Source: a virus
DNA: 64,000 nt
IMG/VR virus record: IMGVR_UViG_3300034105_002260
Reading direction: 5' to 3' (one strand)
Position 1 is the first letter of the stretch, and each line of letters starts with the position of its first letter. Shown here in pieces: positions 1 to 64,000 of the stretch. The position numbers and the translations under genes are program-made. The notes under the pieces were generated by a model. It worked only from the letters and a program-made list of their open reading frames with translations. It was not told the DNA's origin and made no database searches.

Positions 1-2
1 CT

Positions 3-644
3 TTAAATGGTCAATGGGGACATTCATTCGCAACATCAATAAATCCTATATGGAACTATTATGGTGTGGGATATGGACTTAGTAGAAATACAGAAAAAAG
101 AACAACAACAATACAAACATTTTATTCTACGGACTTTGATTTCCAAAAAGATATTACACTATCATTCATCGATGTATTCAGAACTAAAAAATGGGGAACA
201 TTTGGATATAGTTTAATTGCATCAAAATCTTTTTGGGGAACATATGAAGGTCAATGGGAAGGAAAATATACAGTAGATGCAAATGGTGATTTTAAAGATT
301 TAATATATCCAATGATACCGGCATCGAGTGAAATGAGTTATAGGGGTATGGCAATGTACACATATACATTCAAAACAAAAAGAGTAAACATCTCACCACA
401 AATATTTGCAATGAGTGATATCTACAAAGTATTCAAAGATGGTACTACATCGGATTTAGCATATGTAGATGATTTCAATTTGGACTTATATTATGGTACA
501 TCTATGGATTGGAAGATAACTAAAAGGTTCATATTAAACACTAACATCAGATATAACACAACTTGGGATAAGTTGTCAGAATCCGTAGGATATAAAAAGG
601 CTAACCCAATCCTATTTATGATAGGAACAAACTTTCAATTTTAA
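3..644 (+). CDS. Outer-membrane beta-barrel-like protein, 5'-truncated; paralog of the C-terminal domain of 4486..5898
   Basis: Frame is open from position 3 (LNGQWGHSF...). Alternating aromatic/hydrophobic strands and C-terminal Phe (GTNFQF). Shares SPQ[IV]F.MS and G.S.D.KI.KRF motifs with 4486..5898. Confidence 0.6.
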   Translation, partial: LNGQWGHSFATSINPIWNYYGVGYGLSRNTEKRTTTIQTFYSTDFDFQKDITLSFIDVFRTKKWGTFGYSLIASKSFWGTYEGQWEGKYTVDANGDFKDLIYPMIPASSEMSYRGMAMYTYTFKTKRVNISPQIFAMSDIYKVFKDGTTSDLAYVDDFNLDLYYGTSMDWKITKRFILNTNIRYNTTWDKLSESVGYKKANPILFMIGTNFQF

Positions 645-991
645 TGAAAAAACTAATATTGATATCGTTGATTTTTTTGGTTGGGTGTACTAAACCTGAG
701 TTACCAATACCAGAGATTAATATCAAAGAAAGGGTATTCGACGTATCCGAAAGTAGTGTAATAAATGGTCAATCTATTTACTTTGATTTACCATCCACAG
801 GTGTTTACACCTTAACTATGACCGATAAAGAAAGTGGACAAGTAATTAGTCGAGAAAGATTTAATGGACAAATTGGTGAAAATATAAAGAAGATTTACAC
901 AAATTCAATACAATCCCAATATTTATATTTAACAATTGAGGACGTTACAAAAAATGAAATAAAAAAAACAATAATAGTATTAAAAAAGTAA
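644..991 (+). CDS. Lipoprotein consisting of a T9SS C-terminal sorting domain-like Ig fold
   Basis: Signal MKKLILISLIFLVG-C. Remainder (YTLTMTDKESGQVISRE...GEN.KKIYTNSI...YLYLTI...KKTIIVLKK) resembles the type A CTD pattern but lacks YPNP. Confidence 0.55.
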   Translation: MKKLILISLIFLVGCTKPELPIPEINIKERVFDVSESSVINGQSIYFDLPSTGVYTLTMTDKESGQVISRERFNGQIGENIKKIYTNSIQSQYLYLTIEDVTKNEIKKTIIVLKK

Positions 992-1001
992 AAAGGACAA
1001 A

Positions 1002-1373
1002 ATGAAAAAAATATTAATTGTATCGATGGGGTTGATTATTCTTGGTGGATGTACTAAGGATGATTTTGTACCTGAAGTTAAACAAATAAAACCAGAATTG
1101 GCTATTACTTCATTATCGGGTATTAAGTTAGAAACCTCATTTGTGACTTCAGAAGTTGCTATGAATGTTAAACTTGTGTCCGCAGGTACTGTAACCATTA
1201 AAATTACAGATATATCAAATAGAGTGGTCTCTAAAGAACAGGTAGAGGTTAAATCAGGTGATAATATATTAAAAATATATACATCGGCACTCCCCCCATC
1301 AGCATATAGAGTTGGTCTTTATGATTCTAATAACAATTTATTAGGAATTACAGATTTCAATAAAATTCAATAA
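1002..1373 (+). CDS. Lipoprotein with T9SS C-terminal sorting domain-like fold
   Basis: Lipobox LGG-C followed by TKDD. VTIKITDISNRVV...GDNILKIYTSALPPSAYRVGL resembles a CTD. Paralog of 644..991. Confidence 0.55.
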   Translation: MKKILIVSMGLIILGGCTKDDFVPEVKQIKPELAITSLSGIKLETSFVTSEVAMNVKLVSAGTVTIKITDISNRVVSKEQVEVKSGDNILKIYTSALPPSAYRVGLYDSNNNLLGITDFNKIQ

Positions 1374-1413
1374 AATTCAATAAATAAAATAAATAAATTA
1401 AAAAACAAATATT

Positions 1414-2097
1414 ATGGCAGACAGAAACGGAGACGGAATAGTTTATCATCGCTCAGATTGTGGAGATAACTACGTAAGATTTTATGGGTTTGGTGGAGAC
1501 GGTCCTTGTTCAACGTGTGAAACGTGGGGACTTACCGATAAAGCAATAAGGTACATACACGACCATCCTGAAATAAATCATAGACTTGAAGATGTCGTGG
1601 GTGGAGAGTGGGATGATAAAGTTGTTCCAATTTTTAAAGAAGCTTATGAAGAAGTAAAAGAAGGTGTAATAGACGCATACAACTGGGCGGATGCAAATGC
1701 TTGTAATATAGGTGTAACAGCCGCAATCTCAGCAGGAATTGTTTATGCCTTCACACCAGAACCAGCAAATCCAGCGGCGGTAGCGACATCAACAACTCTA
1801 TCGGTAATGGCATCAACTATTACTAGTATGGCGGTTAAAGTTGCTGTAGTTGGAGAAATGAGTGAAATAATAAAAGATGCGTTTTTACTAATGCCATATG
1901 TTAGTGATAGTATTGACCACACATTATTAAAAAATATAATTTCAAATTGTTTGGCTAAGAGTTTAGATTCTGCGGCGTTATGGGCAACACCAGCTGGAGT
2001 TGGTATTGCAATTGGGTCAGCATTTGCACCTGTAATAGCAGATTTAATATGTAAAAAAACCTGTCCTGAAGGATTTACTAAAGCGTTTGGTGCATAA
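1414..2097 (+). CDS. Hypothetical Cys-containing protein with hydrophobic Ala/Gly-rich helices, apparently an inserted gene
   Basis: 227-aa ORF flanked by a diverged duplicate of the 3' end of the upstream gene. Confidence 0.6.
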   Translation: MADRNGDGIVYHRSDCGDNYVRFYGFGGDGPCSTCETWGLTDKAIRYIHDHPEINHRLEDVVGGEWDDKVVPIFKEAYEEVKEGVIDAYNWADANACNIGVTAAISAGIVYAFTPEPANPAAVATSTTLSVMASTITSMAVKVAVVGEMSEIIKDAFLLMPYVSDSIDHTLLKNIISNCLAKSLDSAALWATPAGVGIAIGSAFAPVIADLICKKTCPEGFTKAFGA

Positions 2098-2158
2098 TAT
2101 AAAACAATTAGGAATATCAGACTTTAATAAAATAAACTAAAAAATTAAAAAAAATACA

Positions 2159-2470
2159 ATGTCAGAAGAAGTAGAACAATCAGAAGGAACTTGGTCGGGT
2201 TTAAAAAAGACAATAATTGGGGTTGCTGGAACATTAGTAACCGCGGGTGGAGTATGGTTAACAACACTTTTAGGTGGTAGTGACAAAGCAGAACCCGCTC
2301 CAGTACAAGCTGCACCAGTAATTAATATTACAAATTCACAAACTCAACAACAAGCTGCAGGTGGTGGTAAAACTGTTATAATTAAAGAAAAAGAAACAGT
2401 TAAAGAACCCGCTAAGCCCGTTAAAAAGAAAGACGGTGACGAATTTAAAGAGGAAGCACCTAAGTGGTAA
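2159..2470 (+). CDS. Single-pass membrane protein
   Basis: TM segment IIGVAGTLVTAGGVWLTTLLGG followed by a low-complexity tail. Confidence 0.65.
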   Translation: MSEEVEQSEGTWSGLKKTIIGVAGTLVTAGGVWLTTLLGGSDKAEPAPVQAAPVINITNSQTQQQAAGGGKTVIIKEKETVKEPAKPVKKKDGDEFKEEAPKW

Positions 2471-2551
2471 TATATTACCAAATAGGAACGATATTATTCT
2501 TTATGGGATTAATATCATTCTTAATAAAATGTAGTTTTAAATTAAAAAAAG

Positions 2552-3181
2552 ATGAGTGAAAAACAACAACCACCAAGTGGTTTTAAGGATTTATTAAGTA
2601 ATATGATGGCCAGAAGATGGTACATCACCGCATTGGTATTGGGTGGTTTTATGTTTATAATAGGAGGAATGTTCTTCGCTATATTAAATAAATCAGCAAT
2701 TGAAGGAGAATGGAAAGAACTTCTATTATTGTTATTGGGGGCATTCATTGGTAGTTATGGTAAAATCATTGACTATTGGTTTAGTGATACTGATAAGGAT
2801 AAGATGTTAGTTCAAAAAATGGATGAAGAAGATGGTACAACATTAAGTAATACCGCCGATTTACCAGATACCCCACCAAACAATACACCAATTATACCTG
2901 AAGCATTTCAAACCGCTATTCAAAACTCAAAAATTGAAAAGGTAAACGATACATTTGAACAAGTACCAACTACCCAACCAAGAACAGGTATTGAAGTTGA
3001 TGAAGATGGTGATGGTATAATGGATGGTATTGATTTCGATGGTGATGGTAAAATCGATATGTATTTCGCACACAGACAATGTGAACACGTTTGGGGTGAC
3101 TTAGATGGTGATGGAACTGAAGAATGCTTAAAATGTGGTAAGGTTAAAGACGAAATGGCCGAAATACACATAGAAGGATAA
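2552..3181 (+). CDS. Two-TM membrane protein with C-terminal DxDxDG calcium-binding-like motifs
   Basis: Two hydrophobic helices; DEDGDG, DFDGDG and DLDGDG motifs; CEH...CLKC. Confidence 0.65.
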   Translation: MSEKQQPPSGFKDLLSNMMARRWYITALVLGGFMFIIGGMFFAILNKSAIEGEWKELLLLLLGAFIGSYGKIIDYWFSDTDKDKMLVQKMDEEDGTTLSNTADLPDTPPNNTPIIPEAFQTAIQNSKIEKVNDTFEQVPTTQPRTGIEVDEDGDGIMDGIDFDGDGKIDMYFAHRQCEHVWGDLDGDGTEECLKCGKVKDEMAEIHIEG

Positions 3182-3211
3182 TAAACACAAAAAACACAAA
3201 AAACACAAATT

Positions 3212-3484
3212 ATGGGATTTTTAAAAGAATTATTTAACGACAGCAACACAATTAACGAAAAGTCAGTTGTGGGATTTTCATCATTTATCTGTATGGTTAT
3301 CGCTTTAGCGGTTGATCTTATTACGGGATATTTTGGAAAACCATTAGTAATCAACGAATTTATATTCAACGGATTCTTAGTAATAACACTAGGTGCCTTT
3401 GGTATTGCATCGGTTGATAAGTACATAAATAACAAACACAACAAACCAGACGAAGAAACTGAAGAAGTTGAAAATGAAGGTTAA
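3212..3484 (+). CDS. Small two-TM membrane protein (holin-like topology)
   Basis: Two TM helices and a charged C-terminal tail. Confidence 0.5.
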   Translation: MGFLKELFNDSNTINEKSVVGFSSFICMVIALAVDLITGYFGKPLVINEFIFNGFLVITLGAFGIASVDKYINNKHNKPDEETEEVENEG

Positions 3485-3511
3485 AAAAGGGGGAGTTTTA
3501 CTCCCCTTTTT
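3485..3511 (+). terminator. Intrinsic terminator
   Basis: aaaaggggGAGttttaCTCccctttt hairpin with flanking A and T tracts. Confidence 0.75.
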
Positions 3512-3512
3512 G

Positions 3513-3520
3513 TATTTATA
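3513..3520 (+). promoter_or_regulatory. Putative late promoter TATTTATA for the CsgG-FeoA-barrel operon
   Basis: Same motif precedes the structural genes. Confidence 0.6.
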
Positions 3521-3536
3521 AATAAGATAAAAAATT

Positions 3537-4256
3537 ATGAAAAAAATATTAATATTATTGGTTTGTGTGTTGATTGGGTTTACCTCCAACTCCCAAACTA
3601 TAGGTAAAACTCAAACAGAACAATATAAAGCATCATTTGAAACAGCTATGGATATATCTAAATTTTTAGATTATGATGGTCCACAAATACCTATTCAAAT
3701 ATTAAAGGCTGGTATTTCAGACGAGATGTATGAGATGTATCCAGAACTTAAAGAAAAACGTGTTGGTTTAGGTGTTGCAAATATTTCTATGGAATATCTT
3801 GAAAACCTAAATAGATTCAAATTTACCGAGGATAAGACAGAAATTAAGAATAGAATGGTTAAACAATTCCAAGCATCTCAATCAGGAATTTCTGAAAATA
3901 AATTAGACGGTAGAGGTAAAATTAATTTAGCGGAATATTTTGTAACTATCGAATGTTATGATTATTCAGTATCTGAAGATGAAACAATTAACATACAAAA
4001 CGGTGTGAAAAATTTAATGGTTACTCGTATTGGTTTACAGGTTAGATTTACAAATGCGGAAACTGGTGTTGTATTTGGAGCATCAGGATTAGGTGAGGCC
4101 AAAACAACAAGAGAATTAACGTTATTATCAGATGCAACCGTAGATGAAATGAAGTTCAATCAATCAACAATATCAATTGCAACTAAAAAAGCTTTAGATA
4201 TTGCTTGTGCTAGAATATTAGATAGAATGATTAAAAAACAAATATTTTTAAAATAA
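3537..4256 (+). CDS. CsgG/HfaB-family (curli transport channel-like) protein
   Basis: Signal peptide; GLGVANI..E.L.NLNRF, G.INLAEYFV, IGLQVRFTNAETG and FNQSTISIATKKAL match the CsgG-like pattern. Confidence 0.7.
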   Translation: MKKILILLVCVLIGFTSNSQTIGKTQTEQYKASFETAMDISKFLDYDGPQIPIQILKAGISDEMYEMYPELKEKRVGLGVANISMEYLENLNRFKFTEDKTEIKNRMVKQFQASQSGISENKLDGRGKINLAEYFVTIECYDYSVSEDETINIQNGVKNLMVTRIGLQVRFTNAETGVVFGASGLGEAKTTRELTLLSDATVDEMKFNQSTISIATKKALDIACARILDRMIKKQIFLK

Positions 4257-4489
4257 TGTCACAAGAAGTTATAGATGTACCACAATCAATAAATTGTGAA
4301 AATTGTAATCCTTGTATTAGACTGAGATTAATGGAATTAGGTTTTATACAGGGTCAAGAAATTGAAGTTGGTGGTGAAAAATTAGGACTTCATATTGTAC
4401 ATCTTTTATCCAATAATGGTACTATTTCACAAACAATCGCACTAAGAAAAGAAGAATTAGGTAGAATCTGCCTAAAAGAAAAAAAATGA
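4256..4489 (+). CDS. FeoA-family SH3 protein with N-terminal CxxCxxC
   Basis: RLRLMELGFIQGQEIEV...IALRKEEL matches the FeoA signature. Confidence 0.7.
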   Translation: MSQEVIDVPQSINCENCNPCIRLRLMELGFIQGQEIEVGGEKLGLHIVHLLSNNGTISQTIALRKEELGRICLKEKK

Positions 4490-5898
4490 AAAAATGTTAT
4501 ATCCTATTTTTATTCTTTTTATTCCTACTATCATTTCAAAACGTAAATGGTCAGTCTGTCGTTACACAAACTTTTATTGATAAATGTAGTGGAGAAGTAA
4601 AATTTGCAACTACCACATATATTAATGGACAGGCGGTCATAAGTTTTTATAATCAAATTAAAACATTCACACAAGCAGAAGTTAATGCTGGAGTTGCTCA
4701 AATTTGGTTATTATCCGTTAAGACATCTTATGAAGCAATAACCTGTCCAGTGAATAATCCAGTAGTAACACAAACCGTACAACAAACAGTAAGTCAAGCT
4801 GCAGCCGCAGCAGCGGCCGCCGCCGCAAGTTCTGCAGCGTCCTCAGCCGCATCCTCGGCAGCAAGTTCTGCGGCATCTTCATCAGCATCATCCGCGGCAA
4901 GTAGTAGTGCAAGTTCTGCAGCTGCAAGTTCTGCGTCAACCCCACCAAGTACTGGGTCATCAGCACCACCAAGTGGTGGAAGTAGTAACTCGTCATCAAG
5001 TGGAAGTAGTTCATCCTCATCAAGTGGAGGATCATCTGAATCTAAAACAGAAACTAAAACTGAATCAAAATCGGAAAGTAGTTCAGAATCAAAAAGTGAA
5101 TCAAAGTCAGAGAGTAAAAGTGAAGAAAAGAAAGAAGAATCTAAATCCGAATCTAAAGAAGAAAATAAGGAAGAGAAAAAATCTGACGAAAAGAAAGAAG
5201 AAAAGAAGGAAGAGAAAAAAGAAGAAAAAAAGAAACAACAAAATATGAACCCGATGCTTTTAGCGTCAGATTTAACAAGTGCACAATCTATAGATGGAAG
5301 ATATAGTGTAATGTTATCTATGGGTGTAAGTAAAACATCTATGGCAGGAGATAAGTCATTTGGTGTTAGTGGAATTGTATGGTCAACATTAGATCAGTAT
5401 GTTGTTTCATCAAGTTATACCAAAATGGATTTTAGTAATGGTAAATTGAATGCAATTCACTCGTATGGTGCGTCGGTAGCATATTTGAAAGGTACTTGGA
5501 TGACTCTTACAACATATACATTTATAAAACCAGATCCTAAAATTGGTACCTATGGTGTTAACGTTGGCGGAATTGGTTTATTAACTGAAAATTTAGAAGG
5601 TAAACGAGATATTAGTATTTCAACATCTTTAGTTGGTTTTTGGACTAAACCATTTCAATATAGTAAAAAATTAACATTATCCCCACAGGTTTTTGTAATG
5701 TCATCACCAATAAGTTATCAACCATCTGTAGGTTCAACTAATATTAATAGAACTATTGGGTTTTTGATTGGTAGTAGTTTTGATTATAAAATTTCAAAAC
5801 GTTTTGGTTTTAGTTTTAATTATAAGGCAAATTTCAGTACTGATCCAGGTTCTCAATTATTACACAATTTCTTGGTTGGGTCGAGGGTAATACTTTAA
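4486..5898 (+). CDS. Secreted/outer-membrane protein: signal peptide, N-domain, Ala/Ser and Glu/Lys low-complexity stalk, C-terminal beta-barrel-like domain
   Basis: Hydrophobic N-terminus, (SSAA)n and EEKK repeats, amphipathic strands. Confidence 0.65.
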   Translation: MKKCYILFLFFLFLLSFQNVNGQSVVTQTFIDKCSGEVKFATTTYINGQAVISFYNQIKTFTQAEVNAGVAQIWLLSVKTSYEAITCPVNNPVVTQTVQQTVSQAAAAAAAAAASSAASSAASSAASSAASSSASSAASSSASSAAASSASTPPSTGSSAPPSGGSSNSSSSGSSSSSSSGGSSESKTETKTESKSESSSESKSESKSESKSEEKKEESKSESKEENKEEKKSDEKKEEKKEEKKEEKKKQQNMNPMLLASDLTSAQSIDGRYSVMLSMGVSKTSMAGDKSFGVSGIVWSTLDQYVVSSSYTKMDFSNGKLNAIHSYGASVAYLKGTWMTLTTYTFIKPDPKIGTYGVNVGGIGLLTENLEGKRDISISTSLVGFWTKPFQYSKKLTLSPQVFVMSSPISYQPSVGSTNINRTIGFLIGSSFDYKISKRFGFSFNYKANFSTDPGSQLLHNFLVGSRVIL

Positions 5899-5912
5899 TA
5901 TGTTCCAAAAAT

Positions 5913-5942
5913 AAAATCCCCAGTAGAAACCGGGGATTTTTT
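5913..5942. terminator. Bidirectional intrinsic terminator
   Basis: aaaatcccc-agtagaaacc-ggggatttt between convergent genes. Confidence 0.75.
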
Positions 5943-6011
5943 GGGACAAAATAAATAAATGTATCTTACGATAATCTATTAATCTATAAATAAAATTATA
6001 ATTAATCTAAA

Positions 6012-6344
6012 TTAAAAAGTCAAGTCTTTTTTTAAAGAAACAATTTCTGAACAAGTTTCATAGTCTTCCATATTTTCAAAATATGGCATTACGTCCCTTG
6101 TAAGGATGATAGTTTCATCTCTTTTAAAGGTAAATTCCGTATCCCAATCAAGACCCCTAATTTTAGCCGATATTTGTAGGTTAAGACTTTTTTTCCTACC
6201 GTTCTTAAATTCACCAAATAACTCAATAATTGATTTGTAAATTTCGGTTTTGTTTTCGTCATAAAAATCTGTAAAATCGTTATACCTTCCTTCGAAAGAT
6301 AGTTCTTTAAACACATTTGAACTTTTTTTGGATTTAATTTGCAT
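6012..6344 (-). CDS. Hypothetical protein
   Basis: 110-aa ORF ending in EDYETCSEI (UVR-like helix). Confidence 0.6.
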   Translation of the reverse strand: MQIKSKKSSNVFKELSFEGRYNDFTDFYDENKTEIYKSIIELFGEFKNGRKKSLNLQISAKIRGLDWDTEFTFKRDETIILTRDVMPYFENMEDYETCSEIVSLKKDLTF

Positions 6345-6412
6345 ATGGGTTGGTTTAGTAAGTTTATTTGGTAAAATTAGGTAAATTTATTTAACTGCAA
6401 AATTAATTTTAC

Positions 6413-6889
6413 TTATTTTTTAATTCTTTTCCACCTCGCCTCTCGTGCCTCCGGACTCAACATAAAGACCTCCTCAATTCTATGTGGTATTTCATTTCTA
6501 CCACAACTTTCAGTTAACTTACAATTCTTCAAATAATTGTTAATATAACCCATCATATTATGACTACCAATTGGGTTTGCTGAATGTACGTATATTGGAG
6601 GTAAAGGAATGTTAATGTCCATACTAAGATTGACTAAAAATTTACAACAATCATATCCAGTTTTTTCTTCTATGTTTTCGTAATTGAGTTTGTAATTGTC
6701 TTTTACGTTATTATAGTATTCAATCATTGCACTCTCACCTAAGTCGTGATCCAAAGATATCCTCCCAACGTTATCTAATCCGTGTGTTTCAATTAAAGAT
6801 ACAAACTGATAGTAGTCCCTGGCAACTATCCAACCATCTTCTAATGGGGTCCTTACGTCGTCTAGATATATGTTAATTTTATTGTTCAT
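6413..6889 (-). CDS. Cyclic-phosphate-processing receiver-like domain protein
   Basis: YLDDVR.P, ISLDHDLG, TGYD, VHSANP.G motifs; coupled to an RNA ligase gene. Confidence 0.75.
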   Translation of the reverse strand: MNNKINIYLDDVRTPLEDGWIVARDYYQFVSLIETHGLDNVGRISLDHDLGESAMIEYYNNVKDNYKLNYENIEEKTGYDCCKFLVNLSMDINIPLPPIYVHSANPIGSHNMMGYINNYLKNCKLTESCGRNEIPHRIEEVFMLSPEAREARWKRIKK

Positions 6890-8084
6890 TCTTAAATGGT
6901 TTTGAATATTTTGGTTTAACAGATTTCCAGATTATTTCGTCTACTTTGGAATAATTTTTATCCCACATTGAAAATAGTATCGGTCTTAAAATTTCTTCTT
7001 GTTTCATTGCAAATTCAGCAAATTCTTTTTTAGATGGTTCTGAGTCCTTGTCATTAAATTTACCATATCTAAAACCATCGTGTAATTTACCTGCTCGTTC
7101 TCTTAATTGAAAACATCCATATCTTAAATCTCTAACGGTGGTTTTTACCCACTCATTAAATTCATCTGGAACTTTTTCTAGTAATTCATCAAATGGTTTA
7201 TTATCTTTCAGATATTCCCATATATCTTTATTTGATATATTTGTAATAATTCTATGTAACCTAACATATTCCTCTCCCTTAATTTTGATTCTACTAATTG
7301 GTTTAGTGTTAAATCTTAACACATATCCTTCATTGTCGTTTGATATATTATTTTTTAGTGATTCAATATCATCACCTAAATTATATGATTTAACAAGTTC
7401 AAACCCGCACCCACGAATTAGACCATCACTATGTTCTAATGGCATTTCAAAATCATCAATCATAGTATGAACAATACCAAGTAAGATTAATTTTTCTTCG
7501 GGGCCGTAATTAACAACTATTCTATTTTCTGGATATATTATTTCAAATAGATATGTGTATCCAGGATGTAAAGAATCTATATTATACTTTTTTAAAATTT
7601 CAGCACCTTTAATCGCTTGTTCTGATGTGAACGATCCTCTCGAAGCAAAAACCCAATCACCTTTTGTTTTTGGGGTTGGTTCATAGTATGGGTTATCATA
7701 ATCAGGTAAATTGTTTGAATCAAAGAACCTTTCCATACCAGTTTCATAGTTGTTATTAAACCATATGTTATATCTTTTTTCGTCGGTTAATTCTTCTTCA
7801 TAATAAAAAAGTATACCTAACGATCCATCCATTTTCTCATAAACTTTAAATTCACCACTAGGTGGTGAATCCATTTCTTCTAAGTTAAAGAATTTTTTAA
7901 ATGGTCTCGCAACTATTTGACCTTTTGAATCGGTAACCAATCCACGACACTGCATAGTAATGTCATCCCATAGTTTTTCATATTGAACTTTTTGGGAATA
8001 ATTCCAAATAGTTAAATCTTTAGTTGGGTGAGTTTGTTTTATTAACAAACCATCTGCGTAATATTTTTCTAATTTTTCTAACAC
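6879..8084 (-). CDS. T4 Rnl1-like RNA ligase
   Basis: QCRGLV, ARPFKKFFN, adenylation motif EKMDGSLG, FEIIYPENRIVV, EGYV, KIKGEEY. Confidence 0.9.
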   Translation of the reverse strand: MLEKLEKYYADGLLIKQTHPTKDLTIWNYSQKVQYEKLWDDITMQCRGLVTDSKGQIVARPFKKFFNLEEMDSPPSGEFKVYEKMDGSLGILFYYEEELTDEKRYNIWFNNNYETGMERFFDSNNLPDYDNPYYEPTPKTKGDWVFASRGSFTSEQAIKGAEILKKYNIDSLHPGYTYLFEIIYPENRIVVNYGPEEKLILLGIVHTMIDDFEMPLEHSDGLIRGCGFELVKSYNLGDDIESLKNNISNDNEGYVLRFNTKPISRIKIKGEEYVRLHRIITNISNKDIWEYLKDNKPFDELLEKVPDEFNEWVKTTVRDLRYGCFQLRERAGKLHDGFRYGKFNDKDSEPSKKEFAEFAMKQEEILRPILFSMWDKNYSKVDEIIWKSVKPKYSKPFKNEQ

Positions 8085-8161
8085 AACTCTTTATTAAAGG
8101 TTTGTTTCTTTTTTGGTTTGGGTGAACAGTATTAATAAACGAACTAATAAATTGACTCATT

Positions 8162-8593
8162 TTAGAGTTTAATTTCAAATCTATTTTTCATTTGTTCCAA
8201 TTTTTCGTCTGGAACACTGTGGACGTTTTTACTTTCGTGTCTATTTTCTACAATAACAGTATGTACTCTGTATTTGTATCTTTCCGCCATTTGATAGTAT
8301 GTGTCCATTTCCCATTTTTCGGTGAAAGTATTTGCAATAACAATTCTAGAAATTTCTAATTTCATTCTTTCGGCACATTTTTGTTGACAATCGTTATGTG
8401 CTTGTTTTAATTTAGTTGCATCAAAATTATAATTTCCTTTATCATCCATAAAGAAATTATCCGCAGATAGTACATCGGGGGTATTAGACCCTGGACAGTG
8501 TAGAATTATATCACCTAACGATGATTTGCCACTTCCAGGTAATCCTCTTAATAATATTAAGTCACCAGTATATTCTTTGTCCTCCATATTCAT
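8162..8593 (-). CDS. P-loop polynucleotide kinase-like protein (AAA_33)
   Basis: LLRGLPGSGKS, SADNFF, ANTF, HSVP...M..RF. Confidence 0.8.
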   Translation of the reverse strand: MNMEDKEYTGDLILLRGLPGSGKSSLGDIILHCPGSNTPDVLSADNFFMDDKGNYNFDATKLKQAHNDCQQKCAERMKLEISRIVIANTFTEKWEMDTYYQMAERYKYRVHTVIVENRHESKNVHSVPDEKLEQMKNRFEIKL

Positions 8594-8612
8594 ACTTTAT
8601 TAATAAATAGAA

Positions 8613-8646
8613 ATGGGTTGGGAAAAATCTCTCCCAACCCATATTT
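8613..8646 (-). terminator. Intrinsic terminator / hairpin
   Basis: atgggttggga...tcccaacccat inverted repeat. Confidence 0.65.
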
Positions 8647-8648
8647 GG

Positions 8649-8837
8649 TTACTTAACCTCTTCTTTTTTAGAAGAGTCAGTAGGAGTTGCCACTACAGTA
8701 GAGTCAATTGCGTTAACCGCAGCTGAATCAACATTAACCGATGTTGAGTCTGTTTGTTCAGTTGTGGTAGACCCTGTACCACACGCAGTTAATGCTACAA
8801 TAGCAGAAAGTGCGAAAACGAATATATATTTCTTCAT
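8649..8837 (-). CDS. Small Ser/Thr-rich lipoprotein
   Basis: Lipobox LTA-C; DST and DSA sequons. Confidence 0.7.
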   Translation of the reverse strand: MKKYIFVFALSAIVALTACGTGSTTTEQTDSTSVNVDSAAVNAIDSTVVATPTDSSKKEEVK

Positions 8838-8883
8838 AAGTGTAAATATACGAAGAAATAATGATTATACCAAATTTAGCAAT

Positions 8884-8912
8884 AAAAAACCCCAACGATG
8901 TGTCGGGGTTTT
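8884..8912 (-). terminator. Intrinsic terminator
   Basis: Minus strand aaaaccccgac...gttggggtttttt. Confidence 0.7.
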
Positions 8913-8990
8913 AAGGTCTTTCGGTGGGTTCAACCCCACTTACTTATGAAAAAAAACGAAAAGGTAATCGACAAAGAGAACCTCCAAGAA
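8885..8990 (-). ncRNA. Candidate small structured late ncRNA
   Basis: TATTTATA motif at 8991-8998 (minus), pairing between the 5' and 3' ends, internal hairpin, terminator, no credible ORF. Confidence 0.35.
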
Positions 8991-9026
8991 TATAAATATA
9001 TATGCTTTATGTAAAAAGTCAACTAT

Positions 9027-11045
9027 TTACAATAATTTTTTTACAATCGTTAGTTTTTCAGCCTTATACTTTAAAGTAATATTCTCATTTTCTTTAATAT
9101 TTCCTCGTAATATTTCTTCACTTAGGAAATCTTCACATAAATTTTGAATGATACGTTTTAAAGGTCTTGCACCATATTCCTCTTGGGTGTTTAATTCATA
9201 AATTCTATCAATTACAGATTTATCAAAAGTAATCTTATAACCCTTATCGGTTAATCTATTATTTAATTTACCAACCTCAATTTGAATAATCTTTTTAAGA
9301 GTTTCTTCGTTAAGTGCGTTAAATAAAATAATATCATCAATACGATTTAGGAATTCAGGATTAAATTGTTGTTTTAATGCCTTTTGTATGATTGATCTTT
9401 TAACCTCAGATTTTTGTTGTTCGCTCGATACAGTGGTAAATCCAACCCCACCCCCAAAATCAGAAACACGCTTTGCTCCAACGTTAGAAGTCATAATAAT
9501 GATTGTGTTGGTGAAGTTTACTTTTCTACCAAATGAATCGGTTAAATGTCCCTCATCTAAAATTTGTAATAAAATATTGAATACATCTTTATGTGCTTTC
9601 TCAATTTCATCAAATAAAATCACAGAGAAGGGGTTATTTTTAACTTTCTCAGTCAATTGACCTCCTTCATCATATCCAACATAACCTGGAGGAGAACCAA
9701 TTAGTTTTGATACATTGTGTTTTTCCATAAACTCACTCATATCAACTCGAATTATTTTTTCGGGATCACCAAACAATAACTCAGCAATTGATTTAGCTAA
9801 GAATGTTTTACCAACACCCGTGGAACCAATAAAAATAAATGAACCAATTGGTTTATTTGCTTCTTTAATACCCACACGGTTTCTTCTGATTGATTTAGAG
9901 ATAGTTGCAATTGCGTCATCTTGTCCGATTACCTTAGCAGATAAAAGAGATTCCATTTTTAAAAGTTTCTCAGTTTCTTTAGAGTCTAATTTAGTAATTG
10001 GAACACCTGTCATATCTGATATAATATTATAAACATCATCAACAGTAACTGGTGTTTTATTTTCTTTTAAACTATCTGACCATTTTTGTTTCTCATCTTC
10101 AAGTTTAGTGATTAACTTTCTTTCCTCATCCCTTAATTTTGCGGCTTGTTCATAATTTTGACTCTTAACCACTTGAATCTTTTTTTCTTTAATTTCATCA
10201 ACTGATTTTTTCAATTTCTCAATTGACTCTGGTATTCTACTACTTACTCTTTTTTCCGAACCCAATTCATCTAATACATCAATAGCTTTATCTGGAAATT
10301 GTCTATCTGTAATGTATCTATTTGAAAGTTTGACAACTGTTTCAATAACATTATCTTCATATTGTACCTTATGAAACGTTTCGTATGATGATTTAAGATT
10401 TTTTAATATCTCAATTGTTTCAGATTGATTTGGTTCCTTTAGAATGATTTTTTGAAATCTCCTTACAAGTGCCGAATCTTTTTCTAAATGTTTCTTATAT
10501 TCATCAAAAGTAGTTGCTCCAATACATTGAATCTCACCTCTTGCAAGTGCTGGTTTTAATATGTTAGCAGCATCCATTGCACCACTAGCATTTCCCGCTC
10601 CAACCATTGTATGTAATTCATCAATAAAAACCACAACGTTAGTTACTTGTTGTAACTCATTTAAAATCGCCTTAATCCTTTCTTCAAATTGTCCACGATA
10701 TTTTGTACCCGCAACAAGTGAAGTTAAATCAAGGGAAACGACTCTCTTATCCAAAAGATTGGTGGGACATTCACCCTTATAAATCATTAAAGCCAATTTT
10801 TCAACTAACGCAGTTTTACCCACACCAGCGTCTCCCACGATAACTGCATTATTTTTTTTCTTACGGGACAGAATCTGTGCAATTCTTTTCACTTCTTTAT
10901 CTCGACCAATTACTGGGTCAATTTTACCTTCTTCCGCAATCTTAGTTAGGTCCCTTGAGAAATTATCTAAAATTGGTGTTTCTGAACCTTTACGAACTTT
11001 CCTTGGGTTAGTTTGTGGTCCTTCTTCAAAAAAATCTACAGCCAT
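9027..11045 (-). CDS. clpC: ClpC-like AAA+ chaperone lacking the N-terminal Clp_N domain
   Basis: Two AAA modules ([13 protein letters not shown]; [16 protein letters not shown]), UVR coiled coil, VGF ClpP-docking loop. Start placed at MAVDFF, downstream of the promoter. Confidence 0.85.
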
Positions 11046-11066
11046 ATTAATAAGTTTTATTTTGTA

Positions 11067-11097
11067 CAAATGTAACATAAATTATTCTAAAAACAAA
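11067..11097 (-). promoter_or_regulatory. Bacteroidota sigmaA-type promoter for clpC
   Basis: TTTG-N19-TACATTTG on the minus strand. Confidence 0.65.
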
Positions 11098-11101
11098 ATT
11101 A

Positions 11102-11172
11102 AGACAAAATGTCTAAAAAAATGTCTAACAAATGTCTAAATGTCACTTTTAGACATTTGGCAAATAAATTGT
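11102..11172 (+). promoter_or_regulatory. AAATGTCTA repeat array plus sigma54-like TGGCA-N6-TTGT element upstream of hsp20
   Basis: Three exact direct copies, one variant, an inverted copy and an AGACA-N3-TGTCT palindrome; GG-N10-GT spacing. Confidence 0.45.
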
Positions 11173-11197
11173 ACAAAAGTACAAAAACAATATTATT

Positions 11198-11566
11198 ATG
11201 ATAACATTATTTAAAGACCCGTTCTTCAACACATTGGATAATGTGTTTGAACAATCGAGAGTAGGAACCTCTCCACAAATAAACGTTACTAAAAACGAAA
11301 TGGAGTATAAGGTTCTTATGGGTGTTCCTGGTTTAACCAAGGAAGATTTAAAAATCACCATTAAAGATGGTATAATTAAAATTTCTTATTCAAAAGAAGA
11401 AAAGAGTGAAACGTCCCACTTTGTGAATAGTTTCACCAAATCTTACTCATTACCTGATGACGTTAAAGAAAAAGATGTTGAGGGTAAGGTTGAAAATGGA
11501 ATTTTAGAACTAACGTTACCGATTGATAAAAAGAAGCCGTTAGAAAGAATTATATCTCTTAATTAA
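11198..11566 (+). CDS. Hsp20/alpha-crystallin small heat-shock protein
   Basis: VPGLTKEDLKI, F.KSYSLP..V, VENGILELTLP. Confidence 0.9.
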   Translation: MITLFKDPFFNTLDNVFEQSRVGTSPQINVTKNEMEYKVLMGVPGLTKEDLKITIKDGIIKISYSKEEKSETSHFVNSFTKSYSLPDDVKEKDVEGKVENGILELTLPIDKKKPLERIISLN

Positions 11567-11570
11567 TAAA

Positions 11571-11594
11571 GACCCCCAATTATGGGGGTTTTTT
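11571..11594 (+). terminator. Intrinsic terminator
   Basis: gaccccca-atta-tgggggtt followed by a T tract. Confidence 0.75.
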
Positions 11595-11631
11595 ATTATT
11601 TACCAATATTTATATAGAAATATAGAATATT

Positions 11632-12183
11632 ATGGGAAGAATATTAAGATTGACCGAATCTGAATTAACTAAAATGATACAAGAAATGATAGACGCAAAT
11701 GAAATGGCGTTATCACATCAAGATTTCCAAACATCGGAAGATTTATCTGATTTAAGAGCGGCAATCGAATCTAACAAAATTGTAAGTGTTGCGTTTGTTA
11801 AAAAAGATGGTACCGTTAGACATATGGCGATTAAGAAATATCTAAGTTCATATGAGTCTAGTGACAAACCAAAATCTGAAAAACAAATTAATATAGATTC
11901 AAATAACGATATGAAAACCGTTGTAGATATTAATTCATACATCAAATTAGTAAAAGGTGGTATGGAAAAAAGTGAAGCCTCGGCTAAATCATTCAGAAGA
12001 GTATTATTAGCTAATGTTTTAGGTTTCTTGGTTGGGGGTAAATTCAAAGATTTACGTCAAGAGAACAACATTCAAGAGAGATATGGAGAAGAAGTTTTCA
12101 ATTCATTAACTAAATCAATGGTAAGAGCGATGGACGCTGAACAAAATCAACAAGACGCTGATTTACAGGAATGTATGAAATAA
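11632..12183 (+). CDS. Late hypothetical protein with SH3/WYL-like (DUF2693-like) domain
   Basis: VSVAFVKKDGTVRHM; N-terminal RLTESEL; late motif at 11607. Confidence 0.5.
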   Translation: MGRILRLTESELTKMIQEMIDANEMALSHQDFQTSEDLSDLRAAIESNKIVSVAFVKKDGTVRHMAIKKYLSSYESSDKPKSEKQINIDSNNDMKTVVDINSYIKLVKGGMEKSEASAKSFRRVLLANVLGFLVGGKFKDLRQENNIQERYGEEVFNSLTKSMVRAMDAEQNQQDADLQECMK

Positions 12184-12207
12184 TCAAGAAATTATTGAAA
12201 ATATATA

Positions 12208-12233
12208 GACCCCTCACAAACGAGGGGTTTTTT
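12208..12233 (+). terminator. Intrinsic terminator
   Basis: gacccctc-acaaac-gaggggtt followed by a T tract. Confidence 0.75.
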
Positions 12234-12275
12234 ATTTGATATTTATTTAGTATATTCTTATAAAAACATAAAACT

Positions 12276-12521
12276 ATGGGTATTATATCAGAATCGATTA
12301 ATGGTAACTTGATTGAAGTTACAATTAAATCATCAAACTTACAGAGTGCAACATATTTCACTGAAGAAGAGAAATTATCGGTAACTTTTAATAATGGATC
12401 TATTTATGAATACGAAAAGATTCCTTGGGCTAAGTTCACTAAATTTAGAATGGCCGAATCCCAGGGGAAGTATTTTAATCAGGAGATATCCAAAACACAC
12501 AAATTTACCAAAGTAAAATGA
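12276..12521 (+). CDS. KTSC domain protein
   Basis: SSNLQSATY...L.VTFNNGSIYEY..IP......AESQGKYFN..I. Confidence 0.85.
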   Translation: MGIISESINGNLIEVTIKSSNLQSATYFTEEEKLSVTFNNGSIYEYEKIPWAKFTKFRMAESQGKYFNQEISKTHKFTKVK

Positions 12522-13291
12522 GTTTATTTGAAGAACTAGTTGAGTACACTAAAGATGACGAAAAGATAGTTAAATCTTTTGAAACCAAAGACACTTTGTC
12601 AAATGAAATTTTTGACGAATCAAAGGATGGTTTCAAAATGAAAGAAGTCGTTAGAAAACGTTTGCTTGAGATTGCTGACGATTTTGTTGAATCTTTTGGT
12701 ATTGAATTCTTTATTCACGACATAGTATTGACTGGTTCTTTATCAAATTACAATTGGTCGGAATTTTCTGATGTCGATTTACACGTATTAATAGATATGG
12801 GTGAAATAGATGGTGATAACGATTCACCCATTCTACAGACAATCATTAAAGAATTTTTCGATGCTAAAAAGAATGTTTGGAATGAGAAACACGACATCAA
12901 GATTAAAGGTTTTGATGTGGAAGTTTATGTTCAAGATGTGGAGGAACCGCACATTTCTTCGGGTGTTTATTCTATTTTACACGATAAGTGGGAAATTGAA
13001 CCTAAAAAGGAAACACCTAACATTGACGATAGAAAAATATTGGAGAAGGGTGAGGACTTTGCTAAGAAAATAGATCAATTGATTGATTTGGGACTTAGTA
13101 ATGAAGTTTTACCTAAGATTGAATCGTTAAGAAAAAAATTAAAACAATTCAGACAAAGTGGTTTAGAGTCGGGTGGAGAGTATTCTTATGAGAATCTAAC
13201 CTTTAAATTACTTAGAAGAAACGGATACATCGATAAGTTACTAAAACTAAAAACGGACATAACAGATAAGAAATTGTCCATAACACAATAG
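12518..13291 (+). CDS. Pol-beta superfamily nucleotidyltransferase
   Basis: LTGSL.NYNWS..SDVDLHV plus a third acidic residue in DVEVYVQ. Confidence 0.75.
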   Translation: MSLFEELVEYTKDDEKIVKSFETKDTLSNEIFDESKDGFKMKEVVRKRLLEIADDFVESFGIEFFIHDIVLTGSLSNYNWSEFSDVDLHVLIDMGEIDGDNDSPILQTIIKEFFDAKKNVWNEKHDIKIKGFDVEVYVQDVEEPHISSGVYSILHDKWEIEPKKETPNIDDRKILEKGEDFAKKIDQLIDLGLSNEVLPKIESLRKKLKQFRQSGLESGGEYSYENLTFKLLRRNGYIDKLLKLKTDITDKKLSITQ

Positions 13292-13362
13292 GGAACCTTA
13301 TTTTTTTCTATATATCTATGTATTTATAGGATAAGAATAAGTATATCTTAATTAATATCAAA

Positions 13363-14430
13363 ATGGCAGAATTTAAATCACTTGGAAGTGAGAAATTAAA
13401 CGGGGATGACAAATTAAAAAGAATCCTCGAATTAACTTACTATAAGAACGCAAATAATAACCAACAATCAAAATCAACAGAATTAGTTTCAGAAGCTAAG
13501 AATGGTGGTGGAGTATATGGTATCGTTAGAGAAAAAGACGGATACTATGTTAAAAGAGGATTAAACGAATCGTCACTCGATTATATCGGTGGTATGTTTA
13601 TGAAGAATAAAAACAAATTTTCTTCATACGCTGAAGCGTTAAAAAGACTTGAATTGGTTAAGGGTCAAGAAGAACTACAAGAAGCAACAAAATATGTTTT
13701 AAAACAAAACAAACCTCAAGAAGAGATGCCCGCTCCTGAAGCTATGGATGCACCAGCACCTGTTGCTGAACCATCTTCAGATATGCCAGCTCCTGATATG
13801 GAGGCACCTGCCGCTGAACCATCTTCAGATATGCCAGCTCCTGATATGGAGGCTCCAGATACTGAAGTTCCATCGGACGATATGGGTGGTGAAGATATGG
13901 GTGGTGAAACAAGTTCGGAAGGAAAACCTTCTGATTATATGGCTGAAGTACAAAAATTTGCAGGTAAACTTGGTCAAGAATTAAGAGATCAAAAAGAAAA
14001 AATGGAGAGTGATGATATTAAGTATGTTCTTAATATGATTATATCCGCAGTTGATTTAGATAAACTTGAAGAAGAGGATATCGAAGAGATTTCTAAGAAA
14101 TTTGAAAGAGATGAAGATTTTGGTGATGATGAGGAAATTCCAGCTGAAGAACCTGAAATGGGTGATGATGAAGAAGTTCCAACTGAAGAACCTACATCTG
14201 ATGAGGATATTGATGAAGAATTATCAATGGCGAGACTAACAGGTGAATATGAACCAATGGACGCTTTAGAATCATTTATTAATACACCCGTTGAAACTGG
14301 TGAAATTGATTTATCAAAATATGCGGATATTGATGAAGAATCTGATGATATTCAAGAAATTGATATGGATAAAATCAAAAATGAAATTAATCAAAGTGTT
14401 GGTGAAACACTAAGCAAATATTTCAAATAA
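13363..14430 (+). CDS. Acidic late protein, probably head-associated
   Basis: Late motif at 13321; LxE motifs; Pro/Asp/Glu-rich. Confidence 0.6.
   Translation: MAEFKSLGSEKLNGDDKLKRILELTYYKNANNNQQSKSTELVSEAKNGGGVYGIVREKDGYYVKRGLNESSLDYIGGMFMKNKNKFSSYAEALKRLELVKGQEELQEATKYVLKQNKPQEEMPAPEAMDAPAPVAEPSSDMPAPDMEAPAAEPSSDMPAPDMEAPDTEVPSDDMGGEDMGGETSSEGKPSDYMAEVQKFAGKLGQELRDQKEKMESDDIKYVLNMIISAVDLDKLEEEDIEEISKKFERDEDFGDDEEIPAEEPEMGDDEEVPTEEPTSDEDIDEELSMARLTGEYEPMDALESFINTPVETGEIDLSKYADIDEESDDIQEIDMDKIKNEINQSVGETLSKYFK
13765..13853 (+). repeat. In-frame tandem duplication, 48-nt period (AEPSSDMPAPDMEA x2)
   Basis: 41 identical nt at 13765 and 13813. Confidence 0.9.
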
Positions 14431-14431
14431 A

Positions 14432-14833
14432 ATGAATCTAATCTATGTCAATGAAATTGGTTCAGATTATAAAGGTCAAAAACAGTACGAATTTATCTTT
14501 AGTTCATCAACTGAAATTGACATAGAGGAATGGTTTGTTATACCGGCCTCAGCAACATCTGGATCTAAATCACCTGAAATAGAATATGTGGACTTAGTTG
14601 GTCTATTAAAAAATACCGATTTAAAATTAGAATTAGTTCAAGACTCCGATTATTTCGGAGTTATTGATGCTGTAGATGGTGTAGTTGCATTGGCTTGGGA
14701 GAAATTTGATTTTGAATCTGAGTTCGATAGACTTACATTTAAGTTTGGAGAATCTTTGGAATCTGTTTCTAAAAAACTAAAACAAAGAGATTATCAATTA
14801 TTAAAAGAAGAGATAAAATTCAAAGAATTATGA
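14432..14833 (+). CDS. Hypothetical phage protein
   Basis: 133-aa ORF within the operon. Confidence 0.65.
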   Translation: MNLIYVNEIGSDYKGQKQYEFIFSSSTEIDIEEWFVIPASATSGSKSPEIEYVDLVGLLKNTDLKLELVQDSDYFGVIDAVDGVVALAWEKFDFESEFDRLTFKFGESLESVSKKLKQRDYQLLKEEIKFKEL

Positions 14834-15519
14834 AAAGAAATGAAATTATTCAATCCTTATTAAAAGAAGGATTTTCAGAAAAAACACTAGTTAATTTTAG
14901 TGATAGACAACTTGCAACATTTGCAAGTAGAATATTAGGTGAGGCAGATATAATGATATCAAAAAAAGATCCATTAGTTAATCAAAAGATTAAAGATGCT
15001 AAAGATAAAAACCAATCTATTGAAACATACGAAGAGGAAATGAAAGAAGAATTAAAGGGTAATCAGAAAAAATTGGATAAGAACCACAATGGTGAGATAG
15101 ATGCTCAAGATTTCAAAATTTTAAAAGGTCAAAAAAAGAAAGATTCTAATAAAAAAGACAAAAAGGAAAATATAAAAGAGTGGGTATCTTCTGTTACTAA
15201 CAAAAATTTTCATAGTTTTACATCTAAAAATGAAATTATGGAAATGATTCAATTTAAATTACAAGAAGCTGGACCTAATGTTAAAGTAGGACACAATGGT
15301 ACTCCTGAGTTTATGACTTACGAAGCTGCACCTGAACCATCTAAACCTGGTACCGATGCACCTGTTAGAGAGAAACCAACAACAAAACCTGGTAAACCAA
15401 AAAGAGAAAATCCTTTTGAACCAAAACATAATCCAAAACCAAAAGCTGAAGGAGAAGAGGGATTACCTGAATTCTTAAAGTTTGATAAATTAGGAATTAA
15501 GTTCAAAAACTCAAAATAA
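14830..15519 (+). CDS. Hypothetical protein with an EF-hand-like loop
   Basis: LDKNHNGEIDAQDF; Pro/Lys-rich C-terminus. Confidence 0.6.
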   Translation: MKRNEIIQSLLKEGFSEKTLVNFSDRQLATFASRILGEADIMISKKDPLVNQKIKDAKDKNQSIETYEEEMKEELKGNQKKLDKNHNGEIDAQDFKILKGQKKKDSNKKDKKENIKEWVSSVTNKNFHSFTSKNEIMEMIQFKLQEAGPNVKVGHNGTPEFMTYEAAPEPSKPGTDAPVREKPTTKPGKPKRENPFEPKHNPKPKAEGEEGLPEFLKFDKLGIKFKNSK

Positions 15520-15521
15520 TT

Positions 15522-16841
15522 ATGTTTTCTAAGAAAAAATTGTTACATTTGATCGAACGAAATCTTATAGAGATGCCATTAGACTACGGTAACAATCCAG
15601 AAAGAATTAATCCTGATATAGCAGCAAAGCTAGCGGATAAAGAACATACATATAAAGATAACCCAGGCATTCCACAAGAAAAACCTGAAGGTTTACCTTC
15701 TAACTTTGAAGAGTTAATCGCATCAAAACGTTTTATTGATACAGTTCAAAAGGTAAAACATTATACTGGTTTCCAAGGTAATGTTACCGACCAAAATGCG
15801 TTCGCTCAATTATCTATGGCAGCTCGTCAGAATATGATGGACATTATGCAGTTCGAAAGAACATATAAACAAGAATTAGAACAATTAGCCGTTGAATTAG
15901 TTAAGAAAGAATTGGCAATACCGGAAGGGTCATTACAATTTGACGCTCTATTAGTTGGTATTGGTGAAATAGACAATTCTGGTTTTTCACAAGAAGAAGA
16001 AAATCCAACTGATGAAGAAGTTGAAGAACAATTTGGTGTAGACTCTGAAGAAGCTGGTGAAGATATTGAACAAACTATAAACGCTTTCGATAAATTTAAT
16101 GATGAAGTTGCAAAACGAAGATTATTAAATGCATTGATTCAAGGTTCAGCAAAAAAAGGTCATTATATGTTTGAGTTAGTTAATACACGACTTGAACAAA
16201 TGAGTACTGGAATTATAAGAAAGTATGGTGTGTTAATGTCAATTAACGACTTACTTTATTGGATATACCCTGATGATGCATTAATGAGTGCGGGTCAAGG
16301 AGGTGGTTTTGCGGGTAAAGAAGAACTTGATACCGAAACTAACCCACCAACTGTTAAAGCAAGAGGTGTATTTTTCCCTGTATTAGTTCACGAATTAATT
16401 AAAGGAACAATGGAGGTTTTGGCAACTCAAGGTTTACCTGATGATCCAAAATCAGCCGAAATGGTTATGAATAAAACCGACACTTTACCTGCAGAAATGT
16501 GGGACGTTAGATTCGGTCCAGTTATCTGGGAAAAATTCATCGAATCCTATCCTGATAAATTATTTGAAGACGATAAGAAGCATTTGGCAAATTATTTAAT
16601 ATCAAGATTTTCATCATTAACTACCGAAGAATTTTTTAAACTTACAAAGTTAATAATGAGAGGTGATAGATTAGGTAAAGAGATTATCGCAAGAATGGTT
16701 CAAGACATTGAAGAATCATTAAGAAATGAGGATTGGGAGGAAGAAGAATATAATATGGAATATGGTGACGAAGGTGGAGACGGGGATAATTTAGATGATT
16801 TACTTGGATCTCTTGGGATAAGGTTACCTGAAGACGAATAA
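15522..16841 (+). CDS. Hypothetical phage protein upstream of TerL
   Basis: 439-aa ORF; contains VLVHELIKG. Confidence 0.65.
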   Translation: MFSKKKLLHLIERNLIEMPLDYGNNPERINPDIAAKLADKEHTYKDNPGIPQEKPEGLPSNFEELIASKRFIDTVQKVKHYTGFQGNVTDQNAFAQLSMAARQNMMDIMQFERTYKQELEQLAVELVKKELAIPEGSLQFDALLVGIGEIDNSGFSQEEENPTDEEVEEQFGVDSEEAGEDIEQTINAFDKFNDEVAKRRLLNALIQGSAKKGHYMFELVNTRLEQMSTGIIRKYGVLMSINDLLYWIYPDDALMSAGQGGGFAGKEELDTETNPPTVKARGVFFPVLVHELIKGTMEVLATQGLPDDPKSAEMVMNKTDTLPAEMWDVRFGPVIWEKFIESYPDKLFEDDKKHLANYLISRFSSLTTEEFFKLTKLIMRGDRLGKEIIARMVQDIEESLRNEDWEEEEYNMEYGDEGGDGDNLDDLLGSLGIRLPEDE

Positions 16842-16845
16842 TACA

Positions 16846-16872
16846 AAGGTGGTAAGTTTTACCACCTTTTTT
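16846..16872 (+). terminator. Intrinsic terminator
   Basis: aaaggtggtaa...ttaccacctttt. Confidence 0.75.
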
Positions 16873-16885
16873 TGTATTTATATAT

Positions 16886-18661
16886 ATGAATAGTAGAGCA
16901 GAACAATTATTAGAATACGCAAAAATTATAAAGGACACTCCTTATGCACTGAGAACCTATCTACAAACGTATGATAACACTCAGAAGAAGTATGTACCTA
17001 TGGATTTATTTCCTGACCAAATACAATTGATTCAGGACTACGAAGACTACAACGAAAATATCACTAAAAAATATAGACAAGCGGGGGTAACAACAGTAAC
17101 CGCGGCTTGGTTATCAAAAAAGTTACAGTTAGCAAAACCTGAGAATCCTGAAAGAATTCTTATCATTGCAAACAAACGTGATACAGCAATTGAGATGGCT
17201 AATAAAGTTAGACACTTCATTGACCAATGGCCTGAATGGATAAATGTTGGGTTTTCGCCCGATAAGAACTCAGAAAGTAGATTTAGATTAAATAACGGTT
17301 CAGAAGTTAAAGCGGTTGCAACATCTGCGGATGCTCTTCGTGGTTTTACACCAACTGTACTTGTTTTTGATGAGGCGGCTTATATCGAAGCTGGTGATGA
17401 TTTTTGGGCAGCATCTATGGCATCCCTATCAACGGGTGGTAAGATTATTCTTATCTCAACTCCAAATGGATATGACCAAATTTACTATGGTGTTTATGAC
17501 CAAGCTTTAAGAGGTATCAATGACTTCCATATAACCGATTTAAGGTGGTTTAAAGACCCAAGATATACCAAAGACTTAAGATGGGTTAAATGTAGTGACA
17601 TATGTCATTATATGTTGAATAGGGAACAATATAACGATGATGAAGTTGTTCTTAATGACTTCGATATGAGTAACTACCGAGAATTAGAAGAACAAGGTTA
17701 TAAACCGTTCTCTTCTTGGTTTGAATCAATGTCTAAGAAATTTAAATACGATAGACGTAAGATTGCTCAGGAGTTAGAATGTGACTTTTTAGGTTCTGGA
17801 GATGGAGTTATTCCTGGAGACATTCAAGAAAATATTGCCAAGAATATGATTAGAGTTCCGATTGAAAAGTATATGCAAGGAACGTTTTGGCAATGGAAAG
17901 AACCAATTAATGGTCATAGATACATTATGGGTGTTGACGTTAGTAGGGGTGATAGTGAGGATTTTTCATCAATTAACATTATAGATTTTGACGATAGAGA
18001 ACAGGTTGCCGAATATATTGGTAAAATACCACCCGATGATTTAGCTTCGGTAGCTTATAAATGGGGGATATTATACGGTAACGCCTTTATAGTAATTGAT
18101 ATTACGGGAGGTATGGGGGTTGCAACATCAAGAAAATTACAAGAATTAAATTATAAAAACCTTTATATTGATGGGATTAATACTCAGAATATTTGGGAGT
18201 ATAATAAAAAGGCGTTAGATAAGATTCCTGGGTTAAACTTCAACAATAAAAGAACTCAAATTGTTGCAGCGTTTGAAGAAGCGTTAAGAAAGGGGTTTTT
18301 AGTTAGGTCAAATAGATTATTAAACGAACTTAATACATTTGTTTATATGAATGGAAGACCAGACCATATGAAAGGTTCTCACGATGATGCCATTATGAGT
18401 CTATCAATGGCCCTATATTCAGGTGATATTTGTTTTAATCAACTTGAAAAAACAGAAAACGCCAACAAAGCAATGTTAGAGTCTTGGACTATGTCAGAAA
18501 GAACATATGAGGTTAATAAAACACACTATTCATATGGTACATCTTTAGACCCGATCGGGGCGATGGCCACCGACCCAAGTTTTTTCCATAAGGATAATCC
18601 CCATAACGTACCAAAAGATATGTACAAAGAGTTCTCTTGGTTGTTCGGAAAAAGTAAATAA
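16886..18661 (+). CDS. terL: Terminase large subunit (T4 gp17-like)
   Basis: KYRQAGVTT, VFDEAA, ISTPNG, QELECDF, nuclease MGVDVSRG and HDDAIMS. Confidence 0.92.
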   Translation: MNSRAEQLLEYAKIIKDTPYALRTYLQTYDNTQKKYVPMDLFPDQIQLIQDYEDYNENITKKYRQAGVTTVTAAWLSKKLQLAKPENPERILIIANKRDTAIEMANKVRHFIDQWPEWINVGFSPDKNSESRFRLNNGSEVKAVATSADALRGFTPTVLVFDEAAYIEAGDDFWAASMASLSTGGKIILISTPNGYDQIYYGVYDQALRGINDFHITDLRWFKDPRYTKDLRWVKCSDICHYMLNREQYNDDEVVLNDFDMSNYRELEEQGYKPFSSWFESMSKKFKYDRRKIAQELECDFLGSGDGVIPGDIQENIAKNMIRVPIEKYMQGTFWQWKEPINGHRYIMGVDVSRGDSEDFSSINIIDFDDREQVAEYIGKIPPDDLASVAYKWGILYGNAFIVIDITGGMGVATSRKLQELNYKNLYIDGINTQNIWEYNKKALDKIPGLNFNNKRTQIVAAFEEALRKGFLVRSNRLLNELNTFVYMNGRPDHMKGSHDDAIMSLSMALYSGDICFNQLEKTENANKAMLESWTMSERTYEVNKTHYSYGTSLDPIGAMATDPSFFHKDNPHNVPKDMYKEFSWLFGKSK

Positions 18662-18715
18662 CATTTCCTAATTAAATAAAAAGGTTTATATTATAAAGAA
18701 AACTATTTATATACG

Positions 18716-20533
18716 ATGGCAGAGAATAATAACACAGTCTTTCAGAAATTAACAAGGATGTTCGGTTACCCTAATCAGGTAAAAAAAGACCAGATACCTT
18801 CATTTAATTTCTCTAAAGACCAAATACTAAACACGGACAATAGAGAAGAGTACGAAAAGGCAATGTTGCAAGCTCAACAAAGTCAATACGTTGCAGATAA
18901 GTGGTCTAAATTAGATCAATCTCTATATAACCAATCGGTTTATTATGAACCAAATAGATTGGCCGCAACATATGATTATGAATCTATGGAGTTTACTCCA
19001 GAAATTTCAGCGGCGTTAGACATCTACGCAGAAGAATCTACAACACTTTCAGAAAAGGGTGAAATATTAACAATCTTTTCTGAATCGGATAGAGTTAAAA
19101 CAATATTAGAAGATTTATTTATCAACAAATTAGATGTAAACACTAACCTACAAATGTGGGCTAGAGGTTTATGTAAGTATGGTGATGATTTTGTGTATTT
19201 AAAAATTGATCCTGAAAAAGGTATCATTGGTGTACAACAATTACCAAACATTGAAATAGAAAGAATTGAAGGGTCGGCATCTAAAAACCCAGGGCAAATG
19301 TCAGATGCTAAGTTACCAACAAGAGAACTACGTTTTACTTGGAAAAATAAAGATATGGAATTCCAAGCTTGGGAGATTGCTCACTTTAGATTATTAGGTG
19401 ACGATAGAAAACTTCCTTATGGAACATCTATGTTAGATAAGATTAGAAGAATTTGGAAACAACTATTACTTGCTGAAGATGCTATGTTAATCTATAGAAC
19501 TTCAAGAGCACCTGAAAGACGTGTATTCAAAGTATTTGTAGGTAATATGGATGATAAAGATATTGAACCATATGTACAACGTGTAGCAAGTAAATTTAAA
19601 AGAGATGCTATTGCTGATCCACGTAATGGTAATGTCGATATGAGATATAACCAAATGGCCGTAGATCAGGATTATTTTATTCCTGTACGTGATCCCGCAC
19701 AAACAAGTCCGATTGAAACATTACCTGGAGCACAAAACTTAGGTGAAATTGCGGATATTGAATATATTCAAAAGAAACTATTAGCCGCGTTACGTATTCC
19801 AAAAGCGTTCTTAGGATTTGAAGAAGTTGTAGGTGAAGGTAAAACTTTAGCATTGATGGATATTCGTTTTGCTAGAACAATTAATAGAATTCAAAAATCA
19901 TTAATTCAAGAATTAAATAAAATTGCTTTAGTTCATTTATACCTTATGGGTTTAGAAGATGAATTAAATAATTTTACATTATCATTAACGAACCCATCGG
20001 CACAATCTGATTTATTACGTATAGAACAATGGAAAGAAAAGGTTACTCTTTATAAAGACGCAACCTCAGATCAATCACAAGTTGGTATCTTACCTGTTTC
20101 ACATACTTGGGCTAAAAAGAACATACTTGGATTTAGTGATTCTGAAGTTATTCTTGATTTACAACAACAACGTTTAGAAAGAGCAATGGGATTTGAATTA
20201 ACAAATACCCAAAATGTAATTAAACGTTCAGGAGTATTTGATGAAGTGGATTCTAAATATGGTATTCCAGAAGAGGAAAGAAAGGCGGCTGAAGCTGCGG
20301 GAGCAGCTGGTGAAGCTCCTGCGGGAGGTGGAATGGATATGGGTGGAGGTGCTCCACCACCAGCTGATACAGGAGGAGAAGCGCCTCTTAGTGAATCAAA
20401 ATCTAAGAAATCAAAAATATTAGGGATGTTAGGTGACGAAAGTTTATCAATTAATGATTTATTTGATATGGATAAGGCGAAACGTAATATTTATGAAATA
20501 GAAACAAAAATAAAAGACATATTAAACGACTAA
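18716..20533 (+). CDS. Portal protein (T4 gp20-like)
   Basis: LLAEDAMLIYR.SRAPERRVF, DYFIPVR, IETLPG.QNLG.I.DIEY..KKL..AL.IP. Confidence 0.93.
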   Translation: MAENNNTVFQKLTRMFGYPNQVKKDQIPSFNFSKDQILNTDNREEYEKAMLQAQQSQYVADKWSKLDQSLYNQSVYYEPNRLAATYDYESMEFTPEISAALDIYAEESTTLSEKGEILTIFSESDRVKTILEDLFINKLDVNTNLQMWARGLCKYGDDFVYLKIDPEKGIIGVQQLPNIEIERIEGSASKNPGQMSDAKLPTRELRFTWKNKDMEFQAWEIAHFRLLGDDRKLPYGTSMLDKIRRIWKQLLLAEDAMLIYRTSRAPERRVFKVFVGNMDDKDIEPYVQRVASKFKRDAIADPRNGNVDMRYNQMAVDQDYFIPVRDPAQTSPIETLPGAQNLGEIADIEYIQKKLLAALRIPKAFLGFEEVVGEGKTLALMDIRFARTINRIQKSLIQELNKIALVHLYLMGLEDELNNFTLSLTNPSAQSDLLRIEQWKEKVTLYKDATSDQSQVGILPVSHTWAKKNILGFSDSEVILDLQQQRLERAMGFELTNTQNVIKRSGVFDEVDSKYGIPEEERKAAEAAGAAGEAPAGGGMDMGGGAPPPADTGGEAPLSESKSKKSKILGMLGDESLSINDLFDMDKAKRNIYEIETKIKDILND

Positions 20534-20535
20534 CA

Positions 20536-21282
20536 ATGAACAAATTCGGGGAATTAAAATCCAAAATGTTGACAAAATTAACTGAGTCTTATTCTAAAGA
20601 AAATAAGACTGAAGTTAAAGATATATTACAAACAATTAAAGAAAACAAAGCATTTAAAGAAATGTATTTGTTTTATGAAGAAATTGAGAACAAATACTTT
20701 GATGACAAAGAGATTGCAAAATTATATGTTGAGGGTTTAAATACGTATTTTGGTCAACCAATGGGTAATTGGAACGATTTAAATGTGTTTTGTGAATCAT
20801 TAAACAAAAAATTGGGTTTGGTTGAAATCACATCAAATGAATTATATGAATCTTTAGATGTCTTATCTGAAAAAGATTCATTATCAAATATTGAAAAGAA
20901 GGTTATTGCAAAAAAGAAATTAGTAGAACATTTAACAACAAAGAAAGAAGTAAACGAATCTAAACAAGTGACTTACTCTCAAAATGAAAATTTACTGCAC
21001 GCAGTATTAGCTAATAATTTTAACGTATTATACAGTAACAATTTAAACGAATTTCAACAAACAGAATTAAAAACTATTCTTTCAATTTCAAATGAAGATT
21101 TAGTTTCTAAAACTACAGAATTAAAAGAATCCATTCTTAATAGAGTTGGTTCACTTTTAAGTGAATCTAATGACAATGACTTAACTACTAAATTAAGTAA
21201 AGTAAAGGATGAGGTTCAAGATATGGGTTTATCCAAATATAATTATTATCGACTTACTCAACTTAAAAATGGTCTTGTTTAA
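20536..21282 (+). CDS. Hypothetical head-module protein
   Basis: 248-aa ORF between portal and protease genes. Confidence 0.65.
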   Translation: MNKFGELKSKMLTKLTESYSKENKTEVKDILQTIKENKAFKEMYLFYEEIENKYFDDKEIAKLYVEGLNTYFGQPMGNWNDLNVFCESLNKKLGLVEITSNELYESLDVLSEKDSLSNIEKKVIAKKKLVEHLTTKKEVNESKQVTYSQNENLLHAVLANNFNVLYSNNLNEFQQTELKTILSISNEDLVSKTTELKESILNRVGSLLSESNDNDLTTKLSKVKDEVQDMGLSKYNYYRLTQLKNGLV

Positions 21283-21298
21283 TCAAGACCATTTTTAA
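21263..21298. terminator. Perfect 15-bp inverted repeat over two convergent stop codons
   Basis: ttaaaaatggtcttg-N6-caagaccatttttaa. Confidence 0.65.
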
Positions 21299-21470
21299 TT
21301 TGTTGAATATACGTCGCCTTTAAACGTTGAGTTCTTTTTACAACGGAGGGTTTAACAAATTCTTGTCTTTCTCTTAACTCTTGAATTTGTTTGGTATTAC
21401 GTACCTTGTTTTTATACAGCTTTAGAGCTCCCTCGATTCCCTTATTACTGTCTACTTTAATATATAACAT
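21279..21470 (-). CDS. rpsU: Ribosomal protein bS21
   Basis: IEGALK.YK.K......ELRERQEFVKPSVVKR...KA.Y; antisense within the head module, as in known bS21 phages. Confidence 0.9.
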   Translation of the reverse strand: MLYIKVDSNKGIEGALKLYKNKVRNTKQIQELRERQEFVKPSVVKRTQRLKATYIQQIKNGLD

Positions 21471-21486
21471 ATCTATAATTATATCA

Positions 21487-21518
21487 CAAATATACTAAAT
21501 GTTTTTTGGTATTTCAAA
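21487..21518 (-). promoter_or_regulatory. Bacteroidota sigmaA-type promoter for rpsU
   Basis: TTTG-N20-TATATTTG on the minus strand. Confidence 0.65.
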
Positions 21519-21572
21519 TATTTTAGTTTATATTTTTTTAACACCATAAATAAAAATAATATGAAAATATAA

Positions 21573-21998
21573 ATGAAAACAGGAAAGTATATCTCCCTTG
21601 GAGAATACAATGAAGTAAAAATAGGATACGGAACCGTAGACTTTAAAAACTTAAAAACAATTTACTTAAAACTAAATGCTTGGGTAGAACCAAATAACGA
21701 TACCGATGATTTTGATTATCTGATTAATAAAACTAGAAGGGGAATTAAAGAAATAATTTATAATTTAAAAAATGAAAATTTCAAACCTCAATCTATTGTA
21801 GATTTAGATATTAGAACAAAGGGTATAAAATTAAATAAAAGGTCATTTATGAACCTTGAGGTTACATTATATGTAGATAATTTCTTCGATGTTAAGTCTA
21901 AACACATTAAATTATCAGTTAAAGAGATTATAAAATCCATCATTGACGATAGGTTATGTAATAAAAATCTCTTTAACTTCTACAAAAACAAGAAATAA
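21573..21998 (+). CDS. Hypothetical protein
   Basis: 141-aa ORF; divergent TTTG-N20-TATATTTT at 21505-21536. Confidence 0.65.
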   Translation: MKTGKYISLGEYNEVKIGYGTVDFKNLKTIYLKLNAWVEPNNDTDDFDYLINKTRRGIKEIIYNLKNENFKPQSIVDLDIRTKGIKLNKRSFMNLEVTLYVDNFFDVKSKHIKLSVKEIIKSIIDDRLCNKNLFNFYKNKK

Positions 21999-22039
21999 CT
22001 TATATATCGTTGTATTTATAGTATTAATAGAAACTATAA

Positions 22040-22723
22040 ATGAAGATATTAGGTCCTAATGAGACGGGGAGAGGAATATTAATCGAATACGATGCTGGAC
22101 ACGTTTCCCCCGAAGACAACAAAAAAATTATATCGGAGATGAAGGATATGGACTTTTCACAAGACCTTATCCTTTATGCCGTTTTGCAAAAATACGATAC
22201 ACCCAACAAAAACGGGAGAATCTATCCCGAAGTCATTCTTAAGAGAGAAGACCAAAAATATCAACAACTTATTAAAAAAGGTGGAGCCCTTAACGAATTA
22301 AACCACCCATCCTCATCACTTATTGATTTAGATAGAGTTTCACACTCTATTCTTGAGACTTGGTGGGAAGGAAAAATGTTAATGGGTAAAATAAAATTAT
22401 TCACTTCTCCAGGTTGGAGAAAGATGGGTATTGTATCTACTAAAGGAGACCAAGCTGCGATGTTAATTATGAACGGAGCAACTCTTGGTATATCTTCTCG
22501 TGGGGTGGGATCATTAAAGAACGTGAAAGGTCAAAATGTAGTTCAGGAAGACTTTGAATTAGTTTGTTTTGATTTAGTATCGTCACCATCTACTCCAGGA
22601 GCATATGTATTTGCTGACCTATCAGATAGAGAACAGTATCAAGAATCGGTACAGGAAAATCCGATACTTGATGACAGAATGAAAAAATTAATGGGTGGTT
22701 TAGATAAATTTTTATCTAAATAA
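22040..22723 (+). CDS. Prohead core protease (T4 gp21-like)
   Basis: NKNGRIYP, ELNHP, GISSRGVGS, FDLVSSPSTPGA. Confidence 0.92.
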   Translation: MKILGPNETGRGILIEYDAGHVSPEDNKKIISEMKDMDFSQDLILYAVLQKYDTPNKNGRIYPEVILKREDQKYQQLIKKGGALNELNHPSSSLIDLDRVSHSILETWWEGKMLMGKIKLFTSPGWRKMGIVSTKGDQAAMLIMNGATLGISSRGVGSLKNVKGQNVVQEDFELVCFDLVSSPSTPGAYVFADLSDREQYQESVQENPILDDRMKKLMGGLDKFLSK

Positions 22724-22804
22724 TCAATTTTTTAGGGTTTCTAATATTAGAAAAGAGAATTTTCCATAAAACCGTAATATTTATAAAGTAATAAAACAAA
22801 AAAA

Positions 22805-23980
22805 ATGACCGAAAAATCCATTTTAGAACAAGCGTTACTTCAAGTACAAACACTTGAAGAAGCAGTAAAGCAAAATGCAAAGGGTATACTTGCTTCAACA
22901 ATGAAACAAGAACTAAATGATTTGCTTAAAGAATCGGAAGAAGAGGATGAAAACGAAACAACTCCTGTAATTGGAGATGATTCTGTTGAACCTGATGAAG
23001 AGGGAACAAATGATATGTCAGAACAACCAGTAGCCGACGATGAAGAAGGTGAAGACGATTCTGAAAATGTTGATGACCTTGATAATGATGATCCAAGTAA
23101 AGACATCGAATCTATGGATTCTGAAGACGAAACGTCTGATGATGAAGAAGAAGTTGAAATGCCATCTTTTGATGACACAGATACAGATGATGAAGATGTA
23201 ATGGATATGACCGGAGCTTCAGATGATGAAGTTTTAAAAGTTTTCAAGGCGATGAAACCAGAAGATGGTATTGTTGTTAAGAAAGACGGTGATGACATTA
23301 ATGTTGACTTGGGTGATGACGAGTATATCATCAAACTTGATGGTGGAGAAAGTGAGTCACCTGTTGCTGACGAATTCGGAGATGACTCTGAAGAAGCACC
23401 AGAATTAGGTGAAGAAACTATCTATGAAATTGAGTTAGACGAAGAGGAAGAAGAAGAGACTGAGGTTTCTGAAGAAGAATCTGAGGAAGATGGTAAAGAA
23501 GTTGAAGCTACAGAAGCAGCAAGAACTTTCGGTAATGACGTTAGAACTCCAGCGAACCAAGGTAAAAAATACAAAGCTGGTCGTAAAGAAATGAATGAAG
23601 AAGTTGAAACACTTAAGAAACAAAATTCTGAGTACAAAAAAGCTTTAATTCTTTTCAAGGAAAAACTTAACGAAGTTGCAGTGTTCAACGCGAACTTAGC
23701 TTATGCTACTCGTTTGTTCACAGAACATTCTACCACAAAACAGGAGAAATTGAACATATTAAAGAGATTTGATTCAATTTCAACTATGAACGAAGCTAAA
23801 AACTTGTTCAGCACAATAAAATCTGAATTAGGAACTAAAATGACAGTAACTGAATCAGTAGTTGAGAAAATCTCTAACACTCCATCATCTTCATCTTCTC
23901 AAGAGGTATTATCTGAGGCGAAAGCTTACGAGAATCCACAATTCAGAAGAATGAAAGATTTAATGAGTAAAATAAAATAA
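22805..23980 (+). CDS. Prohead scaffold/core protein (gp22-like)
   Basis: Highly acidic and coiled-coil; lies between protease and MCP. Confidence 0.75.
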   Translation: MTEKSILEQALLQVQTLEEAVKQNAKGILASTMKQELNDLLKESEEEDENETTPVIGDDSVEPDEEGTNDMSEQPVADDEEGEDDSENVDDLDNDDPSKDIESMDSEDETSDDEEEVEMPSFDDTDTDDEDVMDMTGASDDEVLKVFKAMKPEDGIVVKKDGDDINVDLGDDEYIIKLDGGESESPVADEFGDDSEEAPELGEETIYEIELDEEEEEETEVSEEESEEDGKEVEATEAARTFGNDVRTPANQGKKYKAGRKEMNEEVETLKKQNSEYKKALILFKEKLNEVAVFNANLAYATRLFTEHSTTKQEKLNILKRFDSISTMNEAKNLFSTIKSELGTKMTVTESVVEKISNTPSSSSSQEVLSEAKAYENPQFRRMKDLMSKIK

Positions 23981-24012
23981 TAAATAAAAAAACAAAAACC
24001 AAATATTTTAAA

Positions 24013-25746
24013 ATGGGAGCATTATTAGAAAGCGGTATGGTTGGTAACATCGGGTTAAAACACCTTAGAGTTATCAAAGAAGATACCATCAAAAAATGGG
24101 ACGAACTAGGATTCTTAGAAGGTCTAGAAGGTCACCAAAAAGATAACATCGCGCAATTGTATGAAAACCAAGCGTCACACTTAATCAACGAAGCAGCTGT
24201 AGCTGATGCGTCTGGTTCTTTCGAGACTGTAGTTTTCCCAATTATCCGTCGTGTATTCTCTAAATTATTAGCTAACGACATCGTGTCTGTACAAGCTATG
24301 AACTTACCAATTGGTAAATTATTCTTCTTCGTTCCTAAAATTCAGGAAAGAAATTCAGGAGCTCACTATTCTCCATATGGTATGCCAGGAGCTGGTGGAA
24401 GTGCTTCTACTGGTTACACAGGAAATAACTTATACGACAGATTCTACGAAGGTGGAGATGACGCAGATCAAGGATTGTTTGACTACTCTAAAGGAGAAGT
24501 TACTGACGTTTCTTTAACTGGTACGTCTATCGTTACTTTTGCAACTGGTGTTGAAAGTTCTCCAGTAACATTGACTTCAGGTTCAACTGCAGTTTCTAGT
24601 GTTATTGTTAAATTAACTGGTTTCTCTAAACCAGGTCAAGGTAAATTAGCTGGTCCAGACGGTAACGAAATGGATACAGAAGAGTTCTTAGCTTCTTTAC
24701 AGATTTCATCTTCTAAAGTTAAGGATGGTGCTTCATTACCTTTCAATGTGGTAACACAAAAATATGGTAAAGGTATCGTTGAATACGGAGTAAAAAGATT
24801 TGATTCTGCTAACGGTGCTGGATATCAAGATATCTGTGATGAGAATGGTGTTATCTACTTAAGTGTAGACGTTGAAACATATTCTGCAACTGCAGGTTTC
24901 TCTACATTCAAACCAACAGGTACAACTGATTTAGATGGTGCTGATTTCGTAGCGGTTTACCGTAGATATGCATCTTTAGAATTTGAAGATCAAATTGGTG
25001 AAGTATCTTTTGACCTTTCTTCTGTAACAGTTTCTGTAACTGAAAGAAAATTAAGAGCTAGCTGGTCTCCAGAATTGGCTCAAGACGTTAGTGCATTCCA
25101 CAACATCGACGCTGAAGCTGAGTTAACTGCATTGTTATCTGAGCAAATCGCAGCTGAGGTTGACCGTGAAATCTTACGTGATTTACGTAAAGGTGCAGCT
25201 TGGAAAGCTAAATGGGATTACAATGAGTGGAAATACGGTGGTGCATCTGGTGCAACATTACAAGGTTACACTCAAAAAGATTGGAACCAAACTTTGATCA
25301 CTAAAATCAACCAAGTTTCAGCTCAAATCCACAAAACTACTTTAAGAGGTGGTGCTAACTGGATCGTTGTTTCTTCAGAAGTTTCTGCAGTATTTGATGA
25401 TTTAGAGTACTTCCACGTATCTAACGCTCATCCAGAGCAAGATCAGTACAATATGGGTATTGAGAAAGTAGGTACATTAGCAGGTCGTTACCAAGTATAC
25501 CGTGACCCTTACTTCCCAGCAGGAAAAATCTTGATTGGACACAAAGGTAAATCATTGTTAGACGCTGGTTACATCTACGCACCGTACGTTCCATTACAAT
25601 TAACTCCTACTATGTACAATCCGTTCAATATGACCCCTATAAAGGGTATTATGACACGTTACGCAAAGAAAATGGTGAACAACCGTTACTTTGGTGTAAT
25701 TGATGTACAAGGTATCGTTACATTCAGTTTGGATACATTAAGATAA
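24013..25746 (+). CDS. Major capsid protein (T4 gp23-like)
   Basis: VSVQAM..P.G..F, RKLRASWSPELAQD..AFH.IDAEAEL, YAPYVPL, GIMTRY. Confidence 0.95.
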   Translation: MGALLESGMVGNIGLKHLRVIKEDTIKKWDELGFLEGLEGHQKDNIAQLYENQASHLINEAAVADASGSFETVVFPIIRRVFSKLLANDIVSVQAMNLPIGKLFFFVPKIQERNSGAHYSPYGMPGAGGSASTGYTGNNLYDRFYEGGDDADQGLFDYSKGEVTDVSLTGTSIVTFATGVESSPVTLTSGSTAVSSVIVKLTGFSKPGQGKLAGPDGNEMDTEEFLASLQISSSKVKDGASLPFNVVTQKYGKGIVEYGVKRFDSANGAGYQDICDENGVIYLSVDVETYSATAGFSTFKPTGTTDLDGADFVAVYRRYASLEFEDQIGEVSFDLSSVTVSVTERKLRASWSPELAQDVSAFHNIDAEAELTALLSEQIAAEVDREILRDLRKGAAWKAKWDYNEWKYGGASGATLQGYTQKDWNQTLITKINQVSAQIHKTTLRGGANWIVVSSEVSAVFDDLEYFHVSNAHPEQDQYNMGIEKVGTLAGRYQVYRDPYFPAGKILIGHKGKSLLDAGYIYAPYVPLQLTPTMYNPFNMTPIKGIMTRYAKKMVNNRYFGVIDVQGIVTFSLDTLR

Positions 25747-25768
25747 TCTTAGGATTCATCATACTAAA

Positions 25769-25797
25769 GACCCCCTCAGAAATGTGGGGGTTTTTTT
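25769..25797 (+). terminator. Intrinsic terminator after MCP
   Basis: GC hairpin followed by a T7 tract. Confidence 0.75.
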
Positions 25798-25836
25798 ATT
25801 ATTCGTATATTCCAAAAAAATTCTTATATTTGTGGT

Positions 25837-26151
25837 ATGTCAGAGGTAGATTACAGTAAATTAAGGTTAGATGTCTTAGAGAAATTAATATATTCTAGAA
25901 GTATAGAATGTAAGATGAATAAGACAGAAATGATTAGGACGTTGAAACTAGACGATGAGGGAAAGTATTTTCCACCAATGAAAGAGACAACTTACGATAA
26001 ATCTGATGGGGGATACATTATTGGGATAGATTTGACAAATAAAGCACATTTAGTACAAATTGGGAACCTAATATTAAAGAAAGAGGCTAAAAATTTACAT
26101 AGATATGCAACTGGGTTGTTATATTATTGGGCAAAACAAAAACTAATTTAA
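25837..26151 (+). CDS. Hypothetical protein
   Basis: 104-aa ORF; TATATTTG at 25825-25832. Confidence 0.6.
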   Translation: MSEVDYSKLRLDVLEKLIYSRSIECKMNKTEMIRTLKLDDEGKYFPPMKETTYDKSDGGYIIGIDLTNKAHLVQIGNLILKKEAKNLHRYATGLLYYWAKQKLI

Positions 26152-26152
26152 T

Positions 26153-26593
26153 ATGGAGTGGACTGAATATTTTTTAAACATTGCGGAACAGGTTAAACAG
26201 AAATCTAAAGACCAATCAACACAGATAGGTGCAGTTATCGTTGGGGAGGACAAAGAGGTCCTTTCTACGGGTTATAATTCATTTCCGAGGGGATTGGACG
26301 ATTCTAAACAAGAACGTCAGGAAAGACCTGAAAAGTACTTTTGGATGGAACACGCAGAACGTAATGCAATATATAACGCCGCTCGTATTGGAGTATCGTT
26401 AAAAAACTCCATAATATATCTTACATCGGGATTACCGTGTATGGATTGTGCTAGAGGTATAGTGAATAGTGGGATTAAAACTGTTTATTGTAAACAGATA
26501 TGCACAACTAAGAATAAAGACAAATGGGATGAATCACAAAAGAAAAGTCTCGAGTTATTGGGAGAATGTGATGTTGACGTAATTTACTACTAA
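26153..26593 (+). CDS. dCMP deaminase family protein
   Basis: SKD.STQIGAVIV, TGYN, HAERNAI, PCMDC. Confidence 0.88.
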   Translation: MEWTEYFLNIAEQVKQKSKDQSTQIGAVIVGEDKEVLSTGYNSFPRGLDDSKQERQERPEKYFWMEHAERNAIYNAARIGVSLKNSIIYLTSGLPCMDCARGIVNSGIKTVYCKQICTTKNKDKWDESQKKSLELLGECDVDVIYY

Positions 26594-27100
26594 TTACCAA
26601 GTTCTACAAGCCCAATATCTTGGTTTCCATCTTGGACCTGGATTTGAACAATTATGTCTTGCTCTAAATGATTTTCTTCTTTCAGGGTTATTTTTCTTGA
26701 TAACCATTCTTTTACCTTTAGCGGACTTACCACCAAAACCAAAGTTAACTTTAACAACCTTACCCTTATCGTTCTTAACGTATACTTTAAACTTTTTAAT
26801 GTCACCCTGCATTATCTTACCCAATTGAACTTTACGACCTTGATACTCGGCCTCGTTTAACATATTATCAATAACGTAGTTGGTCATTTGAACTGATCCA
26901 TCTATGTCTTCATATATTAAAACTGGAGTTTCTTCGTTATATTCGAATAATCTTTCGAATTGTTCTTCAGTAACTGTAATAATCATTTTTTTATATTTCT
27001 TGGTATTATCTGTATCACATTTGTGACATATATATGGGTCTTTACCACCTTCCGATAGTTTCCAAGACCAACCACAATTATCACAAACAATTTTTTTCAT
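26594..27100 (-). CDS. Hypothetical protein with N-terminal Zn ribbon and conserved KSFRARHNC...YWAC domain
   Basis: CDNC...CHKC; basic C-terminal domain seen in T4-like phages. Confidence 0.65.
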   Translation of the reverse strand: MKKIVCDNCGWSWKLSEGGKDPYICHKCDTDNTKKYKKMIITVTEEQFERLFEYNEETPVLIYEDIDGSVQMTNYVIDNMLNEAEYQGRKVQLGKIMQGDIKKFKVYVKNDKGKVVKVNFGFGGKSAKGKRMVIKKNNPERRKSFRARHNCSNPGPRWKPRYWACRTW

Positions 27101-27468
27101 TATTTCTTTTTTGGTACACAGTTAGGTACTTCTTTACCATTTTTCATTTTCTTTCCAACCATTTCATATCCTTTCCAACAAGGGTCGTCTTTCATTTCAT
27201 TAATATCCCCTTCTTTTTTTGTTTCATTCATAAAGAAATCAAACACTTGGTCCATATTGTTTTTTGCTTCAGATACGTGATCGTCAGCCCAATCGTGACC
27301 ATTTTTGATTATGGAATCTAACTCATCTGGATTCATTTTTAACAACATTTCACATTGTCTTTGAATCTGTTTTAAGTTACCAAAAAACATATAGTTTTCT
27401 TGACCAACATTTTCGTTCTCTTTAACAACCTTATTTAGGTGTTTTTTAATTATTTCATTTAGTTTCAT
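27100..27468 (-). CDS. Hypothetical late protein
   Basis: C-terminal PCWKGY..VG...GKEVPNCVP motif; TATTTATG at 27472-27479 suggests the MKLNE start. Confidence 0.6.
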   Translation of the reverse strand: MKLNEIIKKHLNKVVKENENVGQENYMFFGNLKQIQRQCEMLLKMNPDELDSIIKNGHDWADDHVSEAKNNMDQVFDFFMNETKKEGDINEMKDDPCWKGYEMVGKKMKNGKEVPNCVPKKK

Positions 27469-27479
27469 ATTCATAAATA

Positions 27480-28853
27480 TTACTTTTCTGATACAATTTC
27501 AAATTTTATATAGTCATCATAGAATATTTCTTCAGTATGGGTTTTACCCTTTAATTCTATCCAATATTCTCTAGGTATGTAATTTTCCGTAAACAATGTA
27601 AATGAATTCTCATTTGTAACATCTAATTGAGTCCAATCGTGAACTATTACATTAGTTCTACCTTCCTTAATAAACATTCTATAATAAACCTCATCAAATA
27701 GTTCAGTTTTTGGTTGGTTTATTGATCTAAACTTAACCACGATTTTTCTTTTCTCACCCTTAATTATTTTCTCATTCAATTTAATACCTGAGTATTGTAT
27801 TGCGTACCTTTCTAATTCTGTCTGATTTTCACCAACAGTATAAAGTGACGTATAGGGCTTTGGTATAAATTTTTGTTTAACGTCGCCAATAGATACACCA
27901 TCTAAAGATAATAATTTCCATTTATCATAAAAGAAACGTTTTCCATCACATAAAACACCATTTAAACCAAAACTAACCTTATATACACCCTTTTTAATTT
28001 TTATAGGTACTAAATCATTTAAACCAGTGATGATGACATTATTACTATCTAATATATCAACTCTAGGTATTGTGTTTAAATCATAAAAATTAGTACCTTT
28101 AGTTACATATAGATATAAATTTTGAATTGTTTTTTCAACAAAATTTAGTCTGTCATCATTAATCCTATCGTTAAAATAAGTCTCAACGTATGGTTCAAAA
28201 AATGTTTGTGTATATTTTGTAAAGAAAGCAACGGATTGGTCAATTTCGGCGGTTATATCTTGATAAAGTACCGCAAATGCTAAACCTAAACCGTGATTTG
28301 TGTTACCACTAACTAAAATTCCGTTCACATATTGTGTAATATCCACGTCTAAATCCTCATTTCCATTATCAAAATGCATTGTTGTAACTATAGTTGGGGT
28401 ATTAGCATAAACACCTTCCGTAGTCCAAGGATTTAATGTTGTTCTATTAAACCAATTAGATGGTCTTTCATCAAAAGTTTCGTTACCTGTAGTAAAATCA
28501 TAACCACCATCTTCATAGTCAAAACCTAAACCTTCATCCCAAAATTCTGATATTTTAAAAACAATAATATCGAATGAATTGGTTCTTTGTCTTCCAGATC
28601 CTCTTTTAGCCCCTAAAAACGTTTCGTCACCAAATATAGTGTTGGTTAAACGTAAGGTGTGTTTGGTGTCGTTATTAATGACATATTCACCTAAATCGAT
28701 TTTATTTTTTAATTCACTAAAATCAACTTTGAATATGAATTTAGAAAATCCTGAACCATAAAAAATCTCCGTAGTTGGGTTCTTCGCAGTATTAACCTGG
28801 GAGTTTTTAATGATTGTATTATTTTTTTCAAAATATGAACGAAAATATGACAT
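27480..28853 (-). CDS. Putative virion structural protein
   Basis: Late motif at 28867-28874; beta-rich 457 aa. Confidence 0.6.
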   Translation of the reverse strand: MSYFRSYFEKNNTIIKNSQVNTAKNPTTEIFYGSGFSKFIFKVDFSELKNKIDLGEYVINNDTKHTLRLTNTIFGDETFLGAKRGSGRQRTNSFDIIVFKISEFWDEGLGFDYEDGGYDFTTGNETFDERPSNWFNRTTLNPWTTEGVYANTPTIVTTMHFDNGNEDLDVDITQYVNGILVSGNTNHGLGLAFAVLYQDITAEIDQSVAFFTKYTQTFFEPYVETYFNDRINDDRLNFVEKTIQNLYLYVTKGTNFYDLNTIPRVDILDSNNVIITGLNDLVPIKIKKGVYKVSFGLNGVLCDGKRFFYDKWKLLSLDGVSIGDVKQKFIPKPYTSLYTVGENQTELERYAIQYSGIKLNEKIIKGEKRKIVVKFRSINQPKTELFDEVYYRMFIKEGRTNVIVHDWTQLDVTNENSFTLFTENYIPREYWIELKGKTHTEEIFYDDYIKFEIVSEK

Positions 28854-28879
28854 CTCTCTTTTATTTTATAAATATCAAA

Positions 28880-30430
28880 TTAATTGATTCTAATCGATTT
28901 GTTCAAGAGATCATTCTCAATACTTTTAAGTAACTCCAATAATTGCATATATTCCTCGAATTCTGAGTTCTGAACCATAGGTCCAACTACGTTGTGTTCG
29001 TGGTTAAAAACAACTAAAATTAACTGTTGTAACAATCTTAGGAGATTCTCACCCCTAACTGTAGAATATGTGTTAGGTTCAATATTTTTTATATAATCCT
29101 CCTGGGTGTACTCGTATTTATCTAACGTGTTAAAATTAATAGATTTCTCAGTTTCATTAGTATCGGTTGATAATAGAAATAATTTGTCAGATTTTAATGC
29201 CGCAAATGTTTGTTCAGGTGAAGCCTTAATTGTCTTTAAATGTGTGGTTTTAATTTTCTGTCTTTTAACGGGTGGAGTCAATTGAGTTTGAGACCAAATT
29301 AATCCACTTTTAGGACCTATTTTAAAGACTTTAACCTTTGATAGGATAGTTTCCTTATCAGTTTCTTCGGTTACCGTTAATGGGGTCATTTCGATGAATT
29401 TTACCGATGGTCTAAAATACAATGGAAAATCCTCACCTTCTTTAGGTAATCCACTATTTGAAAGTTGGGAAAATAAATCACCAAAACTTCTTAATAGTCC
29501 TTTTAATCCTCTGTCTATTACAGTATAAAAAATGTTATTAATTTCACTATGAATAAAATTAATATTATTCGTTGTTATGTCAATTTTAAAGGTTGGGGTA
29601 GAATCTGTGTTGTCGGTATTAACTAATTTTAGTACACTCATTGGTAACGGTGTATTCTCATTAAAGAAACTAGTCTTAGTTACCTGACCAAAAGTTTTTA
29701 ATACTTTATATAGAAAAAATTCAATTTTTGTTGTGTCAGTTAATTTATCTATTTGATATTCTAAAATATATTTTATATCCTTAACTTCAGTATCGACCTT
29801 GGTTTTTGTTTTCTCCTCTAAAACCATTTTTTTAGAAAACTTCTTTAATGATAAAGTCGCCGCTGGTCTTTTACCCATTATTGGGTAAGTCAACATTTTC
29901 TTTCTGTTAGATGGACTTGCCGCTCCTTTTGATAATAACTTACCACCTCTTAATTGAAGACCATTCTCTGTGAATATAATATCTGAACCATACTTTCCAT
30001 AAACACCGTAATCACTTTTCTTTGCAAAAGACGATTCTGTTCTTTTGTCTATGTACTTATCGTTCTTGTCTACTATACTATCTCTCTCTTTATTTGCGTT
30101 ACCATATGTGGTGTTGTCAATTTGTTGTGAGAATGTTTGACTATTAAAATCAAACATAGTAGTAAATGGACCTGCAATATATTCTTGGTTGGTATTGGAT
30201 TTATCTGTGTTGTAATTAAGAATTTTTACTGCTTGATTAATTTCAGGAATAAAATTAATATTTGTTGGTAGGAATGGTATTGCCACAAATAAATCATTTT
30301 TACCCCAAGCTTCGTATGTTAACGCCTTTTCTTTTTCACCTACGTAATCTGAATATCGAACACAACGAATTCTACCCATTCCTTTTGGGTCAACGTTGTC
30401 GATACAAATACCAATGTCAATAATCTTCAT
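28880..30430 (-). CDS. Baseplate hub/spike protein with gp5/VgrG-like N-terminal OB-fold
   Basis: GICIDNVDPKGMGRIRC, P.INQAV, C-terminal VRGENL...HEH. Confidence 0.6.
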   Translation of the reverse strand: MKIIDIGICIDNVDPKGMGRIRCVRYSDYVGEKEKALTYEAWGKNDLFVAIPFLPTNINFIPEINQAVKILNYNTDKSNTNQEYIAGPFTTMFDFNSQTFSQQIDNTTYGNANKERDSIVDKNDKYIDKRTESSFAKKSDYGVYGKYGSDIIFTENGLQLRGGKLLSKGAASPSNRKKMLTYPIMGKRPAATLSLKKFSKKMVLEEKTKTKVDTEVKDIKYILEYQIDKLTDTTKIEFFLYKVLKTFGQVTKTSFFNENTPLPMSVLKLVNTDNTDSTPTFKIDITTNNINFIHSEINNIFYTVIDRGLKGLLRSFGDLFSQLSNSGLPKEGEDFPLYFRPSVKFIEMTPLTVTEETDKETILSKVKVFKIGPKSGLIWSQTQLTPPVKRQKIKTTHLKTIKASPEQTFAALKSDKLFLLSTDTNETEKSINFNTLDKYEYTQEDYIKNIEPNTYSTVRGENLLRLLQQLILVVFNHEHNVVGPMVQNSEFEEYMQLLELLKSIENDLLNKSIRIN

Positions 30431-30630
30431 TACGATTTAGTTCTTTTTTCTATTTCTTTATTAACTTTATTATATAAATCCTCAACTGCCTCTAAATGTC
30501 TAGTTAAGTCTATAATTAAAGTTTTTGTTTTTTCAAATTCAGCGCCTAATTCGTCTAACACAACAAATAAATCTTTATTTGATTTATTTTGAACGTCATT
30601 AGTTATTTCTATTATTTTATTTTTATCCAT
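30430..30630 (-). CDS. Small coiled-coil protein
   Basis: 66-aa ORF coupled to its neighbours. Confidence 0.6.
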   Translation of the reverse strand: MDKNKIIEITNDVQNKSNKDLFVVLDELGAEFEKTKTLIIDLTRHLEAVEDLYNKVNKEIEKRTKS

Positions 30631-30632
30631 TG

Positions 30633-32519
30633 TTAAAACATTTTACCAACTCCAGAAATTAAACCAGGAATAATAACCGCACCACCAGATGGTCCTGGTA
30701 ATGCTCCTGCTTTTAATGTTATTTTCACAAAAGAATTCTGATCCATTTCTTCCGTGTGTCCGTCTATTATGGATTTAACCAGAGTGCCAATGTTATTTGT
30801 TTCACCAAATATTGGACCTGTTTTTACACCCGAAGCCGCAACTCTTTCCATAACGTTCATAAAAGCTCTATCCTGACTATAACCTGGTAACATTTCAGAT
30901 AACAATAATAATATACCTGGAACCTTTAATGATATGTTTGCGGATAATGCCGCGGTTATTGCACTAATAACTGCACTGAATAAAGCGTAACAGTTATCAA
31001 TTTCAGTTTCAAGTATCTTAAGTAAAAACGAAATTAACGACTTTAAAATCGTTAGATATCTTTTGAATTTATTTTTCAATATTTTCTTAACAATTTTAAT
31101 TACAAACGCTATTAAATCTATTTTAACCAACTTCCAAAATTCTTGTAAAAATCTCCATAAAAGTTGACTAATAATTGTGTTAAACAATTTAGATAACATC
31201 TTCATTAATATTTTAACATTAATAGATTGATCGGTTATTGATTTTACAACTTTATATATTATAACAATTGGTAAAAAAATCTTAGGTGATAATAAACTTG
31301 ATATTAACGCTTTAGGTAAATTTAAAATGAATAAATTCATTAAATTTAAATTAAAATTAATTGGTGGAATGCTACTTCCAGAATCTAAATAAGCTTGAGT
31401 TGCAGTTCTACCTAAAGTAGAATCAACTAATTCATTTAATGGTTTTTTCTTACTAAAGTAAACAAAATCTTCAATTGTGGATGGATTAACTGGAGTTTCA
31501 AAATTATCACAATCTTTAAACTTTAATACTCTTCTAAATCTAGAGTCTTCATCATCTAAATCAATTCCTTCAACGTCATCAAAATCAAAATAAGACTCAA
31601 TGTCTTCATCGGTTTCATTAAACATATCAACCGCGTTTTGATTTTTTAATTCATTCTTTTTTGTTGGTGTTCCACAAATTGCACATAATTTTTGTAACAA
31701 TCTATTAACACTATTCATTCCTTTATTGAATAATGGATTATCACTACCATCTCCTTGAATAGTCATTAACATAGCCGTTTTGGTGATATGTTGAATATCG
31801 GGAAGTTCCATTGTGGAATAATAATCATTAAAAAAAGTTTCGACATTTAAACCATTAAAATCGGTAATATTAAATTCTTGATTTGCTTGGTCGAATTGAG
31901 CTTTAAAAAGTGTGTTATTATTATTAGAATCAAATTGATATGTTCCACCAGAAAAAATACTATATAGTTCTCTATTAACTTTTTCTTTACCTTTATCTGG
32001 TGATTGTTGTTCGTATACGATTTGTCCTGTTGAAGTTGTTGGATCAACAGTTAACATATGCATTAAATCTATTTCCTCTGGCTTAATTTTCACACTAATA
32101 CCCGTTAATGTAAGGTTAGCACCACAAATACCCTCACCAGCGAAGAATGCCTTCTTAACGCTACTTGTAACAATTTCTTTACTAGCGTCTAACGTTTTTT
32201 TAGCTGCGGTTAAACCGTGTTGTTTTAGTTTACCCTTCGATAACAACTTATCTGACGATTCTACCTTTTTACCTGAACTTAAAAATCCCTCAGCAATTTC
32301 AATTAAATCACCAAAAATATCTTTTTTGTTTTCTTTCTTACGTTTAGCCTTATTTAAGAAATCGTCTAATTTTTTACCAAAAAGTTGGTCTGTGGATGGT
32401 AAATCTTTAAGAAGTTTATCGGAAAGGCTATCCATTAAACTATTAGGGTCATCATTTATTTTTTTGATGACCTCTAGTTTTGATTGTAACCTAGCCTTAG
32501 TATCTTTAAGTTTACTCAT
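30633..32519 (-). CDS. Hypothetical protein with hydrophobic C-terminal helices
   Basis: 628-aa ORF. Confidence 0.65.
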   Translation of the reverse strand: MSKLKDTKARLQSKLEVIKKINDDPNSLMDSLSDKLLKDLPSTDQLFGKKLDDFLNKAKRKKENKKDIFGDLIEIAEGFLSSGKKVESSDKLLSKGKLKQHGLTAAKKTLDASKEIVTSSVKKAFFAGEGICGANLTLTGISVKIKPEEIDLMHMLTVDPTTSTGQIVYEQQSPDKGKEKVNRELYSIFSGGTYQFDSNNNNTLFKAQFDQANQEFNITDFNGLNVETFFNDYYSTMELPDIQHITKTAMLMTIQGDGSDNPLFNKGMNSVNRLLQKLCAICGTPTKKNELKNQNAVDMFNETDEDIESYFDFDDVEGIDLDDEDSRFRRVLKFKDCDNFETPVNPSTIEDFVYFSKKKPLNELVDSTLGRTATQAYLDSGSSIPPINFNLNLMNLFILNLPKALISSLLSPKIFLPIVIIYKVVKSITDQSINVKILMKMLSKLFNTIISQLLWRFLQEFWKLVKIDLIAFVIKIVKKILKNKFKRYLTILKSLISFLLKILETEIDNCYALFSAVISAITAALSANISLKVPGILLLLSEMLPGYSQDRAFMNVMERVAASGVKTGPIFGETNNIGTLVKSIIDGHTEEMDQNSFVKITLKAGALPGPSGGAVIIPGLISGVGKMF

Positions 32520-32899
32520 TATATTTTATAGTTATTGTTTTTAGATTCATTACCGTCGTTGACCAATTTATCTAAAAGTTCTCTATCTTCATCGGTTAAT
32601 TCTAATTTACCCATAGGTCCACCACCTTTTTGTCCAGATCCTTGTGTTTGTTTTAACATAACACTTTGAAGTTTAACTAGTGATATTTTCTTTTCGGTAC
32701 ACTCATTAAGGATTTTTTGTTGTTCCTTGATAACCGGACCAATTACACTCATATCTTCGGCGTCTTTCATAAAAGAAAGCATCTTTTTCATAATTAAAGA
32801 CGCGGTGTTTCTGTTCTCAACAACATCATTGTATATTTCTTGCATTAAGGATAATGCCGAATCTACATCTAGCGTAATATTATTTTTTCTCTCTCTCAT
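32519..32899 (-). CDS. Hypothetical late protein
   Basis: Late motif at 32903-32910, 3 nt before ATG. Confidence 0.6.
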   Translation of the reverse strand: MRERKNNITLDVDSALSLMQEIYNDVVENRNTASLIMKKMLSFMKDAEDMSVIGPVIKEQQKILNECTEKKISLVKLQSVMLKQTQGSGQKGGGPMGKLELTDEDRELLDKLVNDGNESKNNNYKI

Positions 32900-32913
32900 A
32901 CCTATAAATAGAT

Positions 32914-33612
32914 TTATTCTAAAAACCCTATCATTATTCCACTATATAGTTTTTTAAACCTTTTAAGGGAAATACGGATTTCTTTGGTTGATAGTGAGGT
33001 CATCTCCCTCAATGAAAGTAGGATGAGGTTTTTGTTAAACTTATTACCATCACCAACCTGAAATATTTTATCAAAATTGCTGAAAATCTCAAGTAAGGCA
33101 TAACCTAATTTTCGTTCATTTTCGGTTAAATCCTCGTTTTCAACAAATTCCTCTAATTCGTTGGTTAACTTAATGATAACATCTCTATAATCTAATTGAA
33201 ACGCATCTATAGTGTAGGATAAATCTGGTCTATCTTCAATTGATGAGGATATGTCGTCATAAGAGACACTACGGTTTTGTTCCTTAGTGTCTTTTTGAAT
33301 GGCACCCATAAGGTAGTTTTTACAAATTGTACCAAAATACGAATATGCCTTATGGTTTTTAGTGTGGTCGAATTTACTAATTTTAGTAATAAGAAAAGAC
33401 AAAGTGTCATTGTGAATTTCTTCAAATTCCATATCTTTTCTGTAAAGTTTATAACGTCGAATAATTGATTCGACCATTATAATTAGGGGTTCACGTAAAT
33501 ATTCATTGAATATCTTATTTCTTTCTGTTTCATCAGTACTTTCTAAGTAATTGACTACCGCCTTCTCTTGATCCTCCCCAAAGTATATTTTTTGGGTTCT
33601 TGGTCTTGGCAT
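32914..33612 (-). CDS. Phage late sigma factor (T4 gp55-like)
   Basis: Sigma region-2-like KFD.TK..KAYSYFGTICKNYL; N-terminal KIYF. Confidence 0.7.
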   Translation of the reverse strand: MPRPRTQKIYFGEDQEKAVVNYLESTDETERNKIFNEYLREPLIIMVESIIRRYKLYRKDMEFEEIHNDTLSFLITKISKFDHTKNHKAYSYFGTICKNYLMGAIQKDTKEQNRSVSYDDISSSIEDRPDLSYTIDAFQLDYRDVIIKLTNELEEFVENEDLTENERKLGYALLEIFSNFDKIFQVGDGNKFNKNLILLSLREMTSLSTKEIRISLKRFKKLYSGIMIGFLE

Positions 33613-34397
33613 TAAGCTTCCGCATATTTAACATCTCGTTTATTTTTAAAGAAAAATTCCTTTTTAGCTGTTTCTAACCAAAATTTAACTTCGTTTTCTT
33701 CTAACTTTACAGATTCGTCATTTTTATAAGCCCAGAATAGTGAATCTTCTCTAAAATTAACGTGTTGGTACCCAATTCTTGGGATTGACATAACTTTAAC
33801 ACCATTATGTGTTAATCTTAATAATAATTCGTAGTTAAATGTCAATTTAATATTGTCTTTTAATCCTCCATTATCTTTAACGACTTGAGTTTTAAATAAA
33901 CCACCACTAGTTTGATAATTTTGATATTCCAATAGTGTTTCGTTGTCTAAAAATCCTTGTTTTTCAACAAAACCATATGCCCAAGTTGATTCATTGGTAA
34001 AACTTAAAAATTTACCGTCAACATTTATATCTTTTACTATTGGTAGGAATACATCAACGTCACTATATTCTTTAATGTATTCATTTACAGATTTTAACCA
34101 TATAGATTTAAATTCGTCATCTATTTCTAAAATTGTGAACCAAGTTGTCTCACATTTTTCTAAACCTAAGTTTATTTGTGAACAGAAATCTGTTTTACCT
34201 TTATTTTCAATTACGTTAACTTCGATTTTATCTGATAATTGACCTAAGTCTTTTTTTACTGACGATGGACATACAACGGAAACCACAACATCGTTATGGA
34301 ATGATTCCAAAGATGATAATGCGTTTATTAACATTTCTCTATAGTCTCCGTCAATTCTATGAACGGGAATTAATACTGTGATATCTTTTTTATACAT
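33612..34397 (-). CDS. Glycosyltransferase family 2 (GT-A)
   Basis: ITVLIPVH, INLGL..C.T.WF.ILEIDD, YELLLRL. Confidence 0.75.
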   Translation of the reverse strand: MYKKDITVLIPVHRIDGDYREMLINALSSLESFHNDVVVSVVCPSSVKKDLGQLSDKIEVNVIENKGKTDFCSQINLGLEKCETTWFTILEIDDEFKSIWLKSVNEYIKEYSDVDVFLPIVKDINVDGKFLSFTNESTWAYGFVEKQGFLDNETLLEYQNYQTSGGLFKTQVVKDNGGLKDNIKLTFNYELLLRLTHNGVKVMSIPRIGYQHVNFREDSLFWAYKNDESVKLEENEVKFWLETAKKEFFFKNKRDVKYAEA

Positions 34398-35460
34398 TTT
34401 CTTCTACTTTTAATTTATCTAACGCTTTTTGTATTGTTTCAACTCTTTTATTTCTAAATGAATTGAAGATTGACAAAATATTATTTTTAGTTATTGATTC
34501 TTCATATGGTAATAAAGTTTCGGCCATTTTTTGTTTAACCTCATCTTTTAATTCCACTCCCTCTAACCAGGCTAAAACATATGTTCCTAAAATTTCAACA
34601 ATTTTATTTGAATCATATGTCCACATACCATTTTCATCTAACCAATCTGGTTCAACATTAGGAATTTTTCCAATAACTGGTATTCCACATTTTATTGATT
34701 CTAATGGGAACGTACCAAATGTTGATTCATCATCAACCCAAACAGAAACCATACATTCGTTTATTGCTCCTGCAAATTCACTATATGATAATTGAACCAT
34801 ATCCTTAAATGTTATCCATCTAAGTTGTGGGAATTTTAAATAGAATTCGGAAATTATTCTTCTATGAATAACTCGATCTCTACAACTAATTGCAATAAAA
34901 GGTTTTAATGGTTTTTCAGAAGGTTTAAAGTGATCCCCAATAATTGGAGGTATAATGTGTACAATCGCCTCCGGAAAAAACTCTAAGATATATCTTTTAG
35001 ATGCTTCTGTTGTAGTTATAGCTTTATCAAAACCATAATCCGACCATCTACTACCAACTGGTAACGTATCAAATATGTAATCTTTCTGTTGCACTAACAT
35101 AATTTTAACACATTTAATACTCGATAATTGTTGAAGTACATTTGAATAATATTCAGGTACCACTAACACATCGTCGATTTTTATTTCAACCTTATCGTCT
35201 TTAATAGATACGACAGGTATATCGTTATACTCACCCTCTAACCAATGAGATACTCCACCATATGTGTTATCCTCAACTAAAATTTTAGAAGTATAACCAT
35301 TTTGGTTTAAGGTCAACGCCATATCGTAGATATGTTTTACCGCTGCCCTTGGATTATTTTTTGTATCGTATGTTAAAAAATATACGACGTTTTCATTTTT
35401 GTCTAACCTACCTAGGGCTGACTCTAGTTTTTCTATGTTTTCTTTATTCATCATCTTCAA
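34390..35460 (-). CDS. GT-B glycosyltransferase-like protein
   Basis: VVPE, STFGTFPLESIKCGIPVIG (GT4-like E-x7-E region). Confidence 0.7.
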   Translation of the reverse strand: MKMMNKENIEKLESALGRLDKNENVVYFLTYDTKNNPRAAVKHIYDMALTLNQNGYTSKILVEDNTYGGVSHWLEGEYNDIPVVSIKDDKVEIKIDDVLVVPEYYSNVLQQLSSIKCVKIMLVQQKDYIFDTLPVGSRWSDYGFDKAITTTEASKRYILEFFPEAIVHIIPPIIGDHFKPSEKPLKPFIAISCRDRVIHRRIISEFYLKFPQLRWITFKDMVQLSYSEFAGAINECMVSVWVDDESTFGTFPLESIKCGIPVIGKIPNVEPDWLDENGMWTYDSNKIVEILGTYVLAWLEGVELKDEVKQKMAETLLPYEESITKNNILSIFNSFRNKRVETIQKALDKLKVEENV

Positions 35461-35722
35461 TTAATATTCCGTATTTTATTAGTGTGTTAAATGCAATCTT
35501 TAATGATACATTTACATTATTAGAGGCAAAGACCCCCATTTCTTCATCAACATCTTCATAATCATTTAAAACTCTATCTAAACACATTTTAATGATTTCA
35601 TATTTAAAGATGTTAATTTCTAAGGTTTCGCCTTCATCATCTTTTATTGTATTTCCGGTTCTACATTTTTCGGTGATTCCGTCAATGTCAATGTAGTAGG
35701 ATTTTCCAAAGAGTTCGACCAT
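35444..35722 (-). CDS. Hypothetical protein
   Basis: 92-aa ORF. Confidence 0.6.
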   Translation of the reverse strand: MVELFGKSYYIDIDGITEKCRTGNTIKDDEGETLEINIFKYEIIKMCLDRVLNDYEDVDEEMGVFASNNVNVSLKIAFNTLIKYGILIEDDE

Positions 35723-36294
35723 AATTCTTTTATTTCTGTTAATTTAGTTATTTCTTTTTCATTTGTAAAGTGTTCATTATAAGTGGTTTGAAATTTAATA
35801 ACACTCTTCCCTTCAGGTTTTAAATCGATAATTTTCTTATTATCTGTAACCCACATATCACATTTCTCCCATTCATTTTCAATATCATTAGATTTTATGA
35901 ATTTAATGTTATTACCTAAGAAACCATTTTTTGAAAGAAAGAATAATGTTGCAGGTTTTGATTTACCAACTTCATCAACACCAATCACTGTGATGTTATG
36001 TTGTGGATTATCAAAAATAATTTTATTTAAATCTGAGATTGAGGTTGGGTAACTGATGCCCGCGTGACCAAAAATTTCAATGGGATATTCTATGTAAGTG
36101 AAAAACTCAAACTCTTCCAATGATTGAAATTTGTATGAGTTAAGTAAGTTGTCGTTTTGGATTGGATATACGATATTGTATTCGAAATCATTTTCATTTT
36201 CGAATTCAGATTGTAAAAACGCATCTTTGTAGTGGTAGTTAAATTTTTGAATGAGGTTTCTTAAAACTCCATCTATGCTAATGTATATTTCCAT
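35644..36294 (-). CDS. HAD-like 5'(3')-nucleotidase homolog with degenerate motif I
   Basis: IYISIDGVLRN, CDMWVTDN, YNEHF; start placed at MEIYIS. Confidence 0.55.
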   Translation of the reverse strand: MEIYISIDGVLRNLIQKFNYHYKDAFLQSEFENENDFEYNIVYPIQNDNLLNSYKFQSLEEFEFFTYIEYPIEIFGHAGISYPTSISDLNKIIFDNPQHNITVIGVDEVGKSKPATLFFLSKNGFLGNNIKFIKSNDIENEWEKCDMWVTDNKKIIDLKPEGKSVIKFQTTYNEHFTNEKEITKLTEIKELWSNSLENPTTLTLTESPKNVEPEIQ

Positions 36295-36375
36295 ATGGAA
36301 AAAGATAATGCGAATAAGGTTATAAGTAAACCCTATTCGCATTATTATATGGAGTCAAATTGTAATATTTTACAA

Positions 36376-37104
36376 TTAATCGTATCTATTTAAAATTTCT
36401 CCAATGATTGGATTTCTAACTATATCTTCCATACCAAATTCAAAAATTCCAATTCCTTTTAAATCTTGTAATCTTTTTTTAGCGTCATATAAACCTGACT
36501 TAGTTTTGTCTCTAAATTTATCTGATTGTTCAAGGTCACCAGATAAGAAAAATTTAGAACTAAATCCAATACGAGTAAGTAATAATTTAATCTGTGAGGG
36601 ACTTGCGTTTTGAGCTTCTTCAAAAACAAGTATGGTATTATCCACGTTCCAACCTCTCATATACGCTAAAGCGGCAACTTCAATATAACCCTCATCTTTT
36701 AAACGTTCTCTTGCTTCTTTACCTATAATTTTATTTAATAGATAATATGACGGGTAAATGTATGGGTCTAATTTTTCTTCTAATCCACCTGGTAATGAAC
36801 CCAATTTTTCTTCAGCTTCAACCGCTGGTCTAACTATGATGATTTTTTCATATTTGTTAGAATCGTCGTGTAATAAATCTATTGCCCTTTTCATTGCAAT
36901 ATATGACTTACCAACACCCGCAGGTCCAAAACATAATGTTATTTGGTTTTCACCAAGAATATTCCAATAAATTTCTTGGTTTTTGGTTAAAAATTTCTCC
37001 TTTGGCTTCTTTATTATCTGTCTGATTCTTTCCTTATGTGATGTTTTTCTTTCTTCCACTAATACAGGTGGTTGGGGTTTACTAGATCTAGGTTTTACTG
37101 CCAA
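36376..37104 (-). CDS. phoH: PhoH-family ATPase
   Basis: GPAGVGKS, RPAVE.EE.LG.LPG, AYMRG, EEAQN, LLTRIG, GDL.QSD, DIVRNP. Confidence 0.92.
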   Translation of the reverse strand: MAVKPRSSKPQPPVLVEERKTSHKERIRQIIKKPKEKFLTKNQEIYWNILGENQITLCFGPAGVGKSYIAMKRAIDLLHDDSNKYEKIIIVRPAVEAEEKLGSLPGGLEEKLDPYIYPSYYLLNKIIGKEARERLKDEGYIEVAALAYMRGWNVDNTILVFEEAQNASPSQIKLLLTRIGFSSKFFLSGDLEQSDKFRDKTKSGLYDAKKRLQDLKGIGIFEFGMEDIVRNPIIGEILNRYD

Positions 37105-37148
37105 AATATTTTGTTTTTAAATTCTAATTTATTATTAATAAATATCAC

Positions 37149-37769
37149 CTATTTCCCCGTACTACCAAATCCACCCTCACCTCTATCGGTTTCGGAAAGA
37201 CTGTCAGAATTGACAAAATTAATCTTTGGGTAAGGTAAAATAATGATTTGAGCTCCTCTTTCACCTATTTCATAAATAACTGACGAATCTCCCTGTGTTT
37301 TTTTGAATGTTGCTTGAAGTTCACCTCTATAACCACTATCAATTACCCCCACTGAGTTTGTTAATAATAGGTCCGTTTTACGAACCGATGATCTTGGGAA
37401 AACTAACCCAACAAACCCAACAGGAATCTCTAATGCAATACCAAATCCATAAGAAATGTCTTCGGTTGTGTTTTTAATAACTTCGGTTATTGTTAAGTCC
37501 ATTCCCGCATCACCAGACTTAGAATATGTTGGAATGATTGCGTTCGGGTTTAATTTTTTAATTTTAACATCGGTGGTAAATCCTGCCGCGGCGTAATTGT
37601 CTTGTACGTCTGTTGTTAATTGTTTTAGTAGTGAATCTAATTCACCAATAAAAGATAGGTCTTCTCCATCCTCATCGGACATTTCTTTTTCTAAATCCTT
37701 TAATTTACTTATGTAATCTTCTAAATCTCCCTTTTCCATTATGAATTGGTTTTCTTTTCTATTATCCAT
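37149..37769 (-). CDS. dut: Trimeric dUTPase with N-terminal extension
   Basis: GDAGMDL, PRSS, GVIDSGYRGE, AQ, RGEGGFGSTG. Confidence 0.92.
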   Translation of the reverse strand: MDNRKENQFIMEKGDLEDYISKLKDLEKEMSDEDGEDLSFIGELDSLLKQLTTDVQDNYAAAGFTTDVKIKKLNPNAIIPTYSKSGDAGMDLTITEVIKNTTEDISYGFGIALEIPVGFVGLVFPRSSVRKTDLLLTNSVGVIDSGYRGELQATFKKTQGDSSVIYEIGERGAQIIILPYPKINFVNSDSLSETDRGEGGFGSTGK

Positions 37770-37957
37770 TTATCTAATGCCTTAATTCTTTTTTTAAGGT
37801 CATCATCTTGAGGTCTTAAACAAATTTCTACAAATAAATCTGTTATTCTTGTTAACTCTTCAACAGTAACCAAAACACCTACTGATGTAATGTACTCTAG
37901 CGCCATTTTACTTTGTGATTGACGCATAATTTGTATTTCTCTACTATAGAATTCCAT
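37739..37957 (-). CDS. Hypothetical protein
   Basis: 72-aa ORF beginning with an I.RQSQ.K.A motif. Confidence 0.55.
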   Translation of the reverse strand: MEFYSREIQIMRQSQSKMALEYITSVGVLVTVEELTRITDLFVEICLRPQDDDLKKRIKALDKWIIEKKTNS

Positions 37958-37983
37958 AATTCAGTTGGTGTTTTGGTTTAATA

Positions 37984-38214
37984 TTATTTGTAGTATTCTG
38001 GTGTGTTTTTATTATCGATTACACATTCGATTGCCATTTTGGCTACGGAAATACTTTCACTTGAGCGAGTATCACCTGATCTGTACTTAGATGCCACAAT
38101 TGTTGCTTCTTCTACTGATTCAGCTTCGATAATGTACTTGTACTTCTTAACACGAGCGTTTCCTTCTCTGTCCATTTGTTCGGTTTCATAACCGATAGTT
38201 ACTAGATAATGCAT
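37984..38214 (-). CDS. DUF4494-like protein
   Basis: Y.V.I.YE...G..RVKK..YIIEAESVEEA resembles the Bacteroidota DUF4494 pattern. Confidence 0.5.
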   Translation of the reverse strand: MHYLVTIGYETEQMDREGNARVKKYKYIIEAESVEEATIVASKYRSGDTRSSESISVAKMAIECVIDNKNTPEYYK

Positions 38215-38226
38215 AGTTGTTTTTAT

Positions 38227-39456
38227 TTACTTGTTTATAATTGATTTAAAAAATTGAACTCTATCTTTCGATACATTCTTTAATGAATATTTGTCTTTAA
38301 CTGTTTCATAAAGTTTATTACCTAAATCCTCAATCATATTTGGATTGTCAATAAGTTTCTTCATATATTTCGCCCATAATTTATGATTCTTAGATGGAGG
38401 TATTACTAACGCATTTCCTTTACTGTTGAATTCACTTGAGCCACTATCAATTGCCGATATTAAATCTAACGTGTAAGGTTTAACATCACTTGCAATTAAC
38501 GCTTTCTTATGGAATCCTGCTTCAATTACTTTTAACTGTGATTTATTTGAATTAAATTCAGTGTCAACTAACGGAGCTAAAGATACATCAAAAGAATTAT
38601 AGTTGTTAGCATATTTGTTAATTTCTTGTGTCCATTTTCTAATGTATGGTTTATTCGAATCATCATATGGAATATCGGAAAATTTTAATAAATAATTTCT
38701 ATATTCTTCATCAATAGCTTTATATTTTTCAGTAAAAATACTTTCATAACGGAACCATATTGTTTCGTAGGGTAATATGTTACGTTTTTTAGATTGACCA
38801 TCTGGAGTCATTTCTGTAACGGTACCTCTTAAATCAAAACCACATAATACGAATTGTGATTTGTCTTTAAATGAACTATGAATAGATGCGATGCCTGATG
38901 ACATTAATTCGATGTCGTGTAGATGAGATGACCCACCTAACCATCCAAAACGAACTTTATCTGATTTAGTTGGGTTGGATTGAAACTGAGGTTCATCTGG
39001 ATTTACTGCGTTAGGAAATATTTCAACATTCTTTACACCAAGTCTATTTTTAATAGTTTGTGCAAATATTGGAGTTGTTGTGGTTACGTAATCAGCTAAT
39101 TTTAAAAGTTCTACTTTTTTCTCAGCGATTTTTTGTCCTTTAATTTGATGATACATTGGATGTCTTTGATCTACAGCCCACAAGTCATCAATGTCAACAA
39201 CAACCTTAATCCCTTTTGATTTTAACCAGTTGATTCTCTTTACGTTATCTTCGTGAGGTAATTGATGGATGAAACTATGTAGAACAACTACATCATAATT
39301 TAGAAACGCTTCATCGTTATTTTCAACATTAAACGCGATATCCACGTGAAGATCATCAGAATGATTTTCCGCTAGATATTTGTATGGGTCTAATATTCTA
39401 AATTTCCCAACACCGTGTTGGTCAGATGGGATTGCTAAGATTCTTATTTTTGACAT
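38227..39456 (-). CDS. GT-B (GT4-like) glycosyltransferase
   Basis: VDIDDLW, FGWLGGSSHL.D, SLAPL....FN..KSQLKVIEAG, IASDV.PY. Confidence 0.8.
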   Translation of the reverse strand: MSKIRILAIPSDQHGVGKFRILDPYKYLAENHSDDLHVDIAFNVENNDEAFLNYDVVVLHSFIHQLPHEDNVKRINWLKSKGIKVVVDIDDLWAVDQRHPMYHQIKGQKIAEKKVELLKLADYVTTTTPIFAQTIKNRLGVKNVEIFPNAVNPDEPQFQSNPTKSDKVRFGWLGGSSHLHDIELMSSGIASIHSSFKDKSQFVLCGFDLRGTVTEMTPDGQSKKRNILPYETIWFRYESIFTEKYKAIDEEYRNYLLKFSDIPYDDSNKPYIRKWTQEINKYANNYNSFDVSLAPLVDTEFNSNKSQLKVIEAGFHKKALIASDVKPYTLDLISAIDSGSSEFNSKGNALVIPPSKNHKLWAKYMKKLIDNPNMIEDLGNKLYETVKDKYSLKNVSKDRVQFFKSIINK

Positions 39457-39510
39457 TTACATTAAGTTATATGTCTAAATAATAAACAAAAAAATCGATA
39501 AAACAAAACG

Positions 39511-40077
39511 TTACTTCGCTTTATTTACTCCAGTAATTTTACCTTTGAAGATTGAATCACCTACTTTGAGTACTAGGTTTTCATTAATTGATGAGGTTGT
39601 AGAAGCGGTTAGGATTTGATTTAGTTTCTCATCCATAACCTTACGAACCGTGTTTTCGATAAGAACCGCAATCGCGTTCATATCTATATTGTTATTGACA
39701 ATAGTTTGTTTTGGTTGAGCAGACGGTCTAGTTGATACACCTTCTTGTTCCATTAATCTTTTAGCCCCTTTGATAAAATCCATATCTAAGGTATCATTTA
39801 AAGATATTTGAGATATTGGATTTTCAATCATTGCTCGTTTAATTGCATCAGGTAGTTTTGAGTTGTTAATTTTATCGATAGATGGAGAACCTTGAGCTTC
39901 TCTTTTTGCTGGAGAAATATTTTGATTTTTCATAAGCTCTTCTGGGTCAGATAATAACATAGCTTCATTTATGTGACCTCTTTCAAAATTTCCACCGTCC
40001 ACTTTATTCATCACTTTCTTAGCGTTTACTAATCTTGACATTAAATCGTTTTGTGATATTACTCCTTGACCTGACAT
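39511..40077 (-). CDS. Hypothetical protein
   Basis: 188-aa ORF containing SKLPDAIK.AMIENP. Confidence 0.6.
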   Translation of the reverse strand: MSGQGVISQNDLMSRLVNAKKVMNKVDGGNFERGHINEAMLLSDPEELMKNQNISPAKREAQGSPSIDKINNSKLPDAIKRAMIENPISQISLNDTLDMDFIKGAKRLMEQEGVSTRPSAQPKQTIVNNNIDMNAIAVLIENTVRKVMDEKLNQILTASTTSSINENLVLKVGDSIFKGKITGVNKAK

Positions 40078-40110
40078 AATAATAAGTATTTTATATAATG
40101 ATAATTAAAA

Positions 40111-41004
40111 TTACCCGAACATTAAAGTTTTAATTCTTTTTATTGATTCTTGTAAATCTGTTGTGTCTTCCACATCGTTGTTTACTTCATCTGAAACTTT
40201 AATATTGTTTTTAGATAATAAATTTGATAAATCTGATTTAGAAGACATTTCAAATCTTCTTCTTGTACCTTCACCAGCGTTAACGTTTTTACCAATTTGT
40301 TTTTGAGAATCAATCCACTCTTTCTCTTTCATTTTATATAACTCAGTGCTAGCATTTTCAAAATCTTGGGTGGTAACAACTTTCTCACCATTAACATCTT
40401 TAGCATTACCCTGTAGTTTATTGAAAACTTCACCTGAAAAATCTTTAGGTTGTTCTTGAGGTACTGCAGATGGTTTTTCATCTGTCTTAGGTTGTGGTAA
40501 TGGTTCCTTAGATGGTTTAACTGTTGGTTTGGGTTGTGGGGTTGCCGATGGAGGTGGAGTTTCTTGTTTTTTAACTTCAGGAGTTTCAGTCCAATTTGTT
40601 GTAACATAAGTTGTAATCATTGGACCTTTGTCCGATTCTGCACCTTGTTTGTAACCAGGTCTTGTAACGTCAAAAGTCTCGTCTTGTTGAATTTTTAAAT
40701 TACTCATTCTATCAACACGATACGTTCTCCAATTTGTTTTACTATAACCTTTTTTTGATACTGAAGGTGGTTGAACATAAGCTCTAATAATAACATTCCC
40801 ACCCTTACTTAATCCCATTGCAACCGCCTCAGCTCTTACCCTAACACCAGACTTAACACTATCCTTACCTGGTTCTTTTGGTCCCGTATAATAAAATGTA
40901 ATAGGATTCCTATTGGTAATAGCACTTACCAAGGTATTTGATTTTTTACCCTTTGGAACCTCTTGTTCTCCTATAATTTTAGAGAATATTTTATTTAACT
41001 CCAT
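40111..41004 (-). CDS. WYL-like domain protein
   Basis: AITNRNPITFYY...R.EAVAMG...WRTYRVDRMSN. Confidence 0.6.
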   Translation of the reverse strand: MELNKIFSKIIGEQEVPKGKKSNTLVSAITNRNPITFYYTGPKEPGKDSVKSGVRVRAEAVAMGLSKGGNVIIRAYVQPPSVSKKGYSKTNWRTYRVDRMSNLKIQQDETFDVTRPGYKQGAESDKGPMITTYVTTNWTETPEVKKQETPPPSATPQPKPTVKPSKEPLPQPKTDEKPSAVPQEQPKDFSGEVFNKLQGNAKDVNGEKVVTTQDFENASTELYKMKEKEWIDSQKQIGKNVNAGEGTRRRFEMSSKSDLSNLLSKNNIKVSDEVNNDVEDTTDLQESIKRIKTLMFG

Positions 41005-41005
41005 A

Positions 41006-41665
41006 TTAAAAATCTGGATATGTTTTTGTCAATCCGTATTTGTTTCTCGCCGCGGTTTCTATTCTAGCGTTAATATCAGTTAATGAACCAACATTATTAG
41101 AATTTTCACCTTTTCCTTTATCGTCACCGTTAGATAACGCATTCACGTGTACACTTGAATAACCGTTATCCTTATTGTAAATATTCCTTGCTGTGTTATC
41201 TATTCTATTTTGTATATCTACAGATGAACCCACACTGTTATTGTACTCTCCCTTACCTTTTTCATCACCGTTTGATAATGCATTAAGATTATTAATACCG
41301 TAACCGTTATTATCTTTATATTGGTTTCTACCTAATAATTCCAATCTATTTTGTATATCCACAGATGATCCGACACTATTACCACTTTCTCCCTTACCTT
41401 TTTCATCACCATCAGATAATGCGTTGGGATTGTTTGAGTTATATGTATTATTATCTGTATAGATATTTCTACCTAAATTAGTTATCCTATTTTGAATATC
41501 GATTGACGAACCAATATTATTACTATTTTCACCTTTACCCTTTTCATCTCCATCAGACATCGCATTCTTATGGTTAGAACTATATTGACCATTATCGTTA
41601 TACGAATTTCTAGTTAATAAATCTTTTCTAAATTTTTCGGATAGTGTTTCTAATTGTGTTGCCAT
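41006..41665 (-). CDS. Asn-rich protein with four 47-aa tandem repeats
   Basis: RN.Y..NN.Y.....NALS[DN]GDEKGKGE..NSVGSS.DIQNR, four copies. Confidence 0.8.
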   Translation of the reverse strand: MATQLETLSEKFRKDLLTRNSYNDNGQYSSNHKNAMSDGDEKGKGENSNNIGSSIDIQNRITNLGRNIYTDNNTYNSNNPNALSDGDEKGKGESGNSVGSSVDIQNRLELLGRNQYKDNNGYGINNLNALSNGDEKGKGEYNNSVGSSVDIQNRIDNTARNIYNKDNGYSSVHVNALSNGDDKGKGENSNNVGSLTDINARIETAARNKYGLTKTYPDF

Positions 41666-41666
41666 A

Positions 41667-42161
41667 TTATTCCATTAATTTTTTAATTCTTTCAACTTCC
41701 TCAAATAATCCCGTTAATTTGATTGATGATATTGAGTTTTTATGTGAATTACTTTTAATAAGGTTAGTTGGTGGTAACCATCCTGCCTTTTTAGTGTGTT
41801 TTTTTAAGTGACTATTTCTTCTCTCTCCCGTCATTGACGAAATATCGTCAGCACGTTTTCTACCATCTTTAATGTTACTTACTAAATCTCTTTCACCTTG
41901 TAAATGTTGGTTTGCCCATTTTTCCATTAAATCACCACCACATAAGTCGTATTTTAATTTATCTTGAACTTTATCTATAGTCTTAAGGTCGTGAATTATT
42001 GACTTTAATTGACCGTATTTTACTTTTTTGTCATTAAGAATTTTTTTAGCTCTATCAATACCACGTGCGTGTTCTCCATTAAGACTAACTATTGTGTGAT
42101 TAATCTTATCTAAGATATTTTGTGGTACATCAAAAATTCTACCTTTTAATTCTTTATTCAT
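41667..42161 (-). CDS. Hypothetical protein
   Basis: Ends LFEEVERIKKLME. Confidence 0.6.
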   Translation of the reverse strand: MNKELKGRIFDVPQNILDKINHTIVSLNGEHARGIDRAKKILNDKKVKYGQLKSIIHDLKTIDKVQDKLKYDLCGGDLMEKWANQHLQGERDLVSNIKDGRKRADDISSMTGERRNSHLKKHTKKAGWLPPTNLIKSNSHKNSISSIKLTGLFEEVERIKKLME

Positions 42162-42903
42162 TATCTTTAAGATGTTTGATTAAATCCTCAATAGATAAGT
42201 TGTGACTATCCATTGTATTTTTTAATGATTTAATTTGTTTTTTTACGATTGGACTAATTTCTTTGACATCATTTGTCACAATATCATTCTCATTGGATTT
42301 TTTACCCATTAAAGATTCAATATATTCCTCAATGAATTTTTTTGGATTTTCAACTAACCTAACTTTATCTTCTGGAAGTTTTGGGTCGTATCCAATAGCA
42401 CTTAATCTATCTTCAGCCTCACTACCATCCATTCCTAATTCTTTTTCAAAATATTCCTCAGCATCTTCTAAGTCGGCGTCTTGTCCTAAAGTTTTTTCAT
42501 ACCCAAGAGCTTTACTCATATCTGATTCACCCCAATATCTTCTATATGGTTGAGCACCTGCACCACCAAACGAACCCATTTGACCCGTACCTGTTTTCGC
42601 CACCTGATCAGTTGTTTTCTTTTGAGTTATTCCCTTAGCAGCCCCAACTGGATTTTTCTTACTTCTTTGAATGTTTCCTTTTGCGTCAACTATTTCATCA
42701 ACTTCGGTCTCAACTTCCTTTTTTTCTACCTTATTAGGTATTTTATCATAATCCGTGTCGTCAGAGAATTCTTTAGCCCATTTACCCCATTTCTTCTTTT
42801 CTTTCTTAGGTTTATCCTTCTCATTAGCCTTAGCAAAGAAGAATCTTTGTTGTGCTTTTGAAGCAAATTTCTCTTCAATTACCTGTTTTATAAAATTATT
42901 CAT
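42154..42903 (-). CDS. Hypothetical late protein
   Basis: FASKAQQRFFFA motif; late motif at 42920-42927. Confidence 0.6.
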   Translation of the reverse strand: MNNFIKQVIEEKFASKAQQRFFFAKANEKDKPKKEKKKWGKWAKEFSDDTDYDKIPNKVEKKEVETEVDEIVDAKGNIQRSKKNPVGAAKGITQKKTTDQVAKTGTGQMGSFGGAGAQPYRRYWGESDMSKALGYEKTLGQDADLEDAEEYFEKELGMDGSEAEDRLSAIGYDPKLPEDKVRLVENPKKFIEEYIESLMGKKSNENDIVTNDVKEISPIVKKQIKSLKNTMDSHNLSIEDLIKHLKDNE

Positions 42904-42957
42904 CTAAATACACTTTTTATATAAATATCAAATCTTATGAAAGATATTTATAAACGT

Positions 42958-44466
42958 ATGAATACTCAAAATATTTTAAATTTTTATGGTACAAAGTTAG
43001 ACGTTAGGTTGGATAGTTCGGAGTATTACGACTACGAAATGACCAAATTGGATGACGACTATAACAAAGATGTCTTAGATTTAACCACCCCTATAACATA
43101 TACGGGTCTAACAATTAACACCAACTTGACTAATTTTGACTGCGTAAAGTCAACAATTCGACTTATTGAGGATAATGTAAGTGATTTATTAAGTTCTTAC
43201 ATATATTCTGGATTATCAATGACATTGCCATATAATAATTTTGTATCACGTTTTGGAACGGGATTTACTTATACAATTTTAGACAATAATATATTTAAAT
43301 TTACACTTATTAATAATGAAACCCATTATTTTAAAATTTTAGGATATAATCAAACTGGGATAACGTCCTCTATTTTAACGGGATATACTGAATCTCAACT
43401 TATTTCTGGATTTACAACAAACGTTTATAATTGTAGAAAAAATATTATCAATCCATTAGCTTGTTGTCCTCAATCGCCAAGAATTGGTACAAAACCTTGG
43501 GCATTTAAATTTAATGAAGGTTTAGGAACCGACAATTGTTCTCCAATATTAAAAAGAAGAACAGAAAAAGGTTGGACTTTGGATTTTATCTTTAATAGAA
43601 ATAATCTTCCTTGGAGTGCGGGTAGTACATTTTACTATATTGGAGTAAGAGGTGAAAACGATACATATGACTACGCCGATAACAATCTTTCTTTTCAGTT
43701 TACCTCAGATAGAAGAATTAAATGGGTTGCACATCACTATTCTGGTTATTGTGGAACTAGTACATACCAAGAAAGTTTTTACGTTGCTAGTGGACAAACA
43801 CCTCAATTATGTACAATAGACCCCGTAAAAGACTTTAATGTTACAATTGTTTTTGACCGTTATAAAAGATATACCGATTGTAATTTAGAGAATGATGGTG
43901 GTTGGAATGATATGATAGGTTATAGAATTAACCCATATCAAGATATTGTTTATACTGCGGTTACGTCAACTCAACTAGCGATTTGGGATGAAAATGAAGT
44001 ATTATCCAAACAATGGGCAGACGAACAACAAAGAAGGTTGGGGATATTAAAAATATACATTAATGGACGACCAATTTACAAATTAGAAAATTGGGAGGAG
44101 GTTATACCATCTGAAAGAGGGGTTCAACCGTTTATACAATCTTGGGGTGGGGGAACAGGATTAATGAATAACATTCACAATGGTGTTTGTTGTTTTAATA
44201 TGAAATCAATAAAATATTATGAGGAACCGTTAGATTTTGTTCACGTTAGACATAATTTTTTAATGAGATTAAATAACTATGATTTTTCAATATGTGGAGA
44301 TGTGTGTTATGATAATGTTTCAGGTATGACTATTACACCAACACCTACACCAATAGCAACTAGTACCCCAACACCAACTCCTACATCAACCACCACTTCC
44401 ACTAATACACCAACACCTTTACCGACTAGTACACCAACTATAACGCCTACACCGACACCTATATAA
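42958..44466 (+). CDS. Putative virion protein (LamG/ConA-like beta domain) with Pro/Thr-rich tail
   Basis: Late motif at 42945 suggests the MNTQN start; GWTLDF, LKIYING; (TP)n C-terminus. Confidence 0.55.
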   Translation: MNTQNILNFYGTKLDVRLDSSEYYDYEMTKLDDDYNKDVLDLTTPITYTGLTINTNLTNFDCVKSTIRLIEDNVSDLLSSYIYSGLSMTLPYNNFVSRFGTGFTYTILDNNIFKFTLINNETHYFKILGYNQTGITSSILTGYTESQLISGFTTNVYNCRKNIINPLACCPQSPRIGTKPWAFKFNEGLGTDNCSPILKRRTEKGWTLDFIFNRNNLPWSAGSTFYYIGVRGENDTYDYADNNLSFQFTSDRRIKWVAHHYSGYCGTSTYQESFYVASGQTPQLCTIDPVKDFNVTIVFDRYKRYTDCNLENDGGWNDMIGYRINPYQDIVYTAVTSTQLAIWDENEVLSKQWADEQQRRLGILKIYINGRPIYKLENWEEVIPSERGVQPFIQSWGGGTGLMNNIHNGVCCFNMKSIKYYEEPLDFVHVRHNFLMRLNNYDFSICGDVCYDNVSGMTITPTPTPIATSTPTPTPTSTTTSTNTPTPLPTSTPTITPTPTPI

Positions 44467-44486
44467 GTTTAAACTATTTATAACAT

Positions 44487-44855
44487 ATGGAATTTTTTAT
44501 AAGACAAGGAGCAACAGAACCAATCCTTAAAATGAGATTGATTGATGACGGTAAAAACGACAAGTCGTCCTTTAATGATATGCTAGAGAATTCAGACATT
44601 ACATTTGAAATGTTTGATGTTACAACGGAAGAATATCATATTTTAAACGGTTCTTGTATATTAACAACAAGGACCAAAAAGTATGACCAAACAACTGACG
44701 AATACTACATTACCTATCGTTTTACAGAAGAGGGTACGTCAGTTAAAGGTCGTTTCGAGGGAATTATTAGTGTACAATTCTTAGATACCAATAGTAACCC
44801 AACAACAAAGTTAATTACCCCAATTTCCGAAAAATTATTTATCAACGTAATTTGA
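44487..44855 (+). CDS. Putative baseplate/tail-associated protein (BppU-like)
   Basis: FFIRQGATEP.L, YRFTEEGT...G.FEG; late motif at 44475. Confidence 0.45.
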   Translation: MEFFIRQGATEPILKMRLIDDGKNDKSSFNDMLENSDITFEMFDVTTEEYHILNGSCILTTRTKKYDQTTDEYYITYRFTEEGTSVKGRFEGIISVQFLDTNSNPTTKLITPISEKLFINVI

Positions 44856-44882
44856 TAAACTAACCTTTTTTTGTTATATTTG
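44851..44882 (+). promoter_or_regulatory. Bacteroidota sigmaA-type promoter for DNA polymerase
   Basis: TTTG-N20-TATATTTG. Confidence 0.7.
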
Positions 44883-44941
44883 TATTGAACAAGACAAATT
44901 GTGAATTCTTCACAAGATAATACGTCACAAAATATAAAATA

Positions 44942-47839
44942 ATGAAAGAAGTTATCTCACAGGAAATCATCGAGAGTTTCCTGAACGGGGCAGACCCCGA
45001 AGAATTCATTGTTGGTGTCGAGTATGATTATCCAACCAACAAAATCTACAAAATTATTCAAGACCCTGAATTGGGTAAAATTGTTAAACCTGATAGTTTT
45101 ACACCATTTTTATGGGTAGGTGACTTGATTGGGTTGGGATTTTACAATGACTCCAAGACCGATCAAAAGAAGGCAATGACTAAACACGGTATTCTTATTG
45201 AAAAATTAGAGACCGGCGATAATGTCAGACTTGAGAATGGATTAAAGTATTTGGTTAAGAGTCTAAAAAGTTATACGAGTTTAGTTTCTTTCTTTAAAGA
45301 GGGTGGACTTGATCCTTGGGGTGAAACAACTAGACAGAATTTTATAATTTTAACTCCGGTAGAACAATACCTTGTTCAAACAAAGAAAAGATTATTTAAA
45401 GGTATTGATGAATATAGTGGTGTTAATAGATTTGTATTTGATATTGAGACCACTGGTCTTGACCCTGAAACTTGTGTTATCATATTAATCGGGGTTAAAG
45501 ATAATCGTGGTTTAAATGAAACAATTGCGGCATTTGGTGAAGACGGTGAAAAGAATTGTATTGAAAGATTTTTCAAATATATTAAAGATTTAAAACCAAC
45601 AATCGTTAGTGGATATAACTCAGCGTTTTTTGACTGGCCCTTTATATTAAAAAGAGCTGAAATACTTGGTGTTGATGTCAATGGACTCACTCAGATATTC
45701 ACTAAACAAGGGATGAAAGAGAAAGAGGGTATGTTGAAATTAGCTAACGAAATAGAAACATATAAACAACACGTTATATGGGGGTTCAATATTATTGACA
45801 TTGCACACGCAGTACGTAGAGCTCAGGCAATTAATTCTGAAATTAAATCTTGGGGATTGAAATACATCACCACTTACTTAGAGAAAGAAAAAGAAAATCG
45901 TATCTATGTGGATGGTGGTAAAATTTCTAAAATTTATTTAGAGAATGAGAGTTACTATGTTAATCCAAAGACAGGTGGATATAAACAAATTGGGGAACCC
46001 GGTACTGATGGTTTATTGGAAAAATATCCAGGTAAGTTTGAAATATGGACGGGAAGAAAAATTGTAGAACAATATCTCGATGATGACTTGTATGAAACTA
46101 TGGTCGTAGATGATAGTTTCTCTCAATCAACGTTCTTACTTTCTAAATTAGTACCAACGACATATGAAAGAGCAGCAACAATGGGTACTGCAACATTATG
46201 GAAATTAATAATGTTAGCGTGGTCATATGAAAATAAATTAGCCATTCCATCTAAAGATGAGAAACGTGCATTTACGGGAGGATTATCTCGTTTATTAAAT
46301 GTAGGATACGCAAGGAACATTGTTAAGTTTGACTACTCGTCACTTTATCCATCTATTCAACTTGTATATGATGTATTCCCTGATTGTGATATTATGGGGG
46401 TACAAAAATCAATGTTAAAATATTTCCGTAATATTCGTATTAAATATAAACTTCTCGCTGGTGAATTAAAAGACAGTGATCCTATATTATCGGAAATGTA
46501 TGACCGTAAACAATTACCAATTAAGATTTTTATTAATGCATATTTCGGTAGTTTATCCGCACCTCACGTATTCCCTTGGGGTGAAATGAATTCAGGTGAA
46601 ACCATTACCTGTATTGGTCGTCAGTGTTTAAGAATGATGATTATGTTCTATATGAAAAAAGGATATAAACCTCTTGTAATGGATACGGATGGTGTTAACT
46701 TTGAAACGCCTGAAACCGCTAAAGATTCTGTTTATATTGGTAAAGGTTTAAATGAATTAGTAATTGAAGGTAAAGAATATCACGGAATTGAAGCTGACAC
46801 CGCTGAATTCAATGATATCTTTATGAGAAATGAAATGGGATTAGATATTGATTACACAGCACCTGCTTGTATCAACGTATCTCGTAAGAATTATATTATT
46901 AAGTTGATTAAGAAGGGTAAAGAGAAAATTAAATTAACAGGTAACACAATTAAATCTAAAAAACTACAAACATATGTTGTAGAATTCTTAGATGAAGGAT
47001 TAAAATATTTGTTAAATGGTGATGGATTGTCGTTCGTAGAATTGTATTATGATTATGTGGAAAAGATTTATAATAAAGAAATTCCATTATCAAAAATAGC
47101 AAACAAGGCTCGTGTTAAACAATCTATTAACGATTATAAAAAACACATACAAAAGACAACAAAGGCGGGTTCATTAATGTCACGTCAAGCACATATGGAG
47201 TTGATATTACAAAATAACCACTCCGCAGGTTTAGGTGATACAATTTATTACATTAATAATGGTGATAAAAAATCATCTGGTGATGTAACTAAAATTAATA
47301 AACCAACTAAGAAACAACAACAGGAGTATATTGATAAGCACGGTGAATCAATGCCAAGTGATTATGTTCAAGTTAACTGTTATATGATTCCAGAAAAAGA
47401 TATTGTAGATAATCCCGATTTAAGAGGGGACTATAATGTTCCTCGTTATTTAACAAACTTTAATAAAAGAGTGGAACCATTATTGGTTGCCTTTAACCCT
47501 TCAATTCGTGAGGATATTTTAATTGAAGACCCAATAGATCGTCAATACTTTACTAAATTACAATGTGAGTTAGTAAACGGTTTTCCACTTAAAGAAGATG
47601 GTCAGGATAAGTTTGATGAAGTAATGACTTTATCTGAAGGGGAAGTTATCTTTTGGAATAGAGTTGGTCGTGATCCGTATTTTATGTATGTGGAAGATAG
47701 TTTACAATTAGTTGACCAATATTGGGTTGACCATAATCGTAAGGTTCTTAAAAACCAAGCTCAAAGTATTAAAAGTAATGAAGACGAAATCATTTTATCA
47801 AATACCAACGATTTCGCTCTACACGCAATTGAAATTTAG
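44942..47839 (+). CDS. polB: Family B DNA polymerase
   Basis: Exo motifs FDIETTG and GYNS..FD; pol motifs DYSSLYPS, K...NAYFG, MDTDG. Confidence 0.93.
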   Translation: MKEVISQEIIESFLNGADPEEFIVGVEYDYPTNKIYKIIQDPELGKIVKPDSFTPFLWVGDLIGLGFYNDSKTDQKKAMTKHGILIEKLETGDNVRLENGLKYLVKSLKSYTSLVSFFKEGGLDPWGETTRQNFIILTPVEQYLVQTKKRLFKGIDEYSGVNRFVFDIETTGLDPETCVIILIGVKDNRGLNETIAAFGEDGEKNCIERFFKYIKDLKPTIVSGYNSAFFDWPFILKRAEILGVDVNGLTQIFTKQGMKEKEGMLKLANEIETYKQHVIWGFNIIDIAHAVRRAQAINSEIKSWGLKYITTYLEKEKENRIYVDGGKISKIYLENESYYVNPKTGGYKQIGEPGTDGLLEKYPGKFEIWTGRKIVEQYLDDDLYETMVVDDSFSQSTFLLSKLVPTTYERAATMGTATLWKLIMLAWSYENKLAIPSKDEKRAFTGGLSRLLNVGYARNIVKFDYSSLYPSIQLVYDVFPDCDIMGVQKSMLKYFRNIRIKYKLLAGELKDSDPILSEMYDRKQLPIKIFINAYFGSLSAPHVFPWGEMNSGETITCIGRQCLRMMIMFYMKKGYKPLVMDTDGVNFETPETAKDSVYIGKGLNELVIEGKEYHGIEADTAEFNDIFMRNEMGLDIDYTAPACINVSRKNYIIKLIKKGKEKIKLTGNTIKSKKLQTYVVEFLDEGLKYLLNGDGLSFVELYYDYVEKIYNKEIPLSKIANKARVKQSINDYKKHIQKTTKAGSLMSRQAHMELILQNNHSAGLGDTIYYINNGDKKSSGDVTKINKPTKKQQQEYIDKHGESMPSDYVQVNCYMIPEKDIVDNPDLRGDYNVPRYLTNFNKRVEPLLVAFNPSIREDILIEDPIDRQYFTKLQCELVNGFPLKEDGQDKFDEVMTLSEGEVIFWNRVGRDPYFMYVEDSLQLVDQYWVDHNRKVLKNQAQSIKSNEDEIILSNTNDFALHAIEI

Positions 47840-48945
47840 ATTACATTAAATGGTGATACCATTGGTCTGTATTTCAAAGACTTATTAAGATTCTCCGCTT
47901 CGTTACCTTTCCTTTCTAGGATTTTTTCGGGGCGGAGTCTTTCTAATCTGGCCATAAGTTCTTCAACCAATTTAGATTTTTCATCTTTGGCTTCGGTTAA
48001 TAATGATGAGTAGTCCAATTTAACTGAACTATCAGGAACTTGTAAGTCACCCGAGAATTTACCCCAAATTCTTGCTAAACCTTCTTTAGCAAATGCTATC
48101 AAATATTTTCTAACCCAGTTTTGTGCGGGTTTGTTTAATGCGTCCCAAGTAAGTTGTTCGGTTTCAACGTCTGATGGTAATTTTACAACATCTTTGTTTT
48201 TATCTAAACAAGTGTCTCTGTCCATAGTGTCATAATACCAATACCAAACGTTATAATTACGTTTAACATTTGAGAAATCAAATCTACCTCCTGGTACGTT
48301 ATATAAGTGAATAATTTTTGTTCCGTCTGGACCTGCAGTGATTCTGTATGTTAAGTCACCACCAATTAATCGGTTTTTGATACTTCTATCTTGCATTCTC
48401 AATAACAAGTCAAACGCTGGCATCATAAAATATGAACCTCCGTTGGCCATTTGAGCGAAACCACCAGATCCTGCGATACCTCCTAATCCACCAAAACCAC
48501 CTAAGAACGGGTCGATGATAGAATCAGATAATTCTGAACGAGAAAACCATAAAAGTTCATTTATTTCTCTACCCGCTGGAATTGAATACATTTGTTGACC
48601 GTCAACAAGTTCAATGTAATCCTTTTTAAGTTCAGAATCCCCACCAGCTTGTAATCCTACAATTTTAGAATATGAATGTGAGTATTGAGTTTCGTAATCT
48701 AAACTTCTAGTTGTAAACGCTCTTGTTAATGATTGAGTATCTACGTCTAGACCCGCTAAAGCTGACCATTGTGACTCAATTAACCAATCACTTACATATT
48801 GTTCGTATTCAGATAATGATAATTCGATAAATGTGTCCATTTGTTCCTCTGTAAGTTCGATACCTCTAACAGGCATACCCAACAAATGGAATACCTGAGT
48901 ATATAATTTTTCCTTCTCCGGTTGTGAAATAATTGTTGCGCTCAT
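47836..48945 (-). CDS. Neck protein (T4 gp13-like)
   Basis: LLGMPVRGIELTEEQMD, WVRKY..A.AKE.L....GKFSG...P. Confidence 0.75.
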   Translation of the reverse strand: MSATIISQPEKEKLYTQVFHLLGMPVRGIELTEEQMDTFIELSLSEYEQYVSDWLIESQWSALAGLDVDTQSLTRAFTTRSLDYETQYSHSYSKIVGLQAGGDSELKKDYIELVDGQQMYSIPAGREINELLWFSRSELSDSIIDPFLGGFGGLGGIAGSGGFAQMANGGSYFMMPAFDLLLRMQDRSIKNRLIGGDLTYRITAGPDGTKIIHLYNVPGGRFDFSNVKRNYNVWYWYYDTMDRDTCLDKNKDVVKLPSDVETEQLTWDALNKPAQNWVRKYLIAFAKEGLARIWGKFSGDLQVPDSSVKLDYSSLLTEAKDEKSKLVEELMARLERLRPEKILERKGNEAENLNKSLKYRPMVSPFNVI

Positions 48946-48987
48946 TGTTTGATTTATTCATATAAATAGTTTATATTTCAAAAGAAA

Positions 48988-50010
48988 ATGTACAATAATA
49001 TGGACAAAAAATTAAAATATAACGATTTTAAGTCCTTGTTTGACGAAGGTTGGGATGGTTTTAAGGGGTTTTATTTCAATGAGGCTCAACGTAATTTTGA
49101 AATGGAATACCGTAAAATAGGAAAGTGGGGGTGGTGTCAATCTAGAGAAAAAGAAGGAATTTTAACGGAGGACGGGGATTGGGATGATGCAAATAGAATT
49201 AACACGCACCCAAATTTGTGTAAATTCTTTTATGAGGAATGTATAAAAGACAATCCAAATATTTTTGTGGAGTTTGGTAATCCTCAATATCATAGAGAGA
49301 ATGTAATTGTATTATGGAATTTCATAATTGGTAATTTCGACCTATATTTTACAAAAAAAATTACAAACAAATATTACGATTTAATTTATGGGTTATTAAA
49401 CCAATCTTGGCAGAGAGGTAATATATCAGTTATAATTGCCGTTATTTATCTTAAGAAATTCTATCCTAATATTAAAAATATTAAATTTGGGTTTAAGACT
49501 GGTGATAAAGATGATATGGATGGTATTGATATTGAAGCAACTTTAGAGGATGATTCAATAATTAGGATTCAAGTAAAAGGTGGTAGATATACAGATAAAA
49601 ATTACGGTGGGAAGTATTATATAAATGGTTCCACTAATGATTTAAAATACGATAGATGTGACCACTATATCTACACACAAACAAAGTATGGTGATAAGCC
49701 ATCTTCGTTTATTATGTTTAAAAATACAGACCAAATAGGTAGGAAAGATAAAAGTATTATTGTCCCTGTTGATGATATAAAATTTAAAATACAAGAAAAT
49801 ATGCCAATGCCCGAAAACTTAACCGACTTAATGAAAATTTGTGGTGAGAATAACATCCAATTTCAAATTAAAAAAGAAGAAGAGTCAAACTACATTAAGT
49901 TAGATGAAGAAAATAAAACATTAACTATCAATTTCAGTGACTATGAAGATAATTCATTAGAAAAGGATTCAATAGAAATGTTAGATAAATTAAAAGAGAT
50001 GTTTAAGTAA
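48988..50010 (+). CDS. Hypothetical protein with possible PD-(D/E)xK nuclease domain
   Basis: GN.S, DDMDGIDI....IQVK. Confidence 0.45.
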   Translation: MYNNMDKKLKYNDFKSLFDEGWDGFKGFYFNEAQRNFEMEYRKIGKWGWCQSREKEGILTEDGDWDDANRINTHPNLCKFFYEECIKDNPNIFVEFGNPQYHRENVIVLWNFIIGNFDLYFTKKITNKYYDLIYGLLNQSWQRGNISVIIAVIYLKKFYPNIKNIKFGFKTGDKDDMDGIDIEATLEDDSIIRIQVKGGRYTDKNYGGKYYINGSTNDLKYDRCDHYIYTQTKYGDKPSSFIMFKNTDQIGRKDKSIIVPVDDIKFKIQENMPMPENLTDLMKICGENNIQFQIKKEEESNYIKLDEENKTLTINFSDYEDNSLEKDSIEMLDKLKEMFK

Positions 50011-51744
50011 ATCTTTACTAAACGATTCGGAATATTCTCCATCTCCCATTACTTGGTCAATAATATTTTTCTTCTTTTGTAAGATATTATAGATAATTTT
50101 TTCAACGGTGTTCTCAAATACAGGATAGTATACGAGAACACTATTTTTTTGTCCATATCTATAAGCCCTATCTTCTCCTTGAGAGTGGTCTGCAGGAACA
50201 AATGATAAGTCATTCATAATAACAACCTCAGCGGCGGTTAATGTAATACCAACACCCGCAGCTTTAATGTTACCAATAAACACTTTTATTTTATCATCAG
50301 TTTGAAACCTATCAACGTTCTCTTGTCTCTTATCTTTATTCATACGACCATCAAGAGTAACGGAGTTCTTTTTATATTTCTCGTGAATCATATCAAGACT
50401 CATTGTAAAGTTTGTAAAAACGATTACCTTCTTACCTTGTTCTAAACACTTATCAATTAGTTCACAAGTATAAGGAATTTTTTCATACGCAATGAGTTGT
50501 CTAATCTTCATCAAACGATTAAGTGTTACACTTATAGTTTCGTTATCCTTTTTGTCGGTACTAATACGTGTAAACTCTTCTAATTCCTCATCATACATCT
50601 TGCTTGTCAATTCAACAAACACTGGTGTTACAATTTTTTCAGGTAAATCAAGAATATCTGTTTTCATTCTACGTAAAACAAGATTTTTCGTTCGTTCACG
50701 AAGTTCATCTAAATTAGATGCTCCACTTGTGTTCCACACTCTACGATTACCAACGTTGAATTGATATCCTTTACAGTATCTACGAACATATGATTGCCAA
50801 TTTAATGTTAATGGTGATTCAACAATCTTTAATAGATTAAAATAGTTAATAGGTCTTGAGGTCATTGGCGTTCCTGTTAATAACCATACTTTGGGTATAG
50901 TTTCAAGAACATCATTTAATAGTCGAGTTCTATTTGCGGTAGCGTTAGAGATATAATGTGCTTCATCTACGATTGCCAAGTCAAAATTGGCATTAACCAA
51001 TAATTTATAATCGTCACTATCCTCACTCTTGTCTGTGGTGTGGTAGTTCTTAATAATATCATAATTAATAATATAGTAGTCATACGTTGATCCCCATTTA
51101 CGTCCTTCGACAATTAAAACTTTTCTATTTGAATAGTTTCTTATTTCCCTCTCCCAATTTATTTTTAAAGATGCGGGACACACTATAAGTATTTTTCTTG
51201 CTTTACTTTCTAACGACGCGATTACTGCGGATGTTGTTTTACCAAGACCCATATCATCCGCCAATATGAATTTGTTATTTGCTAATAACTTTTCAACTGC
51301 AATTTTTTGGTGATCCATTGGAGGTCTTGAGTCGTACTTGCTATAATCAATCACCCTATCCAATTTTTTCTCTTCTTGAACCACGGCAGCCTTTGGTAAC
51401 CAAAAGGATGACATTTGTTCGTGATTCAGAATTTTACCCCAAATGTGAAACGCCTTATCTGATTCACATAATAATTTCTCACACCAAATTGATTCGGGTG
51501 CGGTTGTTAATAGTTTATCTTCTTGTAGTTTTTCACCAAAAGTTGAAACGATATTAATATATTTTCTTGCAACCTTTGGAGTTGTTTCTTTATATTTTAT
51601 AACATATTCAGCCTGAGGTCTTGTTAATTTAAAATTTTTAACGTCCTTAAATTTACGTTTCCATTCCAATAGTTGGTTGTTCGAACCATCATAAGACGAT
51701 AAAACATTTCTAGCCTCTATCTCAGGAATATTAATACTTTCCAT
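49990..51744 (-). CDS. SNF2/SMARCAL1-like helicase
   Basis: LADDMGLGKT, DEAH, LTGTP, AGVGITLT, QGEDRAYRYGQ. Confidence 0.9.
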   Translation of the reverse strand: MESINIPEIEARNVLSSYDGSNNQLLEWKRKFKDVKNFKLTRPQAEYVIKYKETTPKVARKYINIVSTFGEKLQEDKLLTTAPESIWCEKLLCESDKAFHIWGKILNHEQMSSFWLPKAAVVQEEKKLDRVIDYSKYDSRPPMDHQKIAVEKLLANNKFILADDMGLGKTTSAVIASLESKARKILIVCPASLKINWEREIRNYSNRKVLIVEGRKWGSTYDYYIINYDIIKNYHTTDKSEDSDDYKLLVNANFDLAIVDEAHYISNATANRTRLLNDVLETIPKVWLLTGTPMTSRPINYFNLLKIVESPLTLNWQSYVRRYCKGYQFNVGNRRVWNTSGASNLDELRERTKNLVLRRMKTDILDLPEKIVTPVFVELTSKMYDEELEEFTRISTDKKDNETISVTLNRLMKIRQLIAYEKIPYTCELIDKCLEQGKKVIVFTNFTMSLDMIHEKYKKNSVTLDGRMNKDKRQENVDRFQTDDKIKVFIGNIKAAGVGITLTAAEVVIMNDLSFVPADHSQGEDRAYRYGQKNSVLVYYPVFENTVEKIIYNILQKKKNIIDQVMGDGEYSESFSKDLLKHLF

Positions 51745-51797
51745 ATATTGTAGAATATACATAAATAGAATGGAAGATTAAACTATTTATAGAGGAT

Positions 51798-52310
51798 ATG
51801 GATAATAAACTACCAATTACAAGATTAGGAAAATTCTTCTCAAAAGATGATTTTGACATCAATATTCAAATGGGTCAAGAGTATCTTCACGGAGATTTGA
51901 ATATGAAATTAGTACTTTATCGTGTAGATAGAGCAAACACAGACATTGATTCGGTTTACGCTGAAGTGGGTAAGGACGAAATAAAATATTTTCCCCCTGT
52001 TGAGTTTAATGCTTTAGTCAAAATTGACGAACCAAAAAATAACTCATACAAAACAGGGTTAATAAGATACGCCGAACCTGGTAATTTAACATTATCGGTT
52101 TATATCAGTCATTTGGAGGAATTAAAGATAGATATAAGATATGGTGATTATGTTGGTTATGCGGATTCTGAAGAGAAAATAAGATTCTACACTGTCACAA
52201 ATGACGGTAAGGTTACTTCGGACAATAAACATAAAATGTTTGGTTACAAACCACATTATAGAACAATAACTTGTGTTCCGGCACAGGAAGTAGAATTTAG
52301 AGGAGTATAA
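51798..52310 (+). CDS. Head-closure/neck protein (gp14-like)
   Basis: Late motif at 51784; VYAE....I...PPVE; position next to the gp15-like gene. Confidence 0.55.
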   Translation: MDNKLPITRLGKFFSKDDFDINIQMGQEYLHGDLNMKLVLYRVDRANTDIDSVYAEVGKDEIKYFPPVEFNALVKIDEPKNNSYKTGLIRYAEPGNLTLSVYISHLEELKIDIRYGDYVGYADSEEKIRFYTVTNDGKVTSDNKHKMFGYKPHYRTITCVPAQEVEFRGV

Positions 52311-52311
52311 A

Positions 52312-53565
52312 ATGGGAATACCTAAAAGAAAAAACAATATTGATGTTTATGGAGGTAAAGAAATTTACCAAGGTAAACAGGTTATGGATAGAAGACAAGA
52401 GTTATTAGATAGAATAACCAAGTCTGATTCATATATGCCCGATTCAATATTACACGATGATTTGGATGGTGGAATGTTAGATTTCATAAAGACCCATTTC
52501 AAAGTGGTATCGGATGGTTCGGCCATCCCAATTATACCAAAAATATTAACAATCCAAAGATGGGGTGAATTTACAAATAATTGGCAGTTCTCAGATGATG
52601 ATGGTAATATGAAGTTACCGTTTATTGCAGTTATTAGAAAACCAGACGTTCAACCAGGAACAAACCCATCAATTCAAAGAACAATACCTGATAGACAATC
52701 TTTCCATTATGCAACGGTTCCAACTTGGAACGGGTCTCAAATGGGTGCGGATGTATATAAGATGCCTCAACCTGTGGCAATCGACATTAGTTTTGAGGTT
52801 ACAATAGTTTGTACAAAATTTAGAGACTTAAATCGTTTTAATAAGATTGTTCTACAAAAATTCTCAGCTAGACAATCATATACAACCGTAAAAGGTCATT
52901 ATATACCCATTGTACTCGATTCTATCGATGATAATACTCCGATGGACTCAGTTGATGGTCGTAGATTCTACATCCAAAATTATAAGTTCACAATGTTAGG
53001 GTTCCTTATTGATAGTGAGGAGTTTGAGGTTAAACCCGCAGTGAGTAGAATGTTCCTTATGAATGAATTCATCCAATCAAAAGGGTATCAGAAGAAATAC
53101 ATTAACAAAACAATTGATATAACCGTTGCAACATTTACCGCTGATGGTATGCAGACTGCATTTAGTGTTGGTGAAAGTATTGGTATGTTGTTTAATGTTA
53201 CAATTAACGGTCTTCTTCAGGAAAGAGATGTTGACTATTTCCATATTCCAGGAACATCTAAAATTACTTTCGTAAGTCCTCCACTAGAAGGGTCAAGTGT
53301 GACTGTTACATATTATAAGGGTAGAAATAGTGTATTCATTGATTCGTACGGTAAACCAATTCAAGTTACCACCGAATATTTTACTTACAATGGAACAACC
53401 ATATCGTTTACAGTACAAAATACTATTGATAGTGTTGTGACTTTAGATATCAACGGTCTTGTTGAAGATGAGGGTGTTGGTTTTGAAATTACAGAATCGA
53501 ACGAAATTACATTACAGGGAACACCAGTATTAGGGTCAGTAATTGGTATTACTTATTTGTATTAA
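52312..53565 (+). CDS. Tail terminator/completion protein (gp15-like) with C-terminal tandem beta repeats
   Basis: QRWGEF, LPFIAV.R, PQPVAIDISFEV; repeated V.INGLLQ modules. Confidence 0.55.
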   Translation: MGIPKRKNNIDVYGGKEIYQGKQVMDRRQELLDRITKSDSYMPDSILHDDLDGGMLDFIKTHFKVVSDGSAIPIIPKILTIQRWGEFTNNWQFSDDDGNMKLPFIAVIRKPDVQPGTNPSIQRTIPDRQSFHYATVPTWNGSQMGADVYKMPQPVAIDISFEVTIVCTKFRDLNRFNKIVLQKFSARQSYTTVKGHYIPIVLDSIDDNTPMDSVDGRRFYIQNYKFTMLGFLIDSEEFEVKPAVSRMFLMNEFIQSKGYQKKYINKTIDITVATFTADGMQTAFSVGESIGMLFNVTINGLLQERDVDYFHIPGTSKITFVSPPLEGSSVTVTYYKGRNSVFIDSYGKPIQVTTEYFTYNGTTISFTVQNTIDSVVTLDINGLVEDEGVGFEITESNEITLQGTPVLGSVIGITYLY

Positions 53566-53720
53566 TCGTCACCATAGATATCTTTCTTTTTCGGTTTACA
53601 ATAATCCTCAATCCATTTTTCTAACACTTTATAGATTTTAAGACCATTCTTATCACAATAAGTTTTTAACATTTCGTGGTGTTTATCACCTATTTTAACG
53701 TTTTTCTGAGTGTTTTCCAT
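53562..53720 (-). CDS. Small ribbon-helix-helix-like DNA-binding protein (not in the ORF track)
   Basis: 52 aa: MENTQKNVKIGDKHHEMLKTYCDKNGLKIYKVLEKWIEDYCKPKKKDIYGDD. Confidence 0.6.
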   Translation of the reverse strand: MENTQKNVKIGDKHHEMLKTYCDKNGLKIYKVLEKWIEDYCKPKKKDIYGDD

Positions 53721-53845
53721 AGTATAAGATATTAAAAGATATATTAAGATAAATAACTATCTTTTTAAAGAAAGTACGGAAATCTTTGCTAAAAACAAAG
53801 ATATTTATAGAATAAGTAATAAAAATATTAACCAAACATTAATCG

Positions 53846-56686
53846 ATGGCAAATTCAAACAGAGTATTTGTTTCTCCAGGTGTCTACACATCAGAGAAAG
53901 ATCTAACATTCGTAGCTCAAAGCGTCGGGGTAACAACTCTTGGTTTAGTCGGTGAAACCTTAAAGGGTCCAGCCTTCGAACCAGTTCTAATAAGTAGTTT
54001 CGACGAATTCAAAACATATTTTGGACCAACTTCACCTTCAAAAGACGGTGTTGGTAACCCGAAATATGAATTACCGTATGTAGCTAAGTCGTACTTGCAA
54101 GAGTCAAACCAATTATTCGTAACAAGAGTATTGGGTCTTACAGGATACAAACCTTTCAAAACATTCGGTATTAAGACATTAGGTGGTATCACAGTAAATA
54201 AGAGTCAAACTCCTACTTCTACTGGGTTCACATTAACTCCAACCGTAACAGGTATTACAGGAAGTACAGTTTATACTGAACTTTCCACTAAAACATCTGT
54301 GGATGGTACAACAATAACAAGTTATATCACAGATAATTTCGCTGGATTTGGTACAGGACAAACAGGACAATGGTTTGTTATCGGTCTTGTTCCAAGTTCA
54401 AGTGTTTCTGGATTAAGTGGTACTGAGGTTTCTTCTCCATTAAATGGTACAAATAGAGCCAATTCATATAACAATAAAGAATGGTTCAACGTATTTTACA
54501 ACGATGGAGCAACTATAAACAGTGTTTATTCATATCTTTTTGTTTGGAATGGTACAGCTTTTACTGGAACTAAATTTATATGGACAGCAACTTTAAATAC
54601 TGACTATGATAATATAGTAGTGGCCGCTTTAAGGTCAAGAGGTAAATACGTTGGTCAAACATTAACACACGAAGTAACAGCAAACACTGGTGTTACAATT
54701 TCAAGTGTTGGTACCTTGGCTAAAAATGTATTCTCAGAATTTACAATAACAACCGCAGGATTAAATAGTGGAACTAAATCATTCACTTGTTCATTAGATA
54801 CAACATCTTCAAAATACATTACAAAAGTATTAGGAAGTGACGTGTTTGATAAATCAACTGAAGATTACGCGGTTTATGTTCACGAGGTATATCCAAAATT
54901 ATTAAAACACGCTTACGAGAAAGGATTAGTAAGAGGTGTTAGTTCAACAATCGATTATAATCTTGACGGAACGAATTTCTTACATCAATGGGATACCACA
55001 ATTTCTCCAATGGTTGTATCTGAGGTTCGTGGTGGTAAAGTTACGGATTTATTCCAAGTTCAGACAATTTCTGACGGTGAAGCCGCTAACTTCCAAGTTA
55101 AAATAATGATTCAAAACATTAACATTGATTCTGGTGAGTTTGATTTAATCGTAAGAGATTTTAACGATACTGATGACAATATGGTAGTAATTGAAAAATT
55201 CACAAGATGTTCAATGAATCCAGATTTACCAGGTTACGTCGCAAGAAAAATAGGTACTTCTGATGGTGAGTTTGAATTACGTTCAAAATACATTATGTTA
55301 GTTATGGACGCAAATCACCCAACAGATGCTTTCCCTGCAGGTTTCAAAGGTTTCTTAACTGACAACGCGTTCTCAGGGTCAACTTTGGGAAGTACAATTT
55401 ATAAAACTGATTATCTTGCAGCTGGAGACGTAATTTATTACGAATCAGATGGTACACCAGTATTGTCTAACGGAGATAAAGTAAGAAAAGTATCTTTAGG
55501 TCTTTCTTCTCAAGTTGGTTTCGATAAAGATTTGTTTAAATTCAAAGGAGCGGACGCAAGTGGTGAGTCTTTTGGATTCCACTTATCTTCAAACGCGGCT
55601 GCGATAACTGGGACATCATTTAAATGTACTCCATATGATTTAGAAGGTACAGATAAAGGATTGTTAGAAACTAGTGCATATCGTAAATTTACATTCGCGG
55701 TATATGGTGGTAGAGATGGTTGGGATATCTATAGAGATGTTAGAACTAACGGAGACGCTTACATTTTTGGTAAAAGTACATATGTAAGTGGTTATACTAC
55801 TAATAGTGGTGTATTCAGTAATACAGTAGGAAACTCTGATTATTACGCTTACTTAGATGGTATTAATACCTTCTCAAACCCTGAAGCTGTGGATATTAAC
55901 GTATTTGCGACTCCAGGTATTAACTTCTCAGATCACAGTTCTTTAACTACTCAAGCAATTGATATGGTTGAAAACGAAAGAGCGGATTCTCTATATATTA
56001 TTGGAGCTCCGAACAACCCAACAACAGAAGGTGTTATTGGTGATCTTGATACAGTTTCTTTAGATACAAACTACTCAGCAACATATTGGCCTTGGATTCA
56101 AGTAAGAGATACAGATAATGCAACTCAATTATACATCCCACCAACAGGTGAGGTTGTTAAGAACATTGCTTTAACTGATAATGTGTCTTACCCTTGGTTC
56201 GCAGTCGCTGGTTATTCAAGAGGTTTAGTAAATGCAATCAAAGCATCTAAGAAATTAACTTTAGATGAGAGAGATGACCTATATGCTAACAGAATTAACC
56301 CAATTGCGACATTCTCTGATACTGGTACTATAATTTGGGGTAACAAAACTCTTCAAGTTAGAGAATCAGCTTTAGATAGAATCAACGTAAGAAGATTACT
56401 ATTAAGAGCAAGAAAATTAATATCTGCCGTAGCGGTTAGATTATTGTTCGAGCAAAACGATGAACAAGTTAGAAACGAATTCTTAAGATTGGTTAACCCA
56501 ATTCTTGAGTCAATTAAAAAGGAAAGAGGTTTATATGAATTCCGTGTAACGGTTTCAAATGACCCAGAGGATATCGATGCTAACACATTGAGAGGTAAGA
56601 TTTACGTTAAACCTACTCGTTCTCTTGAATTTATTGATTTAGAATTCATAATTACCCCAACAGGGGCTTCATTTGAGAATATCTAA
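53846..56686 (+). CDS. Tail sheath protein (gp18-like)
   Basis: SPGVYTSEKD, PWFAVAG..RG, INPI, WGNKT, DRINVRRLL, LFEQND, KPTRSLEFI. Confidence 0.93.
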   Translation: MANSNRVFVSPGVYTSEKDLTFVAQSVGVTTLGLVGETLKGPAFEPVLISSFDEFKTYFGPTSPSKDGVGNPKYELPYVAKSYLQESNQLFVTRVLGLTGYKPFKTFGIKTLGGITVNKSQTPTSTGFTLTPTVTGITGSTVYTELSTKTSVDGTTITSYITDNFAGFGTGQTGQWFVIGLVPSSSVSGLSGTEVSSPLNGTNRANSYNNKEWFNVFYNDGATINSVYSYLFVWNGTAFTGTKFIWTATLNTDYDNIVVAALRSRGKYVGQTLTHEVTANTGVTISSVGTLAKNVFSEFTITTAGLNSGTKSFTCSLDTTSSKYITKVLGSDVFDKSTEDYAVYVHEVYPKLLKHAYEKGLVRGVSSTIDYNLDGTNFLHQWDTTISPMVVSEVRGGKVTDLFQVQTISDGEAANFQVKIMIQNINIDSGEFDLIVRDFNDTDDNMVVIEKFTRCSMNPDLPGYVARKIGTSDGEFELRSKYIMLVMDANHPTDAFPAGFKGFLTDNAFSGSTLGSTIYKTDYLAAGDVIYYESDGTPVLSNGDKVRKVSLGLSSQVGFDKDLFKFKGADASGESFGFHLSSNAAAITGTSFKCTPYDLEGTDKGLLETSAYRKFTFAVYGGRDGWDIYRDVRTNGDAYIFGKSTYVSGYTTNSGVFSNTVGNSDYYAYLDGINTFSNPEAVDINVFATPGINFSDHSSLTTQAIDMVENERADSLYIIGAPNNPTTEGVIGDLDTVSLDTNYSATYWPWIQVRDTDNATQLYIPPTGEVVKNIALTDNVSYPWFAVAGYSRGLVNAIKASKKLTLDERDDLYANRINPIATFSDTGTIIWGNKTLQVRESALDRINVRRLLLRARKLISAVAVRLLFEQNDEQVRNEFLRLVNPILESIKKERGLYEFRVTVSNDPEDIDANTLRGKIYVKPTRSLEFIDLEFIITPTGASFENI

Positions 56687-56707
56687 TCTAAAAGGAGATA
56701 TAAACAG

Positions 56708-56736
56708 AAAGGGGTTCCATTTACGGGACCCCTTTT
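56708..56736. terminator. Intrinsic terminator after sheath
   Basis: aaaggggttcc...gggacccctttt. Confidence 0.7.
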
Positions 56737-57021
56737 CTATTAAAAATGTATATGTTCCACAAGGAACCATTTTTTATAATAATTATACTTTTTTGCTTAT
56801 ATTAGTACTGTGGAAGTGTATATTCTAGTATTTATTAATAATATTTTAATTATTTTATTAATTAAGTAATTTATTCTAGAGCTTTTTATAGTGGTATTGT
56901 AAAAAACTACGAAAAATAATTGACATAATCAAGCCCAAGACAATAATAAACCAAAAAAAGATTATTTTCCATTTGGCTTATATTTATATGAAAGATAAAC
57001 TAAAAACTTAACAAATACAAA

Positions 57022-57510
57022 ATGGCAGATTTACTAATGAAAATGCCGGTTCCTTACGAACCGAAAAGAGTTAACCGATTCATTGTTAGATTCCCTTCAT
57101 CATTGGGTATCAACGAATGGTATGTTACTTCAGCTAAAAGACCTAGTGCTAAAATTAACTCGGTTGAGATTCCTTTCTTAAACACTTCAACTTACGTTGC
57201 AGGTAGATTTACTTGGGAAGCTCTTCAAGTTACATTTAAAGACCCAATTGGTCCTTCAGCATCACAAGCTTTAATGGAATGGTTCCGTTTACACGCAGAA
57301 TCAGTAACAGGTAGAATGGGATATGCTGCTGGATATAAAAAAGACATTGAATTGGAAATGTTAGACCCAACAGGAGTTGTGGTTGAAAAATGGATTCTTC
57401 AAGGTACATTCATCACCGACTTAAACTTTGGTGATTTGGATTACAACAACGATGCAATCGCAACTATCCAATGTACATTGAGAATGGATAGATGTATTCA
57501 AGTATACTAA
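57022..57510 (+). CDS. Tail tube protein (gp19-like)
   Basis: EPKR.NRF, YVAGRFTW, YKKDIELEMLDPTG..VEKW.L.G.F. Confidence 0.88.
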   Translation: MADLLMKMPVPYEPKRVNRFIVRFPSSLGINEWYVTSAKRPSAKINSVEIPFLNTSTYVAGRFTWEALQVTFKDPIGPSASQALMEWFRLHAESVTGRMGYAAGYKKDIELEMLDPTGVVVEKWILQGTFITDLNFGDLDYNNDAIATIQCTLRMDRCIQVY

Positions 57511-57534
57511 TACCATTTTCTACATAATATTATT

Positions 57535-57583
57535 AAACCAACAACCGAATTAGTAAATCTGTCTAATGGGTTGTTGGTTTTTT
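57535..57583 (+). terminator. Intrinsic terminator / long hairpin
   Basis: aaaccaacaacc...ggttgttggttt followed by a T tract. Confidence 0.65.
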
Positions 57584-57628
57584 ATTTTAAATCTTTACTT
57601 TCACATAGTTATTAAGTAAATTAACACT

Positions 57629-58378
57629 ATGGAACAATTTGCAATAGACCCAACAATCGCATATGATGTAGTTGAACTTCCTTCTAAAGGTATTCATTAC
57701 ACAAACAAGAAAAAATCGGTTCGAGTGGCTTACTTAACCGCTACCGATGAGAATATTTTATCCGCTCAAAACTTACTTAAAACCAATACAGTTATTGAGG
57801 AGTTATTGAAAAGAAAAATATTAGATAAAGACCTACCAATAGACGAACTATCAGATGAAGATAGAAGTGCAATTCTTATATTTTTAAGAAACACATCTTT
57901 TGGTCCAGAATACACATTTTATTTACGAGATCCGAAAAATGATGAAGAATTCACTGCAGTAGTGGATTTAAGTGAAATAACATTTAAAGACTTCACATTG
58001 GCTCCAGATGAAATGGGAGAATTTAAATTCCATTTCCCAAAATCAAATGTCGACATTACTTTTAAATTTTTAACTAAAAAACAACTTAAAGAAATTGAAA
58101 AAATTGAAGAGAGTTGGAACGGTATTGGTGTTGCACCGATTGTTACCAAACAGTTAGAAATGATGATTAAATCCATCGCTGGTAATAGAGACCTGATGAA
58201 CATCCACAATTTTGTTGAACAGATGCCAATCAAAGATTCTCAAGACTTCAGAAAATTCGTAAAAGAACATAAACCAAATTTAGATTTAGTAAAATCAGTA
58301 ACCGCCCCGTCAGGAGAACTTGTCAATGTAGAAATTGGCTTTGGGGTGGAGTTTTTTCGCCCTTTCTACGGAGTATAA
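57629..58378 (+). CDS. Tail/baseplate hub assembly chaperone (gp26-like)
   Basis: VELPSKG..Y, YLTA.DENIL, D..AILIFLR..SFG..Y, C-terminal EFFRP; lies between tube and TMP. Confidence 0.75.
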   Translation: MEQFAIDPTIAYDVVELPSKGIHYTNKKKSVRVAYLTATDENILSAQNLLKTNTVIEELLKRKILDKDLPIDELSDEDRSAILIFLRNTSFGPEYTFYLRDPKNDEEFTAVVDLSEITFKDFTLAPDEMGEFKFHFPKSNVDITFKFLTKKQLKEIEKIEESWNGIGVAPIVTKQLEMMIKSIAGNRDLMNIHNFVEQMPIKDSQDFRKFVKEHKPNLDLVKSVTAPSGELVNVEIGFGVEFFRPFYGV

Positions 58379-58508
58379 GAAGGGACAATTAGACGAGATT
58401 TTATTCTTGGTTAAAAGAGGGTTTTCCTATGGGGATGTTATGTCTATGCCAATATACATAAGGAGGTACTATATCAATTATTTAATTGAATTAGAAACCA
58501 CAACTTAA
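58356..58508 (+). CDS. Probable +1 frameshift extension of the tail chaperone (gp51/GT-like segment)
   Basis: +1 frame reads FALSTEYKKGQLDEILFLVKRGFSYGDVMSMPIYIRRYYINYLIELETTT*, with no ATG at its 5' end, beginning at TTT-TTT-CGC. Confidence 0.6.
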   Translation, partial: FALSTEYKKGQLDEILFLVKRGFSYGDVMSMPIYIRRYYINYLIELETTT

Positions 58509-58521
58509 TCTATTTATATGT

Positions 58522-60408
58522 ATGAATGCATCAGATATAGAATTAGCTAAAGCAGCTAGAAAAGGTTCCGACGAGTTTGAAAAAGTGTACGTTAGAAAAT
58601 TTGGCAAAACGGACGGAGCTACTTTAGGAAATAAATTTCAATTCTATCTTAGTATAGACCCTAACGCTAAAACTAATGATGGTGGAGGTGGTGGAGGAAA
58701 TTCAAATAGCGATGCGGGTAAATTAGTTAATGGTATAGGTGGAATACAAGACTTCAGTAGTAAATTAACTATGGGTCCTAGTACTGATATTACTGATTTA
58801 AAAACTTTCTTAGGTGCGGGAGTAGAAACACTAGAAAAGTTCTTTGGTAAAAATGGTGGAATTATTGACGGAACCGCCGCTTTGATTAAAAATTTAGCGG
58901 GAGCAGCAATGGTGGGTGCTGAAGATATTCTAAAAAAAGAAGTAGAACTTAGAGCTCAAATCAATTCCCAATTAGGGGTTGCGGGAGATTTATCAAAAAA
59001 TTATAGACAAGAAATTGTTGCGTCATTACCTGGAGTTGTTTCAATGGGTTATGGTTTTCAACAAGTAAGTGATTTAATGGTTGGTCTTGCTGAAGAAACA
59101 GGAAGATTTACAACATTAAACGCAACCGTAGTGGCGGATACCGCCAAAACATCAAGAGCTTTCGTTGGGGACTTAACGGAAATGTCAAAAGTTTTCTCAA
59201 CATTTGAACAAGTTGGTATTGGAGCAGAAAAATCATTAGAAGCAATTAATCAAGCGGGTAAGAGTTCGATAGAGTTAGGATTAAACGGTAAAAAAACTGT
59301 TAATGAAATTCGAGCAAATATTGGTAAGTTAAATGAATATGGTTTTCAAAACGGTATACAAGGTTTAACTAGAATGGTACAAAAGGCAACCGAATTCAGA
59401 ATGAGTATGAATGAAGTGTTTACCATTGCAGATAAGGTTATGGACCCAGAAGGTGCAATATCATTATCCGCTAATTTACAAGTGTTAGGTGGTGCAATTG
59501 GTGATTTTGGTGACCCACTTAAGATGATGTATGACGCAACTAATAATGTTGAAGGGTTACAAGATGCTTTAATTGGTGCTGCGGGGTCTTTATCCACATA
59601 TAATAGTGAACAAGGTAGATTTGAAATTACTGGTGTAAATTTAAGAAGGGCTAAAGCAATGGCTGCCGAATTGGGAATCAGTTATCAAGAATTATCGAAA
59701 GGGGCAATTGCCGCCGCTGAGAGATCATCAGCGGCTTCGGCATTAATGAGTAGAGGTTTAAAATTAGATGACAAACAAACAGAATTTATTACTAACCTTG
59801 CTAGAATGAAAGATGGTACAATGACAATTGATGTTTCATCTATTTCAAAAGAATTTGGTGGAGCTCAATCTATTGCGTTAGATAAGTTAACACAAGAACA
59901 AGCAAATATATTAAAAGAAAACGCGAAGAAATTAGAGGGAATGAGTATTGAGGAAGTTGCAAGAGATCAATTTACCGAAACCCAAAACTTAGTTTTAAAG
60001 ACAAATGAAATTTTAACAATATTAAAAGTTCAATTCGCTAAAGCTATGGTTGGACCAGGAGAAACTGCGGATAGTTACATAAAAGAAGCTAATAAGTATC
60101 TTAGTGGGGCGCTTAAAGGTGAAAAAGGAAACAAAGCGGGTGAAATGGTGGAGACAGTTAGAAACCAAGGTTTATCGGGAATATTAAAGGGTAGTGCCTC
60201 TAACAAAAAACAAGAAGCGTTAAAGGTTGATAATAAACCAAAAACGGCAACAAAAGAAGATAAAACGACTAGTACTGATAAACCTATGACCGCGGCCGAA
60301 TATCTTCAAATCCAAAATAGTACAAAATATGACAAGAATAAACAAATTATAATCAACAATAATTTGGAACCTATGAACCCGAACGATTATCTATCCCTAC
60401 AGATTTAA
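58522..60408 (+). CDS. Tape measure protein
   Basis: Ala/Gly-rich helical protein directly after the chaperone; late motif at 58511. Confidence 0.7.
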   Translation: MNASDIELAKAARKGSDEFEKVYVRKFGKTDGATLGNKFQFYLSIDPNAKTNDGGGGGGNSNSDAGKLVNGIGGIQDFSSKLTMGPSTDITDLKTFLGAGVETLEKFFGKNGGIIDGTAALIKNLAGAAMVGAEDILKKEVELRAQINSQLGVAGDLSKNYRQEIVASLPGVVSMGYGFQQVSDLMVGLAEETGRFTTLNATVVADTAKTSRAFVGDLTEMSKVFSTFEQVGIGAEKSLEAINQAGKSSIELGLNGKKTVNEIRANIGKLNEYGFQNGIQGLTRMVQKATEFRMSMNEVFTIADKVMDPEGAISLSANLQVLGGAIGDFGDPLKMMYDATNNVEGLQDALIGAAGSLSTYNSEQGRFEITGVNLRRAKAMAAELGISYQELSKGAIAAAERSSAASALMSRGLKLDDKQTEFITNLARMKDGTMTIDVSSISKEFGGAQSIALDKLTQEQANILKENAKKLEGMSIEEVARDQFTETQNLVLKTNEILTILKVQFAKAMVGPGETADSYIKEANKYLSGALKGEKGNKAGEMVETVRNQGLSGILKGSASNKKQEALKVDNKPKTATKEDKTTSTDKPMTAAEYLQIQNSTKYDKNKQIIINNNLEPMNPNDYLSLQI

Positions 60409-60447
60409 TATTTCGTATAAACCTCTATTTATTAGAAAAGCGATATA

Positions 60448-63400
60448 ATGCCAAGCTACTTAGATTTTGATTCTACAAAAAGATTTAGAGATTACATCTT
60501 AAGTAAAACGTTGAATAGACCTAACGGTCCTCAAACGTTTACTCAAAGCTCGTATACAATTCAAACTCTAAGTGAAATGGCTAACCCAGATTTACCTGAA
60601 GTTGACCAAAACAGAGCAACAGACCTATTACAGACCCAAAATACGAACATATTCAAACCGTTGGAGTACTTTGTCACAGAGACATTAGATACACTCCCAA
60701 GACGAGCAAATTTACAACTATACCCATATTTCAATTCGGGTAACTATAACTTTATCAGTATTATGTCAACAGACAATTATGATACTGAATCAGAGTTAAT
60801 GAAGTTTGCCGCTTTGAATATGAGATTGAACCAAAGTGGTCCAGTTTTTTCAAGAATTAATAGAAATATTGAGGCGGCAACAAATGGTAGATTAAGAATT
60901 TTAGATGCGTTAAATGGTAATACAGCAACCGCAATTAATTTAATTACAGGTAGAGAACCATTAATTGAATCGAACAATAAAATTACTGTTGCTAAAACCC
61001 TTCCAGGTAAAGCGATTGACTTTTTACAAACAGTTGCAGGGGTAGAATTCCCTTGGTCTGAAATACCTGGAGATTATTTAAGTAACCCAAGAAACCCAAT
61101 TAACGTTAGACCACAAGCTAAAACCGAATTAGGTAAAGTTTGGCAAGATGTCACAGGAGCATTAGGTTCATTAATAGGAATACAAAGAAGACCAAAATTA
61201 GATAGGAAACCATCAGATTTGATGATTGAATATTTGGGAGAAGGTCAAAAGAATGTATTATATGATAATTTATCATATTCAAAATACGCACCAAATTATA
61301 CCACAACAGCAAGATCACAAAACTCATCGAAAGTGTTTAGTTTTGTTGATAAAATTGCTCAAGGAATTAAAAATATATTAGGTGTTGAAGCACCTAAAGG
61401 AGTTGCCTACATTGGTGATGACAGAGGAGACGATGTCAAATATGCGATGGGGGATTTTAACGATAGACAAGTTAGAAGTAGTTACTATTTGAGTTTAATG
61501 TTTGATCCCGTTCAAGCGGAGTTATTTCAAAGAGATAAGAACATATCTCAAGGAGGTAAAATTACAGGTAACTTAACTTGGATTAGTAAAAATTCTAAAA
61601 ACAAAATTGGTACACATAATAAAGAATGGGGTACAGAACAATCAACATACTCAGATACTTTATCTACAAAATTTGATTTTAGAGAAGATTCAATATTAGG
61701 ATATACCCAAGAAATATTAGATACCTTACCAAATAATGGAGGGTCAGCAAGATCTCACGTTGCAAATGTTATTGACCAAACAAGTCGTTTCTTTAAAGAA
61801 GGTGACGTTATGATGTCAAGAGGATCTGCAGTGAAATATATTAAGAACAATTCTGGTGAAGAAAGTGGAATTGAATTTTGTAGAGTATGGACAAAAGATA
61901 GGTCATATATGAATTACTCGGATACTATGAAAAGAACGGGTAATATTAGAAAATATGATGATAGTGTAATGTCCACACCCTGGAATTTAAACATCGCACC
62001 AATGTCAAATGGTAAAAAATCATTTGACCAATCTACAAACATATTCAAAAGTGAAAAGGGTAAAGACCTTTACGGAGGTGAAGGGTTTTATGCTAAAAAA
62101 TATATGTTTTCAATTGAAAACTTAGCTTGGAAATCTTCAACACTACCAGGGTTTACAGTTTTAGATTTACCATATTGTGAAAGAGGACCAAACGGAGGTC
62201 GAGTTATGTGGTTCCCACCATATGATTTAAAGGTATCAGAACAAAATAGTGCTAAATGGGAAGAAAATAGTTTTTTAGGAAGACCAGAACCAATTTACAC
62301 ATATCAAAATACATCAAGAAGTGGTCAAATATCATTTAAAGTTGTTGTAGACCACCCAAGTATCTTAAACTTATTAGTTAGAGAACATTTTGAAGGAATG
62401 TCAGATGAAGATTCTGATAACTACATTAATGCATTTTTCGCTGGTTGTGAAGAAATTGATTTTTATGATTTAATTAAAAGATACACAACAATTACCTCGG
62501 ACGACGCTAAAAAAATAAAAGAATATCTTGAAGGTGGATCTGATCCAATATCAATTAAAAAATTTAGAGTTGAATCCGATCCTATACCAACTGAAACACC
62601 TAAGACTGAACCAACTAAAATTGAAGGGGTTAAATTAAAAACTTCATTATTGTTTGCAAATGACAGGCCAAGTGGTGATGGAGATTATACTTCAGCTGCG
62701 GATTATACAACATTATACAATCAATCAATTGGTCAATCAGGTGGTACATATAAAGATAAAGCTAAGGCAGAATTAGAGGAAACTTTAAATACATTATTAC
62801 CTTTAGCGTTTAATGGAACAACAGGACCTGCGGATAATGCGAGAAAAGATATAAAAACATTAATAGGAACACCAGATGGTAAAATAGACCCATCACTTCA
62901 CGCGGCAAAGATTACCGAACAAAAAGATTTATTACAAAAACAAATAGATAAAGGTGTTACAAATTATAACGAATATAAAACAAAAATTGCAACACTAAAA
63001 GAAGATATAACAAAAGGTAAAGTACAAGAAATTACAATTACTGCGTTATCGTCTTGTTCTGCGGTTGCTGATGATACCTACAATTATAAATTATCAATAA
63101 GAAGAAGTCACAGTATTTTTAAAGATATTGTTAGAGAGTTAGGTGGTGACGTTAGTAAAGCTAATTGGGTGAATATACCAAAAGGTTCACCAACCACGGC
63201 AACTAAATTAGAAAGGGTTGTATCATTTAAAGATTTAGGATTCGCAGATAAAGAAGGTAATTTAATATTCAAAGCAACTAACGCAGGAGAAAAAGTTGCA
63301 AACGAAGAAAATAAAAGTTGTAGTGATAATGAATTTAAATCAAAATCATTAAAAGTTAATAGTGCAATTGCTTTCGGTTGTAGACAATCTAAAGTAGAAT

Positions 63401-64000
63401 TCAATTATACTAAAGCTGTTGTACCTCAAGAACCTCAAAAACCAAACCCCGATGTTATTCCACCAAGAACTAGATTAGTTCCTGACGGAGAAGAGAAACT
63501 ACCTTCAGGTAGAAAAAAACCACAAATAGACCCAATGAAGAGAATAATAATGAAGACATTGTCTGAATGTTATTATTTTAAAATATTGGAAGAAAAAGAC
63601 CCAGTTGTTTTTGGTTCATTAAAAGAAAAATTAAAATATTTTCACCCAGGGTTTCACTCGATGACACCTGAAGGATTAAACGCACGTTTAACATTTTTAC
63701 AACAATGTCTTAGACCTGGAGATACTATACCAATTAAAGGTTTATCTGAGGCTTTGGATTTAAACGCAAGAAATACAACATTCGGACCACCACCAATTTG
63801 TGTACTAAGAGTTGGTGATTTTTACCACTCTAAAATTATTATTAGAGATATCAGTATAACATTTGAAGATAGTACCTGGGATTTAAATCCAGAAGGTATT
63901 GGTGTACAACCAATGTTAGCCAACGTATCGTTACAAGTTAACTTTATTGGAGGTCAAGGATTGGCTAAACCTGTTGAAAGATTACAAAACGCATTATCGT
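60448..64000 (+). CDS. Large baseplate/tube-initiator-like protein with OmpA-like domain, 3'-truncated
   Basis: Appears open from ATG 60448 to the window end (>1180 aa; spot-checked, and absent from the ORF track for lack of a stop). MWFPPYDL..SE....W....FLGRPEPIYTY, NYKLSIRR, PP.C.LR.GDFY. Confidence 0.7.
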   Translation, partial: MPSYLDFDSTKRFRDYILSKTLNRPNGPQTFTQSSYTIQTLSEMANPDLPEVDQNRATDLLQTQNTNIFKPLEYFVTETLDTLPRRANLQLYPYFNSGNYNFISIMSTDNYDTESELMKFAALNMRLNQSGPVFSRINRNIEAATNGRLRILDALNGNTATAINLITGREPLIESNNKITVAKTLPGKAIDFLQTVAGVEFPWSEIPGDYLSNPRNPINVRPQAKTELGKVWQDVTGALGSLIGIQRRPKLDRKPSDLMIEYLGEGQKNVLYDNLSYSKYAPNYTTTARSQNSSKVFSFVDKIAQGIKNILGVEAPKGVAYIGDDRGDDVKYAMGDFNDRQVRSSYYLSLMFDPVQAELFQRDKNISQGGKITGNLTWISKNSKNKIGTHNKEWGTEQSTYSDTLSTKFDFREDSILGYTQEILDTLPNNGGSARSHVANVIDQTSRFFKEGDVMMSRGSAVKYIKNNSGEESGIEFCRVWTKDRSYMNYSDTMKRTGNIRKYDDSVMSTPWNLNIAPMSNGKKSFDQSTNIFKSEKGKDLYGGEGFYAKKYMFSIENLAWKSSTLPGFTVLDLPYCERGPNGGRVMWFPPYDLKVSEQNSAKWEENSFLGRPEPIYTYQNTSRSGQISFKVVVDHPSILNLLVREHFEGMSDEDSDNYINAFFAGCEEIDFYDLIKRYTTITSDDAKKIKEYLEGGSDPISIKKFRVESDPIPTETPKTEPTKIEGVKLKTSLLFANDRPSGDGDYTSAADYTTLYNQSIGQSGGTYKDKAKAELEETLNTLLPLAFNGTTGPADNARKDIKTLIGTPDGKIDPSLHAAKITEQKDLLQKQIDKGVTNYNEYKTKIATLKEDITKGKVQEITITALSSCSAVADDTYNYKLSIRRSHSIFKDIVRELGGDVSKANWVNIPKGSPTTATKLERVVSFKDLGFADKEGNLIFKATNAGEKVANEENKSCSDNEFKSKSLKVNSAIAFGCRQSKVEFNYTKAVVPQEPQKPNPDVIPPRTRLVPDGEEKLPSGRKKPQIDPMKRIIMKTLSECYYFKILEEKDPVVFGSLKEKLKYFHPGFHSMTPEGLNARLTFLQQCLRPGDTIPIKGLSEALDLNARNTTFGPPPICVLRVGDFYHSKIIIRDISITFEDSTWDLNPEGIGVQPMLANVSLQVNFIGGQGLAKPVERLQNALS

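Follow-up and report, generated by a model that had tools for sequence, protein, structure and literature searches.

What do the ten genes at positions 3-5898 of the window (the whole stretch of 64,000 nucleotides that was analysed) accomplish for the phage which carries them? All ten open reading frames (ORFs) were found on the plus strand, each where a preliminary description had placed it, and exported or membrane proteins account for eight of the ten products, in agreement with the signal peptides, lipoboxes, transmembrane (TM) helices and barrels claimed there for eight genes. The window genome is that of a myophage, with terminase, portal, capsid and sheath genes, and the region is not host contamination because phage core genes are present throughout the window. 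The phage is a large one with a Flavobacterium-type host. The proposal of a phage-encoded, envelope-directed block is upheld, the region belonging to a conserved phage cassette that sends its products via Sec into the host envelope. The genes, with the parts of g10, are as follows.

g1, 3-644, plus strand: last 213 amino acids of a secreted outer-membrane beta-barrel of about 297 amino acids, paralogue of the g10 barrel
g2, 644-991, plus strand: 115-aa lipoprotein (LVGC) with a beta-sandwich-like domain
g3, 1002-1373, plus strand: 123-aa lipoprotein (LGGC-TKDD) with a DUF3244-like domain
g4, 1414-2097, plus strand: 227 aa, sporadic accessory gene, hydrophobic Ala/Gly-rich C-terminal half
g5, 2159-2470, plus strand: type II inner-membrane protein of 103 aa, belonging to the cassette core
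g6, 2552-3181, plus strand: 209 aa, two TM helices, three DxDGDG repeats and a CxH...CxxC motif
g7, 3212-3484, plus strand: 90 aa, holin-like, two TM helices and a highly charged C-terminal tail
g8, 3537-4256, plus strand: 239 aa, secreted, predicted CsgG fold, most conserved gene of the cassette
g9, 4256-4489, plus strand: FeoA-domain protein of 77 aa without signal peptide, accessory, inserted between g8 and g10
g10, 4486-5898, plus strand: signal peptide, small two-Cys domain, disordered stalk and 12-strand outer-membrane barrel
g10 signal peptide and N-domain, 4486-4770, plus strand: from alignment and AF2 model
g10 stalk, 4771-5244, plus strand: disordered, with (AASS)n, poly-Ser, (ESK)n and (EEKK)n
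g10 C-domain, 5245-5898, plus strand: 12-stranded outer-membrane beta-barrel, AF2 strands at pLDDT ~75-90

Conservation of the gene neighbourhood in related phages, named earlier as a check, was found for the core. Hundreds of related contigs conserve it, g5-g8-g10 recurring in about 500 IMG/VR contigs and, as genes 16-18, in the cultured Flavobacterium phage immuto. Over 80 IMG/VR loci, g8 was present in 80, g5 in 73, g10 in 65, g6 in 56, g1 in 25, g4 in 10 and the FeoA gene g9 in 6. The identity of g8 is 83-97% over the 80 loci, and medians for its neighbours are about 55-73%, except for g1 (83% in its 25 loci). The fixed core is formed by g5, g8 and g10, around which g1, g2, g3, g4, g6 and FeoA vary as accessory envelope genes; the ten genes do not form a single fixed apparatus, since only the three core genes are near-universal. 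The junctions g7/g8 and g8/g10 take varied inserts, namely endolysin, lipase, and pairs of TonB-receptor-like and lipoprotein genes.

Among the accessory genes, g4 gave no family match in the searches run and its position differs among its ten loci. In g6 the second TM helix and the juxtamembrane block are almost invariant in an alignment of 18 relatives, and no family was matched above threshold. It had been described as a calcium-binding membrane protein; the two TM spans are found, and the conserved DxDGDG motifs are the one indication of calcium binding. The FeoA assignment of g9 is borne out by 23.6 bits against PF04023 (cut-off 23), by the presence of this family in most of 98 homologues and by FeoA as the best, weak, PDB matches.

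The transcription signals point to the time of expression.

Intrinsic-terminator-like hairpin, 3485-3511, plus strand: 12 pairs with a run of T, closing the transcription unit g1-g7
Promoter-like motif TATTTATAAATA, 3513-3524, plus strand: 24 nt before the g8 ATG
Terminator-like hairpin, 5913-5940, minus strand: between g10 and convergent minus-strand genes

A late-type motif had been noted at 3513 for the CsgG-FeoA-barrel operon, and this is confirmed, as TATTTATA stands just after the terminator and also precedes terminase (16886), portal (18716) and sheath (53846). There are 21 copies of TATTTATA in coding orientation, 16 of them placed so that an ORF begins 11-44 nt downstream, and the motif is kept 17-34 nt before the start in 15 of 61 distinct g8 upstream regions of relatives. 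Because the motif is common to structural genes, the g8-g10 unit is probably made late.

The CsgG-like character and fold ascribed to g8 are supported. PF03783 is matched by 14 of 34 g8 homologues, with no direct match for g8 itself; the family profile reaches E. coli CsgG at E 6e-4, and sequence profiles place CsgG first and then LpoB, not PelC or LptE. With the AF2 model (pLDDT 79, pTM 0.73), the top Foldseek matches were CsgG 4uv2 and 4uv3 (E ~1e-6, TM 0.45-0.48), and VIA gave Z 11.0-11.6 for CsgG, 10.0 for PelC and 8.8 for LptE. As judged from profiles and model, g8 is a distant CsgG/HfaB-family relative with a predicted CsgG fold. As in the analogous proteins CsgG, PelC and TraT, its subunits probably assemble into a ring, either lying against the inner face of the outer membrane or inserted in that face. 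In comparison to E. coli CsgG (PF03783; 4uv2, 4uv3, 6l7a, 7brm), the fold is shared over 160-178 residues and both proteins are envelope-exported. On the other hand, identity is only ~10%, the cleavable signal peptide of g8 is of signal-peptidase-I type and carries no lipobox, 5-6 residues are lacking from the hairpin 1 region, that of hairpin 2 is ambiguous (modelled as one strand and coil), a C-terminal tail of ~36 residues is missing and the CsgE, CsgF and CsgA/B partners are absent. The CsgG-type channel of the preliminary description is not established, because the lipobox is missing, hairpin 1 is shortened and hairpin 2 is ambiguous. These same features make it very improbable that g8 serves type VIII secretion as a nonameric CsgG pore exporting an amyloid-forming or unfolded phage substrate, for example the low-complexity part of g10. 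Such a role would suit CsgG being nearest to g8 by sequence and fold, the long unfolded segment of g10 and the FapF-like shape of its barrel; however, none of the ten proteins matches CsgA/B/C/E/F (A/B/E/F at E<=1), and no amyloid-type repeats were seen. The cassette is not a curli-type secretion machine, and the earlier remark that no CsgA/B/E/F is visible, hence no ordinary curli operon, stands.

The cleavable signal peptide of g10 comprises residues 1-23, and the N-domain (about residues 24-95) has four strands and helices with conserved Cys33 and Cys87, which lie far apart and so fit a periplasmic domain rather than a secreted passenger. The stalk varies in length among aligned relatives, and residues 121-253 have pLDDT <50 in the AF2 model. 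In Foldseek (E ~1e-6) the barrel matched NanC (TMt 0.68), FapF (0.56), KdgM, COG4313 and autotransporter beta-domains, the best solved match being the NanC/KdgM porin class and the second-best fold match the amyloid exporter FapF; in the Atlas it matched Phenol_MetA_deg (TM 0.76) and autotransporter barrels. The 12-strand barrels (NanC/KdgM, FapF, autotransporter, Phage_OMP) resemble it in shape and in the number of strands (TMt 0.56-0.69), its order of N-terminal region, linker and C-terminal barrel recurs in FapF and type Va autotransporters, and Phage_OMP of cyanophages makes phage-encoded outer-membrane barrels a known class; g10, however, is not a sequence member of any of these families, and its linker is a long disordered Ser/Ala/Glu/Lys stalk. 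Two paralogous barrel domains had been claimed, and the g10 C-domain HMM indeed matches g1 (E 4.6e-8, profile positions 90-200); the barrel fold is backed by structure models too. The C-terminus of g1 (...GTNFQF) is an OMP-type signal, its full-length relatives have 294-299 aa with a signal peptide, and its nearest named Atlas clusters are all outer-membrane barrels (score 0.94).

The N-domain HMM of g10 also matches the product of the gene that comes immediately after the CsgG-like one in immuto (E 1e-12) and in the relatives L082 (8e-14) and L084 (9e-17); there the barrels have diverged past HMM recognition, yet the linkage of the N-domain to the CsgG-like gene is kept. In PelC-PelB and LptE-LptD (5t0z, 9h80, 5ixm), a lipoprotein of the fold class of g8, scoring nearly as high as CsgG, works with an outer-membrane barrel, and g8 is likewise encoded beside a dedicated barrel. 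The partner barrel here has 12 strands in contrast to 16 or 26, and g10 has no TPR or LptD-type periplasmic domain; the g8-g10 pairing is inferred from gene order alone.

The porin-class match raises the question of uptake, in which g8 and/or the NanC/KdgM-like barrels would be extra pores for ions or small solutes feeding phage production, FeoA and the TonB-receptor-like inserts being add-ons to the same theme. FeoA lies between g8 and g10 in 6 loci, Plug + OMP_b-brl_3 and lipoprotein pairs stand beside g8 in 7 loci, a Pfam family of cyanophage barrels (Phage_OMP) exists and an uptake role was earlier proposed for the pelagimyophage CsgG (PMC7029224). We nevertheless consider this improbable, as the late motif argues against an early metabolic role, FeoA and the receptor-like pairs occur as inserts in few loci, the g8 pore is not established, and a pore leaves g5 and the g10 N-domain and stalk unexplained.

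The lipoproteins g2 and g3 are paralogous (E 4e-11), and their lipoboxes LVGC and LGGC are invariant across 35 relatives. They had been described as lipoproteins with a type IX secretion (T9SS) C-terminal domain (CTD); the first part is correct, whereas the second is not supported. The best Por_Secre_tail (T9SS-CTD) match in the family is sub-threshold (E 0.0038; 0.035 for g3), and DUF3244 fits better (g3: E 4.9e-5, 23.7 bits, cut-off 25). Matches of the g2 family to both lie below cut-offs, as do those of the relatives (DUF3244 in 19 of 35, Por_Secre_tail in 10 of 35). In g3 a C-x-K-D-D motif is conserved in relatives, and its K-D-D after the Cys presumably resembles the Bacteroidota surface-export signal.

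This motif bears on surface re-dressing, the main rival to our leading reading, in which the barrels g1/g10, the lipoproteins g2/g3 and the CsgG-fold ring would anchor or export the phage's own sugar-binding lectin/cohesin proteins onto the infected cell; receptors would then be masked, progeny kept off debris, or neighbouring cells aggregated. In relatives, a secreted C-type-lectin + cohesin protein of 762-869 aa is encoded directly before g1, in immuto lectin, hypothetical and cohesin genes directly precede genes 16-18, and in L084 a cohesin protein with Por_Secre_tail comes before the g6-, g5- and g8-like genes; moreover, the g10 barrel bears a domain on a long stalk. Re-dressing is possible but somewhat less likely than the leading reading. 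Against it, no lectin or cohesin gene lies within the window, neither g1 nor g10 yielded a PorP/SprF-type anchor, exclusion would have little time to act if expression is late, and the near-universal genes are g5, g8 and g10, not adhesin genes.

The remaining core protein, g5, has one N-terminal TM helix followed by a Pro/Ala/Gln-rich periplasmic stretch and an invariant C-terminus (...KKxGDEFKEEAPKW); all 57 distinct relatives end in W, and 50 of them in PKW. Its immuto counterpart, gene 16, has 65% identity, and both immuto and L084 show overlap of the g5 gene with the CsgG-like gene. A TM + coiled-coil protein stands in place of g5 in L082.

The neighbourhood of the core also includes lysis genes, a context missed in the preliminary description. 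No holin family matched g7, and no endolysin lies within the window. In L038 the gene next after the g7 homologue encodes a PG_binding_1+GH19 endolysin, in L016 it encodes a GH19 endolysin, and in L084 an endolysin-like gene follows that of a similar protein of 87 aa. The CsgG-like gene is downstream of the endolysin, directly in L038 and several genes on in L016 and L084, and 21 of the 80 loci have a GH19 endolysin within ~1-7.5 kb on the upstream side of g8. In lambda-type cassettes, spanins are found downstream of the endolysin.

Our leading reading, put forward tentatively, is that the cassette encodes a late-made envelope-spanning assembly which acts on the outer membrane at lysis. In it g5 would be the inner-membrane anchor, with a low-complexity arm crossing the periplasm and ending in the invariant ...PKW, and g5, g8 and g10 would form one putative complex that alters the integrity or permeability of the outer membrane as infection ends, either assisting the spanin step of lysis or replacing it. 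As in two-component spanins (lambda Rz/Rz1, T4 PseT.3/PseT.2), a type II inner-membrane gene overlaps or precedes an outer-membrane-directed gene, the pair being downstream of holin-like and endolysin genes in some relatives. Known spanins, however, are small and fast-evolving, with coiled coils in i-spanins, whereas g5 has no coiled coil, g8 is very conserved, a CsgG-fold protein of 220 aa takes the part of the ~50-aa outer-membrane lipoprotein, and a third, barrel protein is always present. We know of no lysis mechanism with a stalked 12-strand barrel. The absence of an endolysin from the window and of a lipid anchor from g8 (present in its L082 and L084 relatives) also weighs against this reading, and the relatives' row, with its genes for secreted C-type-lectin/cohesin proteins (a T9SS tail in one of them) and its TonB-receptor-like genes, fits surface display or uptake at least as well. 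A lysis-timing role was also proposed for a phage CsgG (PMC9004378). Of the phage-built envelope apparatus first suggested, the envelope-directed, conserved and non-curli character holds, and the single export or display machine of ten genes does not.

The designation of an undescribed system has to be tempered because pelagimyophages (HTVC008M group; PMC7029224) and Methylophilales phage Melnitz (PMC9004378) are already on record with CsgG/CsgF clusters that lack CsgA/B, for which uptake, 'sibling capture' and lysis timing were proposed; it is the partners that are novel. Those phages are likewise large aquatic T4-like myophages with a CsgG relative but no CsgA/B, the cluster being in a variable region, surrounded by genes for hypothetical exported proteins. 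In the present case there is no CsgF, and g8 is far more divergent, having neither a direct PF03783 hit nor a lipobox. The hosts here belong to the Flavobacteriia, holin-like and endolysin genes are interspersed with those of the cassette, and the new fixed partners are g5, a tether ending in PKW, and g10, a 12-strand barrel with a stalk.

The ten genes at 3-5898 (g1 to g10) were found to form a phage-encoded cassette of exported envelope proteins which has a three-gene core and lies in a lysis neighbourhood, a description supported by the observations on the window and its relatives. The window belongs to a large myophage, in which terminase, portal, major head protein, DNA polymerase, tail sheath and gp63-type RNA ligase were recognised, and its sole named relative at the DNA level is Flavobacterium phage vB_FspM_immuto (immuto, 160 kb). 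At E<=1e-3 the g8 family has 6292 cluster representatives; its confirmed IMG/VR loci number 511, on contigs of up to about 335 kb. The presence and identity counts listed here refer to the best 80 of the 511 loci, picked by similarity to g8, so that the range of g8 identity is biased upward.

Genes of the cassette, with presence in the 80 loci and median identity
g1, 3-644, + strand: predicted outer membrane barrel, truncated at the window edge; 294-299 aa with signal peptide and C-terminal end ...GTNFQF in relatives; 25/80, 83%
g2, + strand: lipoprotein, paralogous to g3 (E 4e-11), lipobox Cys invariant; 37/80, 57%
g3, 1002-1373, + strand: lipoprotein, lipobox Cys likewise invariant; 39/80, 62%
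g4, 1414-2097, + strand: without known family; 10/80, 70%
g5, + strand: inner-membrane protein with one N-terminal TM helix; 73/80, 61%
g6, + strand: two TM helices ahead of a conserved acidic tail that carries three DxDGDG repeats plus a CxH...CxxC motif; 56/80, 67%
g7, + strand: holin-like, 90 aa, two TM helices and a charged tail; 30/80, 73%
g8, 3537-4256, + strand: predicted CsgG fold, cleavable signal peptide; 80/80, 87%
g9, + strand: FeoA, cytoplasmic; 6/80, 61%
g10, 4486-5898, + strand: predicted stalked barrel, cleavable signal peptide; 65/80, 55%

The conserved unit of this cassette is g5 + g8 + g10, as seen from the retention of the core in the 80 loci, from immuto, from the linkage of the g10 N-domain and from the ends of g5. 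Despite the selection bias, the neighbours of g8 in these loci are much more diverged than g8 itself. In immuto, genes 16-18, annotated as hypothetical, correspond to g5-g8-g10 with identities of 65% for g5 and 49-50% for g8. An HMM of the g10 N-domain matches the gene directly 3' of the CsgG-like gene in immuto (1e-12), in the marine contig L082 (8e-14) and in the related contig L084 (9e-17); the barrels of all three are beyond the reach of the barrel HMM, yet their OMP-type C-terminal signals are kept. The C-terminal residue of g5 is W in 57/57 distinct relatives, and 50 of the 57 end in ...PKW. In immuto and L084, the g5-like and CsgG-like genes overlap, and in L082 the g5 place is occupied by a TM plus coiled-coil-like protein.

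The preliminary description had spoken of a CsgG-FeoA-barrel operon. Its CsgG-barrel core holds, and FeoA is not a fixed part of it (6/80 loci), the arrangement in the window being a local variant of g5-g8-g10. The FeoA label of g9 is itself confirmed, with a PF04023 score of 23.6 bits (gathering score 23.0, E 5.7e-5) and the same family in most of 98 g9 homologues. No FeoB-like match was present among the window proteins scanned. An uptake conduit made up of g8 and/or the barrels is considered improbable.

The g8 protein itself has no match in Pfam (PF03783 none at E<=1), PHROGs or NCBIfam, but its homologues and its family profile do lead to CsgG, and its membership in CsgG/HfaB (PF03783) therefore appears transitive and distant. 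An exhaustive homologue search gave 207 cluster representatives, and among the 34 of these that were aligned, 14 match PF03783 (best 1.9e-17) and six match LpoB. The family profile matched E. coli CsgG in the PDB (E 6e-4, residues 1-186/1-195), and a bacterial homologue cluster of 28% identity carries the NCBI name CsgG/HfaB. The AF2 model of g8 (pLDDT 79, pTM 0.73) has as its best Foldseek matches the CsgG chains 4uv2/4uv3 (E about 1e-6, TM 0.45-0.48), and CsgG also heads the VIA ranking (Z 11.0-11.6 over 160-178 residues), followed by an LptE-like protein (10.4), PelC (10.0) and LptE (8.8). From the profile, Foldseek and VIA matches, the CsgG fold class of the predicted structure can be taken as secure, with PelC and LptE close behind, and CsgG/HfaB appears to be the nearest sequence family; the fold earlier proposed for g8 is thus upheld.

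Certain features of g8 are different from those of CsgG. It has no lipobox and reads ...LIGFTSNSQ without a Cys at the cleavage site, as does gp17 of immuto, whereas a G/A-C lipobox is present in the more distant relatives of L082 and L084 and in the bacterial homologues. The CsgG pore has 36 strands, with two transmembrane beta-hairpins contributed by each protomer. In comparison to E. coli CsgG (MG1655), the whole g8 family is 5-6 residues shorter at the hairpin 1 region in the alignment of the two (A4), and a comparison by hand of the hydropathy of the g8 hairpin with that of CsgG hairpin 1 was non-discriminating. The AF2 model has long strands at 134-152, 156-173 and 179-194, followed by coil at 195-203 (pLDDT about 60), with no fourth strand where hairpin 2 should return. 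A wholly missing hairpin 2 was considered as the reason for the reduced length of the C-terminal third in g8 and then dropped, since A4 shows much of the gap to be the extra C-terminal tail of CsgG. True curli-like secretion, to which the predicted fold might point, is highly improbable; CsgE and CsgF, the partners in the curli system, and its substrates CsgA and CsgB had no match at E<=1 among all ten g1-g10 proteins. Distant homologues of g8 (P0330, P0335, P0348 and P0388) carry fused caspase (Peptidase_C14) domains and, once, a Ser/Thr kinase; a fusion of the CsgG-like domain to g10 was also looked for, and was not among the caspase and kinase fusions seen.

In the AF2 model of g10, two conserved Cys lie in a small N-domain, after which come a disordered stalk of roughly 150 residues, built from AASS, Ser, ESK and EEKK repeats and differing in length between relatives, and then a C-terminal domain with 12 strands at 257-469 (pLDDT about 75-90), the strands being counted on the DSSP string and not on coordinates. 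The barrel matched NanC (TMt 0.68-0.69), KdgM (0.63-0.65) and FapF (0.56) in Foldseek at E about 1e-6, and COG4313 and autotransporter barrels were also matched in the Foldseek and Atlas searches. The model thereby agrees with a closed antiparallel 12-strand barrel carrying a signal peptide. An HMM of this barrel matches g1 (E about 5e-8), and the two barrels are therefore paralogues, as had been proposed earlier; the nearest named Atlas clusters of g1 are all outer membrane barrels. Neither protein belongs to the KdgM/NanC, FapF or autotransporter families in Pfam, where g10 has low-complexity matches only and g1 none, and the g10 barrel has no tblastn match in GenBank phages. At sequence level immuto gp18 is common with g10 only in the N-domain, for which the Atlas search gave no usable match. 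A role of g1 and g10 as PorP/SprF-type T9SS anchors was rejected, there being no Pfam match and no member of that family among the Atlas neighbours. The complex prediction for three g8 copies with the g10 N-domain scored 0.02, which gives no support and is uninformative on binding either way. No g10-like neighbour of a bacterial CsgG-like gene was seen in the one contig inspected (L083).

The surroundings of the core in relatives point to lysis. A g7-type gene lies directly 5' of a PG_binding_1+GH19 endolysin in contig L038, of a GH19 endolysin in L016 and of an endolysin-like gene (phrog_33083, 1.6e-12) in L084, with the CsgG-like gene downstream of the pair in all three, and in 21/80 loci a GH19 endolysin is found about 1-7.5 kb upstream of g8. 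By inspection, g7 has a holin-like architecture (small size, two TM helices, charged C-tail); it has no holin family match, and g7-type genes stand beside an endolysin in relatives only. In the window there are no homologues of the relatives' endolysins, of their lipase or of the small CsgG-core-like secreted proteins (immuto gp19 type).

We consider as the leading mechanism, and tentatively, that g5-g8-g10 would form an envelope-spanning assembly which would target the outer membrane as infection ends. In a more specific and rather unlikely form, g5-g8-g10 would be a previously unrecognised three-part system for breaching the outer membrane that replaces spanins in Bacteroidota phages, with g5 as a tether docking through its C-terminal PKW, g8 as a CsgG-fold ring and g10 as the stalked 12-strand barrel. 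In comparison to an i-spanin, g5 has the N-terminal TM helix, and its periplasmic part is by inspection of low complexity and rich in Pro/Ala/Gln/Lys; the L082 protein at the g5 place combines a TM helix with a heptad-like charged helix. An o-spanin is a small outer membrane lipoprotein, whereas g8 is a folded protein of 239 aa which is not lipidated and so does not qualify as one, and it resembles a spanin partner solely in that its gene and that of g5 overlap in immuto and L084.

The main rival to such an assembly, and a somewhat less likely one, would be a display platform at the surface for lectin and cohesin proteins. Relatives carry 5' of g1 a secreted protein of 762-869 aa with C-type lectin and cohesin domains; lectin, hypothetical and cohesin genes stand at this place in immuto, and a T9SS-tailed cohesin protein in L084. 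The preliminary description had assigned T9SS C-terminal domains to g2 and g3 as well, which is not sustained. The match of g3 to the type A domain (PF18962) is below cut-off (E 0.035, 14.8 bits against 27), and PF18962 matches 10/35 relatives (best E 0.0038); DUF3244 is the better fit, matching 19/35 (best 3.2e-5, still under the cut-off of 25). Both proteins consist of a lipobox and a single domain without a passenger domain. The g3 family keeps C-x-K-D-D right after the lipobox Cys, which resembles the surface-export signal of Bacteroidota lipoproteins, and g2 has C-T-K-P-E; therefore, one of the paralogues may face outward and the other inward.

The timing of the cassette is probably late, as judged from its transcription signals. 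A terminator hairpin at 3485-3511 after g7 is followed by TATTTATAAATA 24 nt 5' of the g8 start. In coding orientation, TATTTATA may serve as a phage promoter element, with 21 sites spanning 920-58518 of the window (e.g. 16875, 18704 and 53802), and 16/21 copies lie 11-44 nt 5' of an ORF start, including those of terminase, portal and sheath. As the element is common to these genes and the g8-g10 unit, the latter is probably timed like the structural genes. The T4 late consensus TATAAATA is the reverse complement of TATTTATA.

CsgG/CsgF clusters without CsgA/B are already known in pelagimyophages (PMC7029224) and in phage Melnitz (PMC9004378), and the proposed, untested roles of phage CsgG are uptake, sibling capture and lysis timing (PMC7029224, PMC9004378). 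The Flavobacteriia-phage form with its g5 and g10 partners is a variant of these clusters, on which nothing was found in the literature. Aquatic metagenomes are very rich in members of the g8 family, all of which are annotated as hypothetical, and few genes in a large group of Flavobacteriia phages are as conserved. The cassette bears on two little-understood matters, the way in which phages of Bacteroidota breach or reshape the outer membrane and the retention of CsgG relatives by aquatic myophages that lack curli subunits. Immuto and its host Flavobacterium sp. LMO8 are a cultured pair with the core as genes 16-18, so direct experiment is possible.

The remaining genes are more variable. The position of g4 differs between relatives, being 5' of g1 in contigs L029 and L080, which together with its sporadic presence (10/80) is how a mobile accessory gene behaves, consistent with the insertion scar noted earlier. 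The DxDGDG motifs behind the earlier Ca-binding label are seen in g6 and are its sole basis; dockerin and TSP3 domains were considered for these repeats, and no family was found at E<=1 besides a weak FG-GAP_3. Further inserts at the g7|g8 and g8|g10 junctions of relatives include a glycosyltransferase, FeoA, a class 3 lipase and TonB-receptor-like + lipoprotein pairs. In six loci (e.g. L063:6763-7506), the holin-like and CsgG-like genes are separated by the lipase (PF01764, E 1e-27). The pairs, in a SusC/SusD-like layout, consist of a TonB-dependent-receptor-like gene (Plug + OMP_b-brl_3, about 750-825 aa) and then a lipoprotein of roughly 400 aa beside the CsgG-like gene, in seven contigs (L016:4309-7766, L023, L038, L039, L052, L053 and L081). 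A small secreted family of 146-170 aa, absent from the window, occurs in immuto and two other lineages (L001:11071-11526, L084:10318-10758, L082:2556-3068) directly 3' of the g10-like gene, or one gene further on in L084; from its sequence it looks like a hairpin-less CsgG/LptE-type core. On the opposite strand beside the cassette lie a gp63-type RNA ligase at 6879-8084 (-, phrog_562) and a Clp-type ATPase at 9027-11078 (-, phrog_4871, E 3e-245).
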